Assembly: GCA_035577985.1 (NCBI GenBank)
Contig: DATJZY010000107.1
Span: forward strand, 43,475 to 107,474
Reading direction: 5' to 3'
Source: Candidatus Eiseniibacteriota bacterium
GTDB taxonomy: Bacteria > Desulfobacterota > Binatia > DP-6
Length of the DNA: 64,000 nucleotides
The notes below the pieces were generated by a model. The model ran no database searches, was not told the DNA's origin, and saw nothing but the letters and a program-made list of their open reading frames with translations. Made by a program: the position numbers and the translations under genes. This document shows positions 1-64,000 of this stretch, piece by piece (the first letter of the stretch is position 1; the number at the start of each line of letters is the position of its first letter).

Positions 1-723
1 GGCGCGCCGGCGATCGCGACGTCGAGCGCCGCCATGGCGTGGGCGCTCGGCTACCCGGACGGGCAGCGCGCCCCGCGCGACGAGATCGTCGCCGCGATCG
101 CACGCATCTGTCGCGCCGTGCGCGCCCCGGTCAGCGCCGACGTCGAGCGCGGATTCGGCGGCTCGCCGGCGGACGTCGGCGAGACCGTTCGCGCGATCGT
201 TCGCGCCGGCGCGATCGGCGTGAACCTCGAGGACGGGAAGGCCGCGGACGGACGGACGCTGGTTGCGCCCGACGTCCTCGCCGACAGGATCCGCGCCGCC
301 CGGCAGGCCGCCGGCGCGGAGGGCGTCCCGCTCTTCGTGAACGCGCGCATCGATACCTACTTCGTCCCGGCTCCCGATCCGGCCGCGCGGTTCAAGGACA
401 CGCTCGCGCGTGCCGCCCGCTACGTCGACGCCGGAGCCGACGGCATCTTCGTTCCCGGTCTCGCGGATCTCGCCGAGATCGGCGAGCTCGTTCGCGCCGT
501 GCCGCGACCGGTGAACATCCTCGCCTGGCCCGGTGCCCCGACCGTCCCCGCCCTCGCCGCCGTCGGCGTCCGCCGCGTGAGCGTCGGCTGCAGCCCCATG
601 CAGGCCGTTCTCGGCCTCACCCGAAGGATCGGCCGCGAGCTCTTGAGCGCCGGCACGTACGACGCGATGGCGGGCGACTCCATCTCCGTCGCGGACGCGA
701 ACGCGCTCTTCGCCAGCCGCTGA
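1..723 (+). CDS. Isocitrate lyase/PEP mutase family protein (carboxyvinyl-carboxyphosphonate phosphorylmutase / methylisocitrate lyase-like), 5' partial
   Basis: The ORF track shows a 229 aa ORF starting at 34. The motifs VERGFGG, GVNLEDG and the overall layout match the ICL/PEPM TIM-barrel family. The first ~60 residues of the family are missing and the frame stays open to position 1, so the gene starts upstream of the window. Confidence 0.7.
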   Translation, partial: GAPAIATSSAAMAWALGYPDGQRAPRDEIVAAIARICRAVRAPVSADVERGFGGSPADVGETVRAIVRAGAIGVNLEDGKAADGRTLVAPDVLADRIRAARQAAGAEGVPLFVNARIDTYFVPAPDPAARFKDTLARAARYVDAGADGIFVPGLADLAEIGELVRAVPRPVNILAWPGAPTVPALAAVGVRRVSVGCSPMQAVLGLTRRIGRELLSAGTYDAMAGDSISVADANALFASR

Positions 724-740
724 ACGGCGGCGTCGATACC

Positions 741-869
741 GCGAGGTCGGCGGGGGCCAGGGCGCAGGCGCCTGCGAAGCGGCGCGACGAAACGTCGGGG
801 CCGTGACGAACCAAATGTGTTGTCGCGCGGCGTAGCCGAAGCCAGCGCCCTGGCCCCCGCCGACCTCGC
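741..869. repeat. Perfect 25-bp inverted repeat with ~79-bp spacer (nested palindrome) in a convergent intergenic region
   Basis: The arm gcgaggtcggcgggggccagggcgc at 741-765 has its exact reverse complement gcgccctggcccccgccgacctcgc at 845-869. The spacer contains an inner inverted repeat, gcgcgac...gtcgcgc. The element lies between the PEPM-family gene and the SCO1 gene. Confidence 0.65.
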
Positions 870-888
870 GACGCGCGCCCCGCCGTCG

Positions 889-1572
889 TCACCGCTTCGC
901 GACTGGCTCGCGCAGTACCGTCCGCACGTCGTTGAGGATGAGGTCGGGGTGCAGGAACCCCACGCTGTACACGTTCCGCACGCGGTGCTCGCCGTCGACC
1001 AGGAAGATCTTGAGCACGTGCCGGAAGAGTCCCGTCCACGAGCCGTCGGCGCGGCGGAGCTTGCCGACCGGCTGGCCGAAGTCGTCGAGCAGCGGTTGCA
1101 GGGCGGCGTCGTCCTGCGTCGTGACGAAGTACCAGTCGGCACCGGCCTCGTGCAGGCGGCGGGTCGCGGCCATGCGCGCGGGCGTGTCGCGTTCGGGGTC
1201 GAAGCTGACGCTCACGAGCGCGACCTTGCCGCGCAGCTCCGGGTCGTCGGCGACGGCACGGTCGATCCGGTGCAGGGCGGCGGTGCTGACCGGACACCCG
1301 GCGGCCTCGACGCACGTCGTGTAGACGAACGCGACGATCGCCACGCGATTTCCGGCCAGCGCGAAGAGCGTCGTCGCCGCGCCGTCGTCCGCGAGTACCG
1401 GGTGGTCCGAGACCGTCTTGATCGGCGGTAGCTCGTAGCTGCCGGGGGGCGGCGGCGCGTACTCCGGGACGAACGTGCCGACGCCGTAGGTGTACGCGTA
1501 GTCCGACGGATCGAGCGCCGCGGCCGCGGTCGCGACCGCGAGCGCCAGCGCCGCGATGCAGGCTCGGGTCAT
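889..1572 (-). CDS. SCO1/SenC family copper chaperone (thioredoxin-like)
   Basis: This is the C-terminal 227 aa of the spurious 1839 aa ORF 889..6408. It has an N-terminal signal/TM segment (MTRACIAALALAVATAAA), a CxxxC-like site (TTCVEAAGCP) and the SCO1 fold signature FVYTTC...VSFDPERDTP. The ATG sits at rc 1570-1572 and overlaps the TGA of the upstream SBP56 gene (ATGA). Confidence 0.8.
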   Translation of the reverse strand: MTRACIAALALAVATAAAALDPSDYAYTYGVGTFVPEYAPPPPGSYELPPIKTVSDHPVLADDGAATTLFALAGNRVAIVAFVYTTCVEAAGCPVSTAALHRIDRAVADDPELRGKVALVSVSFDPERDTPARMAATRRLHEAGADWYFVTTQDDAALQPLLDDFGQPVGKLRRADGSWTGLFRHVLKIFLVDGEHRVRNVYSVGFLHPDLILNDVRTVLREPVAKR

Positions 1573-2864
1573 CTGCGCGCGACGGCGCGCGCGGGCTCGG
1601 CCTCGCTGTAGATCTGGTTCTTGTAGAACTGGTCCTGCCCGAAGTGCATGTGGTGCGGGCGGCCGAGCCCCTCTTTCGCGAAGTCGATCCGGAACAGCGG
1701 GTGGAGCTTCTTGCCGTCGAAGCGGTACGCCGCCAGGAACTGCTCGTCGTCCTTGCCCTTCTTGTCCCACTTCGCCAGCAGTGACGACGTGAAGTACAGG
1801 CGCTCGCCGTCCCACGTCTCCGACACCATGTTCAGCTGCGAGCCGACGTGCTCCTCGGTCACGAGCTTCGGATGGTGCGGGTCGGAGACGTCGTAGATGC
1901 GGCACATGCCGTCCATCATCGAGTCGACGAACAGGAAGCGATCGTCTGCCGAGATGCTGATGTCGACCGGCAGCGGGATCTTCTTCGGGTCGCCGATGTC
2001 GGCGACGGCGCTCGCCTTGAACGTGCCGTCCGGGAGCTGCTCGATGAGCCAGATCTTCGACGTGAGGGCGGTCGACGTGAACGCGTAGTTGTGGCGCGGC
2101 TGCAGCGCCCAACGGATCTCGAGCGGCGCACCCGGGACCTCGAGCGTCTGGATGGGCTTGCGGGCGTGGAAGTCCCACACGACCATCGTGTTGCCGAAGC
2201 TCTTCATGGCCTCGGCGTCGCCCATCACCGCCGACAGGTCGCGCATGTAGTTCTTCTTGCCCGTGAACGACGACGTCAGCATGCGGTTGAGCCGCGGCTG
2301 CACGCGCACGTCGTAGCCGTAGCTCGCGTCGTCCGGCAGCCACATGGTGCGGACGAACTGGCCGTCGTTGTTGTACTCGACGAGCGCCGTGCGGCCGCCC
2401 TCGTCCTTCGAGTTCGAGAGCCCGCTGATCAGCATGCGGCCGGGCAGGGCGAAGAACGTGTGCGGCCCGACGACGCCGCCGCTGTCGGCGACGAAGGTGT
2501 CGATCGTCTTCACGATCTTCGGGTGCGCGGGATCGCTCGCGATGTCGAAGACCCAGATCGTGCTCGAGTCGAGCCCGCCGGCCCACAGGTAGCGGCGATC
2601 GTCGCTGAAGCCGGCGTGGTGCGCTTCGTGTCGGCCGCCGACCGACGCGGTCGAGACGACCTTGCCGTAGGTCGGCGTGCCGGGGCGCGCGCCGATCGTG
2701 ACGAGCTTGTCGGAGCCGTCGCCCACCCCCTCGATGCCGAGTGTCCAGGCGTAGACGTAGTCCTCCTGCCCGGTGATCTTCGGCATGTAGGGCGACATGC
2801 ACGTCTCGTCGGCGTGCGCGAGCGTGGCGGCGAGCACGATGAGGGTCGACGCGATTCGCATCAT
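1569..2864 (-). CDS. Selenium-binding protein 56 family protein (methanethiol oxidase MtoX-like), periplasmic
   Basis: The 431 aa ORF starts with a signal peptide (MMRIASTLIVLAATLAHADE). Similarity to the SBP56 family runs the full length, with beta-propeller-like repeats and many His/Asp residues. Confidence 0.85.
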   Translation of the reverse strand: MMRIASTLIVLAATLAHADETCMSPYMPKITGQEDYVYAWTLGIEGVGDGSDKLVTIGARPGTPTYGKVVSTASVGGRHEAHHAGFSDDRRYLWAGGLDSSTIWVFDIASDPAHPKIVKTIDTFVADSGGVVGPHTFFALPGRMLISGLSNSKDEGGRTALVEYNNDGQFVRTMWLPDDASYGYDVRVQPRLNRMLTSSFTGKKNYMRDLSAVMGDAEAMKSFGNTMVVWDFHARKPIQTLEVPGAPLEIRWALQPRHNYAFTSTALTSKIWLIEQLPDGTFKASAVADIGDPKKIPLPVDISISADDRFLFVDSMMDGMCRIYDVSDPHHPKLVTEEHVGSQLNMVSETWDGERLYFTSSLLAKWDKKGKDDEQFLAAYRFDGKKLHPLFRIDFAKEGLGRPHHMHFGQDQFYKNQIYSEAEPARAVARR

Positions 2865-2895
2865 GATCCCGACGCATATTAGGTTCGCGTCGCCG

Positions 2896-3798
2896 ATGAC
2901 AAGACCCGACGTCCGGGTGGGGACGGCGTCCTGGACGGAGAAGACGCTGCTCGAGAGCGGTGCCTTCTATCCGCCCACCGCGCGCACGGCCGAGCAGCGC
3001 CTGCGGTTCTACGCGCAGCGATTCGGCGTCGTCGAGGTGGACGCGACGTACTACGCGCTGCCGTCGGCGCGGAACGCCGCGGCATGGGTCGAACGCACGC
3101 CCGCCGGGTTCCTCTTCGGCGTGAAGGCGTTCGCCGCCATGACGGGACACCCGGTCGAGCCGACGCGTCTCGATCGCGATCTGCAGGCGGCGCTCCCGGC
3201 GGCGATGCGCCGAGCCCGCCAGCTCCACGCCCGCGCGCTGCCCGCCGACGTCGTCGCCGAGATCTGGCAGCGCTTCCGCGCGAACCTGGAGCCGCTGGTC
3301 GTCGCCGGCAAGCTCGCGTACGTCCTGCTGCAGATGCCGCCGTGGTTCCGACCCGGAGCCGAGAGCTGGCAGCAGCTCGACGACGCGGCGGCGCGCCTGC
3401 CGGGCTTGCCGTGTGCGGTCGAGTTCCGGGAAGCCGGCTGGCTCTCGGAGGGGCGCGCCGACGACACGCTCGAGCGCCTGCGCGAGCGGGGGCTCGCCTA
3501 CGTCTGCGTCGACGAGCCGCAGGGCACCGCGGCGAGCGTCCCGCCGGTGGCTGCGTCCACGTCCGACGCGCTCGCGGTCGTGCGGTTCCACGGCCGGCGG
3601 CGGGAGACGTGGACGCGCGCCGGCGCGCCCACGACCGAGCGCTTCCGCTACCTCTACCAGACCGGCGAGCTCGCCGAGTGGGTGCCCCGCATCCGGACCC
3701 TGGCGAAGGCGAGCCGGCGCGTGCTCGTCCTCATGAACAACTGCTACCGCGACTACGCGGTGCAGAACGCGCAGGACCTGGCGGCCCTGCTCGCCTAG
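2896..3798 (+). CDS. DUF72 (YecE-like) family protein
   Basis: The track ORF is 2797..3798. The conserved DUF72 N-terminus (RVGTASWTEKTLLESGAFYPPTARTAEQRLRFYAQRFGVVEVDATYYALP) begins at the ATG at 2896. The start is uncertain because that ATG lies only 31 bp from the divergent SBP56 start. Confidence 0.75.
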   Translation: MTRPDVRVGTASWTEKTLLESGAFYPPTARTAEQRLRFYAQRFGVVEVDATYYALPSARNAAAWVERTPAGFLFGVKAFAAMTGHPVEPTRLDRDLQAALPAAMRRARQLHARALPADVVAEIWQRFRANLEPLVVAGKLAYVLLQMPPWFRPGAESWQQLDDAAARLPGLPCAVEFREAGWLSEGRADDTLERLRERGLAYVCVDEPQGTAASVPPVAASTSDALAVVRFHGRRRETWTRAGAPTTERFRYLYQTGELAEWVPRIRTLAKASRRVLVLMNNCYRDYAVQNAQDLAALLA

Positions 3799-4598
3799 GG
3801 CTCGACGCCGAAGAGGCGCGCGAAGTTCTCGCTCATGCGCGTTGCGACCTCGGCCTCGGGAACGCCCCACAGCTCCGCCGCGTAGGCCGCGGTGCCCGCG
3901 ATCGTGGCGGGCTCGTTGCGCTCCTCGCGGTTGGGCGACAGATATGGGCAGTCGGTCTCGAGCAGCAGCCGCTCGCGCGGCAACGTCTGCAGCATGCGCG
4001 TGAAGCTCTCCGAACGCCGCGCGTTGGCGGGGATCGAGAAGTAGTGGCCGCGCTCTGCGATCTGTCGCGCCAGGTTCACCTTGCCGCCGAAGCAGTGCCA
4101 GTTGACCCGCGTCGCGCCCAGCTCCTCCAACACCTCGAGCGCGCGGCGCTCGCGCTTGCGCGTGTGGATGATGATCGGCTTTCCGGCATCGAGGGCGATG
4201 CGGACGAGGGCGCGGAAGGCTGCCTCCTGCTTCTCCCAGAGCGACTCCGGAACCCAGTAGCCGTCGAGTCCGATCTCGCCGACCGCGATCGCTTCGCCCG
4301 CGTGCTCGCGCACCCAGGCGATCCCCTCGTCGGCGGCGACGGGCTCCTCGTCGCGCGGGTACTCGACGCCCATCGTCACCATGTCCGCGAGCACCGTGTC
4401 GACCGGATAGAAGCCGAAGGCGGGCTTCACGACCGGGTGGCGCGCGGCGAGCGTGCGCGTCGCCTCGTTGTCGCGCGGGTTGAGGCCGTTCGACACGATC
4501 GTCGTCAGCCCCGCGGCGGTCGCGCGCGCGACGATCGCGTCGATGTCCGGCAGCAGCTTGCGGTGCGTGAGATGCGCGTGGACGTCGGCGAGGCCCAT
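3795..4598 (-). CDS. TatD family metal-dependent hydrolase
   Basis: The 267 aa ORF carries the TatD motifs DVHAHL, HCFGG and LLETDCPYL. Confidence 0.9.
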   Translation of the reverse strand: MGLADVHAHLTHRKLLPDIDAIVARATAAGLTTIVSNGLNPRDNEATRTLAARHPVVKPAFGFYPVDTVLADMVTMGVEYPRDEEPVAADEGIAWVREHAGEAIAVGEIGLDGYWVPESLWEKQEAAFRALVRIALDAGKPIIIHTRKRERRALEVLEELGATRVNWHCFGGKVNLARQIAERGHYFSIPANARRSESFTRMLQTLPRERLLLETDCPYLSPNREERNEPATIAGTAAYAAELWGVPEAEVATRMSENFARLFGVEP

Positions 4599-4610
4599 CG
4601 CGAGACTCTC

Positions 4611-6947
4611 TCACCCGCTCGCGGCGACGGACGGCATCGGAGAGACGACGGGCGTCGATTCGTGGCCGAAGATGAAGCGCGGCCGGGTGCGCAGCACGAG
4701 CACGGGCATGAGCGAGAGCGCCGCGAAGCACGAGAGCAGCATCGCGAGCGGCATGAGGGTGCCGAAGAGGCGCATGCCGAGGTACGGCGAGATGGCTTCG
4801 ACCGAGAACCCGGCGCCGATCGACGCGGCGACGAAGAGCACGGCGCGGCCGGACGTCCTGAGTGCGATGCCGAACGCTTCGGCGTCGGTCGCCGAGCGCT
4901 TCCGCTCCTCGCGGAGCCGATACAGGAAGTAGATGGCGTAGTCGGCGCCGATGCCGGCCGCCATGGAGATGACGGACGACGACCCCATGTCGAACCGCAC
5001 GCCCGTCCAGCCGAGGATGCCGAAGAGCTCGATCACGGTCACGACGATCGGACAGACGACGTACAGCCCACCCGTCGCCGAGCGCATGATGGTCGAAGAG
5101 ATGGCGTAGATCGCGAGCAGCACGACGACCATGTTCACGAGCTTCCCGTAGGTCGTGTGCTCGTTCACGGCGAGGATCGTCGGTCCCGCGCCGCCGGCGA
5201 CCAGCACCTTCACGCCGTCGGGCGGCGGATGGTCGCGGAGCCACGCCTCGGTGTGACGGACGAGCGGACCCACCAGCGCCGAGTCGTCGTCGGTGAGGTA
5301 CGCCATGACGATCGCCTTCGTCTGCGCGCGATCCACGAACCGCTCGAAGGCCGGCGAGTCGCCGAGGAACATGAGCTGCGAGACCAGCTCCTGGTCGTCG
5401 GGAACGCGATACGGGTTCGGCGCATCCGCCGCGAACGTCTTGTGGAGCGTCTTCACGAGATCGGCGAGCGACGCCGTGCGCAGCACGAGCGGGTCCTTCT
5501 CGAGCTCGGCCTGCATGGCCGCCATGTGCTGCAGGAAGGGAACCGTCTTCGCGCTGCCCTCGGCTCCCTCGTAGAGGATCGTCATCGTGACCGTGCCGGG
5601 GAAGTGCTTCTGGATCTCGTCCAGATGCACGCGCGGGAGGCTCCCCTTCGGCATGTACTCGCGCGTCGGGCCGAACGTCCGGATGCGCGCGATGCCGACC
5701 AGCGAGAGCACGAGCGCGATCGCCGTGCCGATCAGGACGGGGCGCCCGTTGCCGCGCAGGATCGCGCGCTCGAGCGTCGCGAGGACCGCGGTCGTGACGC
5801 CGCCTTCGGGCGGAACGTGCTTCGGGGCGGGCAGCACCGCCCGCAACGCCGGGATCAGCGTGAGCTCGAGGAAGACGGCACTGCCGATGCCGTAGGCGCA
5901 CGAGAGCCCGAAGTTCGCGATGGACCGGACGCCGAAGAGCGCGAGCGACGCGAAGCCGAGCGCGGCGGTGGCGCCGGCCGCGACCATGACCGGACCGATC
6001 TTCACGGTCGACTCGATGACGGCGGCGCGGTTGTCCCGCGTCCGCACGACCTCTTCCACGTACCGCTTCAACATCTGGGCCGAATGCGCGGCCGCGACCG
6101 CGATGAGGAGGATCGGCACCGCCGCGTTCCAGCCGTCGATGGGAATGCCCGTATGTCCCTGCAGGCCGAGCCCCCACACGGTGGAGAGCGTCGCCGTGAG
6201 CATGGGGATGAACATGCCCTGGAAGCTCCGGAACGAGACGAGCAGCATCACCGCGATCACGAGGAACGTGACGGGGATCCGGCGCATGAGCATGGCAGAC
6301 TGGTCGAGGTCGGTCAGGGCGAAGGTGGGCTCGCCGGCGATCCAGACGTCGACGCCGCGGTCGTGATACGGCTCGGCCAGTGCGAGGACGGCATTCGCGA
6401 CCTCCCACGACTGTTGCTTGCCCTCGAAGAAGTCGAGGACGACGATCGCGGCCTTCTGGTCGGGCGTGACGAGCATGCCCCGGAGCTGCGGATCACTCTC
6501 GACCTTCGCCCGCAGACGCGCGATCTCCTCGGGCGTCTTCGGGGCGTCGCGCATGAGGTAGTCGACCTTGATCGAGCCGCCGGACTCCTCGACGTAGCGG
6601 ACCGCCGGGGCGGCGAGGCTCACCACGTTCTGCGCCATGATGTCGGGGAGGCGGAGCGCCGCCAGCGTGAAGTCGCGCACGATCTCGAGCACCGGCGTCT
6701 GCCAGACCTCGCCCTCGCGCGGCACGATCGCGACGATGAGGGTGCGCCGGCCGCCGAACTCGGCCCGGATCTCCTTGTCGATCTGCACGAAGGGATGATT
6801 CGCGGGGAGACTCGCCTCGACGCTGAACTCGCTGCGGAGCTTGGTCATGCCGCTGCCGACCAGCACGGTCAGGGCGGCGACGACGGCGAGCACGAGCCAG
6901 CGGAATCGGACCAGGAGGCGGACGTAGCGTTCGAAGGCGGTGGCCAT
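4611..6947 (-). CDS. MMPL/RND-superfamily membrane exporter
   Basis: The track ORF is 4611..6983. The call has two 6-TM bundles, each followed by a periplasmic loop, which is the MMPL (HpnN-like) architecture. I placed the start at MATAFERYV (rc ATG 6945-6947). Confidence 0.8.
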   Translation of the reverse strand: MATAFERYVRLLVRFRWLVLAVVAALTVLVGSGMTKLRSEFSVEASLPANHPFVQIDKEIRAEFGGRRTLIVAIVPREGEVWQTPVLEIVRDFTLAALRLPDIMAQNVVSLAAPAVRYVEESGGSIKVDYLMRDAPKTPEEIARLRAKVESDPQLRGMLVTPDQKAAIVVLDFFEGKQQSWEVANAVLALAEPYHDRGVDVWIAGEPTFALTDLDQSAMLMRRIPVTFLVIAVMLLVSFRSFQGMFIPMLTATLSTVWGLGLQGHTGIPIDGWNAAVPILLIAVAAAHSAQMLKRYVEEVVRTRDNRAAVIESTVKIGPVMVAAGATAALGFASLALFGVRSIANFGLSCAYGIGSAVFLELTLIPALRAVLPAPKHVPPEGGVTTAVLATLERAILRGNGRPVLIGTAIALVLSLVGIARIRTFGPTREYMPKGSLPRVHLDEIQKHFPGTVTMTILYEGAEGSAKTVPFLQHMAAMQAELEKDPLVLRTASLADLVKTLHKTFAADAPNPYRVPDDQELVSQLMFLGDSPAFERFVDRAQTKAIVMAYLTDDDSALVGPLVRHTEAWLRDHPPPDGVKVLVAGGAGPTILAVNEHTTYGKLVNMVVVLLAIYAISSTIMRSATGGLYVVCPIVVTVIELFGILGWTGVRFDMGSSSVISMAAGIGADYAIYFLYRLREERKRSATDAEAFGIALRTSGRAVLFVAASIGAGFSVEAISPYLGMRLFGTLMPLAMLLSCFAALSLMPVLVLRTRPRFIFGHESTPVVSPMPSVAASG

Positions 6948-7017
6948 GTGAAGCGAGAATCCTTGTCGGGTTCGCCGCCGCAATGCAAACCGCCACGGCG
7001 TTCGCTAGGCTTCGCCC

Positions 7018-8190
7018 GTGCCGTCGCTCGCGCCGTACTTCGTCTACCAGGCGACCGCGGGCGCCGTTTTCTCGCAGGCCGTCTTCGTGGTGTTCTACCA
7101 GGAGCGCGTCGGCCTCTCGCTCTCGGCGGTGCTCTGGCTCCAATCGTACTTCGTGCTGGTGCGGGCACTCCTCGACGTGCCGTTCGGCGCGCTCGCCGAT
7201 CGCGTGTCGCGGCGACTGTGCCTCGTCGCCAGCGGCGTCGTGCTCGCGGTGGGCTCGGCCGGGATCCTGTGGTGGCCGAGCCTCGGCATGGCGGTCGTGC
7301 TCGAGACGATGCTCGCGATGGTCTCGGCGCTGCGCTCCGGCGCCGACTCGGCGCTGCTCTACGACACGCTCGACACCGCCGGCGCGCTCGACCGCTATCC
7401 GCGCGCGGAGAGCCTCTCCCAGGCGATCTCGTCGCTCGGCTCGGGGGCGGTGGCGATCGCGGGGTCGATCCTCGCCGCCCACGACCTCGCCTGGCCGTAC
7501 GTCGCGAACATCGCCGCGGGGAGCGCGACGGTGGTGGCCGCGGCGTGTCTCCGCGAGCCGCCGCGTCACCACCGCGCGCGCGGCATCCTGCGCGACGCCG
7601 CGCGCGTCGTCGCCCGCACGCCCGCCGTCCGCTGGACGATCGCGCTCGCCGCGCTCGTCGTCTCCGCCTCGCACGTCTACTTCTTCCTGCAGCAGCCGTA
7701 CCTGCGCGCGATCGGGGTGCCGCTGGCCCTGTTCGGCGCGGTCGTCGCCGCGACGAAGGTCGTGACCGCGCTGGTCGCGACCGGCGCGCACCGCATCGAG
7801 TCGCGCCTCGGCGTACGCGGCAGCGCGGCGCTCATGGCCGCCGTGCCCGCCGTCGGCCTGGGCGCGATGGCCGCCGTCGCGAGCCCCGTCGGCGCGCTCG
7901 TCATCCTCACGCGCGGCGTGCTGGACGGGCTCTGGATGCCGCTGCTGAACGTCCTCATGAACCGGCTCGTCGACTCCCGGCTGCGCGCGACGATCCTCTC
8001 CGTGCAGAGCCTCGTGTCGCGGCTCGCGCTCGCGAGCGTCGTCGGCCTGTGCGGGGTCGCGACCGCTCACGTCGGTCTCGATGCAACGCTCGCCGTCGCG
8101 GCGGCGACGTCGCTCGTGCTGGGAGCCGCGCTCGTCGTCACGGCGCCGCGGTTGCCGGAGCGTTCGCGTGTGATAGCAGAGCGGGCATGA
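7018..8190 (+). CDS. MFS transporter
   Basis: The 390 aa ORF encodes 12 predicted TM helices and has MFS-like composition. It starts with GTG and its TGA overlaps the ATG of the next gene (ATGA at 8187-8190). Confidence 0.75.
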   Translation: MPSLAPYFVYQATAGAVFSQAVFVVFYQERVGLSLSAVLWLQSYFVLVRALLDVPFGALADRVSRRLCLVASGVVLAVGSAGILWWPSLGMAVVLETMLAMVSALRSGADSALLYDTLDTAGALDRYPRAESLSQAISSLGSGAVAIAGSILAAHDLAWPYVANIAAGSATVVAAACLREPPRHHRARGILRDAARVVARTPAVRWTIALAALVVSASHVYFFLQQPYLRAIGVPLALFGAVVAATKVVTALVATGAHRIESRLGVRGSAALMAAVPAVGLGAMAAVASPVGALVILTRGVLDGLWMPLLNVLMNRLVDSRLRATILSVQSLVSRLALASVVGLCGVATAHVGLDATLAVAAATSLVLGAALVVTAPRLPERSRVIAERA

Positions 8191-8792
8191 AGACCTACGG
8201 GGTCGCGCTCGTGCTGGGTCTCGCGCTCGCAGGCGGCAACTACGCGGTGCTGGGCCAGCGCCCGGAGGTCGCGGGGTGCGCGCCGTGCCTCGCGCTGCTC
8301 CTCGCGGGCCCGCTCGTTCTCGCGCTCGCCGTCGCGGCGGTCGCGGGAACCGGCGCGTCGGCGTCCGGGACGGCGAGCGCAGTGGCCGTACCGTCGACCA
8401 AGCCCGCCGAGCCGGCGGAGAACGCGGCGCTCCGCCTGCTCGCGACGCTGCAAGAGGAAGGGCGGCTCGTCGACTTCTTCAGCGAGGACATCGCGCCGTA
8501 CACGGACGAGCAGATCGGCGCGGCCACGCGCGGCATCCACGCGAGCTGCCGCAAGGCGCTCGAAGGCGCCGTCGCGATCGAGCCCATCATGCCGGGCGAC
8601 GAAGGCGCGACGGTGACGGTTCCCGCGGGCTTCGATCCGGCGGCCATCCGGCTGGTCGGGAACGTCAGCGGCACCCCGCCGTTCACGGGCGTCCTCCGCC
8701 ACGCGGGCTGGCGCGTGAAGTCGGTGAACCTCCCGCCGCGCACCGGTCAGGATCCGAAGGTCGTCGCGCCGGCGGAGGTCGAGATCGGGTGA
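8187..8792 (+). CDS. Membrane-anchored protein with a DUF2760-like C-terminal domain
   Basis: This is the ~201 aa tail of the spurious ORF 3084..8792. It has an N-terminal TM region (MKTYGVALVLGLALAGG...LLLAGPLVLALAVAAVAG), an Ala/Ser/Thr/Pro-rich linker and a conserved ~120 aa C-terminal domain. Its stop overlaps the GTG start of the Hsp70-like gene. The DUF2760 assignment is from memory and was not HMM-verified. Confidence 0.55.
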   Translation: MKTYGVALVLGLALAGGNYAVLGQRPEVAGCAPCLALLLAGPLVLALAVAAVAGTGASASGTASAVAVPSTKPAEPAENAALRLLATLQEEGRLVDFFSEDIAPYTDEQIGAATRGIHASCRKALEGAVAIEPIMPGDEGATVTVPAGFDPAAIRLVGNVSGTPPFTGVLRHAGWRVKSVNLPPRTGQDPKVVAPAEVEIG

Positions 8793-10570
8793 GCGCGCGA
8801 TACGTCGTCGGCATCGACCTCGGGACGACGAACTCGGTCGTCGCGTACGTCGACACGAGCGCCCTCGCACCGGACGCCGAGGCGCACGCGGCGGCGGTGC
8901 TCCCGATCCCGCAGGTCGTGAAGGCGGGCCTCGTCGAGGCGCACGACCGGCTGCCGTCCTTCCTCTATCTGCCCGCGGCAGGCGAGCTGCCGAAGGGCAG
9001 CCTGGCGCTCCCGTGGGGCGAAGCCGACCTGGCGGTGGGCGCGCTCGCGCGCTCGCGCGGCGCCGAGGTGCCCGGGCGCGTCGTGTCGTCGGCGAAGTCG
9101 TGGCTCTGCTCGGTCGGCGTCGATCCGCGCGGTCCGATCCTGCCGTGGAACGCGCCGGCGGACGTCGCGAAGGTTTCGGCCGTCGACGCGCAGGCGGCCT
9201 ACCTCGCGCATCTGCGCGCGGCGTGGGATGCCGCGATGCCGGCGCCGCTCGCGAAGCAGGAGCTCTATCTCGCCGTGCCGGCGTCGTTCGACGCCGCGGC
9301 GCGCGAGCTCACCGTCCGCGCGGCGACGCAGGCCGGCCTTCCGACCGTGCACCTCGTCGAGGAGCCGCAGGCGGCGTTCTACGCCTGGCTCGCCGCCACG
9401 CGCGGCGGCTGGCGCACGGAGGTGCACGTTGGCGACGTGATCCTCGTCTGCGACGTCGGCGGCGGAACGACCGATCTCACGCTCGTCGCGGTCGGCGACG
9501 AGAGCGGATCGCTCGGCCTCGAGCGCAAGGCGGTCGGCGACCACATCCTGCTCGGCGGCGACAACATGGACCTCGCGCTCGCACACGCGGTGTGCGAGCG
9601 TCTCGCGGCGCAGGGGACGTCGCTCGACGAGTGGCAGCTCCGCGGCCTCGTGCACGCCTGCCGGGAGGCGAAGGAGAAGCTCCTCGCCGATCCGACACGC
9701 GACAAGGAGCCGGTCGTCGTGCTCGGGCGCTCGCGCAAGGTGATCGGCGGTGCCGTGCGCACCGACCTCGGCCGCGTCGAGGTCGAAGCGACGCTCATCG
9801 ACGGGTTCTTCCCGAAGGTGGGTCCCGAGGCGCGGCCGCACGCGACACGGCGCGTGGGCCTCCAGGAGATCGGCCTGCCGTACGCGAGCGACGCGGCGAT
9901 CACGCGGCACATCGCGGCGTTCGTCGCGCGCCACCACGACGTCGCGCCGGAGGGAGTCTCCGCCGTGCTGTTCAACGGCGGCGTCATGCACGCGCCGCGC
10001 TTCCGCGAGCGGCTCGCGTCGGTCCTGCGCTCGTGGCGCGGCGGCGACGTCCGCGTGCTCGCCGGCGCGCATCCCGACCTCGCGGTCGCCGAGGGCGCAG
10101 CGGCCTACGGCCTCGCACGGCGCGGCCGCGGCGTGCGCATCCGCGGCGGCACTGCGCGCGCGTACTACGTCGGCATCGAGGTGGCGGCGCCGGCGGTGCC
10201 GGGCATGGCGGCGCCCGTGAAGGCGCTCTGCGTGGCGCCGTTCGGCATGGAGGAAGGCACCGAGATCGCGGTGCCGGACGCGGAGTTCGGGCTCGTCGTC
10301 GGTGAGCCGGCTGAGTTCCGGTTCTTCGGCTCCTCGGTCCGCCGCGACGACGTCGCCGGGACCATCGTCGAGCGCTGGCAGCCCGGCGAGCTGGAAGAGC
10401 TGGCGCCGATCGAGGCCGCGCTCACGGCGAAGGATCAGGACGGGCGCACGGTGCCGGTGCACCTGCGGGCACACGCGACCGGGATCGGCACCCTCGAGCT
10501 CTACTGCGTCGCCCGCGACGGCAAGGGGCGCTGGAAGCTCGAGCTCAACGTGCGGCAGGCCGCGCCCTGA
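8789..10570 (+). CDS. Non-canonical Hsp70-family ATPase (DnaK paralog, NBD-like), copy A
   Basis: The track ORF is 8276..10570. The call is a 593 aa protein starting at the GTG at 8789. It has the Hsp70 phosphate-1 motif GIDLGTTNS, the phosphate-2 motif VCDVGGGTTD and the connect motif EEPQAAFYAW. A canonical substrate-binding domain is not evident. Its stop overlaps the ATG of copy B. Confidence 0.85.
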   Translation: MSARYVVGIDLGTTNSVVAYVDTSALAPDAEAHAAAVLPIPQVVKAGLVEAHDRLPSFLYLPAAGELPKGSLALPWGEADLAVGALARSRGAEVPGRVVSSAKSWLCSVGVDPRGPILPWNAPADVAKVSAVDAQAAYLAHLRAAWDAAMPAPLAKQELYLAVPASFDAAARELTVRAATQAGLPTVHLVEEPQAAFYAWLAATRGGWRTEVHVGDVILVCDVGGGTTDLTLVAVGDESGSLGLERKAVGDHILLGGDNMDLALAHAVCERLAAQGTSLDEWQLRGLVHACREAKEKLLADPTRDKEPVVVLGRSRKVIGGAVRTDLGRVEVEATLIDGFFPKVGPEARPHATRRVGLQEIGLPYASDAAITRHIAAFVARHHDVAPEGVSAVLFNGGVMHAPRFRERLASVLRSWRGGDVRVLAGAHPDLAVAEGAAAYGLARRGRGVRIRGGTARAYYVGIEVAAPAVPGMAAPVKALCVAPFGMEEGTEIAVPDAEFGLVVGEPAEFRFFGSSVRRDDVAGTIVERWQPGELEELAPIEAALTAKDQDGRTVPVHLRAHATGIGTLELYCVARDGKGRWKLELNVRQAAP

Positions 10571-13290
10571 TGGCGGCGCGCTACCTCGTCGGCATCGACC
10601 TCGGCACGACCAACACCGCCTGCGCGTACGTCGACACGCAGGCGGGTCGTACGATCCGGGTCTTCCCGGTGCCGCAGCTGGTGGCGCCCGGGAAGGTCGA
10701 CGCGCGCGAGACGCTGCCGTCGTTCTGCTACCTCGCCGGCGCGCACGATCTGCCGCCGGGGAGTCTCGATCTGCCGTGGGCGGCGGGACGCAGCTACTGC
10801 GTCGGCGTGCTCGCCCGCGACCAGGGCGCGCGTGTGTCGGGCCGGCTCGTGGGCTCGGCCAAGTCCTGGCTCTGTCACGGCGGCGTCGATCGCACCGCGG
10901 CGATCCTGCCGTGGGGCGCCGCCGACGACGTGCCGAAGCTGTCGCCCGTCGAAGCGTCGGCGCGCACGCTCAGGCACCTCCGCGAGGCGTGGGACGCGCG
11001 CTTTCCCGAGCCGCTCGCGGAGCAGGACATCGTGCTCACCGTGCCGGCGTCGTTCGACGAGGTCGCGCGCGAGCTGACCCTCGAGGCCGCGGCCGCGGCC
11101 GGCATCCCGCGCCTCGTGCTGCTCGAGGAGCCGCAGGCGGCGTTCTACGCCTGGCTGGTCGCGCACGAGCGCGACTGGAAGGCGCGCATCGCCGCGACGC
11201 CGCTCGTGCTGGTCGTCGACGTGGGCGGCGGCACGACCGACTTCTCGCTCGTCGCCGCGCGCGGCAGCCGTGGCGAGCTCGGGCTCGAGCGCGTCGCGGT
11301 GGGCGAGCACCTGCTGCTCGGCGGCGACAACATGGACCTGGCGCTGGCGCGGACGGCCGAAGCGCGCCTCGTCCCCGGCGGGCAGCTCGACCCGCCGCGC
11401 TTCCATCTCCTCGTGAGCCAGTGCCGGGCGGCCAAGGAGGCCATGCTCTCGAACGATGCGGTCCGCGACGTGCGCGTCACGGTCGCCGGGCGCGGCAGCG
11501 GCGTCGTCGGCGGCACACTCGCGACCTCGGTCACGCGCGACGAGCTCGACCGCCTGGTGCTCGACGGGTTCTTTCCGCGCGTCGACGCCGACGCGCGGCC
11601 GCAGCGCGGCGCGAGCGGGCTTCGCGAGTGGGGGTTGCCGTTCGCCGCCGACGCCGCGATCACGCGTCACCTGGCGGAGTTCCTGGCCCGCCAGCGCGAC
11701 GCCGCCGGAGAAGGCGCGCATGCGCTCGTCCGGCCCGACGCGCTCCTCTTCAACGGCGGCGCGCTCGAGCCCGCCGCCGTGCGCGAGCGCATCGCCGCCA
11801 TCGTCGGTGCGTGGCACGAGCCCGGCGGCGACTGGCGCCCGGCGGTGCTCGATGCCGACTCGCTCCAGCTCGCCGTCGCGCGGGGCGCGGCGTACTACGG
11901 CCTGGTCCGGCGCGGACAAGGCGTGCGCATCGGCAGCGGCGCGGCGCGCACGTACTATCTGGGCCTCCAGGACGAGCAGCTCCTCTGCGTCGTGCCACGC
12001 GGCATGGAAGAGGGCGAGACGGCCGACCTCTCGGGTCGCGAGCTCGAGCTCACGACGAACCGTCCCGTCGCCTTCCCGCTCTTCACCGCGACCGATCGCA
12101 CGGGGGAGCACGCCGGCGACCTCGTCGACGCGCGCCCCGACGCGCTGACCGCGCTGCCGCCGCTGCGCACCGTCGTCCGCTTCGGGAAGAAGCTCGAGGA
12201 GCGATCGCTGCCGGTGCACGTGGAGGTTCGCCTCTCCGAGATCGGCACGCTCGAGCTCTCGCTCAAGTCGCGCTCGACCGAGCATCGCTGGCGGCTCGAG
12301 CTGCGGCTGCGCGATACGGTCGCGGACGAGGCCGTACCCGCCGAGCAGGCCGCGATCGTCGTCGATCCGGCGCGGGTCGCCGAAGCCGAACGCCTGCTCC
12401 GCGAGACCTTCGAAGGTGCCGACGATCCCGTCTCGCTGATGCGCCGGCTCGAGACCGCGCTCGACGCCGGCCGCGACGCCTGGCCGCTCGCTACGATCCG
12501 CGCGTCGTGGGACGTCCTGTGGACCCTCGAGCCGCGCCGCGCGCGGAGCCCGGCGCACGAGGCGCGGTGGCTGAACCTGGCGGGGTTCCTCCTCCGCCCC
12601 GGCTTCGGCGATCCCGGCGACGAGATCCGCATCGACAAGCTCTGGCGCGTGCTCGGCACCGAGCTGCGCCACCCGCGCTCCGTGCAGTGCCGCGCCGAGA
12701 TGTGGAACCTCTGGAAGCGCGTCGCGGGCGGGCTCGGCGCGCGCCAGCAGCAGCACGTGCTCGAGCTCGTGCGGCCGCAGCTCACGGGACGCGGCAGGAC
12801 GAAGGGCCCCAAGGCCGCGCCGCAGGAGCTGCGCGAGATGTGGCAGGCGGTCGGCGGGTGCGAGCGGCTGGCGGCGTCGGCGCGCGCCGAGCTGGCGCTG
12901 GTGCTCGCGCAGACGGTCGCGAAGGGCAAGGCGACCGACCAGGAGGCGTGGGCGCTCGCGCGCGTCGCTGCGCGCGCGCCGATCGCAGGCCCGGCGAACT
13001 GCGTCGTGCCGCCTCGCGCGGCGGCGGACGTGGTCGAGCAGCTGCTCGGCGCGGCCTGGACGCGCCCCGACGCCACGGCGTTCGCGCTGGCCCAGGTCGC
13101 ACGCATGACGGGCGATCGCGAGCGGGACCTCGATGCCGCGCTGCGCGATCGCGTCGCGCTCCGTCTCGAGCGCGAGCCCGACGGCGCACGGCTCGCGCGG
13201 CTCGTGCGCGAAGTCGTGCCGCTCGAGGCGCGCGAGGAGGCGCGGCTCCTCGACGAGTCGCTGCCCGCCGGATTACGTCTACGGGGCTGA
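10570..13290 (+). CDS. Non-canonical Hsp70-family ATPase, copy B, with ~400 aa helical C-terminal extension
   Basis: The 906 aa ORF has the motifs GIDLGTTNTACAYV, VVDVGGGTTD and EEPQAAFYAW, and is clearly paralogous to copy A. The C-terminal ~400 aa (from about ETFEGADDPVSLMRRLETALD onward) belongs to no family I recognise. Confidence 0.85.
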   Translation: MAARYLVGIDLGTTNTACAYVDTQAGRTIRVFPVPQLVAPGKVDARETLPSFCYLAGAHDLPPGSLDLPWAAGRSYCVGVLARDQGARVSGRLVGSAKSWLCHGGVDRTAAILPWGAADDVPKLSPVEASARTLRHLREAWDARFPEPLAEQDIVLTVPASFDEVARELTLEAAAAAGIPRLVLLEEPQAAFYAWLVAHERDWKARIAATPLVLVVDVGGGTTDFSLVAARGSRGELGLERVAVGEHLLLGGDNMDLALARTAEARLVPGGQLDPPRFHLLVSQCRAAKEAMLSNDAVRDVRVTVAGRGSGVVGGTLATSVTRDELDRLVLDGFFPRVDADARPQRGASGLREWGLPFAADAAITRHLAEFLARQRDAAGEGAHALVRPDALLFNGGALEPAAVRERIAAIVGAWHEPGGDWRPAVLDADSLQLAVARGAAYYGLVRRGQGVRIGSGAARTYYLGLQDEQLLCVVPRGMEEGETADLSGRELELTTNRPVAFPLFTATDRTGEHAGDLVDARPDALTALPPLRTVVRFGKKLEERSLPVHVEVRLSEIGTLELSLKSRSTEHRWRLELRLRDTVADEAVPAEQAAIVVDPARVAEAERLLRETFEGADDPVSLMRRLETALDAGRDAWPLATIRASWDVLWTLEPRRARSPAHEARWLNLAGFLLRPGFGDPGDEIRIDKLWRVLGTELRHPRSVQCRAEMWNLWKRVAGGLGARQQQHVLELVRPQLTGRGRTKGPKAAPQELREMWQAVGGCERLAASARAELALVLAQTVAKGKATDQEAWALARVAARAPIAGPANCVVPPRAAADVVEQLLGAAWTRPDATAFALAQVARMTGDRERDLDAALRDRVALRLEREPDGARLARLVREVVPLEAREEARLLDESLPAGLRLRG

Positions 13291-13297
13291 GGGCCCC

Positions 13298-13630
13298 ATG
13301 GACGCGCCTCGCCCGTACACGATCGACCCGGGCACGATGCGCCCGGGGCTCATCCGCCGCCTGACGGCGCTCTCGATCATTCCGGCCAACGTCATGGGCG
13401 CGGTCACGATGTTCTTCTACTACAACTACGTCGATCCCCTCGGCGGCGGGAGCGCGCCCGACGCCCTGCACGCGACGCTCGATCACCGAGTCGACGCGGC
13501 GCGCGCTCGACCGGGGCCGGAAAGTGAATCTGGTCGCGTGCGGCGCATTGCCCTTGAAGGGGATCGCGGCGCCCGTCGAGGTGTCGGCGGTCGAGGCGTG
13601 ACGCCGCACCGCGCCGTGTTTTCCTGTTGA
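13298..13630 (+). CDS. Possible small TM protein or gene remnant downstream of the Hsp70 pair
   Basis: An ATG lies 8 bp after the Hsp70-B stop. The first ~50 aa look like protein and include a TM helix (LTALSIIPANVMGAVTMFFYYNYV). The rest is R/G-rich low complexity, typical of out-of-frame high-GC sequence. The +1 frame ends ...NLVACGALPLKGIAAPVEVSAVEA*, which faintly resembles the C-terminal motif of a class III nucleotidyl cyclase. This is very uncertain. Confidence 0.25.
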   Translation: MDAPRPYTIDPGTMRPGLIRRLTALSIIPANVMGAVTMFFYYNYVDPLGGGSAPDALHATLDHRVDAARARPGPESESGRVRRIALEGDRGARRGVGGRGVTPHRAVFSC

Positions 13631-13663
13631 CGGGCGGCGACGCGCGGTGGGATCGTGCCGGTC

Positions 13664-14518
13664 ATGTCACGCACGACGATCGCGCTGGCATCCCTGCTCG
13701 TGGCCTCGCTCGCGAGGGCCAGCGGCAGGTGCAACGAGGGACAGCTCGCCGGCGGGCTGCAGTGCGGGTGCCCCGACGTACGTGCCCAGATCCAGGCGGG
13801 CCTCGTCTCGTGCCCGTCGGGCTACGTTCCCGTCGTCTACGATCTCGGGCAACCGTTCGCGCCCGACGCGACGACGAGCACGCTCACGATGCGCGCCAGC
13901 GTGCGGTCGCAGTGCCCGACTCTCGAGCGCACGGTCGGCGTGACGGGTCATCTCGTCGTCTGCTGGGGACCGCCGGAAGGGGATTGCCGGCAGATGGTGG
14001 TGCCGTACAACTCGTTCTGCATCGACACCGAAGACACGACGCTCGGCGCCGCGTGCAACGGAGCGTGTCAGGACGTGTCGACCAGCATCATCGCGATCAT
14101 GAACGCGGGCGCGGCGCACTTCCGGGTGTGCCCGCCGAACGACCCGGCGACGTCGTGCCGGTCGACCTCGCCCGGCGGCGTGGAGATCTTCCGCTTCCAG
14201 CCCGGCGGCTTCTGCGTCACGGAGGAGTGCGACGGCGCGGCGCCGGGTCCCGACACGTGCGTCGGCGGGTGGGGCGCGACCTACCTCGGCTTCGGCCGGC
14301 ACCAGACGCAGCGAGGGTGGTACGACTGGCCGTCGGGAGCGTTCAAGGTCGACTACCGCGGCCACCGGCCGGTGTGCGGCGCGCTCGGCGCGTGCATCGG
14401 GGACCGCGGGCACTGGACGGGCACCTTCGTCGCCACGCCGTCGCCGACCTCGCCCAACCTGCCGCCGTGCCTCAGCGCCGCCGGCGACGTCTGCAATCCC
14501 ACCGCCTGTACGCCGTGA
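13664..14518 (+). CDS. Secreted cysteine-rich hypothetical protein
   Basis: The track ORF is 13655..14518. The call begins at the ATG at 13664 with a signal peptide (MSRTTIALASLLVASLARASG). The ~284 aa protein contains more than 20 Cys and belongs to no family I recognise. Confidence 0.55.
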   Translation: MSRTTIALASLLVASLARASGRCNEGQLAGGLQCGCPDVRAQIQAGLVSCPSGYVPVVYDLGQPFAPDATTSTLTMRASVRSQCPTLERTVGVTGHLVVCWGPPEGDCRQMVVPYNSFCIDTEDTTLGAACNGACQDVSTSIIAIMNAGAAHFRVCPPNDPATSCRSTSPGGVEIFRFQPGGFCVTEECDGAAPGPDTCVGGWGATYLGFGRHQTQRGWYDWPSGAFKVDYRGHRPVCGALGACIGDRGHWTGTFVATPSPTSPNLPPCLSAAGDVCNPTACTP

Positions 14519-14581
14519 CGCGCGCGCCGGCGGACGGCGACGTTGCGCCGACCGGCCGGTGCCGGCATCCTTGGGAATTCG

Positions 14582-16234
14582 ATGCTGTCCCTGGCGGGAG
14601 TGAGCAAGCGCTACGGGTCACAGATCGTCTTCGACAACGTGTCGTGGGCGGTCCCGGACGGCGCACGCGTGGGCCTGACGGGCCCGAACGGCGCCGGCAA
14701 ATCGACGCTGCTGAAGATCCTCGCCGGCGCCCTCGAGCCCGACGACGGCCAGGTCGCGCTGCCGAAGGGGACGCGCGTCGGCTACCTGCCGCAGCACATC
14801 CTCGGCATCTCGGGCGTCTCGGTCCTCGACCACGCGCTGGCGGCGTTCGCCGAGCTGCACGAGCTGGAGGCGCGGCGCGCCGACCTCGAGCACCAGCTCG
14901 CCACCGTCGATCCGCAGGCGGAAGACTACGAAGCGATCCTCGCGCGCTACACGGCCATCTGCGAGGAGTGGGAGCACCGCGGTCGCTACGACATCGAGTC
15001 CGAGACCGAGACCGTGCTGCGCGGCCTCGGCTTCGGCGACGCCGACATGGACCGCGACTGCGGGGAGCTCTCGGGCGGGTGGCAGATGCGGGTCGCGCTC
15101 GCGCAGATCCTGCTCCAGCGCCCCGACGTGCTCCTGCTCGACGAGCCGACCAACTACCTCGATCTCGAGGCGCGCAACTGGCTCGAGGAGTTCCTCGCGG
15201 CCTATCCCGGCACCGTCATCCTGGTCGCGCACGATCGCTACTTCCTCGACGTCGCCGTCGACCGCATCGCCGAGGTACTGCACGGGCGCATCACCGACTA
15301 CGGCATGAACTACAGCCGCTACCTCGAGGAGCGCGAGACCCGCCTCGAGCTCGCGCGCGCGGCCTACGAGAACCAGAAGGCCGAGATCGAGCGCATCGAG
15401 GCGTTCATCTCGCGCTTCCGCTACCAGGCGTCGAAGGCGGCGCTCGTCCAGAGCCGCATCAAGCAGCTCGAGAAGATCGAGCGCCTCCCGCCGCCCGACG
15501 GGCACGAGCGCGAGCTGCGCCTGCGGCTGCCCGAGGCGCAGCGCAGCGGCCGCGTCGTGCTCGAGCTCCGGGGCGCGAGCAAGCGCTACGACGGGAAGAT
15601 CGTCTACGACCACGCCGACGTGACGATCGAGCGCGGCCAGCGCGTCGCGATCGTCGGACCCAACGGCGCCGGCAAGACGACACTCCTCAAGATGCTCGCC
15701 GCGGTCCTGGCGCTCGACGGCGGCGAGCGCAAGGTGGGACACAACGTCCGCCTCGGCTACTTCGCGCAGGACCACGCGGAGATGCTGTCGACGACGCGGT
15801 CGGTCTACGACGAGATGATGAGCATCGCGACCGCCGAGACGGCGCCGCACGTGCGCGGGCTCCTCGGCGCCTTCCTGTTTTCGGGCGACGCGGTCGAGAA
15901 GCGTGTCGGCGTCCTGTCGGGCGGCGAGAAGAGCCGCCTCGCCCTCGCCAAGCTCCTGCTCGAGCCCGTGAACTGCTTCCTGCTCGACGAGCCGACGAAC
16001 CACCTGGACCTCACGGCGAAGGAGGTCCTGCTGGGTGCGCTCGAGGCGTACACCGGCACGGTCGTGATCGTGGCGCACGACCGCTACATCCTGGACAAGC
16101 TGCCGACGCACGTGATCGAGGTCGGCACCGGCAAGGCGATCCTCTACCACGGCAACTACGAGGACTACCTGCACGCCAAGGCACGCGCCGCGCTCCAGCC
16201 TCCGGCCCCCAAGGGCCGCGCCGCCAGAACCTGA
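14582..16234 (+). CDS. ABC-F family ATPase (EttA/Uup-like translation factor, two ABC domains)
   Basis: There are two Walker A motifs (GPNGAGKST, GPNGAGKTT), two LSGG signatures (LSGGWQ, LSGGEK) and a linker between the two ABC domains. No transmembrane domain is present. The start is the ATG at 14582 (MLSLAGVSKRY). Confidence 0.9.
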   Translation: MLSLAGVSKRYGSQIVFDNVSWAVPDGARVGLTGPNGAGKSTLLKILAGALEPDDGQVALPKGTRVGYLPQHILGISGVSVLDHALAAFAELHELEARRADLEHQLATVDPQAEDYEAILARYTAICEEWEHRGRYDIESETETVLRGLGFGDADMDRDCGELSGGWQMRVALAQILLQRPDVLLLDEPTNYLDLEARNWLEEFLAAYPGTVILVAHDRYFLDVAVDRIAEVLHGRITDYGMNYSRYLEERETRLELARAAYENQKAEIERIEAFISRFRYQASKAALVQSRIKQLEKIERLPPPDGHERELRLRLPEAQRSGRVVLELRGASKRYDGKIVYDHADVTIERGQRVAIVGPNGAGKTTLLKMLAAVLALDGGERKVGHNVRLGYFAQDHAEMLSTTRSVYDEMMSIATAETAPHVRGLLGAFLFSGDAVEKRVGVLSGGEKSRLALAKLLLEPVNCFLLDEPTNHLDLTAKEVLLGALEAYTGTVVIVAHDRYILDKLPTHVIEVGTGKAILYHGNYEDYLHAKARAALQPPAPKGRAART

Positions 16235-16235
16235 G

Positions 16236-16510
16236 GTCTTCTCCGACCCAAGACTGCGTCTTGGGTCGGGAGAACCGAGAGTGTGGCGTCAGAGGCACGC
16301 ACAACCTGCATGCCGCGGCCGGCGAAGCCGGCGCGGCAACGCTAGCACGCACGAGAGAATTGGTGCGGACAGGACGTGTTGCGTCGTCGTGCTTCAACGC
16401 TGCGCGCGTACCTCGCCCTGCCGCGCCGGCTTCGCCGGCCGCGGCATACCGGTCGCGCGTGCCACCAACGCTGCACTCTCGCCCCCGACCCAAGACCTAG
16501 TCTTGGGTCG
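16236..16510. repeat. ~275-bp nested imperfect palindrome (MITE/REP-like) bounded by two hairpins with identical 12-bp stems
   Basis: Hairpin 1 (~16243-16269) is ccgacccaagac-tgc-gtcttgggtcgg and hairpin 2 (~16484-16510) is ccgacccaagac-cta-gtcttgggtcgg. An inner inverted repeat pairs catgccgcggccggcgaagccggcgcggca (~16308-16337) with tgccgcgccggcttcgccggccgcggcat (~16421-16449). The flanks gagagtg...ggcacgc...atgccgcgg are also mirrored. The element sits between the convergent ABC-F gene and the small basic-protein gene. No U-tract follows either hairpin. Confidence 0.6.
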
Positions 16511-16517
16511 GCGTTCT

Positions 16518-16871
16518 CTAGCGCCGTCCGCGGCCGACGCCGCGCGGCGTCTGCTGGCCGCCCGGCGGCGGCACGGGCTTCACCGAGACCCGGTGGTTCG
16601 GCATCGGGCGGAAGAGCATGGTGTCGGCGACCCGCTTCAGCTTGAGCTTCAGCTCGTGCTTGGAGACCGCGTCGCCCGGCGCCGCGAGCACGGTCTGCAG
16701 CGACAGCTCGGTGTGCGAATGCTTCTGGCCGTGCGTCAGCGTCACGTGGAGGCGCTCCTGGCCGGGGATGTCGCGCACCTCGACGTCGAGCCGCCGATCG
16801 ATCGACCGAGCGAGGTCGAGGAGGATCTTTCGGGCTTCCTGGCGGGCTTCGGCGAGATCGTGCGATTCCAT
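16518..16871 (-). CDS. Small basic hypothetical protein (117 aa) with RGG/Pro-rich C-terminal tail
   Basis: The track ORF is 16518..16952. The call starts at the internal ATG at rc 16869-16871 (MESHDLAEARQEARKILLDLARS...), which has a GGAGG SD 8 nt upstream. A near-consensus promoter lies upstream, with TTGACA, a 17-nt spacer and TCTAAC. The C-terminus is KPVPPPGGQQTPRGVGRGRR. I rejected HPF/RaiA as too weak a match. Confidence 0.55.
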   Translation of the reverse strand: MESHDLAEARQEARKILLDLARSIDRRLDVEVRDIPGQERLHVTLTHGQKHSHTELSLQTVLAAPGDAVSKHELKLKLKRVADTMLFRPMPNHRVSVKPVPPPGGQQTPRGVGRGRR

Positions 16872-16892
16872 GGGGGCAGGCCTCCACCGGCG

Positions 16893-16921
16893 GTTAGACC
16901 GGAGGGTTCCCGGGCTGTCAA
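16893..16921 (-). promoter_or_regulatory. Sigma-70-type promoter candidate for the small basic protein gene
   Basis: On the minus strand there is TTGACA (rc of + ~16916-16921), a 17-nt spacer and TCTAAC (rc of + ~16893-16898). The SD GGAGG and the ATG follow about 20 nt downstream. Confidence 0.5.
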
Positions 16922-16977
16922 CGAGGGGCGCGTCGGCCGTGGCGCGTTTCACCGGGAAGCGACCCGCGCCTCTTCGC

Positions 16978-18198
16978 TCAGGCGAGAACGCCTTTGCTCT
17001 CGAGTCCGGCGTATTCGTCGGCGGACATGCCGAGGAGATCGCGCAGGACGCGGGTGGTGTGCTCGCCGAGCTTGGGGGCGGGGATGCGGATGTCGGCGGG
17101 GGTGTCGGGGAAGACGATGGCGTTCATCTCGGCGGGGTGGCGGCCGAGGACGGGATGGTCGACCCAGCGGAACTGGCGGCGATGCGCGAGCTGCGGGTCG
17201 TCGTGGACGTCGCCCAGGTCCTGCACCGGCGCGGCGTCGATACCGGCCTGCTGCAGCCGTTCGGCGAGCGTGCCGGCGTCGTGCGTGCGCGTCCAGCCGT
17301 CGACGTGACACTCGACCTCGCCGATGCGCGTGAGCCGGCCGGCGAGCGTCGCGAGCGACGTGTCGGTCGCCCACGCGGGCTTGCCCATCGCGTCGACGAG
17401 GCGCCGCCAGTCGGCGTCGTCGTGGACGGCGATCGCGATCCATCGCTCGCGGCCGTCGGCGGCGTCCTTGCAGCGGAAGACGCCGTGCGGCACCTCGTGA
17501 CGCGAGCGGTTGCCGACGCGCCCGAGCGCCTCGCCGTTCGCCGCGAACGTCACGAGGGCTTCGGAGAGGCAGATGATGCCGCCCTCGACCTGAGCCAGAT
17601 CGATGTGCTGGCCCTCGCCCGTGCGTGCGCGATGCAGGAGCGCCGACGCGAGCAGCAGGGCCGCGAAGCGCGGCGAGAGCGAGTCCGTGATCGTGCCGTA
17701 CGGGCCCAGGGGCTCGCGATCGGGCCAGCCCGTCAGGTGGTTGAAGCCCGAGAGCGCCGAGCCCTGGCCGCCGAAGCCGGGGTAGAAGCGATGCGGCCCG
17801 GTCTGGCCGTTGAGGCACGTGCTGATCATGACGAGGTCGGGACGCTCGCGGACCAGGGTCGCGTAGTCGAGGCCCCATTTCTTCATCGCGCCCGGCGCGA
17901 AGTTCTCGGCGACCGCGTCCGCCCGGAGAGCGAGGCGCTTCGCGACCGCGACGCCTTCGGGCATGGACAGGTTCAGCGCCACCGAGAGCTTGTTCACGTT
18001 GAGGACGGCGAAATGCTCGGCGGCGTCGAGCCCGCCCGGCGTGTTCGGCGTCAGCTTCAACGTCCGCAGGAAGTCGGGCCGTGCCTTCGACTCGATGCGG
18101 ATCACGGTCGCGCCGCAGTCGGCGAAGTAGCGCGTGGCGACGGGCCCCGCCGCGCCCGCGCCCATCTCGAGGATCGTCGTGCCGCCGAAGATGTCCAT
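16978..18198 (-). CDS. CoA-transferase family III (CaiB/BaiF) protein
   Basis: The track ORF is 16978..18720. The call starts at MDIFGGTTILEMGAGAAGPVATRYFADCGATVIRIE (rc ATG 18196-18198). The rest of the sequence is CaiB/BaiF-like. Confidence 0.85.
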   Translation of the reverse strand: MDIFGGTTILEMGAGAAGPVATRYFADCGATVIRIESKARPDFLRTLKLTPNTPGGLDAAEHFAVLNVNKLSVALNLSMPEGVAVAKRLALRADAVAENFAPGAMKKWGLDYATLVRERPDLVMISTCLNGQTGPHRFYPGFGGQGSALSGFNHLTGWPDREPLGPYGTITDSLSPRFAALLLASALLHRARTGEGQHIDLAQVEGGIICLSEALVTFAANGEALGRVGNRSRHEVPHGVFRCKDAADGRERWIAIAVHDDADWRRLVDAMGKPAWATDTSLATLAGRLTRIGEVECHVDGWTRTHDAGTLAERLQQAGIDAAPVQDLGDVHDDPQLAHRRQFRWVDHPVLGRHPAEMNAIVFPDTPADIRIPAPKLGEHTTRVLRDLLGMSADEYAGLESKGVLA

Positions 18199-19442
18199 CA
18201 GCACACCCCCGCCGCGCGCAGCTCGACCACCATCGCCTCGGTGACGCCGATCTCCGCCAGCACGTCGCGCGTGTGCTCGCCGAGCCGCGGCGCCGGCCGC
18301 CGGATGCCGACCGCCGCGCCGCCCGACGCCGACGTCGTCTTCGCGAACGATCCCGGGTAGCGCAGCCGGCCACGCCCGGGGTTGTCGATCTCGACGAAGA
18401 ACTCGCGCGACGCGAGCTGCTCGGACGCGTCGATCTCGCGCGCCGTGTTCGCCGGTGCGAGCATGAGGTTGCGTTCGACGGCGGCGCGGAACAGCTCGGT
18501 CATGGTCTTCGAGAGGAAGAAGGCGCCGAACTCGGCCGAAAGCGCGTCGACCTCGGCCTGCGTGAGCAGGTTGTGGTTGTAGGTCTTCCAGTCGGTCGCC
18601 TTGAGCGCGGCGGACGCCATGCCGTGCTCGTCCATGAGCTTCACCATCGCGATCAAGCCCGGAACGCGCGCCGGGCCGCCACGCAGCGCGAACGAGACGA
18701 AGCCGTCCTTGCACGGCCATATCTCACGCTGCTCGCTCTTCGGCTGGCGGAAGAACGCTCCCGCGCGGGCGCCGCGGCTGCCGTTCATCTTGAACATGGA
18801 CGCGGTCGCCATGTTCGGCATGATCATGGCCGCCTGCATGGCGACGTCGACGTGCTGGCCGCGTCCCGTCCGCTCGCGCGCCACGAGCGCGAACGTGACC
18901 GCGAGCGCCGCCTCGATGCTGGCGTGATAGTACGCGACCGGCAGCGAGCAGCGCACCGGCGCGCGATCCGGATCGCCGGTGCAGTGCAGGTTGCCGGAGG
19001 TGGCGAGCGTGGTGAGGTCCGAGCCCCGCCAGCCCGCATACGGCCCGCTCTGTCCCCACGGCGTGAGCGAGCACAGCACCAGGCGCGGGTTGCGGGCGTG
19101 TAGCGTGTCCCACCCGAGGCCGCGCGCCGCCATCGTGCCGGGCGCTTCGGTCTCGACGACGACGTCGGCACGCCCGGCGAGCGCGAGGAAGAGGTCACGG
19201 CCGCGCGGCGTCGTCACGTCGAGCGTGATGCCCCGCTTGGAGGTGTTGTAGGCGAGCCAGACGAGCGAGCGTTCGGGATCGTCGGCGTGGCCCCAGAAGG
19301 GACCGCGGCGCCGGACGGGATCGCCCGAGGGCGGCTCGACCTTCACGACGTCGGCGCCGAGATCGCCCAGGAGCTTGCCCGCGAAGTGGCCGGGCTCGCC
19401 GGTGAGATCGAGCACACGGACGCCACTCAGGTTGCCGTTCAT
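18198..19442 (-). CDS. CoA-transferase family III (CaiB/BaiF) protein
   Basis: The 414 aa ORF begins VRVLDLTGEPGHFAGKLLGDLGADVVKVE. Its stop overlaps the start of the downstream CoA-transferase gene, indicating a two-gene operon. Confidence 0.85.
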   Translation of the reverse strand: MNGNLSGVRVLDLTGEPGHFAGKLLGDLGADVVKVEPPSGDPVRRRGPFWGHADDPERSLVWLAYNTSKRGITLDVTTPRGRDLFLALAGRADVVVETEAPGTMAARGLGWDTLHARNPRLVLCSLTPWGQSGPYAGWRGSDLTTLATSGNLHCTGDPDRAPVRCSLPVAYYHASIEAALAVTFALVARERTGRGQHVDVAMQAAMIMPNMATASMFKMNGSRGARAGAFFRQPKSEQREIWPCKDGFVSFALRGGPARVPGLIAMVKLMDEHGMASAALKATDWKTYNHNLLTQAEVDALSAEFGAFFLSKTMTELFRAAVERNLMLAPANTAREIDASEQLASREFFVEIDNPGRGRLRYPGSFAKTTSASGGAAVGIRRPAPRLGEHTRDVLAEIGVTEAMVVELRAAGVC

Positions 19443-19512
19443 CGCGCGCGCTAGCTACCCGCGGCGTCGCCGGGGTGTCAAGGTTCGGTGCCCTGCGATA
19501 CAAGCCCCGTCC

Positions 19513-20439
19513 ATGCGCATCGGCATCGGCATCGGCGAGATCACCGCGGCTCCGGGAACGATCGACAACCTCGTCGCGCAGGCGAAGCAGGCGGAGGCGG
19601 ACGGCTTCGCGAGCGGCTGGCTCGCGAACATCTTCGGCATGGACGCCATCATGGCGGCCGCCGTCTGCGCCCGCGAGACCTCGCGCATGGAGCTCGGCAC
19701 GGCGGTCGTGCCGACGTATCCGCGCCACCCGGTGGCGATGGCGCAGGCCGCGCTCTCGGCGGCCGCCATCTCGCGCGGGCGTTTCAGCCTCGGCATCGGC
19801 CTCTCGCACCAGATCGTCATCGAAGGGATGCTCGGCCTCTCGTTCGCCAAGCCGTACTCGCACATGCGGGAGTACCTCCAGGTGCTGTGTCCGCTCGTAC
19901 GCACCGGGCAGGTGAGTCACAATGGGTCGGAGTACCGCGTCAACGCGAACATGTCGGTCCCGGGGGCGAAGCCGTGCCCGATCCTGGTGGCGGCGCTCGC
20001 GCCCAAGATGCTGGCGCTCGCGGGACGGGAAACCGACGGAACGATCACGTGGATGACCGGCCCCAAGACGATCGCCGAGCACACGGCGCCGCGTATTCGC
20101 GAGGCGGCCGCGGCGGCGAATCGGCCGGAGCCGCGCGTCGTCGTGGGCCTGCCGATCGCGGTCACGAAATCGGTCGAGGCGGCGCGCGCGTCGGCGGCGA
20201 AGACGTTCCAGGTCTATGGCATGCTCCCGTCGTACCGCGCGATGCTGGATCGGGAAGGCCTCGAGGGTCCGTCCGACGTCGCGATCGTCGGCGACGAGAG
20301 CCAGGTGGGGGCGGCAATCGAGCGTCTCGGCGCGGCCGGCGCGACGGATCTCCTGGCCGTCCCGTTCACCGTTCAGGGCGATCCGGAGACCGTTCAGCGC
20401 ACTCGAGCCTTCCTCGCACGCCGCGCACGCGGTATCTGA
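19513..20439 (+). CDS. LLM-class F420-dependent oxidoreductase (luciferase-like)
   Basis: The track ORF is 19375..20439. The call starts at the ATG at 19513 (MRIGIGIGE...). It has the TIM-barrel LLM layout of the F420-dependent subfamily. Confidence 0.8.
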   Translation: MRIGIGIGEITAAPGTIDNLVAQAKQAEADGFASGWLANIFGMDAIMAAAVCARETSRMELGTAVVPTYPRHPVAMAQAALSAAAISRGRFSLGIGLSHQIVIEGMLGLSFAKPYSHMREYLQVLCPLVRTGQVSHNGSEYRVNANMSVPGAKPCPILVAALAPKMLALAGRETDGTITWMTGPKTIAEHTAPRIREAAAAANRPEPRVVVGLPIAVTKSVEAARASAAKTFQVYGMLPSYRAMLDREGLEGPSDVAIVGDESQVGAAIERLGAAGATDLLAVPFTVQGDPETVQRTRAFLARRARGI

Positions 20440-20487
20440 GCACTCCTCGACGGCCGATCAGGCGTCCGCTCGGGCCATAGAGCCCGA

Positions 20488-20517
20488 TTAACGCGACGCG
20501 ACCTTGAGCGATATGTA
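20488..20517 (+). promoter_or_regulatory. Sigma-70-type promoter candidate upstream of the large secreted-protein gene
   Basis: The elements are TTAACG (20488-20493), an 18-nt spacer and TATGTA (20512-20517). The SD ctaGGAGGat precedes the ATG at 20557. Confidence 0.35.
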
Positions 20518-20556
20518 CCCCTTGCGGTAACGGAACCTGTCTAGGAGGATGCCCGA

Positions 20557-23088
20557 ATGCGCCCGCTGACCCGACTCCTGTCGACGCTTGCCCTCCTGGG
20601 TGGCCTGGGGGCTTCCGCATTTGCCGCCGATTTCCCCCTCGCATCGAGCAAGATCTCGCTGAAGGACGGGAAGAGCCCCTCCAGCCGGAAGGTCACCTTC
20701 CAGGCCAAGTACTCGGGTGACCTCGGCAGCATGGACCCGAACTTCGACGGCTCGACGCTGCGCATCTATGGCGGCCCCGGCGAGGGCGACAGCGGGCTCA
20801 TCCGTCTCGGTCCCAACTGGCGCACGCTGCCGAAGGGCAAGGGCCTTCGCTACGAGGACAAGACCCAGTCGGCGGGCGGCATCCGCTCGATCCTTCTGCG
20901 CAAGGGCAAGGGTGGCGGGGGCCGCCTGAAGATCGCCGGCGGCAACGCCGGGTGGGCCTATCAGGTCGCGATGCCGCAGACGGTCGTGACGGTCACGCTG
21001 TCGATCTCGGACGCGAAGCTGTGCGCGCAGTTCTCGAGCGTGAAGACGAGGAAGCAGCGCGTCTCCGGCGCCTCGGAGAAGGCGCTCCCCTCCTGCCCGT
21101 GCGAGAAGTTCGACAGCACCTGGGATGCGATCCAGACCGCGATCTTCGAGCGCCACGGGTGCACGAACGTCACCTGTCACGGCAGCGACGCGGGCGCGGC
21201 GAATTCCGGTGGCCTGAACCTCAGCCCCGACGTGGCGTACGAGAACCTCGTCAACGTGTTCTCCGAGCTCGGCCAGATGGATCGCGTCGAGCCGGGGTCG
21301 CCGACGAACTTCAGCTTCCTGTACCGCAAGCTCGCCGCGAAGACGAAGGGCCTGGCTCCCGTTCCAGGCACGCCGATGCCGTCCGGCCTCCCCGCCCTCA
21401 GCGACGACGAGCTCGAGGCGTTGCGCCTGTGGATCCAGTACAGCGCCCAGAAGGACGGCGTGGTCGCGGGCACCGAAGCGCTCCTCAACTCGTGCCTGCC
21501 GCCGGTGAAGCCGCCGCACCTGGATCCTCCTTCGCCGCCGGTCGCCGGTGAGGGCGTGCAGTATTACGCCCATCCCTGGACCATCAAGCCGCACGGCGAG
21601 GACGAGGGCTGCTATGCGACCTACTACAACGTCGCGGACCAGGTCCCGGACGCGTTCAAGACACCGTGCCCCGACTACTGGGGCGGTCCGACCAAGCCGG
21701 ACGGCATCACTCCGAACTGGTGCTACTTCTACAACAAGAGCGAACTCACCCAGGAACCGAACTCGCACCACTCGATCATCCACATCTACCGCGGTGCGTA
21801 CGGCATCAACGCTCCGGGGCTCGACCACTACTGTGACTCCGGACCCGATCGCAGCAAGGCGTGCAATCCGGCGAATCCCGGCGTTGCGGCGCCCGACGGC
21901 GACGTGTGCGCGGGTGGCGCGTCCTGCGTCGGTGGCTTCAACTTCCACTGCGGCGGCACCAACGACGGAGCGACGTGCGATCCGCGCACGCCCGACGTGT
22001 GCGGCGCCGGCGTGAAGTGCCTCGGCGTCTTCAAGTCGTCGCTCGCGTGTCTCACGTTCGGCCCGCCCGACTTCACCGACATCGCCGGTGCGATCAACGG
22101 CAACGGCGGATCGAACTCGCCAGCGGTCGGTGGCTCGCAGCAGCCGTTCTCGCGCACGACCTTCCCCGCCGGCGTCTTCGGCATCTACCCCGCCGAGGCC
22201 ATCTGGGTGTGGAACTCGCACGCGTTCAACACCACCGACGAGTCCACCTACAACCAGCAGTGGCTGAACGTGTACTTCGCGCCCTCCGAGGACCGCGTGC
22301 ACTACATCCGCGGCATCTTCGATTCGACCGACATCTTCGTGCAGGACGTGCCGCCGTTCGAGGAGCGGGAGTATTGCCGCTCGATCACGTTCCCCGTCGG
22401 CACGCGACTCTTCGAGTTCTCGTCGCACACGCACGCGCGCGGGCGGCTCTTCCGCATCTGGGGTCCCGGCATGCAGCCGCACTGCCGCAGCACGAAGGCG
22501 AACCCCGGCCTGTGCAAGGCCGAGACGACCACACCCATCTTCGTGACCACGCAGTACAACGACCCGACGCAGTTGGAGTTCAACCCGCCGCTCGAGCTCG
22601 ACGACCCGGATCCGACCACCCGGACGTTCAAGTTCTGCTCAGTGTACGACAACGGCTACACCGACCCGAACGACGTGAAGCGGAACTCCGTATCGCCGAT
22701 TCCGCCCACGTTCGGAACGCTGGCGCCCGGCGGCCCGTGCCTGGTTCCGGGCAACGGCGGCTTCTCACGCGACCTCGGCATCGCCTGCGTCAACGAAGCG
22801 AAGCGCGGCCAGCCGTGTGAGGGCGACGCCCCCGGGTTCCAGGCCGACGATCGCAAGTGCGACTCGAGCCCGGGCGCCAACGACGGCATCTGTGACGCGT
22901 GCCCGCTCGCAGGCGGCGTCACCACGCAGGACGAGATGTTCATCCTGCTCGGCAACTGGTACTGCGACCCGAGCGTTCCGGGCAACGGCTGCGACGGCAT
23001 CTGCAGCGGCGGCGCCACGTGGGGCCAGTCGTGCACGAGCGACGCCGACTGCGGCGCCGGCTCGAGCTGCCAGGGCTACATCAACTGA
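20557..23088 (+). CDS. Large secreted cysteine-rich protein with N-terminal planctomycete-cytochrome-c (PSCyt1)-like domain
   Basis: The 843 aa ORF has a signal peptide (MRPLTRLLSTLALLGGLGASAFA). Residues ~190-300 match the PSCyt1 pattern: C..CHG, GGLNL, PG.P..S.L, MP, LSDDELEALRLWIQ. The downstream ~550 aa is rich in Cys, Gly, Pro and Asp, with motifs such as CDPRTPDVCGAGVKC. The local GC content looks lower than in flanking genes, judged by eye. Confidence 0.75.
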   Translation: MRPLTRLLSTLALLGGLGASAFAADFPLASSKISLKDGKSPSSRKVTFQAKYSGDLGSMDPNFDGSTLRIYGGPGEGDSGLIRLGPNWRTLPKGKGLRYEDKTQSAGGIRSILLRKGKGGGGRLKIAGGNAGWAYQVAMPQTVVTVTLSISDAKLCAQFSSVKTRKQRVSGASEKALPSCPCEKFDSTWDAIQTAIFERHGCTNVTCHGSDAGAANSGGLNLSPDVAYENLVNVFSELGQMDRVEPGSPTNFSFLYRKLAAKTKGLAPVPGTPMPSGLPALSDDELEALRLWIQYSAQKDGVVAGTEALLNSCLPPVKPPHLDPPSPPVAGEGVQYYAHPWTIKPHGEDEGCYATYYNVADQVPDAFKTPCPDYWGGPTKPDGITPNWCYFYNKSELTQEPNSHHSIIHIYRGAYGINAPGLDHYCDSGPDRSKACNPANPGVAAPDGDVCAGGASCVGGFNFHCGGTNDGATCDPRTPDVCGAGVKCLGVFKSSLACLTFGPPDFTDIAGAINGNGGSNSPAVGGSQQPFSRTTFPAGVFGIYPAEAIWVWNSHAFNTTDESTYNQQWLNVYFAPSEDRVHYIRGIFDSTDIFVQDVPPFEEREYCRSITFPVGTRLFEFSSHTHARGRLFRIWGPGMQPHCRSTKANPGLCKAETTTPIFVTTQYNDPTQLEFNPPLELDDPDPTTRTFKFCSVYDNGYTDPNDVKRNSVSPIPPTFGTLAPGGPCLVPGNGGFSRDLGIACVNEAKRGQPCEGDAPGFQADDRKCDSSPGANDGICDACPLAGGVTTQDEMFILLGNWYCDPSVPGNGCDGICSGGATWGQSCTSDADCGAGSSCQGYIN

Positions 23089-23095
23089 GATCGCC

Positions 23096-23135
23096 GGGAG
23101 CCCCGCGGCCGCGTGCCGCGGGGCTCCCTTCTTCC
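23096..23135 (+). terminator. Rho-independent terminator after the secreted-protein gene
   Basis: A 13-bp stem (gggagccccgcgg / ccgcggggctccc) with a 7-nt loop (ccgcgtg) is followed by ttcttcc. Confidence 0.6.
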
Positions 23136-23170
23136 TTGACAGGGCCGAATCGTAATTGTACTGACTGGTC
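23136..23170 (+). promoter_or_regulatory. Promoter and partially palindromic operator candidate for the TetR gene
   Basis: TTGACA lies at 23136-23141. Downstream is taattgtactgactggtcaggttaatta, a partially palindromic (taatt...aatta) likely TetR operator, immediately upstream of the ATG at 23180. The -10 element is ambiguous. Confidence 0.35.
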
Positions 23171-23179
23171 AGGTTAATT

Positions 23180-23842
23180 ATGCCTCGCCGCGCCGCCGTT
23201 CGCTCCAGCGCCACTCGCCCGATCGTACGCCGGCGCGAGCGCGGTCGACAGGAGCGCGGCGTGCGCACCGAGGAGGCGATCCTGCAGGCGACGCTGCGGC
23301 TCGTCGCCGCGCGCGGCATCCACGGCATGTCGCTCGACCTCCTCGCCGAGGAGGTCGGCGTCGCGAAGAGCTCGATCCTCTGGCACTTCGGCTCGAAGGA
23401 GGAGCTGCTCCTGCGCGTCGCCGAGCGCGTGCTCGAAGAGGTGGCGCATGGCCCGGCGCGCGAGATCCTGGCGCTGCCGACGCTCGGCGCGCGCGAGGAC
23501 GCGACCTGGCGCTTCTTCGCCGAGACGCTGCGCGAACGGCCCGAGCTGCGCCGCCTGGTCCTGTGGCTCCTCTTCGAATGCGTCGAGGAGCGCCCGGAGC
23601 TGCGGACGCGTCTCCAGCAGCTCTACCGGTCGATCCGCGACATGTTCGAGGCGGGTCTGCGCGAGATCGTTCCCGACGCCGCGCAGCGCCGGCGCCTCGC
23701 CATCATCACGGTCGCGACCTTCGACGGCATCTTCCTGCAGTGGCTCCTCGAGCCCGACGCGATCGACATCGAAGCGCTGCACCGCGAGCTGCGGGCGCTC
23801 AACGAGCGTACCCACCCGGTGCGCCGACGAAAGGACGGCTGA
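23180..23842 (+). CDS. TetR/AcrR family transcriptional regulator
   Basis: The 220 aa ORF has the TetR N-terminal HTH (ILQATLRLVAARGIHGMSLDLLAEEVGVAKSSILWHFGSKEELL). Confidence 0.85.
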   Translation: MPRRAAVRSSATRPIVRRRERGRQERGVRTEEAILQATLRLVAARGIHGMSLDLLAEEVGVAKSSILWHFGSKEELLLRVAERVLEEVAHGPAREILALPTLGAREDATWRFFAETLRERPELRRLVLWLLFECVEERPELRTRLQQLYRSIRDMFEAGLREIVPDAAQRRRLAIITVATFDGIFLQWLLEPDAIDIEALHRELRALNERTHPVRRRKDG

Positions 23843-23843
23843 C

Positions 23844-24494
23844 ATGGACCAGACGAACCAGATGCCGGTGGACCTGACGGCGTTCCGCGAAGTCGTACGC
23901 CATCCGCAGGCCCACGCGGTGATCCTCGGCAACTACCGCATCGGCGAGTACGCCGGCGTCGTCGCGCTCCGCCGCCTCCTGGGCGAGATGCAGCCCGAGG
24001 GCAAGCTGCACGCCGCGATGGAGATCCACTATCGCGACGAGGATCGGCACTCGAAGCTCTTCACGGACTGGATGCAGCGCATCGGCGTCGAGCCGCCGCC
24101 CCTGCCGACCGAGGTCGAAGGCTACTTCGCGAACAGCCCGGAGGAGTTCCAGCAGCAGCGCAAGCTGGTCGAGACGCTGCCGCCCGAGATGCGACGGATC
24201 CTCGTGTTCGCCGGGATCAACGCGATCGAGCGGCTCGCCTACAACCAGTTCGAGAACCACCTCCTCTGCCTCGATCGTCGTGAGGACATCGACGCGCTCA
24301 AGAGCGTCATGGACGAGGAGAAGTTCCACCTCTCCTACGTCGAGCACGAGCTCGATCGCCAGTGCAAAGGCGAGTTCGGCGGCTTCGTGACCCAGGCGCT
24401 CGAGCAGGCGCGCGCACAGTTCGCGATCTTCCAGCAGACGCGGCGCGCGCAGGCGGCGCAGGCCATCGAGCGCGTGCTCGGCGGCGGCGCCTGA
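23844..24494 (+). CDS. Ferritin-like diiron-carboxylate domain protein
   Basis: The start is the ATG at 23844, 1 nt after the TetR stop. The 216 aa protein has two E..H motifs (EIHYRDEDRHSKLF and EEKFHLSYVEHEL) typical of diiron four-helix-bundle proteins. Confidence 0.6.
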   Translation: MDQTNQMPVDLTAFREVVRHPQAHAVILGNYRIGEYAGVVALRRLLGEMQPEGKLHAAMEIHYRDEDRHSKLFTDWMQRIGVEPPPLPTEVEGYFANSPEEFQQQRKLVETLPPEMRRILVFAGINAIERLAYNQFENHLLCLDRREDIDALKSVMDEEKFHLSYVEHELDRQCKGEFGGFVTQALEQARAQFAIFQQTRRAQAAQAIERVLGGGA

Positions 24495-24514
24495 GCACAG
24501 CGAAGGAGGCCACG

Positions 24515-25798
24515 ATGCAGTTCGGCATCTTCTACGAGCACCAGCTCCCGCGACCGTGGGCGCAGGGCACCGAGCAGCGGCTCTTCCAGGAGGCGCTCGA
24601 CCAGGTGGAGCTCGCCGATCGCCTCGGCATCGACTACGCCTGGGAGGTCGAACACCACTTCCTCGAGGAATACTCGCACTCCTCGGCGCCCGAGGTGTTC
24701 CTGGCCGCGTGCAGCCAGCGCACGAAGCGCATCCGCCTGGGCCACGGCATCACGCTCCAGCCACCGGGCTACAACCATCCGGCGCGCGTCGCCGAGCGCA
24801 TCGCGACGCTCGACCTCGTGTCGAACGGCCGCGTCGAGTGGGGCACCGGCGAGTCGAGCTCGCGCATCGAGCTCGAGGGGTTCGGCGTCCCCTACATGGA
24901 GAAGCGCGACATGTGGGAGGAGGCCGTGCGCGAGACGGCCAAGATGATGTCGATGAGCCCGTACCCCGGCTACGACGGGAAGTACTTCTCGATGCCGTGC
25001 CGGAACGTGGTGCCGAAGCCCGTGCAGACGCCGCATCCGCCGCTCTGGGTCGCGTGCTCGAACCGCGACACGATCAAGCTCGCGGCCCGCCTCGGCATCG
25101 GCGCGCTCACCTTCGCGTTCATCGACCCGGCCGAGGCCAAGTACTGGGTCGACGAGTACTACGAGACCTTCAAGCGCGAGTGCACGCCGCTCGGCCGCGC
25201 GGTGAATCCGAACATCGCGATGGTGACGGGCTTCATGTGCCACGAGGACAGCGAGACGGCCGTGGCGCTCGGGCTCGAGGGCTTCAAGTTCTTCGGCTTC
25301 GCGCTCGCGCACTACTACATCACCGGCACGCACGTCCCGGGCCGCACGAACATTTGGGACCTCTTCAAAGCCGCGCCCCCGTTCCCCACCGTGCCGACCG
25401 GCGGCATCGGCAACCCCGACGAGGTGCGGGCGAACCTCGAGACCTTCGAGAAGGTCGGCGTCGACCAGGTGATCTTCATCCAGCAGGGCGGCAACAACCG
25501 GCACGAGGACATCTGCTCGTCGCTCGAGCTCTTCGCGTCGCGCGTGCAGCCCGGCTTCAAGGAGCGGCACGACGCGAACCTGCGCCGCAAGAGCGAGGAG
25601 CTGGCGCCGTACGTGGCGAAGGCCATGGCCAAGATCCCGCCGCTCGACGCCGCGCGGGAAATCGAGCCGCTCGAGTCGTATCCGGTGCTCATGGCCCGGC
25701 TCGGCGTCGACATCACGCAGCTCCCGCAACGCCGCAACATGGGGCCGGCGGTGCAGCAGGTCGAGCAGGCGCTCGCCGGCGAGCGGCCGACCGCATGA
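24515..25798 (+). CDS. LLM-class flavin/F420-dependent oxidoreductase (luciferase-like monooxygenase)
   Basis: The track ORF is 24362..25798. The call starts at the ATG at 24515 (MQFGIFYEHQLP), preceded by the SD gaaGGAGG. The LLM TIM-barrel motifs are present. Confidence 0.85.
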   Translation: MQFGIFYEHQLPRPWAQGTEQRLFQEALDQVELADRLGIDYAWEVEHHFLEEYSHSSAPEVFLAACSQRTKRIRLGHGITLQPPGYNHPARVAERIATLDLVSNGRVEWGTGESSSRIELEGFGVPYMEKRDMWEEAVRETAKMMSMSPYPGYDGKYFSMPCRNVVPKPVQTPHPPLWVACSNRDTIKLAARLGIGALTFAFIDPAEAKYWVDEYYETFKRECTPLGRAVNPNIAMVTGFMCHEDSETAVALGLEGFKFFGFALAHYYITGTHVPGRTNIWDLFKAAPPFPTVPTGGIGNPDEVRANLETFEKVGVDQVIFIQQGGNNRHEDICSSLELFASRVQPGFKERHDANLRRKSEELAPYVAKAMAKIPPLDAAREIEPLESYPVLMARLGVDITQLPQRRNMGPAVQQVEQALAGERPTA

Positions 25799-25879
25799 GC
25801 CGCCGCGACGGGCGTGCGGCGCGCAACCCGCACGTCCGCCGCGCTTGACCCCCGGCCGCGCACTCGTTAGCTCGGCCCG

Positions 25880-26770
25880 ATGTCTTCCGTTCCGGAGTTC
25901 GGCACCGGGCTACCGGCGATCCAGCAGATTCCGTCGCGCGTCCGCCCCTGGGAGCAGGAGGTCGACGGCGCGAAGATCCTCGACGCCGCACGCGCCGCCG
26001 AAGCCGCCGGCTTCGCCTGGGTGTCGTGCAGCGACCACCCCGCCATCCCCGTCTCGCGCGCCCAGGCGATGGGCCCGACGTGGTACGACGCTGGCAGCAC
26101 GCTCGCGTTCGTCGCCGGCGTCACGACGCGCATCCGCTTGATGCCGCACGTGCTCGTGCTGCCGTATCGCCACCCGCTGGTGATCGCGAAGCAGTACGGC
26201 ACGCTCGACCACCTCTCCGCGGGCCGCGTGATCGTCGGCGTCGGCAGCGGCCACCTGAAGCCCGAGTTCGCGACCCTGCGCGCCGACTACGAGAACCGCG
26301 GCAAGATCACCGACGAGTACCTGAGGGCGCTCGCGGCGGCCTGGGAGCACGACGTCGCGCACTTCGACGGCGAGTTCATCTCGTTTCGCGACATGATGGT
26401 GTGGCCGCGCCCGGTCCAGAAGCCGCGCCCGCCGTTCTGGGTGGGCGGCAACTCGAACGCCGCCGTGAAGCGCGCCGCGCGTCTGGCCGACGGATGGATT
26501 CCGTGGGAGCTCACGGCCGAGGACTTCGCGGCCAAGGCCGCCTACGCGCGCCACCTGCGCCACGACGCCGGCCGATCGGACGCGTTCCAGCTCGTGGCGC
26601 CGCTCGCGGCACCCGCGGGCGTCATTGCCGACAAGGTGCTCGCCGACGTCAACCGTTGGCGCGAGGCCGGCGCGACCGCGTTCCACGTCGGCGTCGGCGC
26701 CGACAGCTGGCCGCAGTACCTCGACCGCCTGGCGTGGTTCGGCCGCTCCGTGATCGCGCGCGTGAGCTGA
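25880..26770 (+). CDS. LLM-class F420-dependent oxidoreductase
   Basis: The 296 aa ORF is typical of the short F420-dependent LLM subfamily, with the motifs GFAWVSCSDH and VGVGSGHLKPEF. Confidence 0.8.
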   Translation: MSSVPEFGTGLPAIQQIPSRVRPWEQEVDGAKILDAARAAEAAGFAWVSCSDHPAIPVSRAQAMGPTWYDAGSTLAFVAGVTTRIRLMPHVLVLPYRHPLVIAKQYGTLDHLSAGRVIVGVGSGHLKPEFATLRADYENRGKITDEYLRALAAAWEHDVAHFDGEFISFRDMMVWPRPVQKPRPPFWVGGNSNAAVKRAARLADGWIPWELTAEDFAAKAAYARHLRHDAGRSDAFQLVAPLAAPAGVIADKVLADVNRWREAGATAFHVGVGADSWPQYLDRLAWFGRSVIARVS

Positions 26771-26779
26771 GGCGTCTGC

Positions 26780-27286
26780 ATGCCGCGCAACGTCGAGATC
26801 AAGGCGCGCCTCGCCGATCTCGCCGCCGCGCGCGCGATCGCCGACCGCGTGGGAGCGCGCTTCACCTGGGCCGACGACCAGGTCGACCGATACTTCGAGC
26901 TGGACGGCGGCCGGCGCGTGAAGCTCCGCACGACCGGCCGCGGCGCCGAGCTGATCCGCTACGATCGACGCGAGGACGCCGGCGTGCGCGTGAGCGCGTA
27001 CGAGGTCTCTCCCGTGCGCGACGCCGAGGGGGAAGCATGCCTCGTGCCGACGACACGTCCGCTCGTGACGGTTCGCAAGCGGCGCGAGCTGTGGCTCCTG
27101 GACAACGTCCGCATCCACCTCGACACGGTCGACGGGCTCGGGACGTTCCTCGAGCTCGAGGCCGTCGTCGACGCGACGCACGACGAGGCGCGCTGCCGCG
27201 CAGCGGTCGATCGGCTGCTCGACGCCTTCGGACTCTCCGAAGCCGCGTGTCTGCGCGCGTCGTACGGCGACCTCCTGCGAGCGTGA
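26780..27286 (+). CDS. CYTH-domain protein (CyaB/class IV adenylyl cyclase / triphosphate tunnel metalloenzyme-like)
   Basis: The 168 aa ORF has the N-terminal signature NVEIKARL and the acidic beta-strand pattern of the CYTH fold. It lies 9 bp downstream of the LLM gene. Confidence 0.7.
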   Translation: MPRNVEIKARLADLAAARAIADRVGARFTWADDQVDRYFELDGGRRVKLRTTGRGAELIRYDRREDAGVRVSAYEVSPVRDAEGEACLVPTTRPLVTVRKRRELWLLDNVRIHLDTVDGLGTFLELEAVVDATHDEARCRAAVDRLLDAFGLSEAACLRASYGDLLRA

Positions 27287-27291
27287 CGGCG

Positions 27292-29346
27292 ATGCCGGGC
27301 GCGCTTGCCGGGCTGCGGGTGGACGAGCGGACGCGAGGGCTCGCCGCGACCTATGCTGGTCACCTGCTGGCGGGCCTCGGTGCGGACGTCTCGCGCGCGG
27401 AGGCGAGCCCGTTCCCGATCCTCGATCGTCGCAAGCGCGTCGCCGCCGCGGCGGGGCCAGTCGACGCCGTCATCGCCGACGAGGGCGCGCAGGCCGACGG
27501 CGCCCCGATCGCCTGCGGCGTGAGCGCCTGGGGCCGCACGGGACCGCGTCGGGCGCTTCCGCCCGACGAAGCGCTCGTGCAGGCGGCGACCGGCGTGCAC
27601 GCGCTCCAGTGGTCGTGGTCGGGGCGGCCGGTGTGGCTCGCGACGCCCGTCGTCTCCTACATGACCGGCATGCTGGCCGCGCTCGGCGTCGCCGCGGCGC
27701 ACTTCGCCCGCCTGCGCGGCGCATCCGGTCAGCGCCTCGACGTGAACGGGCTGCAAGGCTCGCTCGCCTTGAACGGCGGCACCTACGTGACCGGTCCGTC
27801 GCACCAGAGCGCGCTCCTCGTCGGCGGCGATCCGCGCGGCGTCTACCCGAGCTACAGCCTCTACCCGACCGCCGACGGATGGATCTTCCTCGGCGCGCTC
27901 ACGCAGCCGTTCTGGGTGAAGCTGCTCGACTTCCTGGGGCGCACCGACCTCCTCGCCGACGAACGACTGCAGGGCAACCCGATCACGTTCGGCGCGCCGG
28001 AGCTGCGTGCCTTCGTGCGCGGCGAGCTCGAGCCCGTGTTCGCGCAGCGGACGACCGCGGCGTGGGTGGGCGCGCTGCGCGCGGCCGACATCCCGTGCGG
28101 CCAGGTGCAGTCGCGCGAGCAGTACCTGCGCGACCCCGAGGTGCGGGCGGCCGGGCTGGCCGGCGACCCCTTCGAGCCGCCGCCGGCGGCGCGCATCGCC
28201 CCGGGCGCGCCCGCGACCCTTCGCCCCCCGCCGCCGGCGGGGTCGTGTCTCGAAGGCATCCGCGTGCTCGATCTCACGAGCTTCATCGCCGGGCCCGTCT
28301 GCCCGATGCTGCTCGCCGACCTCGGCGCCGACGTCGTGAAGATCGAGTCGCTGGACGGCGATCCCTTTCGCATGACGGCGTACGGCTTCCACGGCTGGAA
28401 CCGCGGGAAGCGCTCCGTCGTGCTCGACCTGAAGCGACCCGAGGGACGCGACGCGCTGCTCGACCTGGCGCGGAGCGCCGACGTCGTGGTCGAGAACTTC
28501 CGGGGGGGCGTCATGGATCGGCTCGGGCTCGGGCGCGACCGGCTGGAAGCGGTGAACCCGGCGCTCGTGCTCGTCTCGGTGACCGGTGCGGAGGGAGCGC
28601 TCGCCACGCTGCCCGGCTTCGATCCCGTCTTCCAGGCGCGCTCGGGCTTCATGACCGCGCAGGGCGGTTCCGACGATCCGGTCTTCCACACGATCGCCTA
28701 CAACGACTATTCGGCCGGGACGCTCGGCGCCTTCGCGGTCGTGGCGGCGCTCGTCGCGCGCGAACGGAGCCACCGCGGCCAGCGCGTCGACGTGAGCCTC
28801 ATGCGGACGGCGCTCGTCGACCAGGCGGCGCACATGACCGGTGGACCGGTCGGCGGGCGGGACTTTCTCGGGCCCGCCGCCGCGCGGCGCCTCTATCCGA
28901 CGGCGACCGGGTGGCTGTGCGTCGCCGCGACGAGCGAGGAGCAGGCGAGGGCGCTCGGATCGCCCGCGGACGTCGCCGTGGCGCTCGCGACGCCTGCGGA
29001 AGGGAGCGAGGGCGACCGCATCGCGGCCTGGTTCGGCGCGGTCTCGCGCACCGACGCTCTCGCTCGTCTGGAGGCCCTCGGTGTTCCGGCGGCGCCCTGT
29101 CTCTCGTTCCCCGAGATGCTGGCCGACGAGCATCTGCGTGCGAACGACGCCTTCGTCACGCTGGACGACCCGGCACTGGGTCCGGTCACCATGGGCGGGC
29201 CGCTCGTCAGCTTCGGGCGGACGCCGATCGGGTACCGGCGCCCCGGTCCCGGGCACGGCGCGCACTCGCGCGAGATCCTGGCCGAGATCGGGTACGACGA
29301 GGCGCGCGTCGCAGGTCTGGTCGCGGCAGGCGTCGTGGGCGTGTGA
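27292..29346 (+). CDS. Double-domain CoA-transferase family III (two CaiB/BaiF-like halves) protein
   Basis: This is the in-frame tail of the spurious ORF 26026..29346, starting at the ATG at 27292 (MPGALAGLRVDE). The ~684 aa protein has a first half ...AWVGALRAADIPCGQVQ and a second half IRVLDLTSFIAGPVCPMLLADLGADVVKIE. Both halves resemble family III CoA-transferases. Confidence 0.8.
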   Translation: MPGALAGLRVDERTRGLAATYAGHLLAGLGADVSRAEASPFPILDRRKRVAAAAGPVDAVIADEGAQADGAPIACGVSAWGRTGPRRALPPDEALVQAATGVHALQWSWSGRPVWLATPVVSYMTGMLAALGVAAAHFARLRGASGQRLDVNGLQGSLALNGGTYVTGPSHQSALLVGGDPRGVYPSYSLYPTADGWIFLGALTQPFWVKLLDFLGRTDLLADERLQGNPITFGAPELRAFVRGELEPVFAQRTTAAWVGALRAADIPCGQVQSREQYLRDPEVRAAGLAGDPFEPPPAARIAPGAPATLRPPPPAGSCLEGIRVLDLTSFIAGPVCPMLLADLGADVVKIESLDGDPFRMTAYGFHGWNRGKRSVVLDLKRPEGRDALLDLARSADVVVENFRGGVMDRLGLGRDRLEAVNPALVLVSVTGAEGALATLPGFDPVFQARSGFMTAQGGSDDPVFHTIAYNDYSAGTLGAFAVVAALVARERSHRGQRVDVSLMRTALVDQAAHMTGGPVGGRDFLGPAAARRLYPTATGWLCVAATSEEQARALGSPADVAVALATPAEGSEGDRIAAWFGAVSRTDALARLEALGVPAAPCLSFPEMLADEHLRANDAFVTLDDPALGPVTMGGPLVSFGRTPIGYRRPGPGHGAHSREILAEIGYDEARVAGLVAAGVVGV

Positions 29347-30164
29347 GGCCGTTCCCGATCGCGCTCGCGGCGACGCTCCACGACCCGACGGCGGCGCTGC
29401 GCGACGACATCGAGCGGGCGCTGCCGCGGCTTCGCGCGCTCTATGCCGGCGTCGCCGTCGCGACGAGCCCGCCGACGTCGAAGCGGATCGTCCGGCAGCT
29501 CGCCGCGGCGGGAGTCCATGCCGGTACGCCGCCGGCGAACACCCGCGGGCCGCTCTACCGGATGGCGATCCGGGGCGCGCTCGAGACCGCCGCGCCGGCC
29601 GTCCACTACGTCGACTTCGATCGCGCGGTGCACTGGCTGCGCGTCGCGCCGCGCGAGCTCGCGGCCGTGCTCCGTCTCTCGCGGCGGCAGGGCCCGCTGC
29701 TCGTCGGCCGCACGGCGACGGCGCACGCCTCGCACCACCGGCCGCTGTGGGCGACCGAGCTGGTCGCCGGCCGGCTCATCGCCGACGAGCTCGGCGTCGC
29801 CGGGCGGCTCGACGTGCTCGTGCCGTCGTTCGTGCTTCCCGCCGGCGCGGCGGGCGAGCTCGCGCGCCGGTCGCGTGCACGCGGCGAGGAGATCTACGGC
29901 GAATGGGCCGCGCTGGTCGCCGCCGCGGTACCGCAGCTGGCATACGTCGAGTGCCGCGGGCTCGACTGGGAGACGCCGGATCGTTTTCGGCGCGCCGTGC
30001 GGCGGGCCGGGCTCGCGGCCTGGCGGCGGCGACAGGAGACGCCGGGCGAGTGGGCGCTCCGTACCGCGATGGCGGAGAAGATCGTCGCCGGCTTCGAGCG
30101 CACGCGCGCCCGCTGGCCGTCGCGCCCGCGTCTTGTCCGCTTCCCGCCGCGCAGCGTACGCTGA
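29343..30164 (+). CDS. Hypothetical protein (operonic with CoA-transferase)
   Basis: The ~273 aa ORF starts with GTG and overlaps the upstream stop (GTGA). It begins ...PFPIALAATLHDP.... The composition is protein-like, but no family was recognised and the start is uncertain. Confidence 0.4.
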   Translation: MRPFPIALAATLHDPTAALRDDIERALPRLRALYAGVAVATSPPTSKRIVRQLAAAGVHAGTPPANTRGPLYRMAIRGALETAAPAVHYVDFDRAVHWLRVAPRELAAVLRLSRRQGPLLVGRTATAHASHHRPLWATELVAGRLIADELGVAGRLDVLVPSFVLPAGAAGELARRSRARGEEIYGEWAALVAAAVPQLAYVECRGLDWETPDRFRRAVRRAGLAAWRRRQETPGEWALRTAMAEKIVAGFERTRARWPSRPRLVRFPPRSVR

Positions 30165-30167
30165 GGC

Positions 30168-30569
30168 ATGGACGACGTCGCCGCGCGCATCCTGCGTGAC
30201 TACCGCCGGATCGCGGTGGTCGGCATCTCTGATCGCCCGGACCGCGACTCCAACCGCGTCGCCGCGTATCTGCAGGGCGCCGGCTACACGGTCATCCCCG
30301 TCAATCCGAACATCGCGCACGTGCTGGGCGGACCGTGCTGGCCGTCGCTCGGCGAGGCGCCCGGACCGATCGAGGTGGTGGACGTCTTCCGGCGCTCGGA
30401 GCTGGTCCCGCCGGTCGTCGACGCCGCGATCCGCGTCGGCGCCCGGGCGGTGTGGATGCAGGACGGTGTCGTGCACGAGGCCGCGGCGGCGCGGGCGCGC
30501 GCCGCCGGTCTCCTCGTGGTGATGGATCGCTGCATGATGCGCGACCACGCGCGCGGGATCGGACGGTGA
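30168..30569 (+). CDS. CoA-binding domain protein (YccU/YneT-like)
   Basis: The 133 aa ORF has the Rossmann-like CoA-binding pattern IAVVGISDRPDRDSNRVAAYLQGAGYTVIPVNP. Confidence 0.8.
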   Translation: MDDVAARILRDYRRIAVVGISDRPDRDSNRVAAYLQGAGYTVIPVNPNIAHVLGGPCWPSLGEAPGPIEVVDVFRRSELVPPVVDAAIRVGARAVWMQDGVVHEAAAARARAAGLLVVMDRCMMRDHARGIGR

Positions 30570-30749
30570 CCGGGCCCGCGCTCGAAACGGCGCGCCTCCG
30601 CCCGAGGCGGCACGGGTGCTGCGCTACGCGTTCGACGAGGCCGGCCTGCGCGGCGCCTCTGCGCCCCACGACTCCGGCCGTTGTTGCCACGCTCACACGC
30701 CTGGGTTACGACCCAGGCCCGCAGCTTCACCCCCCTAGAGGAGATCCCG

Positions 30750-32150
30750 ATGGAATACTCGATGGTGATCGACGGCCGGTCCGTGACGACCGGCCAATGG
30801 GACGACGTGATCAATCCCGCCAAGGGCGAGCCCTTCGCGCAGTGTCCGCGGGGCACGGGCGCCAACGTCGACGAGGCGGTCGCCGCCGCGGCGCGTGCCT
30901 TCAAGACCTGGCGCAAGGACGAGGCGCTGCGCCGCCAGAAGCTGAACGAGTGCGCCGCCGCGATCCAGGGCCACGTGCAGGACATCGCCGCCGTGCTCTC
31001 GCAGGAGCAGGGCAAGCCGATGACCGCCGCCATGGCCGAGGTGTTCGGCGCGTCGATGTGGTTCAGCTACTTCGCGAACCTCGCGACCGAGCCCGAGACG
31101 CTGCAGGACGACGGCGAGAAGACGATCAAGGTCGTCCGGAAGCCCCTCGGCGTCGTGGCGGCGATCACGCCGTGGAACTTCCCGGTGATCCTGCTCGCGT
31201 GGAAGCTCGCCCCGGCCTGGCTCGCGGGCAACACGGTGGTCGCGAAGCCGTCGCCCTACACGCCGCTCACCTCGCTCATGGTGGCCGACATCCTGAAGTC
31301 GGTCGTGCCGGCGGGGGTGCTGAACGTGCTGTCGGGCGGCAACGAGCTCGGCGCGAAGCTCGCCACCCATCCCGACGTGCGCAAGATCTCGTTCACCGGC
31401 AGCGTCGCCACCGGCAAGAAGATCATGGGCTACGCCGTCGAGGACCTGAAGCGCGTGACGCTCGAGCTCGGCGGCAACGACCCGGCGATCGTGCTCGACG
31501 ACGTCGACCCGCAGGCGGTCTCCGAGGGCTTGTTCTGGGGCGCGTTCCAGAACTCCGGCCAGGTGTGCACGGCCGTGAAGCGCCTCTACGTCCACGAGAA
31601 GGTCTACGACCCGATCGTGAAGGGGCTCACGGAGCTCGCCAAGAAGGCGAAGGTCGGGCCCGGCACGGACGCCGACACGCAGCTCGGGCCGATCAACAAC
31701 AAGATGCAGCTCGATCGCGTGATGGGGCTGGTCGAGGACGCGAAGAAGCACGGCGGCAAGATCGAGGCCGGCGGCGTGCGGCTCGAAGGGTCGGGCTACT
31801 TCTATCCGCCCACCATCGTGACCAACGTCGGCCCCGGCGTGCGGCTGGTCGACGAGGAGCAGTTCGGCACCGCGCTGCCGGTCATCAAGTACTCGAAGAT
31901 CGACGACGCCATCGCGCAGGCGAACGCCACCCACTACGGTCTCGGCGGCTCGATCTGGACCGGCAATCGCGAGAAGGGAATGGAGCTCGTTCAGGAGCTC
32001 GAGTGCGGCACCGGGTGGGTGAACCACCACATGGACATCACGCCGTTCGCGCCCTTCGGCGGCTCCAAGTGGAGCGGCCTCGGCTACGAGAACGGCCACT
32101 GGGGCTACGAGGCCTTCACCGAGCTGCAGGTCGTGAACGCGAAGAAGTAG
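30750..32150 (+). CDS. NAD(P)-dependent aldehyde dehydrogenase
   Basis: The track ORF is 30681..32150. The call starts at the ATG at 30750 (MEYSMVIDG), preceded by the SD agaGGAG. The ALDH motifs include TLELGGNDP and a catalytic Cys in the FQNSGQVCTAVKR context. Confidence 0.9.
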   Translation: MEYSMVIDGRSVTTGQWDDVINPAKGEPFAQCPRGTGANVDEAVAAAARAFKTWRKDEALRRQKLNECAAAIQGHVQDIAAVLSQEQGKPMTAAMAEVFGASMWFSYFANLATEPETLQDDGEKTIKVVRKPLGVVAAITPWNFPVILLAWKLAPAWLAGNTVVAKPSPYTPLTSLMVADILKSVVPAGVLNVLSGGNELGAKLATHPDVRKISFTGSVATGKKIMGYAVEDLKRVTLELGGNDPAIVLDDVDPQAVSEGLFWGAFQNSGQVCTAVKRLYVHEKVYDPIVKGLTELAKKAKVGPGTDADTQLGPINNKMQLDRVMGLVEDAKKHGGKIEAGGVRLEGSGYFYPPTIVTNVGPGVRLVDEEQFGTALPVIKYSKIDDAIAQANATHYGLGGSIWTGNREKGMELVQELECGTGWVNHHMDITPFAPFGGSKWSGLGYENGHWGYEAFTELQVVNAKK

Positions 32151-32353
32151 TCGCGCCCGCGAATCCGCGACACGGCCGGCGGCGCCACGCGCGTCGCCGG
32201 CCGTTTGCGTCGGATGCGCACCTCGCGCCCGGCGCCGAGGAAGGGGTGCGGCTTCGTGCCGTGGAAGAGTTGCAGCATGGGGAGGCGGGTGCCATGGGAG
32301 GGAGGCCCTCTCAACGGACCACTTTCGTCACCGAGGTGCACGCCGAGGCCGGC

Positions 32354-33422
32354 ATGCTGTTGAAGCTCGACGGTTCGGGGCTCCTGCACCTCCAGCTCTA
32401 CCGCGCCTTGCGCGCGCAGATCCTCGGCGGCCGGCTGCGTCCCGGCACGCGCCTCCCGTCGACGCGGGTGCTCGCCGCCGACAACGGTCTCTCCCGCAAC
32501 ACGGTGACGCTCGCCTTCGAGCAGTTGATCGGCGAGGGCTACGCCTCCGTGCGGCGCGGATCGGGCACCTACGTCACGCCCGACCTCCCGGACGAGGCGA
32601 CCTCGGTCCTGCGGCGACCCGACGCGGACCTCGGGCGGCCCACGGTGCGGCCGCGTCTGTCGCGCTTCGGAGAGACCATCCGGGACTGGCGCGTCTCGTG
32701 GGCGGCGCGCTCGGCGCGTCTGGCGTGCGACTTCCGCTATGGCCGTCCTGCCTTCCGGGATTTTCCACACGCGACGTGGCGCGCGCCGGGCGTCCGCCCG
32801 CGATCTCGACTACGGCCCGCCAGAGGGCGCGCCCTCGCTGCGCGAAGCCATCGCCGACTATCTCCACCGCGCGCGTGCCGTCGTGTGCGACGCCGCGCGG
32901 GTCGTCATCGTGAACGGCTCGCAGCAGACGCTCGACCTCACGGCGCGCGTGCTGCTCGATCGCGGCGATCGCGTGCTGCTGGAGGAGATGCACTACGCCG
33001 GGGCACGGAGCGTTTTTCTCGCCGCGGGCGCGCGCATCGTGACGGCGCCCGTCGACGGTGACGGGCTCGACGTCGCCGCGCTCGGCGAGCGGCACGTGCG
33101 CCGCTCGCGGGCGCGCAACGCCGCGCGGCGTGCGGTGCTGCTGGATGCGGTCGCCAAGCACCTCGGCGATCGCGTCGAGGTGGCCGGCGTCAATGCGGGC
33201 ATCCACGCCCTGCTCTGGGTGCGGCGTCTGCCGGCGAAGAAGCTCCCGGCGCTCGTTCGCCGCGCCGAGGCCGCCGGCGTGGGCGTGTTCCCGATCACCC
33301 CCCACTGCGCGAAGCCGCCCGACCGGGCCGGCCTGCTCCTCGGCTACGCGTCGCTCACCGACGCGGCCATCCGCGACCGGATCCGGCGCCTCGCGATCGC
33401 TCTCGACGACGTCAGCGCGTGA
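32354..33422 (+). pseudogene. MocR/GntR-family (HTH + aminotransferase-like domain) regulator, apparently frameshifted
   Basis: The GntR HTH (LPSTRVLAADNGLSRNTVTLAFEQLIGEGYASV) and linker read in one frame up to ...DFRYGRPAFRDFPHATW. The aminotransferase-like domain (ARDLDYGPPEGAPSLREAIADYL...VIVNGSQQTLDL) continues in the +1 frame, matching the track ORF 32739..33422. The shift falls between ~32740 and 32800, and the protein is also short for the family. The indel could be a sequencing or assembly error rather than a real pseudogene. Confidence 0.5.
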
Positions 33423-34332
33423 GACGGACCTTGCCCGGTGAGCCGTCCACGTGGACGAGCCCATGCGCGTCGTGCGCCGGCGTGCGAAGCAGGTCCGACA
33501 GCGCCTGCGCGACCTCGCGCGGACGCTCTTCCATGACGAAGTGCCCGGCGTCGACGAGGGTGAGCTTCGCGTTCGGGATGGCGGCGGCGAGCTCGGTGCC
33601 GATCTCGACCGGCAGGTAGGGGCGGCGGCTCCAGATGACGGCCGTGGGGCACGACACCGCAGGCAGGCCGCGCGCGAGGTCGGCGCGCGGCCGAACCCGA
33701 TAGTCGCGGAAGAAGTCGACGTAGAAGCGTCCGCCGCCGGGCTTCGACATCCAGCCTGCGGCGTAGGCGAACGACTCCTCGGTGAAGACGCCCCGCGCGA
33801 ATTCACGCCGGGCACCACGTCGATGGATCGCGCCGATCGGCAGGCGCGCGACGATCTGGCGGACGATCGGCAGGCGCGCGCCGGCGCCGGCCAGGCCGAA
33901 GATCGTGACCCAGGCCGGCGTGAACGTCCGGTGGGCGCGGCTGTTGAGGAGCGCCAGCCTCCGAACCCGGGTCGGATGCCGCTCGGCGAGCCCGAGGGCG
34001 AGAAAGCCGCCGTAGTCGTGGGCGAAGAGGTTGCACGAGCCGACCCCGAGCGCGTCGAGCACGCGCCGCAGGCGGTCGACCTCGGTGTCGTAGTCGTAGC
34101 GCCTCGTCCGGCCGGTGCCCGACCGTCCCCAGCCGAACCAGTCGAGCGCGAGCACGCGATGGGTCTCGGCGAGCGCCTGGGTGTGGTGCCGCCAGCTCAT
34201 GTAGCTGCCGAGGTATCCGTGCAGCAGGACGATGGGCTCGGCCTCGGGATTCCCTCGCTCGACGTACGCGAGGGTGGTGCCGTCCACCCGGAGCGATCGC
34301 TCCTGCGGTGCGGCGGGCGACGCACTGTTCAT
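33412..34332 (-). CDS. Alpha/beta hydrolase fold protein
   Basis: The track ORF is 33412..34341. It has HGYLGS, a nucleophile elbow AHDYGG, and a C-terminal His/Asp typical of the fold. Confidence 0.8.
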   Translation of the reverse strand: MNSASPAAPQERSLRVDGTTLAYVERGNPEAEPIVLLHGYLGSYMSWRHHTQALAETHRVLALDWFGWGRSGTGRTRRYDYDTEVDRLRRVLDALGVGSCNLFAHDYGGFLALGLAERHPTRVRRLALLNSRAHRTFTPAWVTIFGLAGAGARLPIVRQIVARLPIGAIHRRGARREFARGVFTEESFAYAAGWMSKPGGGRFYVDFFRDYRVRPRADLARGLPAVSCPTAVIWSRRPYLPVEIGTELAAAIPNAKLTLVDAGHFVMEERPREVAQALSDLLRTPAHDAHGLVHVDGSPGKVRLTR

Positions 34333-34365
34333 GACCCCCAAACGTGGCGCGCCGGTCGAAATCCA

Positions 34366-35241
34366 TCAACGGTCCACTTCGGCCCGATATGGGGGTGCCA
34401 CCGGAGCGCGACGCGCGTCCGCGACCGCGCGCGCCGCAGTCGCCGCCAGCACGATCGCACCGCCCGCGAGCGACGCGCTGCCGACGCGCTCGCCGTGCAC
34501 GAGCCACGTCCAGACCGGGTTCAGGACCGGCTCGATCAGCATGAGCAGCGACGTCTCGAGCGCCGGTACGTCGCGCATGCCGACCGAGAGGCAGACGTAG
34601 GCGAGTCCCACCTGCACGACGCCGAGGAAGACGACGATGCCCCAGTCCGCCGGCGTCGCGCCGCGGATCGGGAGCGCGAGCGGCAGGCACGCGAGGCAGG
34701 CGACCACGTTGCCCGCGACCAGCGCGGTCCCGGCGCCGGCTGCGCTGCGCGCCGTCCAGCGGATGCCCGTCACCGTGAGCGCCCACAGGAGCCCGGTCGC
34801 GGCAGCGAGCGCATTGCCGAGGTCGGGATCCGCCGCGATCGCCGTCTGCGGCACCTCGCCGACGAGGATCGTCGCGAGCCCGATCCCGAGCGCCGCCATG
34901 ACGAGCAGATCGCGCCGGCGCACGGGCTCGTGGAGGATCCACGGCCCCAGCACGAGCAGGTAGAGCGGCGCGGTCGACTGCAGGAAGATGGCGTTCGCCG
35001 CGGACGTCAGCTTGGTCGCCGACACGAACAGGATCATCTGGAGCGCGTAGACGGCGCCGACCGCGATCGTCGACGCGCGCCAGCGGACGCGCGTCTCCGG
35101 CAGGAGCGCGAGCAGCACGAGGACGCCCAGCGCGCACCGAACGGCGATCACCTGCCATGCCGTGAGGCTGCAGGCCTTGATCGCGGCGCCCGCGGTCGAG
35201 AACAGCAGCGCCGCTAGCAGGACGAGGAGCCGCGCGCGCAA
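34366..35241 (-). CDS. DMT-superfamily (EamA-like) transporter
   Basis: The 291 aa ORF encodes ~10 TM helices and shows the duplicated EamA pattern. Confidence 0.75.
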   Translation of the reverse strand: MRARLLVLLAALLFSTAGAAIKACSLTAWQVIAVRCALGVLVLLALLPETRVRWRASTIAVGAVYALQMILFVSATKLTSAANAIFLQSTAPLYLLVLGPWILHEPVRRRDLLVMAALGIGLATILVGEVPQTAIAADPDLGNALAAATGLLWALTVTGIRWTARSAAGAGTALVAGNVVACLACLPLALPIRGATPADWGIVVFLGVVQVGLAYVCLSVGMRDVPALETSLLMLIEPVLNPVWTWLVHGERVGSASLAGGAIVLAATAARAVADARRAPVAPPYRAEVDR

Positions 35242-35250
35242 GGCGGCTCG

Positions 35251-36681
35251 TCAGCCGCCCGCGGGAGCCGGTGCGCCGTCGGGACGCTTGCGGCGACGGC
35301 GGCGGCGCTTGCGCTTCTGCCCGTCGCCGGTTCCGGTCGGCCCGGGGCTCGCATGCGCCGGCTTCGCCTCGTGTACGGCGGGGCGGCGCTCGCGATGGTG
35401 CTCACCGCCCCCGCGACGATCGTGCCGCTCGTGACGGTCGCGCCGATCCTCGCGCGGCCGGCGTGGCGGATGCACGACGTGCTTTTCGAGCAGCGCATCG
35501 TCCGGGAAGTCGTGCGGGAGCTTGAAGCCGATGTACTTCTCGATGGCGTCGAGCCCCTCGACGTAGTCCTCGCAGGCGAGGCTGATGGCGTGTCCCGAGG
35601 CGCCGGCGCGCGCGGTGCGGCCGATGCGGTGGACGTAGTCCTCGGGATCGAGCGGCAGGTCGAAGTTGACGACGTGCGTGACGCCGTCGATGTGCAGGCC
35701 GCGTGACGCGACGTCGGTCGCGACCAGGATCGGCAGAGTACCGTCCTTGAAGTCCTGCAGGATGCGCAGGCGCCGGCGCTGGTCGACGTCGCCGGTGATG
35801 GCGGCGGCGTGGAAGCCGTTGGCTTCGAGGTAGCGCTCGATGCGGTCGGCCGAGCGGCGCATGTTCGTGAACACGAGCACCCGCGCGCCCGGCATGCGCC
35901 GCAGGAGCCCGATCAGCGCGGGCATCTTCTCGTGGAGCCCCACGTGGTAGACGAGGTGCTCCACGTTCTCGGCCGTCACCTGCTCGGGCGTGACCGACAC
36001 CTTCACGGCGTCGTTCATGAAGACGTAGGCGAGCTCCATGACGTCGAAGTTGAGCGTCGCCGAGAAGAGCATCGACTGCCGCCGCTCGAAAGGCGGGAGC
36101 TGGCGCAGGATGTAGCGCAGGTCCTTGATGAACCCCATGTCGAACATGCGGTCCGCCTCGTCGATGACCAGGATCTCGACGCTGCGCAGGTCGTAGACGC
36201 GCTGCTTGTGGTAGTCGATGAGGCGTCCGGGCGTCCCGATGAGGACGTCGACGCCCGCCTGCACGTCCTCGCGCTGCTTCTTGTAGTCGACGCCGCCGAA
36301 GACGGCGTGGATGGTGAACGGCGTCGCCTGGCCGAGCAGGCGCGCGTCGTTCGCGATCTGGACGACCAGCTCGCGCGTCGGCGCGATGATGAGCGCGCGG
36401 GGCGCGGCCGGCCGGCCGGCGCGCGTGCGCTCGAGCAGGCGCGTGAACAGGGTGACGAGGAACGCCGCGGTCTTGCCGGTTCCCGTCTGCGCCTGGCCGG
36501 CGACGTCCTTGCCCGCGAGCGCGAGCGGGAGCGTCTTCTCCTGGATCGGCGTGCAATGGACGAACCCGGCCGCGCGGATGCCGGCCCGCACGGGCTCGGG
36601 AAGATCGAAGCTGTCGAACGTGCGCCCGGTCGCGATGCGAGCCGCGTCGGACGCCGCCGGCTCGGTCGCGTCGGACGTCAC
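35251..36681 (-). CDS. DEAD-box ATP-dependent RNA helicase
   Basis: It has the Q-motif region, Walker A AQTGTGKT, PTRELV, DEAD (VIDEAD), SAT and HRIGRTARAG. The C-terminal tail is basic and Arg/Lys-rich. The start is GTG. Confidence 0.9.
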   Translation of the reverse strand: MTSDATEPAASDAARIATGRTFDSFDLPEPVRAGIRAAGFVHCTPIQEKTLPLALAGKDVAGQAQTGTGKTAAFLVTLFTRLLERTRAGRPAAPRALIIAPTRELVVQIANDARLLGQATPFTIHAVFGGVDYKKQREDVQAGVDVLIGTPGRLIDYHKQRVYDLRSVEILVIDEADRMFDMGFIKDLRYILRQLPPFERRQSMLFSATLNFDVMELAYVFMNDAVKVSVTPEQVTAENVEHLVYHVGLHEKMPALIGLLRRMPGARVLVFTNMRRSADRIERYLEANGFHAAAITGDVDQRRRLRILQDFKDGTLPILVATDVASRGLHIDGVTHVVNFDLPLDPEDYVHRIGRTARAGASGHAISLACEDYVEGLDAIEKYIGFKLPHDFPDDALLEKHVVHPPRRPREDRRDRHERHDRRGGGEHHRERRPAVHEAKPAHASPGPTGTGDGQKRKRRRRRRKRPDGAPAPAGG

Positions 36682-36712
36682 GCGCTCTCAATGACGGCCC
36701 TACCCGCAGTGT

Positions 36713-36735
36713 GTCAAGCGCATATGGTGCTTGAC
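36713..36735. promoter_or_regulatory. Palindromic operator-like site GTCAAG-N11-CTTGAC in the helicase/LeuD-like divergent region
   Basis: The sequence gtcaagcgcatatggtgcttgac is seen directly, with TTGACG overlapping the right half-site. Confidence 0.25.
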
Positions 36736-36769
36736 GTCGCGCCCGAGCCCGTGGGACACGAGAACGAGG

Positions 36770-37027
36770 ATGACCGAGGGCGAGCCACTTCGCATCATGC
36801 TCGGTTTCGTCGTGCGGCAGTGCGCCGTTGCGCTGGGGCATGCGCCGTCCGCGGAAGAGCTGACCCGTTGGGCGAACGATCAGCGCGACGAGCGGGGACG
36901 CTACTGCATCTTCGGCCGCGCGATCACGGTCGACGAGGCGCGCGTCGTCCTGCGCCATCCGAGTCGTCTGGTGACGGTGCGGCCGGGACCCCGATGGACG
37001 TTTCCGGGCCTGGTGGCGGTTCGCTAG
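36770..37027 (+). CDS. Possible small hypothetical protein
   Basis: The track ORF is 36731..37027 (TTG start). An internal ATG lies at 36770. The sequence looks like protein (EPLRIMLGFVVRQCAVALGHAPSAEELTRWANDQRDERGRYCIFG). It overlaps the LeuD-like start region by ~34 bp in another frame. Confidence 0.25.
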   Translation: MTEGEPLRIMLGFVVRQCAVALGHAPSAEELTRWANDQRDERGRYCIFGRAITVDEARVVLRHPSRLVTVRPGPRWTFPGLVAVR

Positions 37028-37506
37028 ATCCCGGCGCGCGCGTTCCCGTCCTCTTCGGGCACGCGATCGCGTTCGCGGACAACCTGGGCGCGTCGGACAT
37101 CCTGCCGCCCCGCGCCTCGTCCCTCCCGCCCGCACAGGCCGCGCACGGCCTCTTCGCCGATCTCGGCGGCGGCCTCGTGGCGCGTCTCGAGGCGGGCACG
37201 GTGCTGGTGGCGGGGCAGCGGCTCGGACACGGCGAGGGCGGCGCCGCGGCGGCCCGGGCGTTGGGCGCGGCCGGATTCATCGCCGTGGTCGCGAGCAGCT
37301 TCGCGGACGGGTTCGACGAGCACTGCCTCGCCGCTCGCCTGCCGCCGTTCGAGGTCGATGCCCCCTTCGTCTTCCACACGGGGCAACGCATGCGGATCAA
37401 CGCCGAGGCCGCCACCATCGCGAACCTCTCGTCGGGCGACCGCCAGCCGATCCGCAACGCTACCGAGGCGCTGCTGGCGCGCCTGCGGGCGATGCTGGAC
37501 CGCTGA
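36994..37506 (+). CDS. LeuD-like (aconitase C-terminal swivel domain) small-subunit family protein, divergent
   Basis: This is the in-frame tail of the spurious ORF 35809..37506. The patterns G.A..FADNLGASDILP and GFIAVVASSFADGFDEHCL match the LeuD / 3-isopropylmalate dehydratase small-subunit family. The usual GCGSSRE motif is replaced by GHGEGG. There is no adjacent large subunit. Confidence 0.5.
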   Translation: MDVSGPGGGSLDPGARVPVLFGHAIAFADNLGASDILPPRASSLPPAQAAHGLFADLGGGLVARLEAGTVLVAGQRLGHGEGGAAAARALGAAGFIAVVASSFADGFDEHCLAARLPPFEVDAPFVFHTGQRMRINAEAATIANLSSGDRQPIRNATEALLARLRAMLDR

Positions 37507-38800
37507 CCTCGACCACGAGCGGCGTCGCCTGCTGCGCGAGCACGCGCCGCTCGTCGCCCGGGCGGTAGTCGGGGAGGAGGAAGACGCGCAGGTCGAAGTG
37601 GTAGCGGTCGGCCGGCAGGCGCTCGAGCCCACGGCCCTGAAAGCCCACCAGCGGCACGTGGCCGGGATCGAGCTCGGGGGGCGACGCGTGCGACGCGTCG
37701 TCGTCGTAGACGATGCCGAACGGAATCGCGCGCGCGAGGTTCTCGGAGAGCGTGATCGTGACCAGGATCGCCTCGCGCTCGTGGACGAGGACGAACCACG
37801 TTCCGTTCGCCGTGAACGCGCGCTCGACCTCGTCCATGGTGCCGTCGATCGCGAGCCCGCCGGGGGGCGTACCGGGTGCGACGAAGCGCCAGCCGCGGAG
37901 GTCGCGGAGGTCGACGCCGCCCATCGCCGTGATGCGGCGGAAGAGGAGGCCGGGCGAGATCGGCAGCTTCATCGAGCCCGGTCCGAAGACGTGGAGCGGG
38001 TAGAAGGCGGTGTTCGCGACGCCGGCGGAGATGTGGATGCCGATCCCGAGCAGGTCGACGTCGTGGCGCGAGCGACGCACCACGCGGACCGGACCCGCGC
38101 GCCACGCGATCAGCGTGTGCCGCGCGTCGCGTTCGGTCAGATGGACGGTCGCGAGGTTCCCGAGCAGGGTCCCTTCGGCGCGCAGGCGCAGGCCGTCGAG
38201 GAGGTTCGGGCCGAGCGGGTGTCCGAGCGCGACCGCGAAGTAGCTGGGGAGCGCCTGCACCATCCCCATGCGATAGGCCGCGGTCGAGACCAAGTCGTTC
38301 TTCGAGTCGTAGGCGACGTAGCTCCGGTCGGTCGCGGGCGGGTGCTCGGCGACCACGACGTAGGCGAAGCCGTGCGTGCCGTCGATCGGATCGACGACCT
38401 CGACCTCGCGCCACGTCTCGAGACCGGATACGGCTGCGGCGAGGCGCTCGCGGTCGACGCGCAGGCCCGCGTCGCACGGCAGGAAGACGAGGAGGTCGTC
38501 CGGATCGAGCACGCCGGGTTTGCTGTCGCCGGTCGGCTCGTCGCCATCCGGCATCGCGATCTTGCGACCCTCGCGCTCGTCGACCTGGAAGGGGATGGGC
38601 ACGACGGCGCCGCCGCGCTGCGCGACGACGCCGATCCGCCCGATCGGCGTGCGGGCGAGCTTGCGGAGCTCGTGCGTCGCCACGTCCACGTGCTCGTGCC
38701 GGCGCGCGATCGGGCCGCACGGGCCGAGCGGGAGCGGGGTCTCGGTCGCGCCGGCGCAGAGCGCGATCGTCGCGACCAGCAGCGCCGCCGTGGCCCACAT
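37460..38800 (-). CDS. Exported hypothetical protein
   Basis: The 446 aa ORF has a signal peptide (MWATAALLVATIALCAGA) and balanced composition. Its start overlaps the stop of the M16 peptidase gene. Confidence 0.55.
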   Translation of the reverse strand: MWATAALLVATIALCAGATETPLPLGPCGPIARRHEHVDVATHELRKLARTPIGRIGVVAQRGGAVVPIPFQVDEREGRKIAMPDGDEPTGDSKPGVLDPDDLLVFLPCDAGLRVDRERLAAAVSGLETWREVEVVDPIDGTHGFAYVVVAEHPPATDRSYVAYDSKNDLVSTAAYRMGMVQALPSYFAVALGHPLGPNLLDGLRLRAEGTLLGNLATVHLTERDARHTLIAWRAGPVRVVRRSRHDVDLLGIGIHISAGVANTAFYPLHVFGPGSMKLPISPGLLFRRITAMGGVDLRDLRGWRFVAPGTPPGGLAIDGTMDEVERAFTANGTWFVLVHEREAILVTITLSENLARAIPFGIVYDDDASHASPPELDPGHVPLVGFQGRGLERLPADRYHFDLRVFLLPDYRPGDERRVLAQQATPLVVEVSGPASPAGAPAAPR

Positions 38801-40011
38801 CAGCTCGAGAGCACCGCCGTCAGGGTGGGCGCCGCGAGCAGGCGCCGCCAGGCCGCGTTCACGTCGGTGAGGCCGATCCGGTCGATGAGGCGCGCGGTCG
38901 CGGTCAGGGACGGGTGGTTGCTGGCGGCGCGCGAGGCGTGGGCGACGGCGCGCTCCATGCGCGAGTCGGCCAGGCGCGCGAAGCGATAGCGCACCTTCTT
39001 GCGCGCCCGGTCGAGCTCCTCGGCGGTGAAGCCCTCGGCGGCGTGGCGGCAGGTGCGCTCGACCGTGCCCTGGAGGCGCGTCTCGTGCTCGCGCGCGGCG
39101 CTGGCGGAGATCACGGCCACGGCCCAGTCGCGCCCGTGCTCGAGCGAAGCGCCGACGTCGTAGCCGAGCCCGAGCCGCTCGCGCACCTCCTGGAAGAGGC
39201 GCGCATCCGGATCGGCGCCGACGATCTCGATCGCGAGCGAGAGCGCGAGGAGGTCGCGCGCGCTGGTCGGTGCGGCGGCGAGGCGCACGAGGTAGGTCTG
39301 GGTCAGATCCCGCCGCCGCAGGCGCGCGAATCCCGTCGTGCGCCGGCGCGGCCGTCGCGGGACCGGCGGCGCGATCGCCCCGCGCGACGGGAAGGTCCGC
39401 GCGACGGCGCGGCGCAGGCTCCGTCGCGAGATGCCGCCCACGACCGCGAGCACCATGTTGGCCGGCACGAAGTAGCGCGCGATGAAGCGGCGCACGGCGG
39501 CGGGCGTCATGGCGCGCACGCTACCCACCGTCCCCGCGATCGGGTGCGCCAGCGGCTCGGTGAAGAAGCGCTCCCAGGCGCGCTCGTGGAGATGGTTGGC
39601 GGGATCCTCCTGCCGGCCGCGGATCTCGTCGATGACGACCCGGCGCTCCTTCCCGAAGCGGTCGACCGGGACGGTCGACCGGAAGAGCTGCTCGGCGAGC
39701 AGCCCCAGCGCCTCCTCGACGTCTTCGTTGAAGACCTCGAAGTGCACCATCATGTCCTCGTGGCCGGTGTCGGCGTCGTGTTCCCCGCCGAGCTCCCCCG
39801 CGCGGCGGTTGAGCGTCACCTGGTCGAGCGTGTGCGTGCCCTGGAAGAGCATGTGCTCGGTCATGTGGGCGAGGCCGAGGTGGCGGCCGTCGACGCGCGA
39901 TCCGGCGCGAATCGCAACCGCGATCGCCGTGAGCGGCCCCGGCACGTGGTCGTAGAGGACGGTCAGATCGCCGTGCCGCAGACGCAGCGGGTCCTCGAGG
40001 CCTCCGATCAC
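38800..40011 (-). CDS. M16 family (insulinase-like) peptidase or peptidase-like protein
   Basis: The inverted zinc motif HxxEH is in the HMTEHMLFQGT context, and the M16 N- and C-domain layout is present. Confidence 0.8.
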   Translation of the reverse strand: MIGGLEDPLRLRHGDLTVLYDHVPGPLTAIAVAIRAGSRVDGRHLGLAHMTEHMLFQGTHTLDQVTLNRRAGELGGEHDADTGHEDMMVHFEVFNEDVEEALGLLAEQLFRSTVPVDRFGKERRVVIDEIRGRQEDPANHLHERAWERFFTEPLAHPIAGTVGSVRAMTPAAVRRFIARYFVPANMVLAVVGGISRRSLRRAVARTFPSRGAIAPPVPRRPRRRTTGFARLRRRDLTQTYLVRLAAAPTSARDLLALSLAIEIVGADPDARLFQEVRERLGLGYDVGASLEHGRDWAVAVISASAAREHETRLQGTVERTCRHAAEGFTAEELDRARKKVRYRFARLADSRMERAVAHASRAASNHPSLTATARLIDRIGLTDVNAAWRRLLAAPTLTAVLSS

Positions 40012-40056
40012 ACGAGCGTTCTACCGCCTGCCCGCGGCGCGCGCGAGGGTGGAGGG

Positions 40057-41808
40057 TCAGTCGAGCGTCGCCCGGAGCTCGGCGAGGAGGTCGCGGACGA
40101 CGGCGAAGCCGCGCTCCCAGAACGCCGCGTCGTCGATGTCGAAGCCCATGCGCGCGAGGGCGGCGTCGGGCGCGACGCTAGCGCCGCCGGCCAGCAGCTC
40201 GAGGTAGCGCGGGACGAACGCCGGCCCTTGCTCGCGGTAGCGCTGGTAGAGCGCGAGCACGAGCAGCTCTCCGAACACGTATGCGTAGCAGTAGAAGCGG
40301 CTGTGGATGAAGTGCGGGATGTAGGCCCAGCCCCACCGGTAGGCCGGGATCATCTCGACCGCATCGCCGTAGAGCTTCGCGTTCTCCCCCCACCACAGCT
40401 CGCCCAGCTCGTCCGCGGTGAGCGGGGCGTCGCGACGGCGCGCGTGCGCCGCCATCTCGAATCGCGTGAGCACGTTCTGGCGGAAGACCGTGGCGATCGT
40501 GTCCTCGATCTTCGCGCACAGGAGCGCGCGGCGGACCTCGCGGCGCGGCTCCCGATCCAGGAGCACGCGCGTGAGGGTCATTTCCGCGAAGACCGACGCC
40601 GTCTCGGCGAGCGTCAGCGGCGGCGAGAAGTCGAGCAGGCGCTGGCGCGAGGCCAGGCGATCGTGGATCCCGTGCCCCAGCTCGTGCGCCAGCGTCGCCA
40701 CGTCGCGCGGCGTCTCGGTGTACGACAGCAGCACCCAGGGGTTCGCGCGCGGGCTCGACGCCGCGCAGAAGGCGCCGAGGCGCTTCCCGGGCCGCACCTC
40801 CGCGTCGATCCACCCGCGCTCGAAGAAGTCGCGCGCCAGCTCGGCGAAGGTCGGCGAGAACGCCGCGAACCCGTCCAGGACGAGCGCGCGGGCCTCGTCG
40901 AAGGGAACGCGGGCGGCGGCGTCGCCCAGCGGCGCATAGAGGTCGGTGTTCTTCAGCTTCTCGAGGCCCAGCAGGCGCGCCTTCAGCCGGAAGTACTCTC
41001 GCGCGACCTCGTAGTGCCGCTCGGTCGCCGCCATCATCGCGTCGACCGTCTCGGGGCGCACCTCGTTGTCGAGGTGGGTCGGGAGCACGGGATCGGGCAG
41101 GTGGCGCAGCTCGCACTCGATGCGGTGGTCGTTCATGAGCGCGTTGAAGACGTTGGCCCACACGATGCCGAACGTCGCGTGCGTCTCGAGGAAGACGGTG
41201 TACGCGCGCTCGCGACGCGCGCGATCGGGCTCGAAGAGGAGCGAGAGGACCTCTTCGCCCGACAGCTCGCGGTCGTCGATGCGGAAGCGGAGCGACCCCG
41301 AGAGCTCGTCGAAGAGCTGGACGAGCGCGCCGCGCCCCGTGAGGTTCTTCTGGTTGACGATCCGCTCCTCGGGCTCGGAGAGCGTGTACGGGCGGCGGCG
41401 GCGGACGACGTCGAGCCAGTGACGGCGACCGGCGAGCGCCGGATCGGCGGCGAGCGCCGCGAACGCGCCGTCGGGGATCGCCTTCAGCTCGAGCTCGAAG
41501 AAGGTGAGCGTGTTGGCGAGCGCGACGTGGGCCTCGCGGGTTCGGTCGACGAGCCGCCGCGCGACCTCGCTTCGGGTGTCGGCCGCGAACAGGAGATGGG
41601 CGTAGAAGGCGGGACGCCGCCCGCGCTCGAGGACGTCCTCGTACCCGGCGATCGCCTCGGCGAGCGCCGCCGCGTCGAGGATCGCGACGCGGCCCCGATG
41701 GTGCGCGGCGAAGGCCTCGCCCTCGCGCGCGGCGGCGGCGAGATCGGCGTCGATGCGCGAGTCGTCCGGCGCGGCGTAGAGCGGTGACAGATCCCAGGCG
41801 GCGGCCAT
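40057..41808 (-). CDS. M3B family oligoendopeptidase F (PepF-like)
   Basis: The track ORF is 40057..42045. The call starts at MAAAWDLSPLYAAPDDSRIDADL (rc ATG 41806-41808). It has the HEXXH motif HELGHGIH and the downstream glutamate region. Confidence 0.85.
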   Translation of the reverse strand: MAAAWDLSPLYAAPDDSRIDADLAAAAREGEAFAAHHRGRVAILDAAALAEAIAGYEDVLERGRRPAFYAHLLFAADTRSEVARRLVDRTREAHVALANTLTFFELELKAIPDGAFAALAADPALAGRRHWLDVVRRRRPYTLSEPEERIVNQKNLTGRGALVQLFDELSGSLRFRIDDRELSGEEVLSLLFEPDRARRERAYTVFLETHATFGIVWANVFNALMNDHRIECELRHLPDPVLPTHLDNEVRPETVDAMMAATERHYEVAREYFRLKARLLGLEKLKNTDLYAPLGDAAARVPFDEARALVLDGFAAFSPTFAELARDFFERGWIDAEVRPGKRLGAFCAASSPRANPWVLLSYTETPRDVATLAHELGHGIHDRLASRQRLLDFSPPLTLAETASVFAEMTLTRVLLDREPRREVRRALLCAKIEDTIATVFRQNVLTRFEMAAHARRRDAPLTADELGELWWGENAKLYGDAVEMIPAYRWGWAYIPHFIHSRFYCYAYVFGELLVLALYQRYREQGPAFVPRYLELLAGGASVAPDAALARMGFDIDDAAFWERGFAVVRDLLAELRATLD

Positions 41809-41975
41809 CGGGCTCTTGTATCCGGTCGAGTGCCGCGCCTCCACGATCGTGCGATGCGCTAGCCTCTTCCGGCAAGCCCGCCACGCCGGTCGCCGGAACT
41901 CTGACACCCCGACGTACGGCGGTGACCGCCGCGTCCTTTTCCGGACCGACGACGGCGTGACGGGGTGCCGGGTTT

Positions 41976-43436
<1,461 letters not shown>

Positions 43437-43448
43437 GCGGCGCCCCGC

Positions 43449-44954
43449 TCACCGCCAGCCGAACATCAGCCCCATCAGCTGCTCGATCTGCCTGGCGCGT
43501 CGGGTCGAGTAGGGGAACCACTGCTGCTCGGTCTTGCGGCGCCGCGGCTCGACCAGCATCGCCTGGCGGACGCAGAACTGGCGCAGCCCCTCGGCGCCGC
43601 CGTGCCGCGTACCGACGCCGCTCTGCTTGACGCCGCCGAAGGGCAGCCCCGCGACCCCGGCCGATATCACGCAGTCGTTGACGCACACGTTGCCGCTCTC
43701 GATGCGGCCCGCGAGCGCCATGCCGCGCTCGAGGTCCTGCGTCCACACGCTCGCGTTGAGGCCGTACGAGGTGTCGTTGGCGAGCCGCAGCGCTTCGTCG
43801 GCGTCGCGCACGGGCATGACGGGGACGATCGGGCCGAAGGTCTCCTCGGTGAGGAGCGACATCGAGTGGTCGACGTTCGCGACTACGGTGGGCTCGAAGA
43901 AGAGGCCCTGCGCGCTCTCGACGCGCTTGCCGCCGCACAGCACCTTCGCGCCCTTGGCGACCGCGTCGGCGAGGTGGCGCTCGACGATCTCGATCTGCTT
44001 CGGGCTCGTGAACGGCCCGTAGTCGATCTCGGCGTCCGGGCCGTTCGCGCCGGTGCGGACCGCACGCATCTCGGCGACGAGCTTGTCGGTGAACGCTTGG
44101 AGGACCGGGGCCTCGACGTAGACGCGCTCGACCGACATGCAGACCTGGCCGGTCATCATGCAGCCGCCCCAGGTCGCGGCCTTGGCGGCACGGTCGAGGT
44201 CCGCGTCACGGAGCACGATCATGGGATCCTTGCCGCCGAGCTCGAGCAGCACGGGTGTCAGGCGCCGGCTGGCGCGCTCCATCACGCGACGGCCGGTCTC
44301 GGGCGATCCGGTGACGCAGATCATGTCCACCTGGTCGACCAGTGCGACGCCGGTCTCGCCGGCGCCGATCACGACCTGCAGGACGCCGGGCGGCAGCACC
44401 CGGTTCATGGCCTCCACGGCGCGTCGGGTCGCCAGCGGCGTCAGCTCGGAGGGCTTCACCACGACCGCGTTGCCGGCCAGGAGCGCAGGGACCGCATCGC
44501 CGAGGGCCAGGTTCAACGGTGCGTTCCACGGGCTGATGATGCCGACGACGCCGTGCGGCTTGTAGACGACGTAGCCGCGCTTCCCGAACAGAGGCCGCGT
44601 GCTCACGCGCTCTCTGCGGAGCCACTTGGGCGCGCGCCTGGCGAGATACCCGATGTCCATGCAGACGCCCATCAGCTCGCCGGCGACGTCGAAACGCGCC
44701 TTGCCGGTCTCGCGCTCGAGCAGGTCGAGGATCTCGGCGCGCACCTTCACGATCTCGCGCCGTGCGCGCTTCACCAGCGCGGCCCGCTCGCGCACGGGCA
44801 GCGCCGCCCAGGCGGCTCCTGCGGCGCGGGCGCGCGCCACCGCCGCGCCGACCGCCGTTGCGTCGTCGATCGGCAGCTCGCCGACCACGGTGCCGCGCGC
44901 GGGGTCGCGTACGACGAGCGTCGCGGCGGGCATCGAAACTGCTCCGGTGGCCAT
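43449..44954 (-). CDS. NAD(P)-dependent aldehyde dehydrogenase
   Basis: The 501 aa ORF has the ALDH motifs LELGGKDP and catalytic Cys (TGQVCMSVER). Confidence 0.9.
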   Translation of the reverse strand: MATGAVSMPAATLVVRDPARGTVVGELPIDDATAVGAAVARARAAGAAWAALPVRERAALVKRARREIVKVRAEILDLLERETGKARFDVAGELMGVCMDIGYLARRAPKWLRRERVSTRPLFGKRGYVVYKPHGVVGIISPWNAPLNLALGDAVPALLAGNAVVVKPSELTPLATRRAVEAMNRVLPPGVLQVVIGAGETGVALVDQVDMICVTGSPETGRRVMERASRRLTPVLLELGGKDPMIVLRDADLDRAAKAATWGGCMMTGQVCMSVERVYVEAPVLQAFTDKLVAEMRAVRTGANGPDAEIDYGPFTSPKQIEIVERHLADAVAKGAKVLCGGKRVESAQGLFFEPTVVANVDHSMSLLTEETFGPIVPVMPVRDADEALRLANDTSYGLNASVWTQDLERGMALAGRIESGNVCVNDCVISAGVAGLPFGGVKQSGVGTRHGGAEGLRQFCVRQAMLVEPRRRKTEQQWFPYSTRRARQIEQLMGLMFGWR

Positions 44955-44964
44955 GGGACCTCCC

Positions 44965-45393
44965 TTACGAGAACGACATCCTGTAGAGCATGTAGTAGAT
45001 GAGCCAGCCGCTCGCCGCCACGTAGAGCCAGATCGGGAGCGTCACGCGCGCGAGGCGGCGGTGCGACGCGAAGTCCCGGCGGACGGCGGCGAGGTAGATG
45101 AGGCGCATCGCGAGCGGCCCCACCGCGATCGCGAGCACGATGTGCGGCGCAAGGTTCGCGAGGTAGAAGGTGCGCCACCATCCGGTGCCCGCAAACGGCT
45201 TGGAGCCGTAGAGGCTCCAGCGCGTCACGTAGGCGACGAGGAAGAGCCCGGCGAACGCCGTCGCGGCCAGCATCGCCGCGCGGTGACGCTCCATGCTGCG
45301 CCGGGCGCGGATGAAGTACCACCCGACCAGCAGCGAGAGGCCGGAGAGCACGATGAAGGTCGTCGAGACGAGCGTCAGGCGTTCCTGGGTCAC
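44965..45393 (-). CDS. DUF420-like small membrane protein
   Basis: This is the C-terminal 142 aa of track ORF 44965..45699, starting at GTG. It has four predicted TM helices. The N-terminal part of the track ORF is R/P-rich junk. The start is uncertain. Confidence 0.45.
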   Translation of the reverse strand: MTQERLTLVSTTFIVLSGLSLLVGWYFIRARRSMERHRAAMLAATAFAGLFLVAYVTRWSLYGSKPFAGTGWWRTFYLANLAPHIVLAIAVGPLAMRLIYLAAVRRDFASHRRLARVTLPIWLYVAASGWLIYYMLYRMSFS

Positions 45394-45473
45394 GCCAGAG
45401 GTGTAGCGCAGACCGGCGCCCGAACTGAAGGGCCGCGTTGCCTCGGCTGCGACGGTGGTGTTAGGCCGTCTCC

Positions 45474-46424
45474 ATGGCCATGGAGCTGCGAGAGATCGCC
45501 CCCGGCGTCTACACGTGTCTGCAGGAGGAGCGCGGGCTCGGTACCAGCAACTCGGGGCTCGTCGATCGCGGCGGTGGCCTCGTCGTCGACACCTTCTGGG
45601 ACCTGCCGCACACGCGCGAGCTCCTCGCCCACTACGGCCGCGTCTGGCGCGCGCCGGCGCGCCGGGTGGTGAACACGCATCACAACGGTGACCACGCATG
45701 GGGGAACCAGCTCTTCCCGGGCGCCGAGATCATCGGCCACCGCCGGTGTGCCGCGAGCTTCGGCCGCGAGCGTCCCGAGACGATGCAGATGCTGCGCAGC
45801 CAGGTCGCGAGCGAGAATCCCGTGCTGCGCGCCCTCGCCGCGAAGCTCGCGGACTGGGACTTCACCGGCGTCGAGCTGACGCCCCCGACGACGCTCATGG
45901 ACGACCGGATGGATCTCGATCTCGACGGCGTGCGGGTCGAGCTCCGCTACGTCGGGCCGGCCCATACGGCCGGCGACGTCATCGTCCACCTGCCGGCCGA
46001 GCGCGTGGTGTTCGCGGGCGACGTGCTCTTCCGGCTCTGCACGCCGATCGGCTGGGACGGCACGTTCGAGGGCTGGACGCGCGCGCTCGACGAGATCGTG
46101 GCGCTCGATCCGGCCGTCGTCGTTCCGGGCCACGGGCCGCTGTGCGGCGTCGAAGGACCTCGCGAGATGAAGGCGTACCTCGAGTACGTGCGCCGCGAGG
46201 CCCGTCGCGGCTTCGACGCCGGGCGGACGGTCGTCGAAACGTCGAAGGGAATCGATCTCGGACCCTACGCCGCCTGGACCGAGCCCGAGCGCATCGTGTT
46301 CCAGGTCGAGCGCGCCTACCGCGAGTTCCGCGGCGAGGCCTACGATGCGCCGCTCGACGTGAACGTGCTCTTCGCCGGCATGCACGAGGTGCGGACGGCG
46401 TACGACGCGCGTCGCACGCACTGA
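45474..46424 (+). CDS. MBL-fold metallo-hydrolase
   Basis: It has the HxHxDH motif as NTHHNGDHAWG, plus downstream His/Asp ligands (VGPAHTAGD, PGHGPL). Confidence 0.85.
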   Translation: MAMELREIAPGVYTCLQEERGLGTSNSGLVDRGGGLVVDTFWDLPHTRELLAHYGRVWRAPARRVVNTHHNGDHAWGNQLFPGAEIIGHRRCAASFGRERPETMQMLRSQVASENPVLRALAAKLADWDFTGVELTPPTTLMDDRMDLDLDGVRVELRYVGPAHTAGDVIVHLPAERVVFAGDVLFRLCTPIGWDGTFEGWTRALDEIVALDPAVVVPGHGPLCGVEGPREMKAYLEYVRREARRGFDAGRTVVETSKGIDLGPYAAWTEPERIVFQVERAYREFRGEAYDAPLDVNVLFAGMHEVRTAYDARRTH

Positions 46425-46822
46425 TGCGTCGCGCGCTCGTGGTGGTCGTCACCGCCGCCGTCGCGTTCGGCGCGATCACGCTCGTCGCCCTCGAGGGGCG
46501 CGAAGTGGTCGTCCTCGAGACCGCCGACGCACGGGGCGCGCCGCGGCGCACGCGCACCTGGATCGCGGAGGACGCCGGTGCGCTGTGGGTCGAAGCCGCC
46601 GGTCCGGAGCGCCCGTTCCTGGAGGATCTGCAGCGCACGCCGGCGCTCGTGCTGGAACGCCACGCGACGCGCCTGCGCTGCACCGCCGACGTCCAGCCGA
46701 ATCCCGGCGGACACGAGCGCATCCGGCGCCTGCTCGCCGAGCGCTACGGCTGGGCCGACTGCTGGATCGGGCTGGTCGCCGACACCTCGCACTCGTTCGC
46801 GATCCGTCTCTCGTGCGCATGA
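46424..46822 (+). CDS. Hypothetical protein (132 aa)
   Basis: This is the in-frame tail of track ORF 45698..46822. The ATG overlaps the upstream stop (TGATG), and the stop overlaps the next ATG (ATGA). It has an N-terminal hydrophobic segment. Confidence 0.45.
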   Translation: MRRALVVVVTAAVAFGAITLVALEGREVVVLETADARGAPRRTRTWIAEDAGALWVEAAGPERPFLEDLQRTPALVLERHATRLRCTADVQPNPGGHERIRRLLAERYGWADCWIGLVADTSHSFAIRLSCA

Positions 46823-47352
46823 GCGGACGCGTCTGGTACTTCGCGTACGGATCGAACATGCAGCCCGCCACGTTCGGCGGGCGGCGGGGCATCGTCCCCT
46901 TGCGCGCGGTCGCCGCCCGCCTCGCGGGCTGGCGGATCGTCTTCGACAAGCCGCCGATCCTGCCCATCGGCGAAGCCATGGCCAACCTCGTCGAGGAGGC
47001 CCGGGCCGAGGTTCTCGGCGTGGCCTACGAGGTGACGACGCACGACCTCGAGCACATCGACCTGACGGAAGGGGTGCTGATCGACAACTACCGGCGGGTG
47101 ACGGTGCGGCTGACGACGCTCGGGGATCCGCCGGCGGCGCTCGAAGCGTTCACCCTGACCTCGGACCGTCGCGATCCGGCGCTGCGGCCGTCGCGGCGAT
47201 ACATGTCGCTGCTCGTCGAAGGGGCCGAGATCCACGGCCTGCCCGCCGGCTACGTGGCGTGGCTGCGATCGGTCCCGGCGGTCGAGGAGACGCCGGAGGG
47301 GGCCGCGGCGCGAAAGCTGCTCGATCGGGCGCTGAAAAAGGAACCCCGATAG
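46819..47352 (+). CDS. Gamma-glutamyl cyclotransferase-like (AIG2/GGCT family) protein
   Basis: This is the in-frame tail of track ORF 46585..47352, starting at the ATG at 46819. The N-terminal signature YFAYGSNM is present and the length (~177 aa) fits the family. Confidence 0.7.
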   Translation: MSGRVWYFAYGSNMQPATFGGRRGIVPLRAVAARLAGWRIVFDKPPILPIGEAMANLVEEARAEVLGVAYEVTTHDLEHIDLTEGVLIDNYRRVTVRLTTLGDPPAALEAFTLTSDRRDPALRPSRRYMSLLVEGAEIHGLPAGYVAWLRSVPAVEETPEGAAARKLLDRALKKEPR

Positions 47353-47410
47353 CCTGTTTCGGCGGCTTCGGAGCCGCCGCCCGCCGGTGCTGCGGGGGCT
47401 ATCGGGGTTC
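47341..47410 (-). terminator. Intrinsic terminator for a minus-strand transcript, overlapping the 3' end of the plus-strand GGCT gene
   Basis: A 14-bp perfect stem (gaaccccgatagcc / ggctatcggggttc) encloses a loop with an inner hairpin (ggcggc-ttcgga-gccgcc). On the minus strand the stem is followed directly by a U-tract (rc of + 47334-47340 gaaaaag). There is no T-tract on the plus strand. Confidence 0.55.
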
Positions 47411-47722
47411 GGTGGTGCCTGGGTCCCCGTAGGGTGACCCAGCGACGTGTTGATCTGGGTCCGACCTAGGAGGCCACCACCTCACAGATCACCGTAGGGG
47501 ATAACGTCACTGGATCACCTCCTTCCTCTCGGCGAGAACCCCAAGGCAGGTCCAGATCCCCGCCGCCGAGGTGCGACCGCCAGTTGCCGTACCTCGGCCC
47601 CGGTCACCAGCCAACGCCGGCGCTGGAGCCTGTGTCTGCTCCGACCGGGAAGCCATGCTTACACGGTACTCTCGGGGCCCTGGGCTGTCCACCCCGGCGC
47701 GGCGTTCTCGGGCGCGCGGCGG
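47411..47722. other. Highly structured convergent intergenic region with anti-SD/16S-3'-end-like motif, strong minus-strand SD and 14-codon ORF
   Basis: On the plus strand, ggatcacctcctt lies at ~47512-47524. Its reverse complement on the minus strand is GGAAGGAGGTGATCC. A GTG lies 7 nt downstream of that SD and opens a 14-codon ORF (VTLSPTVICEVVAS*, ~47466-47510, minus strand). A 7-bp pairing (ggtggtg 47411-17 with caccacc 47475-81) encloses two hairpins. An upstream cacctcggcg segment could sequester the SD. Confidence 0.3.
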
Positions 47723-48175
47723 CTACTTCGAGCGGGCGAGCGCGACGACGACGCCTGCGCGACCCGCAGGCCGCGTCTCGTCCGCGTCGGGAACGGGTAT
47801 CGCACGTGCCGCAGCGACGAGGAGGTCGTCGACGGCCGAGAGGATCCGGCGGATCCGGCCCCACATGGTTGCCGCGGCGAGGTCGTCCTCGATCACGAAC
47901 TCGCCGTCGAGGACCTCGAGCGACCGCTCGAGGGCACGCGCCTCGTCGGCCGCGAGTCCCTCCGGCCGCAGCGTCTGCGAGCCGTAGTGGCGCGCGATCT
48001 CCTCGATGCACGCGATGCGCTGCGAGAGCTGTCCTATCGCGACGCCGAGGGCGTAGCGGTGGCGCTCCACGGCCGCCCCGTCGGCGATGCCGGACCAGAA
48101 GTGTTCTTCGAGATCCGCGTGCAGGCCCCGCAGGCAGTCGAGCTGGTGGTCGAGGTCGAGGGTGGGCAGTGCCAT
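47723..48175 (-). CDS. Hypothetical protein (150 aa)
   Basis: The ORF looks like a helical, acidic protein (MALPTLDLDHQLDCLRGLHADLEEHFW...). No confident family was assigned. Confidence 0.45.
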   Translation of the reverse strand: MALPTLDLDHQLDCLRGLHADLEEHFWSGIADGAAVERHRYALGVAIGQLSQRIACIEEIARHYGSQTLRPEGLAADEARALERSLEVLDGEFVIEDDLAAATMWGRIRRILSAVDDLLVAAARAIPVPDADETRPAGRAGVVVALARSK

Positions 48176-48281
48176 GCCTCATCCTACCAGCAACGAGCGT
48201 GCCGCAAACGCCCCGCGAAGCTGCGTCGGAATGTCGTGCGGTCGTCCAATCGAGCGGAACAACGTCCAAGATTTCGGACGT

Positions 48282-49268
48282 TCAGGACGTAGGGACGATG
48301 GTAGCCAGGCGATCCCGCGCCGCCTCGACGATGCCCCCGAGGTCGGTCGCGCAGATGGGGGGCAGCTTGCCGGTGTTGCCGGCCTTGGTCACCAGCCTGC
48401 TCGCTTTGGCGAGCTTTGCCGCCGCTTTCTTCAGCAGCCGTGCTACCTGCCGGTCGACGGTCGTCGACTGCGCACGTGCGAGGAGGTCGTCGCCGGAGGC
48501 CACGAGCCGGGGGATCTTCTTCGGGAACTTCACCCCCGCGCACGACGCGGGCGGGAGCTGCGCGAGCACGCAGCGCGCCCCGTCCAGTCCCGGAAGGGCA
48601 CAGGGCAGGGTCGTGGTGGTGGTCGTCGTCGGGCCGCTCCCCGGCGTGGTCGTGGTCGTCGTGGTCGGCACGATCGAGTTGGGGATGGGGTTCGGATCGA
48701 CCACCTCGAAGTCGTCCGCACCGACGCCGGTGTCGTCGGCGAAGTCGAGGAGACCGGTGTTGCCGCGGTCGATCCGCCGGCGGATCGCCTTGCCGTCCGG
48801 GATTCCGGACGAGGCCGCCGGTGTGCACACGAGCGGTTGTCCGTTCGAGCAGACACCCGCCGTGTCGCCCGTGTAGTTGCCCCACGAGACGCAGTCGATG
48901 ATGTCGAAGCAGATCTTGCCGCCGCTCGCGACGAACGTCGGCGTGGTGGGGAAGTCGGGCGTCACGCCGAACGCGCTCGCGACGTCCGTCGTACCGACGA
49001 GGATGGTCGCCTGGTTCACGTCGTTCGTGACGTCGGAGGGGAAGGTGAAGCCCGGCAGCGGCGTCCCGGTCGCGTCGTAGAACGTGATCGGATGGCTCGT
49101 GACGTCACCCTGCCCATCGCCGATCAGCTGCAGCATCACATAGAGCGCGGTCGGGTGCGCCGTGGAGCCCGGGAACATCTCGCGGATCTTGATCAGCACG
49201 AAGGCGCCCGCCGGCTGCGCCGTCGCGGCGAGCACGAGCGCGAGGAGTCCGAGCACGGCGGCGCGCAT
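48282..49268 (-). CDS. Secreted or cell-surface hypothetical protein with poly-Thr linker
   Basis: The 328 aa ORF has a signal peptide (MRAAVLGLLALVLAATAQPAGA), a TTTTTTTPGSGPTTTTTTT linker, Cys pairs and a Lys/Ala-rich C-terminus. Confidence 0.6.
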   Translation of the reverse strand: MRAAVLGLLALVLAATAQPAGAFVLIKIREMFPGSTAHPTALYVMLQLIGDGQGDVTSHPITFYDATGTPLPGFTFPSDVTNDVNQATILVGTTDVASAFGVTPDFPTTPTFVASGGKICFDIIDCVSWGNYTGDTAGVCSNGQPLVCTPAASSGIPDGKAIRRRIDRGNTGLLDFADDTGVGADDFEVVDPNPIPNSIVPTTTTTTTPGSGPTTTTTTTLPCALPGLDGARCVLAQLPPASCAGVKFPKKIPRLVASGDDLLARAQSTTVDRQVARLLKKAAAKLAKASRLVTKAGNTGKLPPICATDLGGIVEAARDRLATIVPTS

Positions 49269-49276
49269 GAGCTTCC

Positions 49277-50128
49277 CTAGGCCCTCGCGGTGACGATCCA
49301 GGCCGCCGACGACATGACGACCCCGCGAGGCGTGGCATAGGGCGCGAGCGCCTCCCGCATCGATGCAGCCACCTTGGCGAGCGCATCGGCAGGGGCTTCG
49401 CGAAGGATCGCAGCCGTGGGCCCGAGCTGCAGGACGAACTCCACCGCATCGTCGACGCTGCCGCCGCCGATCTCGACCGTTGGAGTGAAGGCTTCGAACA
49501 CGATGTCACGCAACCCCGCGTCCGAGAGGATCCGCGTCACCCGATCGCGGTCGGCGAACGCGAACGGGCCGGGTGCGCCGGGCGCCGGCGGCGGTGGCAG
49601 CGCGACGTGCTGGGCGGCGGCGCCGATCGGGACGAGCATCCACGGGTTCTCGGTGAGGGCCTGCCAGCACATGAACCCGACCCGGCCGCCGTCGCCGAGC
49701 GCCGCGCGCAGGTTCGCGAACGCGGCCGTCGGGTCGGCGAAGAACATCACCCCGAAACGCGAGAAGACGACGTCGGCTCCCTGGGGCCGAAAGGCGTGTG
49801 TCTGGGCGTCGGCGACGAGAAGCTGGACGTTGCGCACCCCCTCGGCGACGGCGCGATCCCGAGCCCGGGCGAGCATCGGCTCGGAGATGTCGACGCCGAG
49901 CGCGTGCCCCGAGGATCCCACGCGCCCGGCGATCGCGAGGGTGGTGTCGCCGCAGCCGCAGCCGACGTCGATCACCCGCTTGCCCGCGCCGATCCCGACG
50001 GCGTCCATCACCGCCGTCCCGAACGGCGCGAGCATTTGATCGAGCTGGGCCTGGCGGGCGACCCACTTGGGGCCCGACTGGTCGTTCCAGTACGTGATCT
50101 GCTCGGCATTGGGCCCGGTCGCGTCCAT
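49277..50128 (-). CDS. Class I SAM-dependent methyltransferase
   Basis: It has SAM-binding motif I, VIDVGCGCGDTT, and Rossmann-like downstream motifs. Confidence 0.85.
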   Translation of the reverse strand: MDATGPNAEQITYWNDQSGPKWVARQAQLDQMLAPFGTAVMDAVGIGAGKRVIDVGCGCGDTTLAIAGRVGSSGHALGVDISEPMLARARDRAVAEGVRNVQLLVADAQTHAFRPQGADVVFSRFGVMFFADPTAAFANLRAALGDGGRVGFMCWQALTENPWMLVPIGAAAQHVALPPPPAPGAPGPFAFADRDRVTRILSDAGLRDIVFEAFTPTVEIGGGSVDDAVEFVLQLGPTAAILREAPADALAKVAASMREALAPYATPRGVVMSSAAWIVTARA

Positions 50129-50179
50129 CGGCCGAGGACGCTGACACAGCCCGATCCGGGACGCCAGTGTACGAAGGTA

Positions 50180-51559
50180 TCATACGCGGATGCGCTGCCA
50201 GGCCTCGCCGCCCATCCGCCACACCTTGAGACCCGCGCGGACCGCATAGTCCCCGATGAGCACCGCCCAGAGCCACGGGGTGGAAAGGTGAAGCGCGTGC
50301 GTCACGACCCACGCGAAGGCCAGTCGGAATCCGTAGAGCCCGGCGAACAGGGTCGCGAGCGGGTAGCGGGTGTCCCCGGCGCCGCGCAGCGCCCCGCCGA
50401 GCGCGTAGTCGACGGCCATGAGCGGCTGGCAGGCGCCCAGCATGTAGATGAACCAGCGCGTGTCCTCGATCACGAGCGGGTCGTCGACGAAGACGCGCGC
50501 GATCGCGGTCGCGAAGACGAACAGGACGAGGCCTGCCCCGGACATGAGGACGAGACACATCCGGGTCGCCGCCCACGCAGCCTCCTTGGCACGTGCCGGG
50601 TCGCCGGCGCCGAGGTTCTGGCCGACGAGCGCCGCGGCCGCGATCGAGAAGCCGATGCCCGGCAGAAAGGACAGCGCGAGGATGCGCACCCCGATGAAAT
50701 AGGCCGCGACCGCGGCCGTCCCGTACGCGGACGCGAAGACGAGGTAGACCAGGAAGCCGATCTGCATCGCGAGCTGCTCGAGGCCCGCCGGTGCGCCGAT
50801 CCGCGCCAGGCGTCCGATCGTCGCGCGATGGAGGCGAAGGTCCCTGCGCTCGAGCCGCAGGCGCAGGTAGCCGCCGCCGACGAGCGCGAGCCCGATCGCA
50901 GCGCCGAGCGTGAACGCCGTCGTGCTGGCGAGCGCGGATCCGCGCACGCCGAGCGCCGGGAACCCCAGGTGTCCGAAGATGAGCGCCCAGTTCGCGATCA
51001 CGTTGACGACGTTCACGACGAGACCGATGGCGAGCGGCGTGCGCGTGTCCCCGGCGGCGCGAAGCGCGGCGCCGACGACGAACAGCACCGCGCCACCCGG
51101 GATCGAGAGCATGACGAGACGGGTGAAGGCGACACCGAGATCGACTACGGCGGGCGTCACGCCGAAGAGCCGGACCAGGGCGGGCGTCCAGACGATGACC
51201 GGCAGCACCGTCGCCGCGCCCGCCGTCGCCGCCAGCAGCACCGACTGGCCGAGCACGCGCTGGGCGGCGGCGGGCTCGCGCGCCCCCACGTGCCGGGCGA
51301 CGAGCGCGACCGTTCCCGTGCCGATCGCGGTCGTGACGACGCCGACGGCGCCGAGGATCTGCGCGCCGACCCCGACGCCCGCGACCGCGTCGGCGCCGAG
51401 GCGCCCGACCATCAGCATGTCGAAGAGCCCGACGGCCGCCTCCGAGAAGAGAGTGACGATGACCGGCCATGCGAGCGCCCACACCGTGCGGCGCAGCTCC
51501 GCGCGCGGCGTCGCCTCGACATTGCGGGCGCCTGCTGGTCCGGATAGGTCTCGCGCCAT
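50180..51559 (-). CDS. MATE family efflux transporter
   Basis: The track ORF is 50180..51754. The call starts at MARDLSGPAG... (rc ATG 51557-51559), just before the first TM helix (TVWALAWPVIVTLFSEAAVGLFDMLMVGRLG). It encodes 12 TM helices with the MATE pattern. Confidence 0.8.
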   Translation of the reverse strand: MARDLSGPAGARNVEATPRAELRRTVWALAWPVIVTLFSEAAVGLFDMLMVGRLGADAVAGVGVGAQILGAVGVVTTAIGTGTVALVARHVGAREPAAAQRVLGQSVLLAATAGAATVLPVIVWTPALVRLFGVTPAVVDLGVAFTRLVMLSIPGGAVLFVVGAALRAAGDTRTPLAIGLVVNVVNVIANWALIFGHLGFPALGVRGSALASTTAFTLGAAIGLALVGGGYLRLRLERRDLRLHRATIGRLARIGAPAGLEQLAMQIGFLVYLVFASAYGTAAVAAYFIGVRILALSFLPGIGFSIAAAALVGQNLGAGDPARAKEAAWAATRMCLVLMSGAGLVLFVFATAIARVFVDDPLVIEDTRWFIYMLGACQPLMAVDYALGGALRGAGDTRYPLATLFAGLYGFRLAFAWVVTHALHLSTPWLWAVLIGDYAVRAGLKVWRMGGEAWQRIRV

Positions 51560-51911
51560 GGAACGCGTCACCGTGTACCACAACCCGGTCTGTGGGAAGT
51601 CGCGCGGCGCGCTCGATATCCTGCGCGAGCGCGGCGTCGAGCCCGAGGTGGTCGAGTATCTGCGCACGCCGCCCGATCGTGCGACGCTCGAGCGGTTCCT
51701 CGGTCTGCTCGCCGGGCCGCCGGCCGATCTCGTGCGCAAGGACAAGCGCTTCAAGGAGCTCGGGCTCTCTGCGGAGCGCTACGTCACGCGCGACCAGGTG
51801 GTGGCGCTCCTCCTCGAGCATCCCGAGCTCATGGAGCGGCCGGTCGTGATCCGCGGCAGCCGCGCGGTCATCGCGCGCCCGTCCGAGCGCGTGCTCGAGC
51901 TCCTCGACTGA
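51558..51911 (+). CDS. ArsC/Spx-family thioredoxin-fold protein (YffB-like)
   Basis: This is the in-frame tail of track ORF 50910..51911. It begins MERVTVYHNPVCGKSRGALDIL, the classic ArsC-family N-terminus with the catalytic Cys. The protein is 117 aa. Confidence 0.85.
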   Translation: MERVTVYHNPVCGKSRGALDILRERGVEPEVVEYLRTPPDRATLERFLGLLAGPPADLVRKDKRFKELGLSAERYVTRDQVVALLLEHPELMERPVVIRGSRAVIARPSERVLELLD

Positions 51912-51914
51912 CGG

Positions 51915-52160
51915 TCAGCCGTTGCGTGCGCGGGCCGCGAGGATCGCCTGCACGAGCTCTTCGGGAACGTCGTCGCCGACGGCGTCGTGCTCTTCGGTGC
52001 ACACGACCTTGCCGAGACGGATGGTCGCCGCGTAGCCGCGCAGGTACCTCACGCAGTCGGGGCACCGGGCGAGGTGCGCGTCGAACGCGCCGCGCTCGGC
52101 GAGCCCGAGGTCGCCGTCGAGGTAGTCGGCGAGGAAGTCGGTGAACTCGCGGCAGGTCAT
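51915..52160 (-). CDS. zf-HC2 (RsrA/ChrR-like) putative anti-sigma factor, orphan
   Basis: This is the C-terminal 81 aa of the spurious ORF 51915..54101 (MTCREFTDFLADYLDGDLGLAERGAFDAHLARCPDCVRYL). The H/C..C pattern (HLARCPDC) of zf-HC2 anti-sigma N-domains is present. The ATG overlaps the TGA of the upstream GH63-like gene (ATGA). No ECF sigma gene is nearby. Confidence 0.6.
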   Translation of the reverse strand: MTCREFTDFLADYLDGDLGLAERGAFDAHLARCPDCVRYLRGYAATIRLGKVVCTEEHDAVGDDVPEELVQAILAARARNG

Positions 52161-54847
52161 GCCGTCATCCGCGCCCGCGCCACGTCGTCGAGGCAGCGCG
52201 TGACGAGCAGCGTCCAGCCCTGGAAGCGCGCGCCGAGCCCGCGTCCGGTGTCGCCCTGGAAGTACTCGTGGAAGCGCAGGGCGTCGCGCCAGTGGGGATC
52301 GGCCGCGAAGCGGCCGTCGTCGTACGGCCGGCGGCCGTCCGGTCCGGCGACGAACGTGCTCGCGAGCCGGCGCGAGAGCTCGAGCGCCACGTCGCGGAGC
52401 CGCATCATGCGGCCGGAGCCGGTGGGGCACTCGACCTGCAGCGTGTCGCCGTAGAAGTGGTCGTAGCGCTCGAGGGCTTCGAGCAGCAGGTAGTTGATCG
52501 GGAACCACACCGGACCGCGCCAGTTGGAGTTGCCGCCGAACATGCCCGTCGTCGACTCGCCGGGCTCGTAGCCGACGCTGTAGCGCCGTCCGCCGGCCTC
52601 GAAGACGTACGGGTGCGCCTGGTGATGGCGCGACACCGAGCGGATCCCGTGCGGCGAGAAGAATTCGTTCTCGTCGAGCATGTAGCGGAGCACACGCACG
52701 AGGCGCTCGCGCGTGGGCAGGGCGAGCAGGCGGTGGCTCCCGCCGGCGCCGGTCTCGTACATGCACGAGATGGTGTCGGTGAGGTCGGGGCGGTTCGCGA
52801 GGAACCAGTTCATGCGCTTGCGGAAGCCGGGGCAGCGCGCGAGCGTGTCCTCCTCGATCGTCTCGACCGCGATGAGCGGCATCAGGCCCACCATCGAGCG
52901 GATGCGCAGCGGGACGACGGTGCCGGCGGCGTTCAGTTGATCGTAGTAGAAGCCGTCCTCGGGACACCACAGGCCGGTGCCGCCGAGGTCGTTCATCGCG
53001 CGCGCGATGTGGATGAAGTGCTCGAAGAGCTTGGACGCGAGGTCCTCGCACGCGGGATTCGTCTTCGCGAGCTCGAGCGCCATCGACAGCAGCGTCGCGC
53101 AGTAGAAGGCCATCCACGCGGTTCCGTCGGCCTGCTCGAGGTAGCCGCCCGTCGGCAGCGCCTGCGAGCGATCGAAGACGCCGATGTTGTCCATGCCGAG
53201 GAAGCCGCCGCCGAAGACGTGGTTCCCCTCCTGGTCTTTGCGATTCACCCACCAGGTGAAGTTGAGGAGCAGCTTCTGGAAGATGCGCGAGAGGAAGACG
53301 CGATCGCGCGCTCCGCGCTCGCCCGTCATCTTGTAGACGCGCCAGGCGGCCCACGCCTGCACCGGGGGATTCACGTCGCCGAACGCGAACTCGTACGCCG
53401 GGATCTGGCCGCTCGGGTGCGTGTACCACTCGCGCAGCAGCAGTACGAGCTGCGACTTCGCGAAATCGGGATCGACGCGCGCCATCGGCAGCATGTGGAA
53501 GGCGAGGTCCCAGGCGGCGTACCAGGGATACTCCCATTTCTCGGGCATCGAGATGACGTCGCGATTGTAGAGGTGGGTCCAGTCGGCGTTGCGCCCGCGC
53601 CGCCGGGACGCCGGCGGCGGCGGCTGGGCGGGATCGCCGTCCAACCACGCGCGCACGTCGTAGTGGAAGAACTGCCGCGACCACAGGAGCGCGGCGTAGG
53701 CCTGCCGCGCGACGCGGCGCTCGTCGTCGGTGAGCCCGGGGCTCGTGCGACTCGCGTAGAACTCGTCGGCCTCGCGCCGGCGAGCCTCCATGACCTCGTC
53801 GAACGGCCGTCCGAACGCCGCCGCGGTGCTGCCGCCCTGGGCGGTGAGCCGGCAGCGCAGCACGACTTCGCCTCGCGCCGGTACCTCCACGCGATGCAGC
53901 GCGGCTGCCTTGGTGCCCACGCCGGCCGGATTCACGGCGTCGGTCCGGCCGTGGACGACGTAGTCGTGGAACGCGTCCTTCGCGTACGGTGAGCCGTTCG
54001 GCGCTCCGAAGACCCGCTGCGCGTTGGTCTCGTTCTCGGTGAAGAGCCACGCCGCCGGCGCGGGCTCGACGGCGAACCGGTAGCGCCCGAGCGACTCGCA
54101 CTCGGTGACGAGCGTGCGCTCGTCCTGCCGGGCGATGCGACCCTTCGGCCAGTAGCCCTCACCCGTCCGTCCCCACGCCCAGGTGTTGCGCAGCCAGAGC
54201 GTCGGCAGCACGTGGATCGTCGCGGCCTCGGGGCCGCGATTGGCGACGGTGATCCGGATGAGGACGTCCTCGGGCGCGTCCTTGGCGTACTCGACGAACA
54301 CGTCGAAGTAACGGCTCTCGTCGAAGACGCCCGTGTCGGCGAGCTCGTACTCGCGCTCGCCGCGCCCTCGACGCCGATTCTCCTCGACGAGCTGCGCGTA
54401 CGGATAGGCCGCCTGCGGATACTTGTAGAGCGCCTTCGCGTACGAGCAGGTGGGTGTCGCGTCGAGGTAGAAGTAGCATTCCTTCACGTCCTCGCCGTGG
54501 TTGCCCTCGGGGCCGGTGAGCCCGAACAGGCGCTCCTTCAGGATCGGGTCCTTGCCGTTCCAGAGCGCGACGGCGAAGCAGAGGCGGTTCTGTCGGTCGG
54601 TGAGACCGAGCAGCCCGTCCTCGCCCCAGCGATAGACGCGGCTGCGCGCGTGGTCGTGCGGGAAGTAGTCCCAGCACGTGCCGTCGGCCGAGTAGTCCTC
54701 GCGGACCGTGCCCCACTGGCGCTCGGCGAGATACGTTCCCCAGCGCTGCCAGTTCTGCGTGCGCGCCGAGTCTTCGGCGAGACGGCGCGACTCGGCGTCG
54801 ACCGACGGCTGGCTCGTCCAATGGTTGTCGATGGCGGCGTGCGTCAT
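52157..54847 (-). CDS. Glycoside hydrolase, GH63-like (alpha/alpha)6-barrel family (glucosyl-/mannosyl-glycerate hydrolase or 'MGH1-like glucosidase' type)
   Basis: The track ORF is 52157..55711. The call starts at MTHAAIDNHWTSQ (rc ATG 54845-54847). It carries the N-terminal signature ERQWGTVREDYSADGTCWDYFPHDHARSRVYRWGEDGLLG and is ~896 aa. The family assignment is from pattern memory only. Confidence 0.7.
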   Translation of the reverse strand: MTHAAIDNHWTSQPSVDAESRRLAEDSARTQNWQRWGTYLAERQWGTVREDYSADGTCWDYFPHDHARSRVYRWGEDGLLGLTDRQNRLCFAVALWNGKDPILKERLFGLTGPEGNHGEDVKECYFYLDATPTCSYAKALYKYPQAAYPYAQLVEENRRRGRGEREYELADTGVFDESRYFDVFVEYAKDAPEDVLIRITVANRGPEAATIHVLPTLWLRNTWAWGRTGEGYWPKGRIARQDERTLVTECESLGRYRFAVEPAPAAWLFTENETNAQRVFGAPNGSPYAKDAFHDYVVHGRTDAVNPAGVGTKAAALHRVEVPARGEVVLRCRLTAQGGSTAAAFGRPFDEVMEARRREADEFYASRTSPGLTDDERRVARQAYAALLWSRQFFHYDVRAWLDGDPAQPPPPASRRRGRNADWTHLYNRDVISMPEKWEYPWYAAWDLAFHMLPMARVDPDFAKSQLVLLLREWYTHPSGQIPAYEFAFGDVNPPVQAWAAWRVYKMTGERGARDRVFLSRIFQKLLLNFTWWVNRKDQEGNHVFGGGFLGMDNIGVFDRSQALPTGGYLEQADGTAWMAFYCATLLSMALELAKTNPACEDLASKLFEHFIHIARAMNDLGGTGLWCPEDGFYYDQLNAAGTVVPLRIRSMVGLMPLIAVETIEEDTLARCPGFRKRMNWFLANRPDLTDTISCMYETGAGGSHRLLALPTRERLVRVLRYMLDENEFFSPHGIRSVSRHHQAHPYVFEAGGRRYSVGYEPGESTTGMFGGNSNWRGPVWFPINYLLLEALERYDHFYGDTLQVECPTGSGRMMRLRDVALELSRRLASTFVAGPDGRRPYDDGRFAADPHWRDALRFHEYFQGDTGRGLGARFQGWTLLVTRCLDDVARARMTA

Positions 54848-54906
54848 GTCGCGTGGCCCCGTGGGGGCATCCTCCTGCGACCTTCGATGCCGCGTCGGTT
54901 GCTGCG

Positions 54907-57135
54907 TTACGCCTCCGACCGATCTCGGCCGACCCAGAGGAATCCGACCACGATCCAGCCGGCGAGGCTGCAGAGCGCGCCGACCAGGAGGCTCGTGGCC
55001 GGGTACTCGAAGCGGATCCGATGCCGTCCCGGCGGCACCAGGACGCCCCGGAAGAGCTCGTTCGTCGGAAAGATCTCCGCCGCGGCTCCGTCGACCGTCG
55101 CGACCCATCCGGGAGCGTACGTGTCGGCGAGCACGAGCAGGCCGGAGGCTGCGAGCTCGGCTTCGATCTCGACCCGCTCCGGCTCGTCGACGACGATGGT
55201 CGCCGCGTGCCCGCGCGACGCCGCGGGATTGCCGATCGGGCGCAGGTTCTCGACCAGCGCGGAGCCGAGCGGATCGAACGCGGGCGACGCGAGACGAGCG
55301 AGGAGCTTCGGCTCGCCAGGGGCCGCTTCCGTGCGGTAGACGACGTAGGCGCGCGGCAGCGCGCGCGGGTTCTCGAGGATCGTGAAATCTTCGACGTCGT
55401 CGACCGCGCGCATGCCGCGGGCCTCGAAGGCGTTCCTCAACTCCCGGCGTCCGCCCTTCGGGACGACGACCCAGCGCACCGCCGCCACGTCGAGGAGCTG
55501 CGCGCGCGCCACGAAGTCCTGTGGCCTGTTGATCCAATCGAGCGACGCCGGCGCGGGCCGTCGGTTCCTGCTCGGCAAACCGGGGAACGCGGCGCTGAAG
55601 TACGCGTTCTGTCGTTCGAGCAGGAGCGGCTCGTAGTCGAACAACGATCGCACGCCGTGGAGCGTCGCGAGGCGCGGGAAGAGGTCCGTCAGGCGATCCT
55701 GCGCAATCCACACCCGGCCGTCGCCCTGGAGCGCCACCAGGCGCTCGTAGAGGGCGTCGCGGCGGTGATACCGCGCGCCTGCAGCCGCGTCGTAGGGTAG
55801 GAGCCCGGGAAGGGGTGCGACGCCGACCAGCGCGAGCGCCGCGACGGTGACCCCGAGCGCCTGCGCCGGGGCGCGTGCATCCATCCTCGCGGTCGCCGCG
55901 ATCGCGAGCGCGACCGCGCCGAGAAGCACGCCTACGATCGCGTAACCCTCCCAGAAGAGATAGGCGGCGGGTGCGAGAGGGAGGAGGAGCAGGGCGTCGC
56001 GCGCCCGCGACGGACGCGTGTCACGAACCCAGCGCAGGAGGACGTCGGTGCCCGCGGCGGCGAGGAGGGCGAAGGCAAATCCCGCGAGCACGAGGATGCG
56101 CGCGGGCGTCCGGAACCAGGTGAGGAGCGGGAGTCCCCGGTAGAGCGCGAAGGTCGCCGGAATACCGGGCCCGAGGGAGAAGCACGACGTGAGCGCTATC
56201 GTGCCGACGGCCCACCACACGACGGCGCGGGCGTCGCGCGCCGCGACCGCGAACGGCACGAGCGACCAGCCGACGGCGGTGAACCCTGCGAAGCCTCCGG
56301 CGACGAGCACGCTCTGCAGCGTTCCCCCGAAGCCGGCGGGGAACATGCTCGCGAGGTCGAGCTCCCCGGCCCCCCGCAAGCCGGCGCCGGCGAGCTCGCG
56401 TCCGGGCAGGAGCGTGATCATGCCGGCGAGCGTGCCGACCCCGATCGCGATGCCGAATGCGATCGCGACGCGCACCTCTCCCGCGATCGAGCGTCCGTGC
56501 GCGAGGAGCAGGGCTACGAGCAGCGTTCCCCACGCGTAGAGGATGAACACGGTTCCCTGCGGGCCGCCGGCGAGCCAGCTCATGCCGAGCGTGGCGGCGA
56601 GCGCGGCGATCCACTTCCGGCCTCCCTCGACGACGAGCCCGTGGGTCGTGAGGCACCCGAGCGGCAGCCACGCGACGGCCTCGAGCAGATACGGCCACGC
56701 GAGCCACTCGGAGAACATGCCGCGCAGGACGAAGAGCAGGGCACCTATCGCTGCCGCCGCCCAGCCGAAGCCCAGGCGGCGCGCGAAGGCCGCCGTCGAC
56801 ACCGCCGCCAGGAGCACGTGCAACAGGGTCGAGACGAAGAGCGCCGCGTACGTCGGCAGCACGAGATAGAGTACGTGCGGCGGATAGAAGAAGCCGGTCT
56901 GGAGCGACCCCAGCCACGGAAAGCCGCACGACTGATACGGATTCCAACGCAGCAGCTCGCCGCGCGCGAGGTGGCCGAAGAACGCGGCGTAGCTCGGATA
57001 GAAGTAGATGCGGAGGTCCGCCGTCCGGACACCCTGCGCGTCGACCGGCGTGGCCAGGCGGACGTACCACACGACGGCGACGAGCAGGCAGAGCCCGGCC
57101 GCGCGGACCGCGATCCCTCGCTTGGGCACGCGCAC
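54907..57135 (-). CDS. YfhO-like polytopic membrane protein (putative glycosyltransferase)
   Basis: The 742 aa ORF has ~14 N-terminal TM helices followed by a soluble C-terminal domain, with YfhO-like topology. Confidence 0.65.
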   Translation of the reverse strand: MRVPKRGIAVRAAGLCLLVAVVWYVRLATPVDAQGVRTADLRIYFYPSYAAFFGHLARGELLRWNPYQSCGFPWLGSLQTGFFYPPHVLYLVLPTYAALFVSTLLHVLLAAVSTAAFARRLGFGWAAAAIGALLFVLRGMFSEWLAWPYLLEAVAWLPLGCLTTHGLVVEGGRKWIAALAATLGMSWLAGGPQGTVFILYAWGTLLVALLLAHGRSIAGEVRVAIAFGIAIGVGTLAGMITLLPGRELAGAGLRGAGELDLASMFPAGFGGTLQSVLVAGGFAGFTAVGWSLVPFAVAARDARAVVWWAVGTIALTSCFSLGPGIPATFALYRGLPLLTWFRTPARILVLAGFAFALLAAAGTDVLLRWVRDTRPSRARDALLLLPLAPAAYLFWEGYAIVGVLLGAVALAIAATARMDARAPAQALGVTVAALALVGVAPLPGLLPYDAAAGARYHRRDALYERLVALQGDGRVWIAQDRLTDLFPRLATLHGVRSLFDYEPLLLERQNAYFSAAFPGLPSRNRRPAPASLDWINRPQDFVARAQLLDVAAVRWVVVPKGGRRELRNAFEARGMRAVDDVEDFTILENPRALPRAYVVYRTEAAPGEPKLLARLASPAFDPLGSALVENLRPIGNPAASRGHAATIVVDEPERVEIEAELAASGLLVLADTYAPGWVATVDGAAAEIFPTNELFRGVLVPPGRHRIRFEYPATSLLVGALCSLAGWIVVGFLWVGRDRSEA

Positions 57136-57178
57136 GAGGAGCTACGCGAGCGCGCGCGTGGGGGTCAAGCGTCGGACG

Positions 57179-58174
57179 CTACGGCTCCACGACCTGGACG
57201 GCGTGACCGTCGGGATCCCGAACCGTCGCGCCGCGATGAAAACCCTCCGGGTCCGCCGGCACGTCGACGGCGCCCGCGGAGACGAACGGCGCGCTCGCGG
57301 CCCGCAGCTTCGCCGCCGCGTCTGCGACGCTCGCCGTCGCGACGCGCGTCTGCCAGTGCACGAGGTCGTTCGCGCGCTCGTCCGCGGGGTACGGGCGACC
57401 CGTGCGCGGCACCCGGTACTCGAGCAGCTCGATGCCGGGTCCCCCCGCCGCGCGCAGGCCCGTGATGTGGAGCCGCGCCCCCTCGACGTTGTTCAAGTGC
57501 TCCTGCTCGACGCCGAAGTTGTCGCTCGTGCCGACGACGTGCAGGCCGAGCACGCCCTCGTAGAACCGCAGGCTCGCGCGCGTGTCCGCGACCACGATCG
57601 CGGTGTGGTCGATGCCCAGGAAGAGGCTGCCGGTCTCGCGCTGCCAGCGCGGGTCCCCCTTGCCGGGCGGGAAGTGGATCAGCTCGAGCGGATGGCCATC
57701 GGGATCCTTGAAGTAGAATGCCTCGATGCCGCCCGCGTCGACGTTCCAGTCGGGCAGCCGCTGCGGGCCGGTCGACGCGTGCTCGACCCGCTGCGCGCGC
57801 AGCGTGGCGTAGGCTTGCTGCATGTCGCGCACGACGATCGCGACGTGCTGGAACCAGCGGTCGTTGCTGCGTGCGTCGTCGGGGGCGCGGCGGCCGCGCG
57901 GGGCGATGAACTCGGTCAGCTCGACGAGCTCGTCGCCGAGCCGCAGGCGGACGATCCGGAGGCGGCAGCCGAAGACGCCGGTCAGCTTCTCGTACTCGGA
58001 CCCCGCCACCTCGACGTCCGATACCTTCTGGAACGGCAGCACGGTCGTGTAGAACGCGAGCGATCGCTCCATGTCGGAGACGGTGAGGCCGATCGACTCG
58101 ACCGCGGTGACGAATGCCGCCGCCCGTGCGGTGCCGAGCGCGAGAACCGCGAGGAGGACGAGCGCGCGCGTCAC
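57179..58174 (-). CDS. VOC-family (glyoxalase/bleomycin-resistance/dioxygenase fold) protein, two-domain, exported
   Basis: It has a signal peptide (MTRALVLLAVLALGTARAAA) and two VOC repeats, each with His/Glu ligands (HVAIVVRD, HTAIVVAD). Confidence 0.75.
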   Translation of the reverse strand: MTRALVLLAVLALGTARAAAFVTAVESIGLTVSDMERSLAFYTTVLPFQKVSDVEVAGSEYEKLTGVFGCRLRIVRLRLGDELVELTEFIAPRGRRAPDDARSNDRWFQHVAIVVRDMQQAYATLRAQRVEHASTGPQRLPDWNVDAGGIEAFYFKDPDGHPLELIHFPPGKGDPRWQRETGSLFLGIDHTAIVVADTRASLRFYEGVLGLHVVGTSDNFGVEQEHLNNVEGARLHITGLRAAGGPGIELLEYRVPRTGRPYPADERANDLVHWQTRVATASVADAAAKLRAASAPFVSAGAVDVPADPEGFHRGATVRDPDGHAVQVVEP

Positions 58175-59721
58175 CGCATGCGGGCCTTCAGGTGGTCGCC
58201 GACGCGGATCGCGTTCGCCATGATCGTGAGCGCGGGGTTCACCGCCGACGCCGACGGGAAGAAGCTCGCGTCGACCACGTAGAGGTTGTCGACCTCATGG
58301 GCGCGGCAGTCGACGTCGAGGGCGGACGTCCTGGGGTCCCGGCCGAAGCGGACGGTGCCGTTCTGGTGCGCCACGCCCGCGAGCGGGATGCGCCCGGGCA
58401 CGTAGGCCTGGAGCGGGATCAGGTGCTCGTGGTCGCACTCGATGTGCTGTAGGAGCCCCTTCAGCTTGCCGGCGAGACGCCGGTGCGCTTCCTCGTTGTT
58501 CGGCGTGTAGGTGAGGCGGATCGTGCCGTCGCGATCGACCGTCACCCGGTTCTCCGGATCGGGGAGATCCTCGGACGTCATCCAGAACGGCACCGCGTGC
58601 TGCGCCATCAGCTCGAGCGTCATGCCGGGGACGACACGCGGCGCGCCCTGCCGCAGGACGTTGCCGTCGATGTTGCCCATGAGCGAGATGTGCCCCATCG
58701 GGTAGTCCCACTCGCGGGTCGCGAAGTAGAAGTCGTTCAAGCCCAGCGTCTTGTTGAGCCGCGTCGGGTTCGGGTGGCGCGAGATGGCGAGGAACATCGA
58801 GTTGAGATGGCACATGTAGTGCCGCCCGACGACGCCGGAGCCGTTCGCGAGGCCGTCGGGATGCCGCTCGCTCGCCGAGCGCAGGAGCAGCGCCGCCGAG
58901 TTGATGGCGCCCGCCGAGACGACCACGATGCCGCCGCGGTAGGTCTCCTTCGCACCACCGCGCAGGACGTGCACGGCCGCGACCTCGCGTCCCGACGCGC
59001 TCGTCTCGAGGCGCGACACGCACGCATTCGTCACCAGCGTCACGTTCGGGTGCTGGAGCGCCGGGTCGACGCACACGACCTGGGCGTCGGCCTTGGCGTA
59101 GACGAGACAGGGGAACCCGTCGCACGTCCCGCACCGGATGCACTTGCTCGTGCGGGGGCTCTTCTCGTCGAGCATGAGCCCGACGGGCATGGGGAACGGC
59201 CGGTGCCCCTGGCGATGGAGGCCGTCGAAGATCTCCTGGATGCGCGGCTCGTGGCTGACCGGCGGGTGCAGGTACGGTGCGCTCGCGGGCGGCTCGGTGG
59301 GATCCGCGCCGCGCAGCCCGTGGACCTGATAGAGGTGCTCGGCCTCGGTGTAGTACGGCTCCAGGTCCTCGTAGCGGATCGGCCACGCCGGCGAGACGCC
59401 GCCGTGGTGGCGGACCTCGCCGAAGTCCTCCTGGCGCAGGCGGATCAAGGCCGCGCCGTAGAACTTGGTGTTGCCGCCCACGTAGTAGTGCGCGCCGGCG
59501 TGGAACTCCTTCCCGTTCTTGTCGCGCCACGCCTCGGTGATGTTGTAGCGACCCTCGGCGACGACGGCGTGCGAGTCCCAGTTCTCGCGCTCGCGCGGGA
59601 CGTAATCGCCGCGCTCGAGGATGAGGATCCGCTTTCCCGTCGGCGCCAGGCGGTGCGCGAGCGTCCCGCCGCCGGCGCCCGAGCCGATGATGATCACGTC
59701 GTAGTCGTTCTCGTGGGGCAT
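58171..59721 (-). CDS. GMC-family FAD-dependent oxidoreductase
   Basis: It has the N-terminal GxGxxG motif (YDVIIIGSGAGGGTLA) and the GMC C-terminal active-site region with a His (HQNGTVRFG) in the usual context. Confidence 0.9.
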   Translation of the reverse strand: MPHENDYDVIIIGSGAGGGTLAHRLAPTGKRILILERGDYVPRERENWDSHAVVAEGRYNITEAWRDKNGKEFHAGAHYYVGGNTKFYGAALIRLRQEDFGEVRHHGGVSPAWPIRYEDLEPYYTEAEHLYQVHGLRGADPTEPPASAPYLHPPVSHEPRIQEIFDGLHRQGHRPFPMPVGLMLDEKSPRTSKCIRCGTCDGFPCLVYAKADAQVVCVDPALQHPNVTLVTNACVSRLETSASGREVAAVHVLRGGAKETYRGGIVVVSAGAINSAALLLRSASERHPDGLANGSGVVGRHYMCHLNSMFLAISRHPNPTRLNKTLGLNDFYFATREWDYPMGHISLMGNIDGNVLRQGAPRVVPGMTLELMAQHAVPFWMTSEDLPDPENRVTVDRDGTIRLTYTPNNEEAHRRLAGKLKGLLQHIECDHEHLIPLQAYVPGRIPLAGVAHQNGTVRFGRDPRTSALDVDCRAHEVDNLYVVDASFFPSASAVNPALTIMANAIRVGDHLKARMR

Positions 59722-59743
59722 GCGGTGGGTCCTCCGTGGTGGG

Positions 59744-61024
59744 CTACGGCCGTCGAGTGGCCGCCGCCGAGCCCAGACACGCGAAGTCCTTCGCGAAGCA
59801 GAGATCGAGCGACCAGTCGAGCGCGACCCGGACCTTCTTCTCGAGCCGCGGCAGCTTGCCGAGGTAGATCGTTCGCCAGAGCCACCACGCGACGAAGCCG
59901 GAGAAGTTGACGCCGAGGACGTTCGCGACGCCCGTGCGCCGCCCGATGGCGGCGAGCTGCCCGAGCGTCGAGAAGCGGAAGCGCTTCTGCGGTCGTCCCG
60001 CCAGCGTGGCGATCGCGTTGCGCGCCGCGACGGCGGCTTCGCGGATCGCGTGCTGCGCGGTCGGCGGGTGGTAGCCGCCGGTGCGCGGGTTCGGCACGAG
60101 CGCGCAATCGCCGACCGCCCACACGTCGTTCCGGCCCCGTACCTGCAGGTGCTCGTCCACCGCGATGCGGCCGCGCTCCTTGGGCACGTCGAGCGCGGAC
60201 AGGATCGGATGCGGCGCCGTCCCGGCCGTCCACACGAGGGTCGTCGTCGGGATGCGGCTGCCGTCCGTCAGCTCGACCGCCCCATCGCGATAGGCCGTGA
60301 CCTTCTGTCGGGTCACGATCTCGACGCCGCGGGCGGCGAGCCTTCGCTGCGCGTAGGCGCCGAGCCTCGAGTCGAGCTCGGGGAGGATCACCGGGTCGGG
60401 TGCGACCAGCACCGTGCGCACGAGATCGGGACGGAGGTTCGGGAAGAACGGGAGCGACTCGTGCACGAAGTCGTGAAGACCACCCAGCGTCTCGACACCC
60501 GCGAACCCGCCGCCCGCGACGACGAAGGTGAGGAGCGGCTGCCGCTCGCCCGCGGCGCACTCGCCGTTCGCCTCTTCGAGCTGCGCGATGACCCGGCTGC
60601 GCAGCGCCAGTGCGTCGTCGAGCGACTTCATCGTGATGGCGTGCTCGGCGACGCCCGGGAGGCCGAAGAAGTTGGTGGTCGACCCGAGCGCCAGGATGAG
60701 GCGATCGTACGGCAGCTCGTGGCGATGTCCGTCGGATCCGTGCGAGACCTCCACGGACCGTCCGGCGAGATCGATCGCCTCCACCCGCCCGACGAAGGTG
60801 CGGACGCGCCGGAGGAGCTTGCGCAGCGGGTTCACGATGGTCGACGCCTCGAGCTCGCCCGCCGCTACCTCGTGTAGCATCGGCGTGAACAGGAAGAAGT
60901 TCTCGGCGGCGACCAGGGTGACCTCGACGTCGCGCCGGCGGCCGACGAGCCTCTCGAGCTCGAGCGCGGCATAGACCCCGCCGAAGCCCCCGCCCAGGAT
61001 CAGTATGCGATACGTGCCGTCCAT
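59744..61024 (-). CDS. Type II NADH dehydrogenase-like (NDH-2) FAD/NAD(P)-binding oxidoreductase
   Basis: The track ORF is 59744..61528. The call starts at [18 protein letters not shown] (rc ATG 61022-61024). It has two dinucleotide-binding motifs (GGGFGG and [11 protein letters not shown]) and a C-terminal amphipathic or TM segment. Confidence 0.8.
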
Positions 61025-61039
61025 GCCCACGGCGGTCCG

Positions 61040-63411
<2,372 letters not shown>

Positions 63412-63415
<4 letters not shown>

Positions 63416-64000
63416 GCCGGCCACTTGCAGCGGAAGATGCAGCGCTCGTGGCCCCGATGGTTCAGCTTCGCGCAGAGGATGCGCGCCATGCCCGCGCGTC
63501 GCCGGTAGAGCTCCGCCGCGAGCAGCATGCCGAGCGGTGGGGCGACCAGGTAGAGCCAGAAGGCGGTCCAGGTGTCGGCGACGACGGCAGAGCCGAAGGT
63601 ACGGGCCGGGTTCATGCTCATGCCGGAGAGCGGCGCTTCGACCGCGATGTAGGTGGCGACGGCGAGGCCGCAGAAGATCCCCGTGAAGCGGGCGAGATGG
63701 CGGTCGTTCGACGTCACGAGGACCAGCAGCATGAGACCGAACGAGATCGCGAGCTCGGCGGCGAAGGCCGCCGGTACTCCCGCGGGGCCGGGAACGGTGA
63801 CTGCGTAGCTCACGGCGGGGTCGGCGATGCGGGGCCCCAGCAGCAGCGCCGCCAGCGCGACGCCGCCGGCGCCGCCCGCGACCTGCGCCACGACGTAGAA
63901 GGCGGCGTCCCACGGCGCCACCTTGCCGAGCCGCAGGAACGCCAGCGTGAGCGACGGGTTGATGTGGGCGCCGGACCGCCGGCCCCACGGCGAATGGACG
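63412..64000 (-). CDS. MIP-family channel (aquaporin/aquaglyceroporin), 5' partial (start beyond window end)
   Basis: The second NPA box appears as [12 protein letters not shown]. Upstream in the same frame, reaching the window edge, is a first-box variant GAHINPSLT. The listed start at 63921 is a GTG inside the gene, and the frame stays open to position 64000. Confidence 0.75.

Follow-up and report, generated by a model that had tools for sequence, protein, structure and literature searches.

A minus-strand small RNA gene with a super-Shine-Dalgarno mini-ORF, distantly related to Ms_IGR-5, predicted in a Binatia contig

Results

The minus strand between approximately 47656 and 47335 of the window (the whole stretch of 64,000 nucleotides analysed here, from a Candidatus Eiseniibacteriota bacterium of the Binatia) is best explained as one conserved gene for a structured small RNA of ~320 nt, predicted to be independently transcribed. 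The RNA is a distant, longer relative of Ms_IGR-5 (Rfam RF02471) with an extra 5′ domain, and its core would constitute a ribosome-docking module; for this explanation as a whole, i.e. stand-alone RNA gene, kinship to Ms_IGR-5 and docking core taken together, we consider the chances to be even. From 5′ to 3′ the RNA comprises four parts, namely a ~105-nt domain, a 17-nt Shine-Dalgarno (SD) sequence (SD1), a 14-codon mini-ORF and a 3′ domain which pairs with the second half of the mini-ORF. The minimum free energy (MFE) of the 322-nt RNA is −181 kcal/mol, corresponding to z = −5.9 in respect to shuffled sequences. The minus-strand small transcript put forward in the original prediction is favoured by promoter-like boxes, a terminator, a covarying fold and homology to a detected sRNA family, as read from the sequence, and the conservation and covariation expected in relatives were found for the 5′ domain, the long-range helix and the terminator junction. 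The elements of the locus are the following:

47686..47691, minus strand: −35-like box TGGACA, 17 nt upstream of the −10-like box, its position kept in the window's sublineage (from sequence only)
47663..47668, minus strand: −10-like box TACCGT (from the alignment of upstream regions)
47545..47649, minus strand: structured 5′ domain (from covariation in relatives and the MFE fold)
47649-47644 paired with 47604-47599, minus strand: helix P0 of the 5′ domain
47642-47625, minus strand: P1, with a loop of CACACA type
47622-47605, minus strand: P2 of the 5′ domain
47598-47565, minus strand: P3, covarying GCCGAGGU/ACCUCGGC helix enclosing the hairpin CGGC-AACUGGCG-GUCG
47564-47545, minus strand: P4, with a GAUCUGGA loop
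47510..47526, minus strand: SD1, the 'super-SD' GGAAGGAGGUGAUCCAG, a 17-nt complement of the 16S rRNA 3′ tail
47466..47510, minus strand: mini-ORF of 14 codons plus UAG, VTLSPTVICEVVAS*, with start, frame and stop kept in relatives
47490..47494, minus strand: element X, CGGUG, within the mini-ORF, putative pseudoknot partner of the P5a loop CACCG (47389-47385)
47474..47483, minus strand: SD2, internal SD-like GAGGUGGUGG, the 5′ strand of the long-range helix LR
47433..47447, minus strand: possible lineage-specific masking strand CGUCGCUGGGUCACC, pairing with 47516-47502 in the alternative helix AS, which would cover SD1 and the start codon
47419..47442, minus strand: hairpin H4, CUGGGUCACCC-UAC-GGGGACCCAG, directly 5′ of the CACC box
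47411..47417, minus strand: CACC box CACCACC, anti-SD-like, the 3′ strand of LR, pairing with SD2 and abutting the terminator stem
47335..47410, minus strand: intrinsic terminator, a three-way junction overlapping the 3′ end of the convergent AIG2/GGCT-like gene
47410-47397 paired with 47354-47341, minus strand: outer terminator stem of 14 bp, GAACCCCGAUAGCC with GGCUAUCGGGGUUC
47396-47380 and 47379-47360, minus strand: P5a and P5b, inner hairpins of the terminator junction
47339-47335, minus strand: run of five U, the 3′ end of the terminator
46822-47352, plus strand: convergent AIG2/GGCT-like gene, whose stop codon (47350-47352) is overlapped by the terminator

Transcription likely starts at the A at ~47656, within a conserved CAT. 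Other sigma-70-like boxes are located at the same place in two further sublineages (TAGACC...TAAAGT and TTCTCA...TGTGTACAAT). A simple promoter scanner returned nothing at the locus, and the boxes are weak matches to its consensus. Over the whole window Rfam gave no match at gathering threshold, and ARAGORN found neither tRNA nor tmRNA. Two longer reading frames were discarded: a listed 61-aa ORF (47507-47692), the frame of which is broken by indels among relatives, and a 49-aa frame opening at an AUG at the predicted transcript start, which is likewise broken by indels and lacks its AUG in most relatives.

Complementarity to the 16S rRNA tail

The 16S-tail-like ggatcacctcctt pointed out on the plus strand (47512-47524) is present, and exact identity with the 16S 3′ tail in fact extends further, over the 17 nt of CTGGATCACCTCCTTCC (47510-47526); the window has a single copy of this match, where 0.01 are expected from shuffles. 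On the minus strand this is SD1, whose final G also opens the start codon, and whose duplex with a consensus 16S tail is predicted at −36 kcal/mol versus −11.6 for an 8-nt SD. The Rfam consensus sequences of Ms_IGR-5 and of CC2171 both start with the SD1 motif. All comparison loci were retrieved with patterns containing SD1 (in the genome set also SD2), and for this reason the invariance of SD1 and SD2 cannot be judged from these sets and the model scores given below are inflated.

The same match could suggest a decayed 16S rRNA 3′-end fragment on the plus strand, all the more as 47489-47524 agrees at 26/36 positions with the last 36 nt of a typical 16S rRNA, comprising the blocks ACCGTAGGGGA and CTGGATCACCTCCTT at the same spacing. 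This relic is however effectively refuted, its probability being vanishingly small. Neither strand has an SSU rRNA match at E≤1, nor does the window at gathering threshold, and there is no rRNA operon context; the second block is kept only in few close relatives, most with one C fewer. The conserved transcript is the opposite strand, and hundreds of loci in several phyla keep the element antisense to the 16S-like strand, with its own promoter and terminator.

The frame of the mini-ORF is conserved, the peptide is not

The extended SD on the minus strand, the GTG 7 nt downstream and the 14-codon ORF are all found at their predicted places. The start GUG (47510-47508) lies 7 nt after GGAGG and the codons read GUG ACG UUA UCC CCU ACG GUG AUC UGU GAG GUG GUG GCC UCC UAG. 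An in-frame start and the same stop position are found in 121/121 pattern-selected loci; in a set selected without regard to the ORF, 59/59 elements with an internal SD-like motif have their first NUG in frame with a stop 9–11 nt past the motif. Start codon, frame and stop position are kept in at least 12 lineages. Among relatives the ORF varies in length by whole codons, and the 1-nt length differences occur between SD1 and the start.

The encoded peptide, in turn, seems not to matter, and we do not regard it as the product of the gene. It differs by lineage (CEVVAS, WKVVAS, W-T-R-EVPDR, MRRLPT, RGGNA), the variable sites are distributed over the three codon positions as 5/5/5, 6/5/6 and 4/3/2, and in group E and locus L150 the GAGGUGG motif is in another reading frame. 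A functional micro-protein of 12–14 residues (MTLSPTVICEVVAS), the expression of which the RNA structure would only tune, agrees with the very strong SD, the correctly spaced start and the conservation of frame and stop, as well as with a CEV(V/A)xx motif that many lineages have in common at the C-terminus. We nevertheless consider the small protein of the original prediction quite unlikely, as purifying selection on amino acids was not found and third-position changes are not in excess. Furthermore, the ORF-unbiased sample contains non-conservative replacements (C to W or R, E to K), groups D, E and L150 have wholly different peptides, the conserved nucleotide motif changes frame in two of these (group E and L150), and the codons CCU and UGU are fixed despite a GC3 near 0.9 in the neighbouring genes. 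Since start, frame and stop are kept while the peptide is not, and substitutions are equal over codon positions, the RNA is neither a leader or attenuator, nor a small-protein gene, nor an rRNA relic. The ~12 nt that follow the start codon are an unconstrained spacer, and this is roughly the footprint covered by an initiating ribosome.

Long-range pairing between the mini-ORF and the 3′ domain

The AGG core of SD2 ends 11 nt before the stop codon in the window RNA and 9–11 nt before it in 59/59 elements, a constant spacing that could be purely structural. The stems ggtggtg/caccacc and ctgggtc/gacccag of the original prediction both exist, the first with compensatory changes. Across the family LR is found in the compensatory variants GGUGAUGGC:GCCAUCACC, GGUGGUGUC:GACACCACC, GGUGGCUACG:CGUAGCCACC, GGUGGCG:CGCCACC and GGUGGUC:GACCACC. 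We propose in addition a pseudoknot between X and the P5a loop, as the two motifs switch together by lineage, being CGGUG:CACCG in the window type, GGAC(A/U/G):(U/A/C)GUCC in Actinobacteria and UGGAC:GUCCA in group C. Both strands are invariant within the window's own sublineage; the proposal draws on three or four lineage-level motif switches.

The second predicted stem, gacccag/ctgggtc, is conserved as the downstream pairing that forms H4, which is 95% paired in 19 relatives; other sublineages have a hairpin of different sequence at its place. A hairpin GACCCAG/CUGGGUC using the upstream gacccag copy was rejected, being missing in close relatives such as L139 and L154. H4 is overlapped by AS and the two are therefore mutually exclusive. 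In the MFE fold AS forms a 15-bp helix predicted at −28.8 kcal/mol, which in the 19 relatives is 98% paired, with 12 invariant pairs and compensatory changes at none. If SD1 is masked in the window's lineage, its partner would be the downstream CGUCGCUGGGUCACC (47447-47433) and not the upstream cacctcggcg of the original prediction. The lowest-energy fold masks both SD1 and the start codon, and therefore ribosome access may be conditional or only co-transcriptional.

The 14-bp stem followed by UUUUU is real, as is its overlap with the stop codon of the plus-strand gene, but it is not the simple hairpin envisaged: the stem closes a three-way junction with two inner hairpins. It is for this reason, its loop exceeding the limits of the program, that a simple terminator scanner found nothing at the locus. 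Compensatory changes support 6 pairs of the outer stem, which is 98% paired, and 4 pairs of P5b, and single-sequence folds of members from Nitrospirota and Actinobacteria have the same terminator architecture.

The 5′ domain

In 17 close relatives 95% of cells in the 5′ domain are paired, with compensatory changes at 10 pairs, whereas controls with the partners slid gave 24–54%. On the alignment fitted to a model of the domain (R1) 92% of cells are paired and 34/36 pairs have compensatory changes, and the same helices are recovered by the MFE fold. When sublineages were mixed in MAFFT alignments, register shifts led RNAalifold to poor consensus structures, and they also make the pairing counts from one such alignment too low. 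Model R1 finds the domain directly 5′ of the super-SD in every window-type sublineage, and did not find it in the actinobacterial loci and groups C, D and E included in the search; compared with Rfam, the domain has no family match at E≤1. The upstream segment cacctcggcg, initially taken for a partner sequestering the SD, turned out to belong to P3, being the 3′ strand of that covarying helix; as an anti-SD it is not kept, relatives having UUUCUCGGC, CCGUCGGC or UUCCUGGC there.

A third contact, between CACA in the leader or P1 loop and UGUG immediately before SD2, has support from short-leader lineages, with the variants CACG:CGUG in L123 and CGCG:CGCG in group C. In the window-type RNA this contact is ambiguous and we mention it tentatively.

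Distribution and genomic context

Relatives of the RNA are found in Actinomycetota, Binatia, Desulfobacterota-like, Nitrospirota and Acidobacteriota MAGs and in many metagenome contigs, including soil. The nearest genome-derived ones that share its 5′ domain come from MAGs labelled Candidatus Binatia, Thermodesulfobacteriota, delta proteobacterium and Manganitrophaceae. Between contigs the RNA is ~80% identical, the flanking proteins being only 41–73% identical, and by sequence comparison selection acts on the element in many phyla. In viral contigs the scan returned a single match, a chance one within a coding region.

At least 15 contigs of the sublineage have the same gene order, with the 150-aa gene (47723-48175) followed by the RNA and then by the convergent GGCT-like gene, and there is no terminator between the 150-aa gene, whose protein has no family in Pfam or NCBIfam, and the RNA. 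Both facts speak for a cis element of a neighbour, i.e. a structured 3′UTR of the 150-aa gene or a leader-peptide attenuator. A cis element is still very unlikely in our judgement. In respect to the 3′UTR, conserved promoter-like boxes lie directly 5′ of the RNA, and the sigma-70-like promoters at this position differ between three sublineages. In respect to the attenuator, no gene follows on the same strand, the next gene being convergent, and no antiterminator, i.e. an alternative pairing involving the terminator stem, competes with the terminator. Moreover, other sublineages have unrelated neighbours (e.g. serS, ideR, pdxH and a pabC-like gene), no neighbour common to the RNA loci across phyla was found, and in S. 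avermitilis the member of the family is a stand-alone sRNA transcription unit (PMC8780764).

Relationship to Ms_IGR-5 and CC2171

Ms_IGR-5 was reportedly first described in M. smegmatis, and Rfam labels the family 'Actinobacteria sRNA'. Running Rfam on both strands, as originally suggested, gave no SSU match and gave a sub-threshold match of RF02471 to the window at 32.1 bits (E = 3.5e-5), below the gathering cut-off of 45 but over the full length of the model (positions 1-184). Actinobacterial loci fetched by the shared motifs are true RF02471 matches (52–190 bits) and, conversely, a model of the window's sublineage (R2) matches true RF02471 loci end to end with the same boundaries at 30–54 bits, scores that are inflated by the pre-selection of these loci on SD1 and SD2.

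The two RNAs share the 5′ super-SD GGAAGGAGGUG(G/A)UCC, a 12–14 codon ORF ending in ...CEV(A/V)xx*, and an internal GAGGUGG paired to a CACC box that adjoins a branched terminator, i.e. a long stem enclosing hairpins. SD1 and SD2 are 23 nt apart both in the window RNA and in the Rfam consensus, and in actinobacterial Ms_IGR-5 an equivalent (G/C)YCACCC box lies directly before the terminator stem. They differ in the leader, which in Ms_IGR-5 is ~8 nt directly after the promoter and in the window is 130 nt, including the ~105-nt structured domain, so that the promoter is not immediately 5′ of the SD. The putative pseudoknot motifs also differ (CGGUG:CACCG in the window, GGAC:GUCC in Ms_IGR-5), the Rfam consensus structure includes neither the long-range helix nor the proposed pseudoknot, and the closest genome-derived relatives of the window RNA are non-actinobacterial MAGs, Ms_IGR-5 being actinobacterial. 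Members of the family have been validated by RNA-seq in S. lividans (PMC8079986) and detected again in M. smegmatis as ncMSMEG15794c (PMC10454040). A literature search on peptides, SD strings and neighbours of the M. tuberculosis locus returned nothing on function.

The alphaproteobacterial sRNA CC2171 (RF01867) matches the window at 20.1 bits (E = 0.11), below its cut-off of 75, a score that stems from the SD segment. At its 5′ end is GAAAGGAGGUGAUCCAGUG, which like SD1 is a complement of the full 16S tail plus GUG, it has a short ORF after the SD (24 codons in Methylobacterium bullatum), and its ORF start pairs with a segment just before the terminator, as in the overall topology of the window RNA. 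It has, on the other hand, neither internal SD2 nor CACC box, its inner hairpins differ, and a true member (L242, 84 bits) shares only super-SD, GUG and overall topology. Homology is thus not established and the likeness could be convergent. The only match in a plasmid search was a Methylobacterium CC2171 locus, through the SD segment.

Discussion

The RNA most likely acts through ribosome docking followed by translation that remodels its fold. Its core would be a docking module made of SD1, a start codon at normal spacing, a spacer, and the rest of the mini-ORF engaged in base pairs. A 30S subunit would bind SD1 very tightly and the mini-ORF would be translated to its fixed-position stop, melting the long-range contacts (SD2:CACC box and X:P5a loop) and so freeing the P5a loop and the anti-SD-like CACC box. 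When translation terminates, SD2 would be at an initiation-like spacing from the P site, and could therefore hold the anti-SD of the ribosome. The output would be either a translation-dependent conformational switch of the RNA or a titration of ribosomes. That ribosomes bind the RNA in the window's own organism, in which direction the switch works and what the RNA does in the cell are what we infer from this arrangement.

Alternatively, the RNA could be a classical trans-acting base-pairing sRNA, in which the SD- and anti-SD-like motifs would be structure or seeds (CACC loops against ribosome-binding sites of mRNAs) and the mini-ORF incidental. The family was discovered as an sRNA, sRNAs with anti-SD-like motifs are known elsewhere, and the many mutually complementary GGUG/CACC motifs, the conserved single-stranded CACCG loop and the masking of SD1 in the MFE fold would all fit. 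We hold this to be unlikely, in view of the start, frame and stop position kept in at least 12 lineages, of ORF lengths that differ by whole codons, 1-nt differences being found just 5′ of the start, of a 17-nt complementarity to the 16S tail that exceeds structural need, and of the ribosome footprints on Ms_IGR-5 homologues of M. abscessus and M. smegmatis (PMC4974804).

A wider and at present rather doubtful proposal is that Ms_IGR-5, the window-type RNAs, groups C, D and E, and perhaps CC2171, form one cross-phylum class of 'super-SD mini-ORF RNAs' which capture the ribosomal anti-SD tail. In these a duplex of 15–17 bp would hold the 30S subunit, a frame of irrelevant sequence would be read through the tertiary core, and the internal SD would recapture the ribosome at the stop, the RNA sensing or titrating free ribosomes. 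Such RNAs would be a new kind of global translation regulator and, provided that ribosome capture holds, a widespread layer of translational control that has gone unrecognised; if capture fails, a known sRNA would still have gained an improved family model and a broader range of hosts. An Ms_IGR-5-like core is found well outside Actinobacteria, in some lineages joined to an extra structured domain undescribed in Rfam, and what is conserved appears to be the ribosome-docking design rather than a peptide. These hypotheses are testable in tractable relatives, M. smegmatis and Streptomyces, at the level of 30S binding, translation of the mini-ORF and opening of the long-range helices.

Parts of this design have parallels in known systems. 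In expression platforms and in type I toxin mRNAs such as hok, the SD is masked by long-range pairing, with alternative folds and 5′–3′ helices. The window RNA likewise pairs SD-like with anti-SD-like sequence intramolecularly, but unlike these it has no regulated downstream ORF and no toxic one, its 14-residue peptide being variable and not membrane-like. In rnTrpL/peTrpL of Sinorhizobium, SgrS/SgrT and RNAIII/hld, small terminated transcripts combine a translated mini-ORF with action of the RNA, as proposed here; peTrpL has 14 residues. In those systems either the peptide is functional and conserved, or the RNA derives from the attenuator that precedes a regulated gene, whereas the window RNA has no downstream gene and no conserved peptide.

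Extended Shine-Dalgarno motif and mini-ORF

The forward strand carries CTGGATCACCTCCTTCC at 47510–47526, a 17-mer found once in the 64 kb against 0.01 copies expected from shuffles, and within it lies the anti-SD-like motif ggatcacctcctt (47512–47524) on which the original prediction was built. On the minus strand the 17-mer reads GGAAGGAGGUGAUCCAG (SD1, or super-SD) and complements the whole free 3′ tail of 16S rRNA, the 17-nt duplex having a predicted energy of −36 kcal/mol versus −11.6 for an 8-nt SD. A GUG opens on its final G, 7 nt past GGAGG and thus at normal spacing, so that the SD, start codon and 14-codon ORF are all present as proposed. The 14-bp stem followed by UUUUU also exists and overlaps the stop codon (47350–47352) of the AIG2/GGCT-like gene, although it closes a three-way junction instead of forming a simple hairpin. 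There is next to no chance that the motif is a relic of a 16S rRNA gene, an origin considered at the outset, as no SSU match was obtained at E≤1 and the conserved transcript runs antisense to the 16S-like strand.

Features of the RNA and its flanks
47723–48175, minus: 150-aa protein gene, no Pfam or NCBIfam match
47691–47686, minus: −35-like TGGACA, 17-nt spacer to the next box
47668–47663, minus: −10-like TACCGT, followed by a conserved CAT
47510–47466, minus: mini-ORF, GUG ACG UUA UCC CCU ACG GUG AUC UGU GAG GUG GUG GCC UCC UAG
47481–47474 with 47417–47411, minus: long-range helix (LR), GGUGGUG(G) with the CACC box, compensatory variants
47410–47397 with 47354–47341, minus: 14-bp stem, then U5 at 47339–47335
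46822–47352, plus: AIG2/GGCT-like gene, 3′ end overlapped by the RNA terminator

Relationship to known RNA families

No Rfam family matched anywhere in the window at the gathering threshold. At E≤1, however, 47335–47532 (minus) spans the full length of RF02471 (Ms_IGR-5, "Actinobacteria sRNA") with 32.1 bits and E = 3.5e-5, below the cut-off of 45; GGAAGGAgGugGuCc is conserved in the Rfam consensus, which constitutes evidence independent of our own scans. RNA-seq validated Ms_IGR-5 in S. lividans (PMC8079986), and in S. avermitilis it forms an sRNA transcription unit of its own (PMC8780764). It was redetected as ncMSMEG15794c in M. smegmatis (PMC10454040), and ribosomes leave footprints on it in both M. 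abscessus and M. smegmatis (PMC4974804); a described function was not found in the literature searched. It is the closest family, and the window RNA is most likely homologous to it: the two work alike, but the window RNA fails the curated score and has an added 5′ domain, and the relatives nearest to it among genomes come from outside Actinobacteria. The Caulobacter sRNA CC2171 is matched more weakly, through AAGGAGGUGAUCCAGUG. The CC2171 of Methylobacterium bullatum (confirmed, 84 bits) has a super-SD, a GUG and a 24-codon ORF whose start pairs with a pre-terminator segment, a design common to both RNAs for which homology is not demonstrable.

Scanning genomes with GGAAGGAGGTG-N20–40-TGTGAGGTGG retrieved at least 120 loci, those listed being mostly from Mycobacterium and other Actinomycetota, together with MAGs labelled Thermodesulfobacteriota, Terriglobia, Manganitrophaceae, Candidatus Binatia, delta proteobacterium/Deltaproteobacteria and, for one contig, Gammaproteobacteria. 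Of the loci tested, the actinobacterial ones proved to be true RF02471 members (52–190 bits) and the non-actinobacterial ones did not. A metagenome scan with the SD segment alone (GRGGAAGGAGGTGATCCAG), leaving the ORF unconstrained, gave 93 unique matches with enough downstream sequence, of which 59 are elements like the window RNA; the others look like chance matches, many lying within long open reading frames. The window itself has matches among metagenome contigs. As to a mobile or viral origin, a scan of viral contigs gave one chance match only. R2, a covariance model of 19 RNAs from the window's sublineage, matches actinobacterial loci end to end with the boundaries of the Rfam matches and 30–54 bits, scores to which SD1 and SD2 (the SD-like motif inside the mini-ORF) contribute, since SD1 served to select every locus tested and, in the genome set, SD2 did so too; for the same reason the invariance of these motifs is not judgeable from these sets. 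The host range beyond Actinobacteria, the structured 5′ domain, and a structural model combining LR, a pseudoknot and an ORF frame conserved without its peptide appear to be new.

Promoter and 5′ domain

The window's lineage conserves the ~130 nt in front of SD1, with sigma-70-like boxes ahead of them, placing the likely transcription start, as judged from sequence, at the A of CAT (~47656). At the corresponding position, two sister sublineages have other boxes (TAGACC...TAAAGT and TTCTCA...TGTGTACAAT). The conserved stretch folds into helices P0–P4, for which 95% of cells are paired in 17 close relatives, with compensatory changes at 10 pairs; the observed level was reached by 1 of 500 shuffles, and slid partners were 24–54% paired. 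Using R1, the covariance model of this domain, we find it directly upstream of the super-SD in all window-type sublineages, including Binatia, Thermodesulfobacteriota, delta-proteobacterial and Manganitrophaceae MAG loci, and in the model-fitted alignment 92% of cells are paired, with 34 of 36 pairs compensatory (slid controls 34–48%). In agreement, the MFE fold of the 322-nt RNA (−181 kcal/mol, z = −5.9) recovers P0–P4. The domain matches no Rfam family at E≤1, and the R1 search did not find it in the actinobacterial loci or the groups C, D and E (further metagenomic groups) included there; Actinobacteria, group C and a Terriglobia member have instead a ~8-nt leader with the promoter immediately upstream. 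The promoter-like boxes, the covarying 5′ domain and the full-length sub-threshold Ms_IGR-5 match favour the small minus-strand transcript originally envisaged.

The predicted start coincides with the AUG (47656–47654, minus) of a 49-codon frame that runs to the UGA in CCAGUGA, which looks fortuitous because most relatives lack the AUG and indels break the frame. In seven loci of one sublineage (L132, L145, L181, L187, L189, L192, L201; peptide ...TVICEVVAS or ...KVVAS, AUG start), CTATATAG...GCAAG(A/G)G is conserved just upstream of the RNA promoter, ~200–240 nt upstream of SD1.

Long-range contacts and terminator

The covariation check proposed with the original prediction reveals compensatory changes among relatives in the LR and the terminator as well as in the 5′ domain. 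The CACC box directly adjoins the terminator stem, and LR variants across the family comprise GGUGGCUGCG:CGCAGCCACC, GGUGGCUACG:CGUAGCCACC, GGUGGCUGUC:GACAGCCACC, GGUGGCCGC:GCGGCCACC, GGUGGUC:GACCACC, GGUGGCG:CGCCACC, GGUGGUGUC:GACACCACC and GGUGAUGGC:GCCAUCACC. In the three-way junction, pairing of the outer stem reaches 98% and 6 of its pairs are compensatory, as are 4 in the inner hairpin P5b; single-sequence folds of Nitrospirota and Actinobacteria members give the same architecture. Element X precedes UGUGAGG by 3 nt and complements the loop of the first inner hairpin (P5a), as CGGUG:CACCG in the window type, GGACA:UGUCC, GGACU:AGUCC or GGACG:CGUCC in Actinobacteria and UGGAC:GUCCA in group C. 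The two motifs switch together between lineages in a handful of lineage-level events, which argues for a predicted pseudoknot. A third contact, tentative in the window type, may join CACA (leader or P1 loop) to the UGUG just 5′ of SD2, with compensatory support in short-leader lineages (CACG:CGUG in locus L123, CGCG:CGCG in group C).

In the window's sublineage SD1 and the start codon can alternatively pair with CGUCGCUGGGUCACC (47447–47433), forming a 15-bp helix (predicted −28.8 kcal/mol) that is present in the MFE fold and excludes H4, the hairpin 5′ of the CACC box; with both strands invariant, this helix offers no covariation test. A masked state of SD1 is thus plausible from folding, although its partner is not the originally proposed cacctcggcg, which belongs to the 3′ strand of P3. 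In locus L071 (Intrasporangium MAG), three tandem ~37-nt units (...CCCGUCGAGUGGCCCCGAAUGCAGCCCCCCAA...), ~100–210 nt downstream of SD1, occupy the place of other members' 3′ domain.

Conservation of the frame and variability of the peptide

All 121 pattern-selected loci among the matches listed have UUG, AUG or GUG 7–13 nt past GGAGG, opening a frame whose stop lies three codons past ...CEV(A/V). In the ORF-unbiased set, the first NUG is in frame with the stop in 59/59 elements having the internal SD-like motif, which lies 9–11 nt from the stop in all of them (11 nt in 49); ORFs are 10–21 codons long, and the full set of 64 short ORFs ends in UAG (52), UAA (8) or UGA (4). ORF lengths differ by whole codons (L003 versus L224; L128 versus L180 and L210; L122 versus other mycobacteria), whereas SD1-to-start spacing shows 1-nt differences. 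The peptides, on the other hand, vary (...CEVVAS, CEVMAS, WKVVAS, CKVVAS, WT(C/R)EVPDR, MRSGQSMRRLPT, MEYCCTRQRGGNA, MNDNCIGGPQ), and for MEYCCTRQRGGNA and MNDNCIGGPQ the conserved (G)AGGUGG is read in a different frame. The three codon positions contribute variable sites evenly (5/5/5, 6/5/6, 4/3/2): codons 2–5 are hypervariable at all three positions and the remainder is fixed at all three, including CCU and UGU codons, even though GC3 is near 0.9 in neighbouring genes. A micro-protein gene, one of the readings first offered, is therefore improbable, given the variable peptide, the even codon-position spread and the two out-of-frame cases. With frame and stop kept while the peptide varies, selection appears to act on translation to a defined stop and not on the amino-acid sequence.

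Genomic neighbourhood

The RNA might also be a cis element of a neighbouring gene, a reading we regard as very unlikely. As an attenuator or leader it would have neither a downstream gene on its strand nor an antiterminator, and neighbours differ among lineages. As a 3′UTR of the 150-aa gene it would agree with the synteny inside the window's sublineage, where at least 15 metagenome contigs keep the order 150-aa gene (41–49% identity, except the near-identical contig L221), RNA, convergent GGCT-like gene (57–73%); against this, promoters are conserved and other sublineages lack the 150-aa neighbour. Moreover, the RNA is ~80% identical between contigs and the flanking proteins 41–73%, which argues for direct selection on the RNA.

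At 48282–49268 (minus) lies a predicted 328-aa protein with a hydrophobic segment at its N terminus and poly-threonine runs in two places (TTTTTTTPGSGPTTTTTTT), without Pfam or NCBIfam match. In a sister sublineage (L025, L111, L124, L152, L235; ...MVTCEVVGP) the RNA is directly downstream of a gene judged by eye, from N- and C-terminal sequences, to be seryl-tRNA synthetase-like, a translation-related, lineage-specific neighbour.

Proposed mechanism

The ~12 nt of unconstrained sequence after the start codon correspond roughly to the stretch that an initiating ribosome holds in its mRNA channel, and the stretch locked by the predicted LR and pseudoknot contacts begins ~17 nt beyond the start codon's first base. 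The stop codon keeps a fixed position, and SD2, 9–11 nt upstream of it, therefore stands at an initiation-like distance from the P site when a ribosome terminates there. We propose that a ribosome would dock on the RNA and translate through the core, melting the tertiary contacts and freeing the anti-SD-like CACC box together with the P5a loop, and that SD2 would keep hold of the anti-SD when translation terminates. This could result in a conformation change that depends on translation and serves trans pairing or stability, or in ribosome titration.

Additional observations

Within 47489–47526 (plus), ACCGTAGGGGA, equivalent to the 5′ strand and loop of 16S helix 45, stands at the correct 8-nt distance from CTGGATCACCTCCTT, 26 of 36 positions matching a typical 16S 3′ end. 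The RNA could in principle pair with helix 45 too; the block may be coincidence, since in most close relatives it is one C shorter and in Actinobacteria it is absent.

A cobalamin riboswitch (L081, 4224–4414, minus, 125 bits) near a Binatia copy of the RNA and a c-di-AMP riboswitch (L100, 89–272, minus, 62 bits) near an actinobacterial copy are probably unrelated neighbours. Group D (L127, L130, L146, L182, L191), group E (L129, L176) and the separate L150 have in common the super-SD, a 10–13 codon ORF and the internal SD-like motif, with quite different 5′ and 3′ domains (in group D, a ~95-nt 5′ domain after a TTATAAT box), and may represent further RNA families, as yet undescribed, that use a common module.
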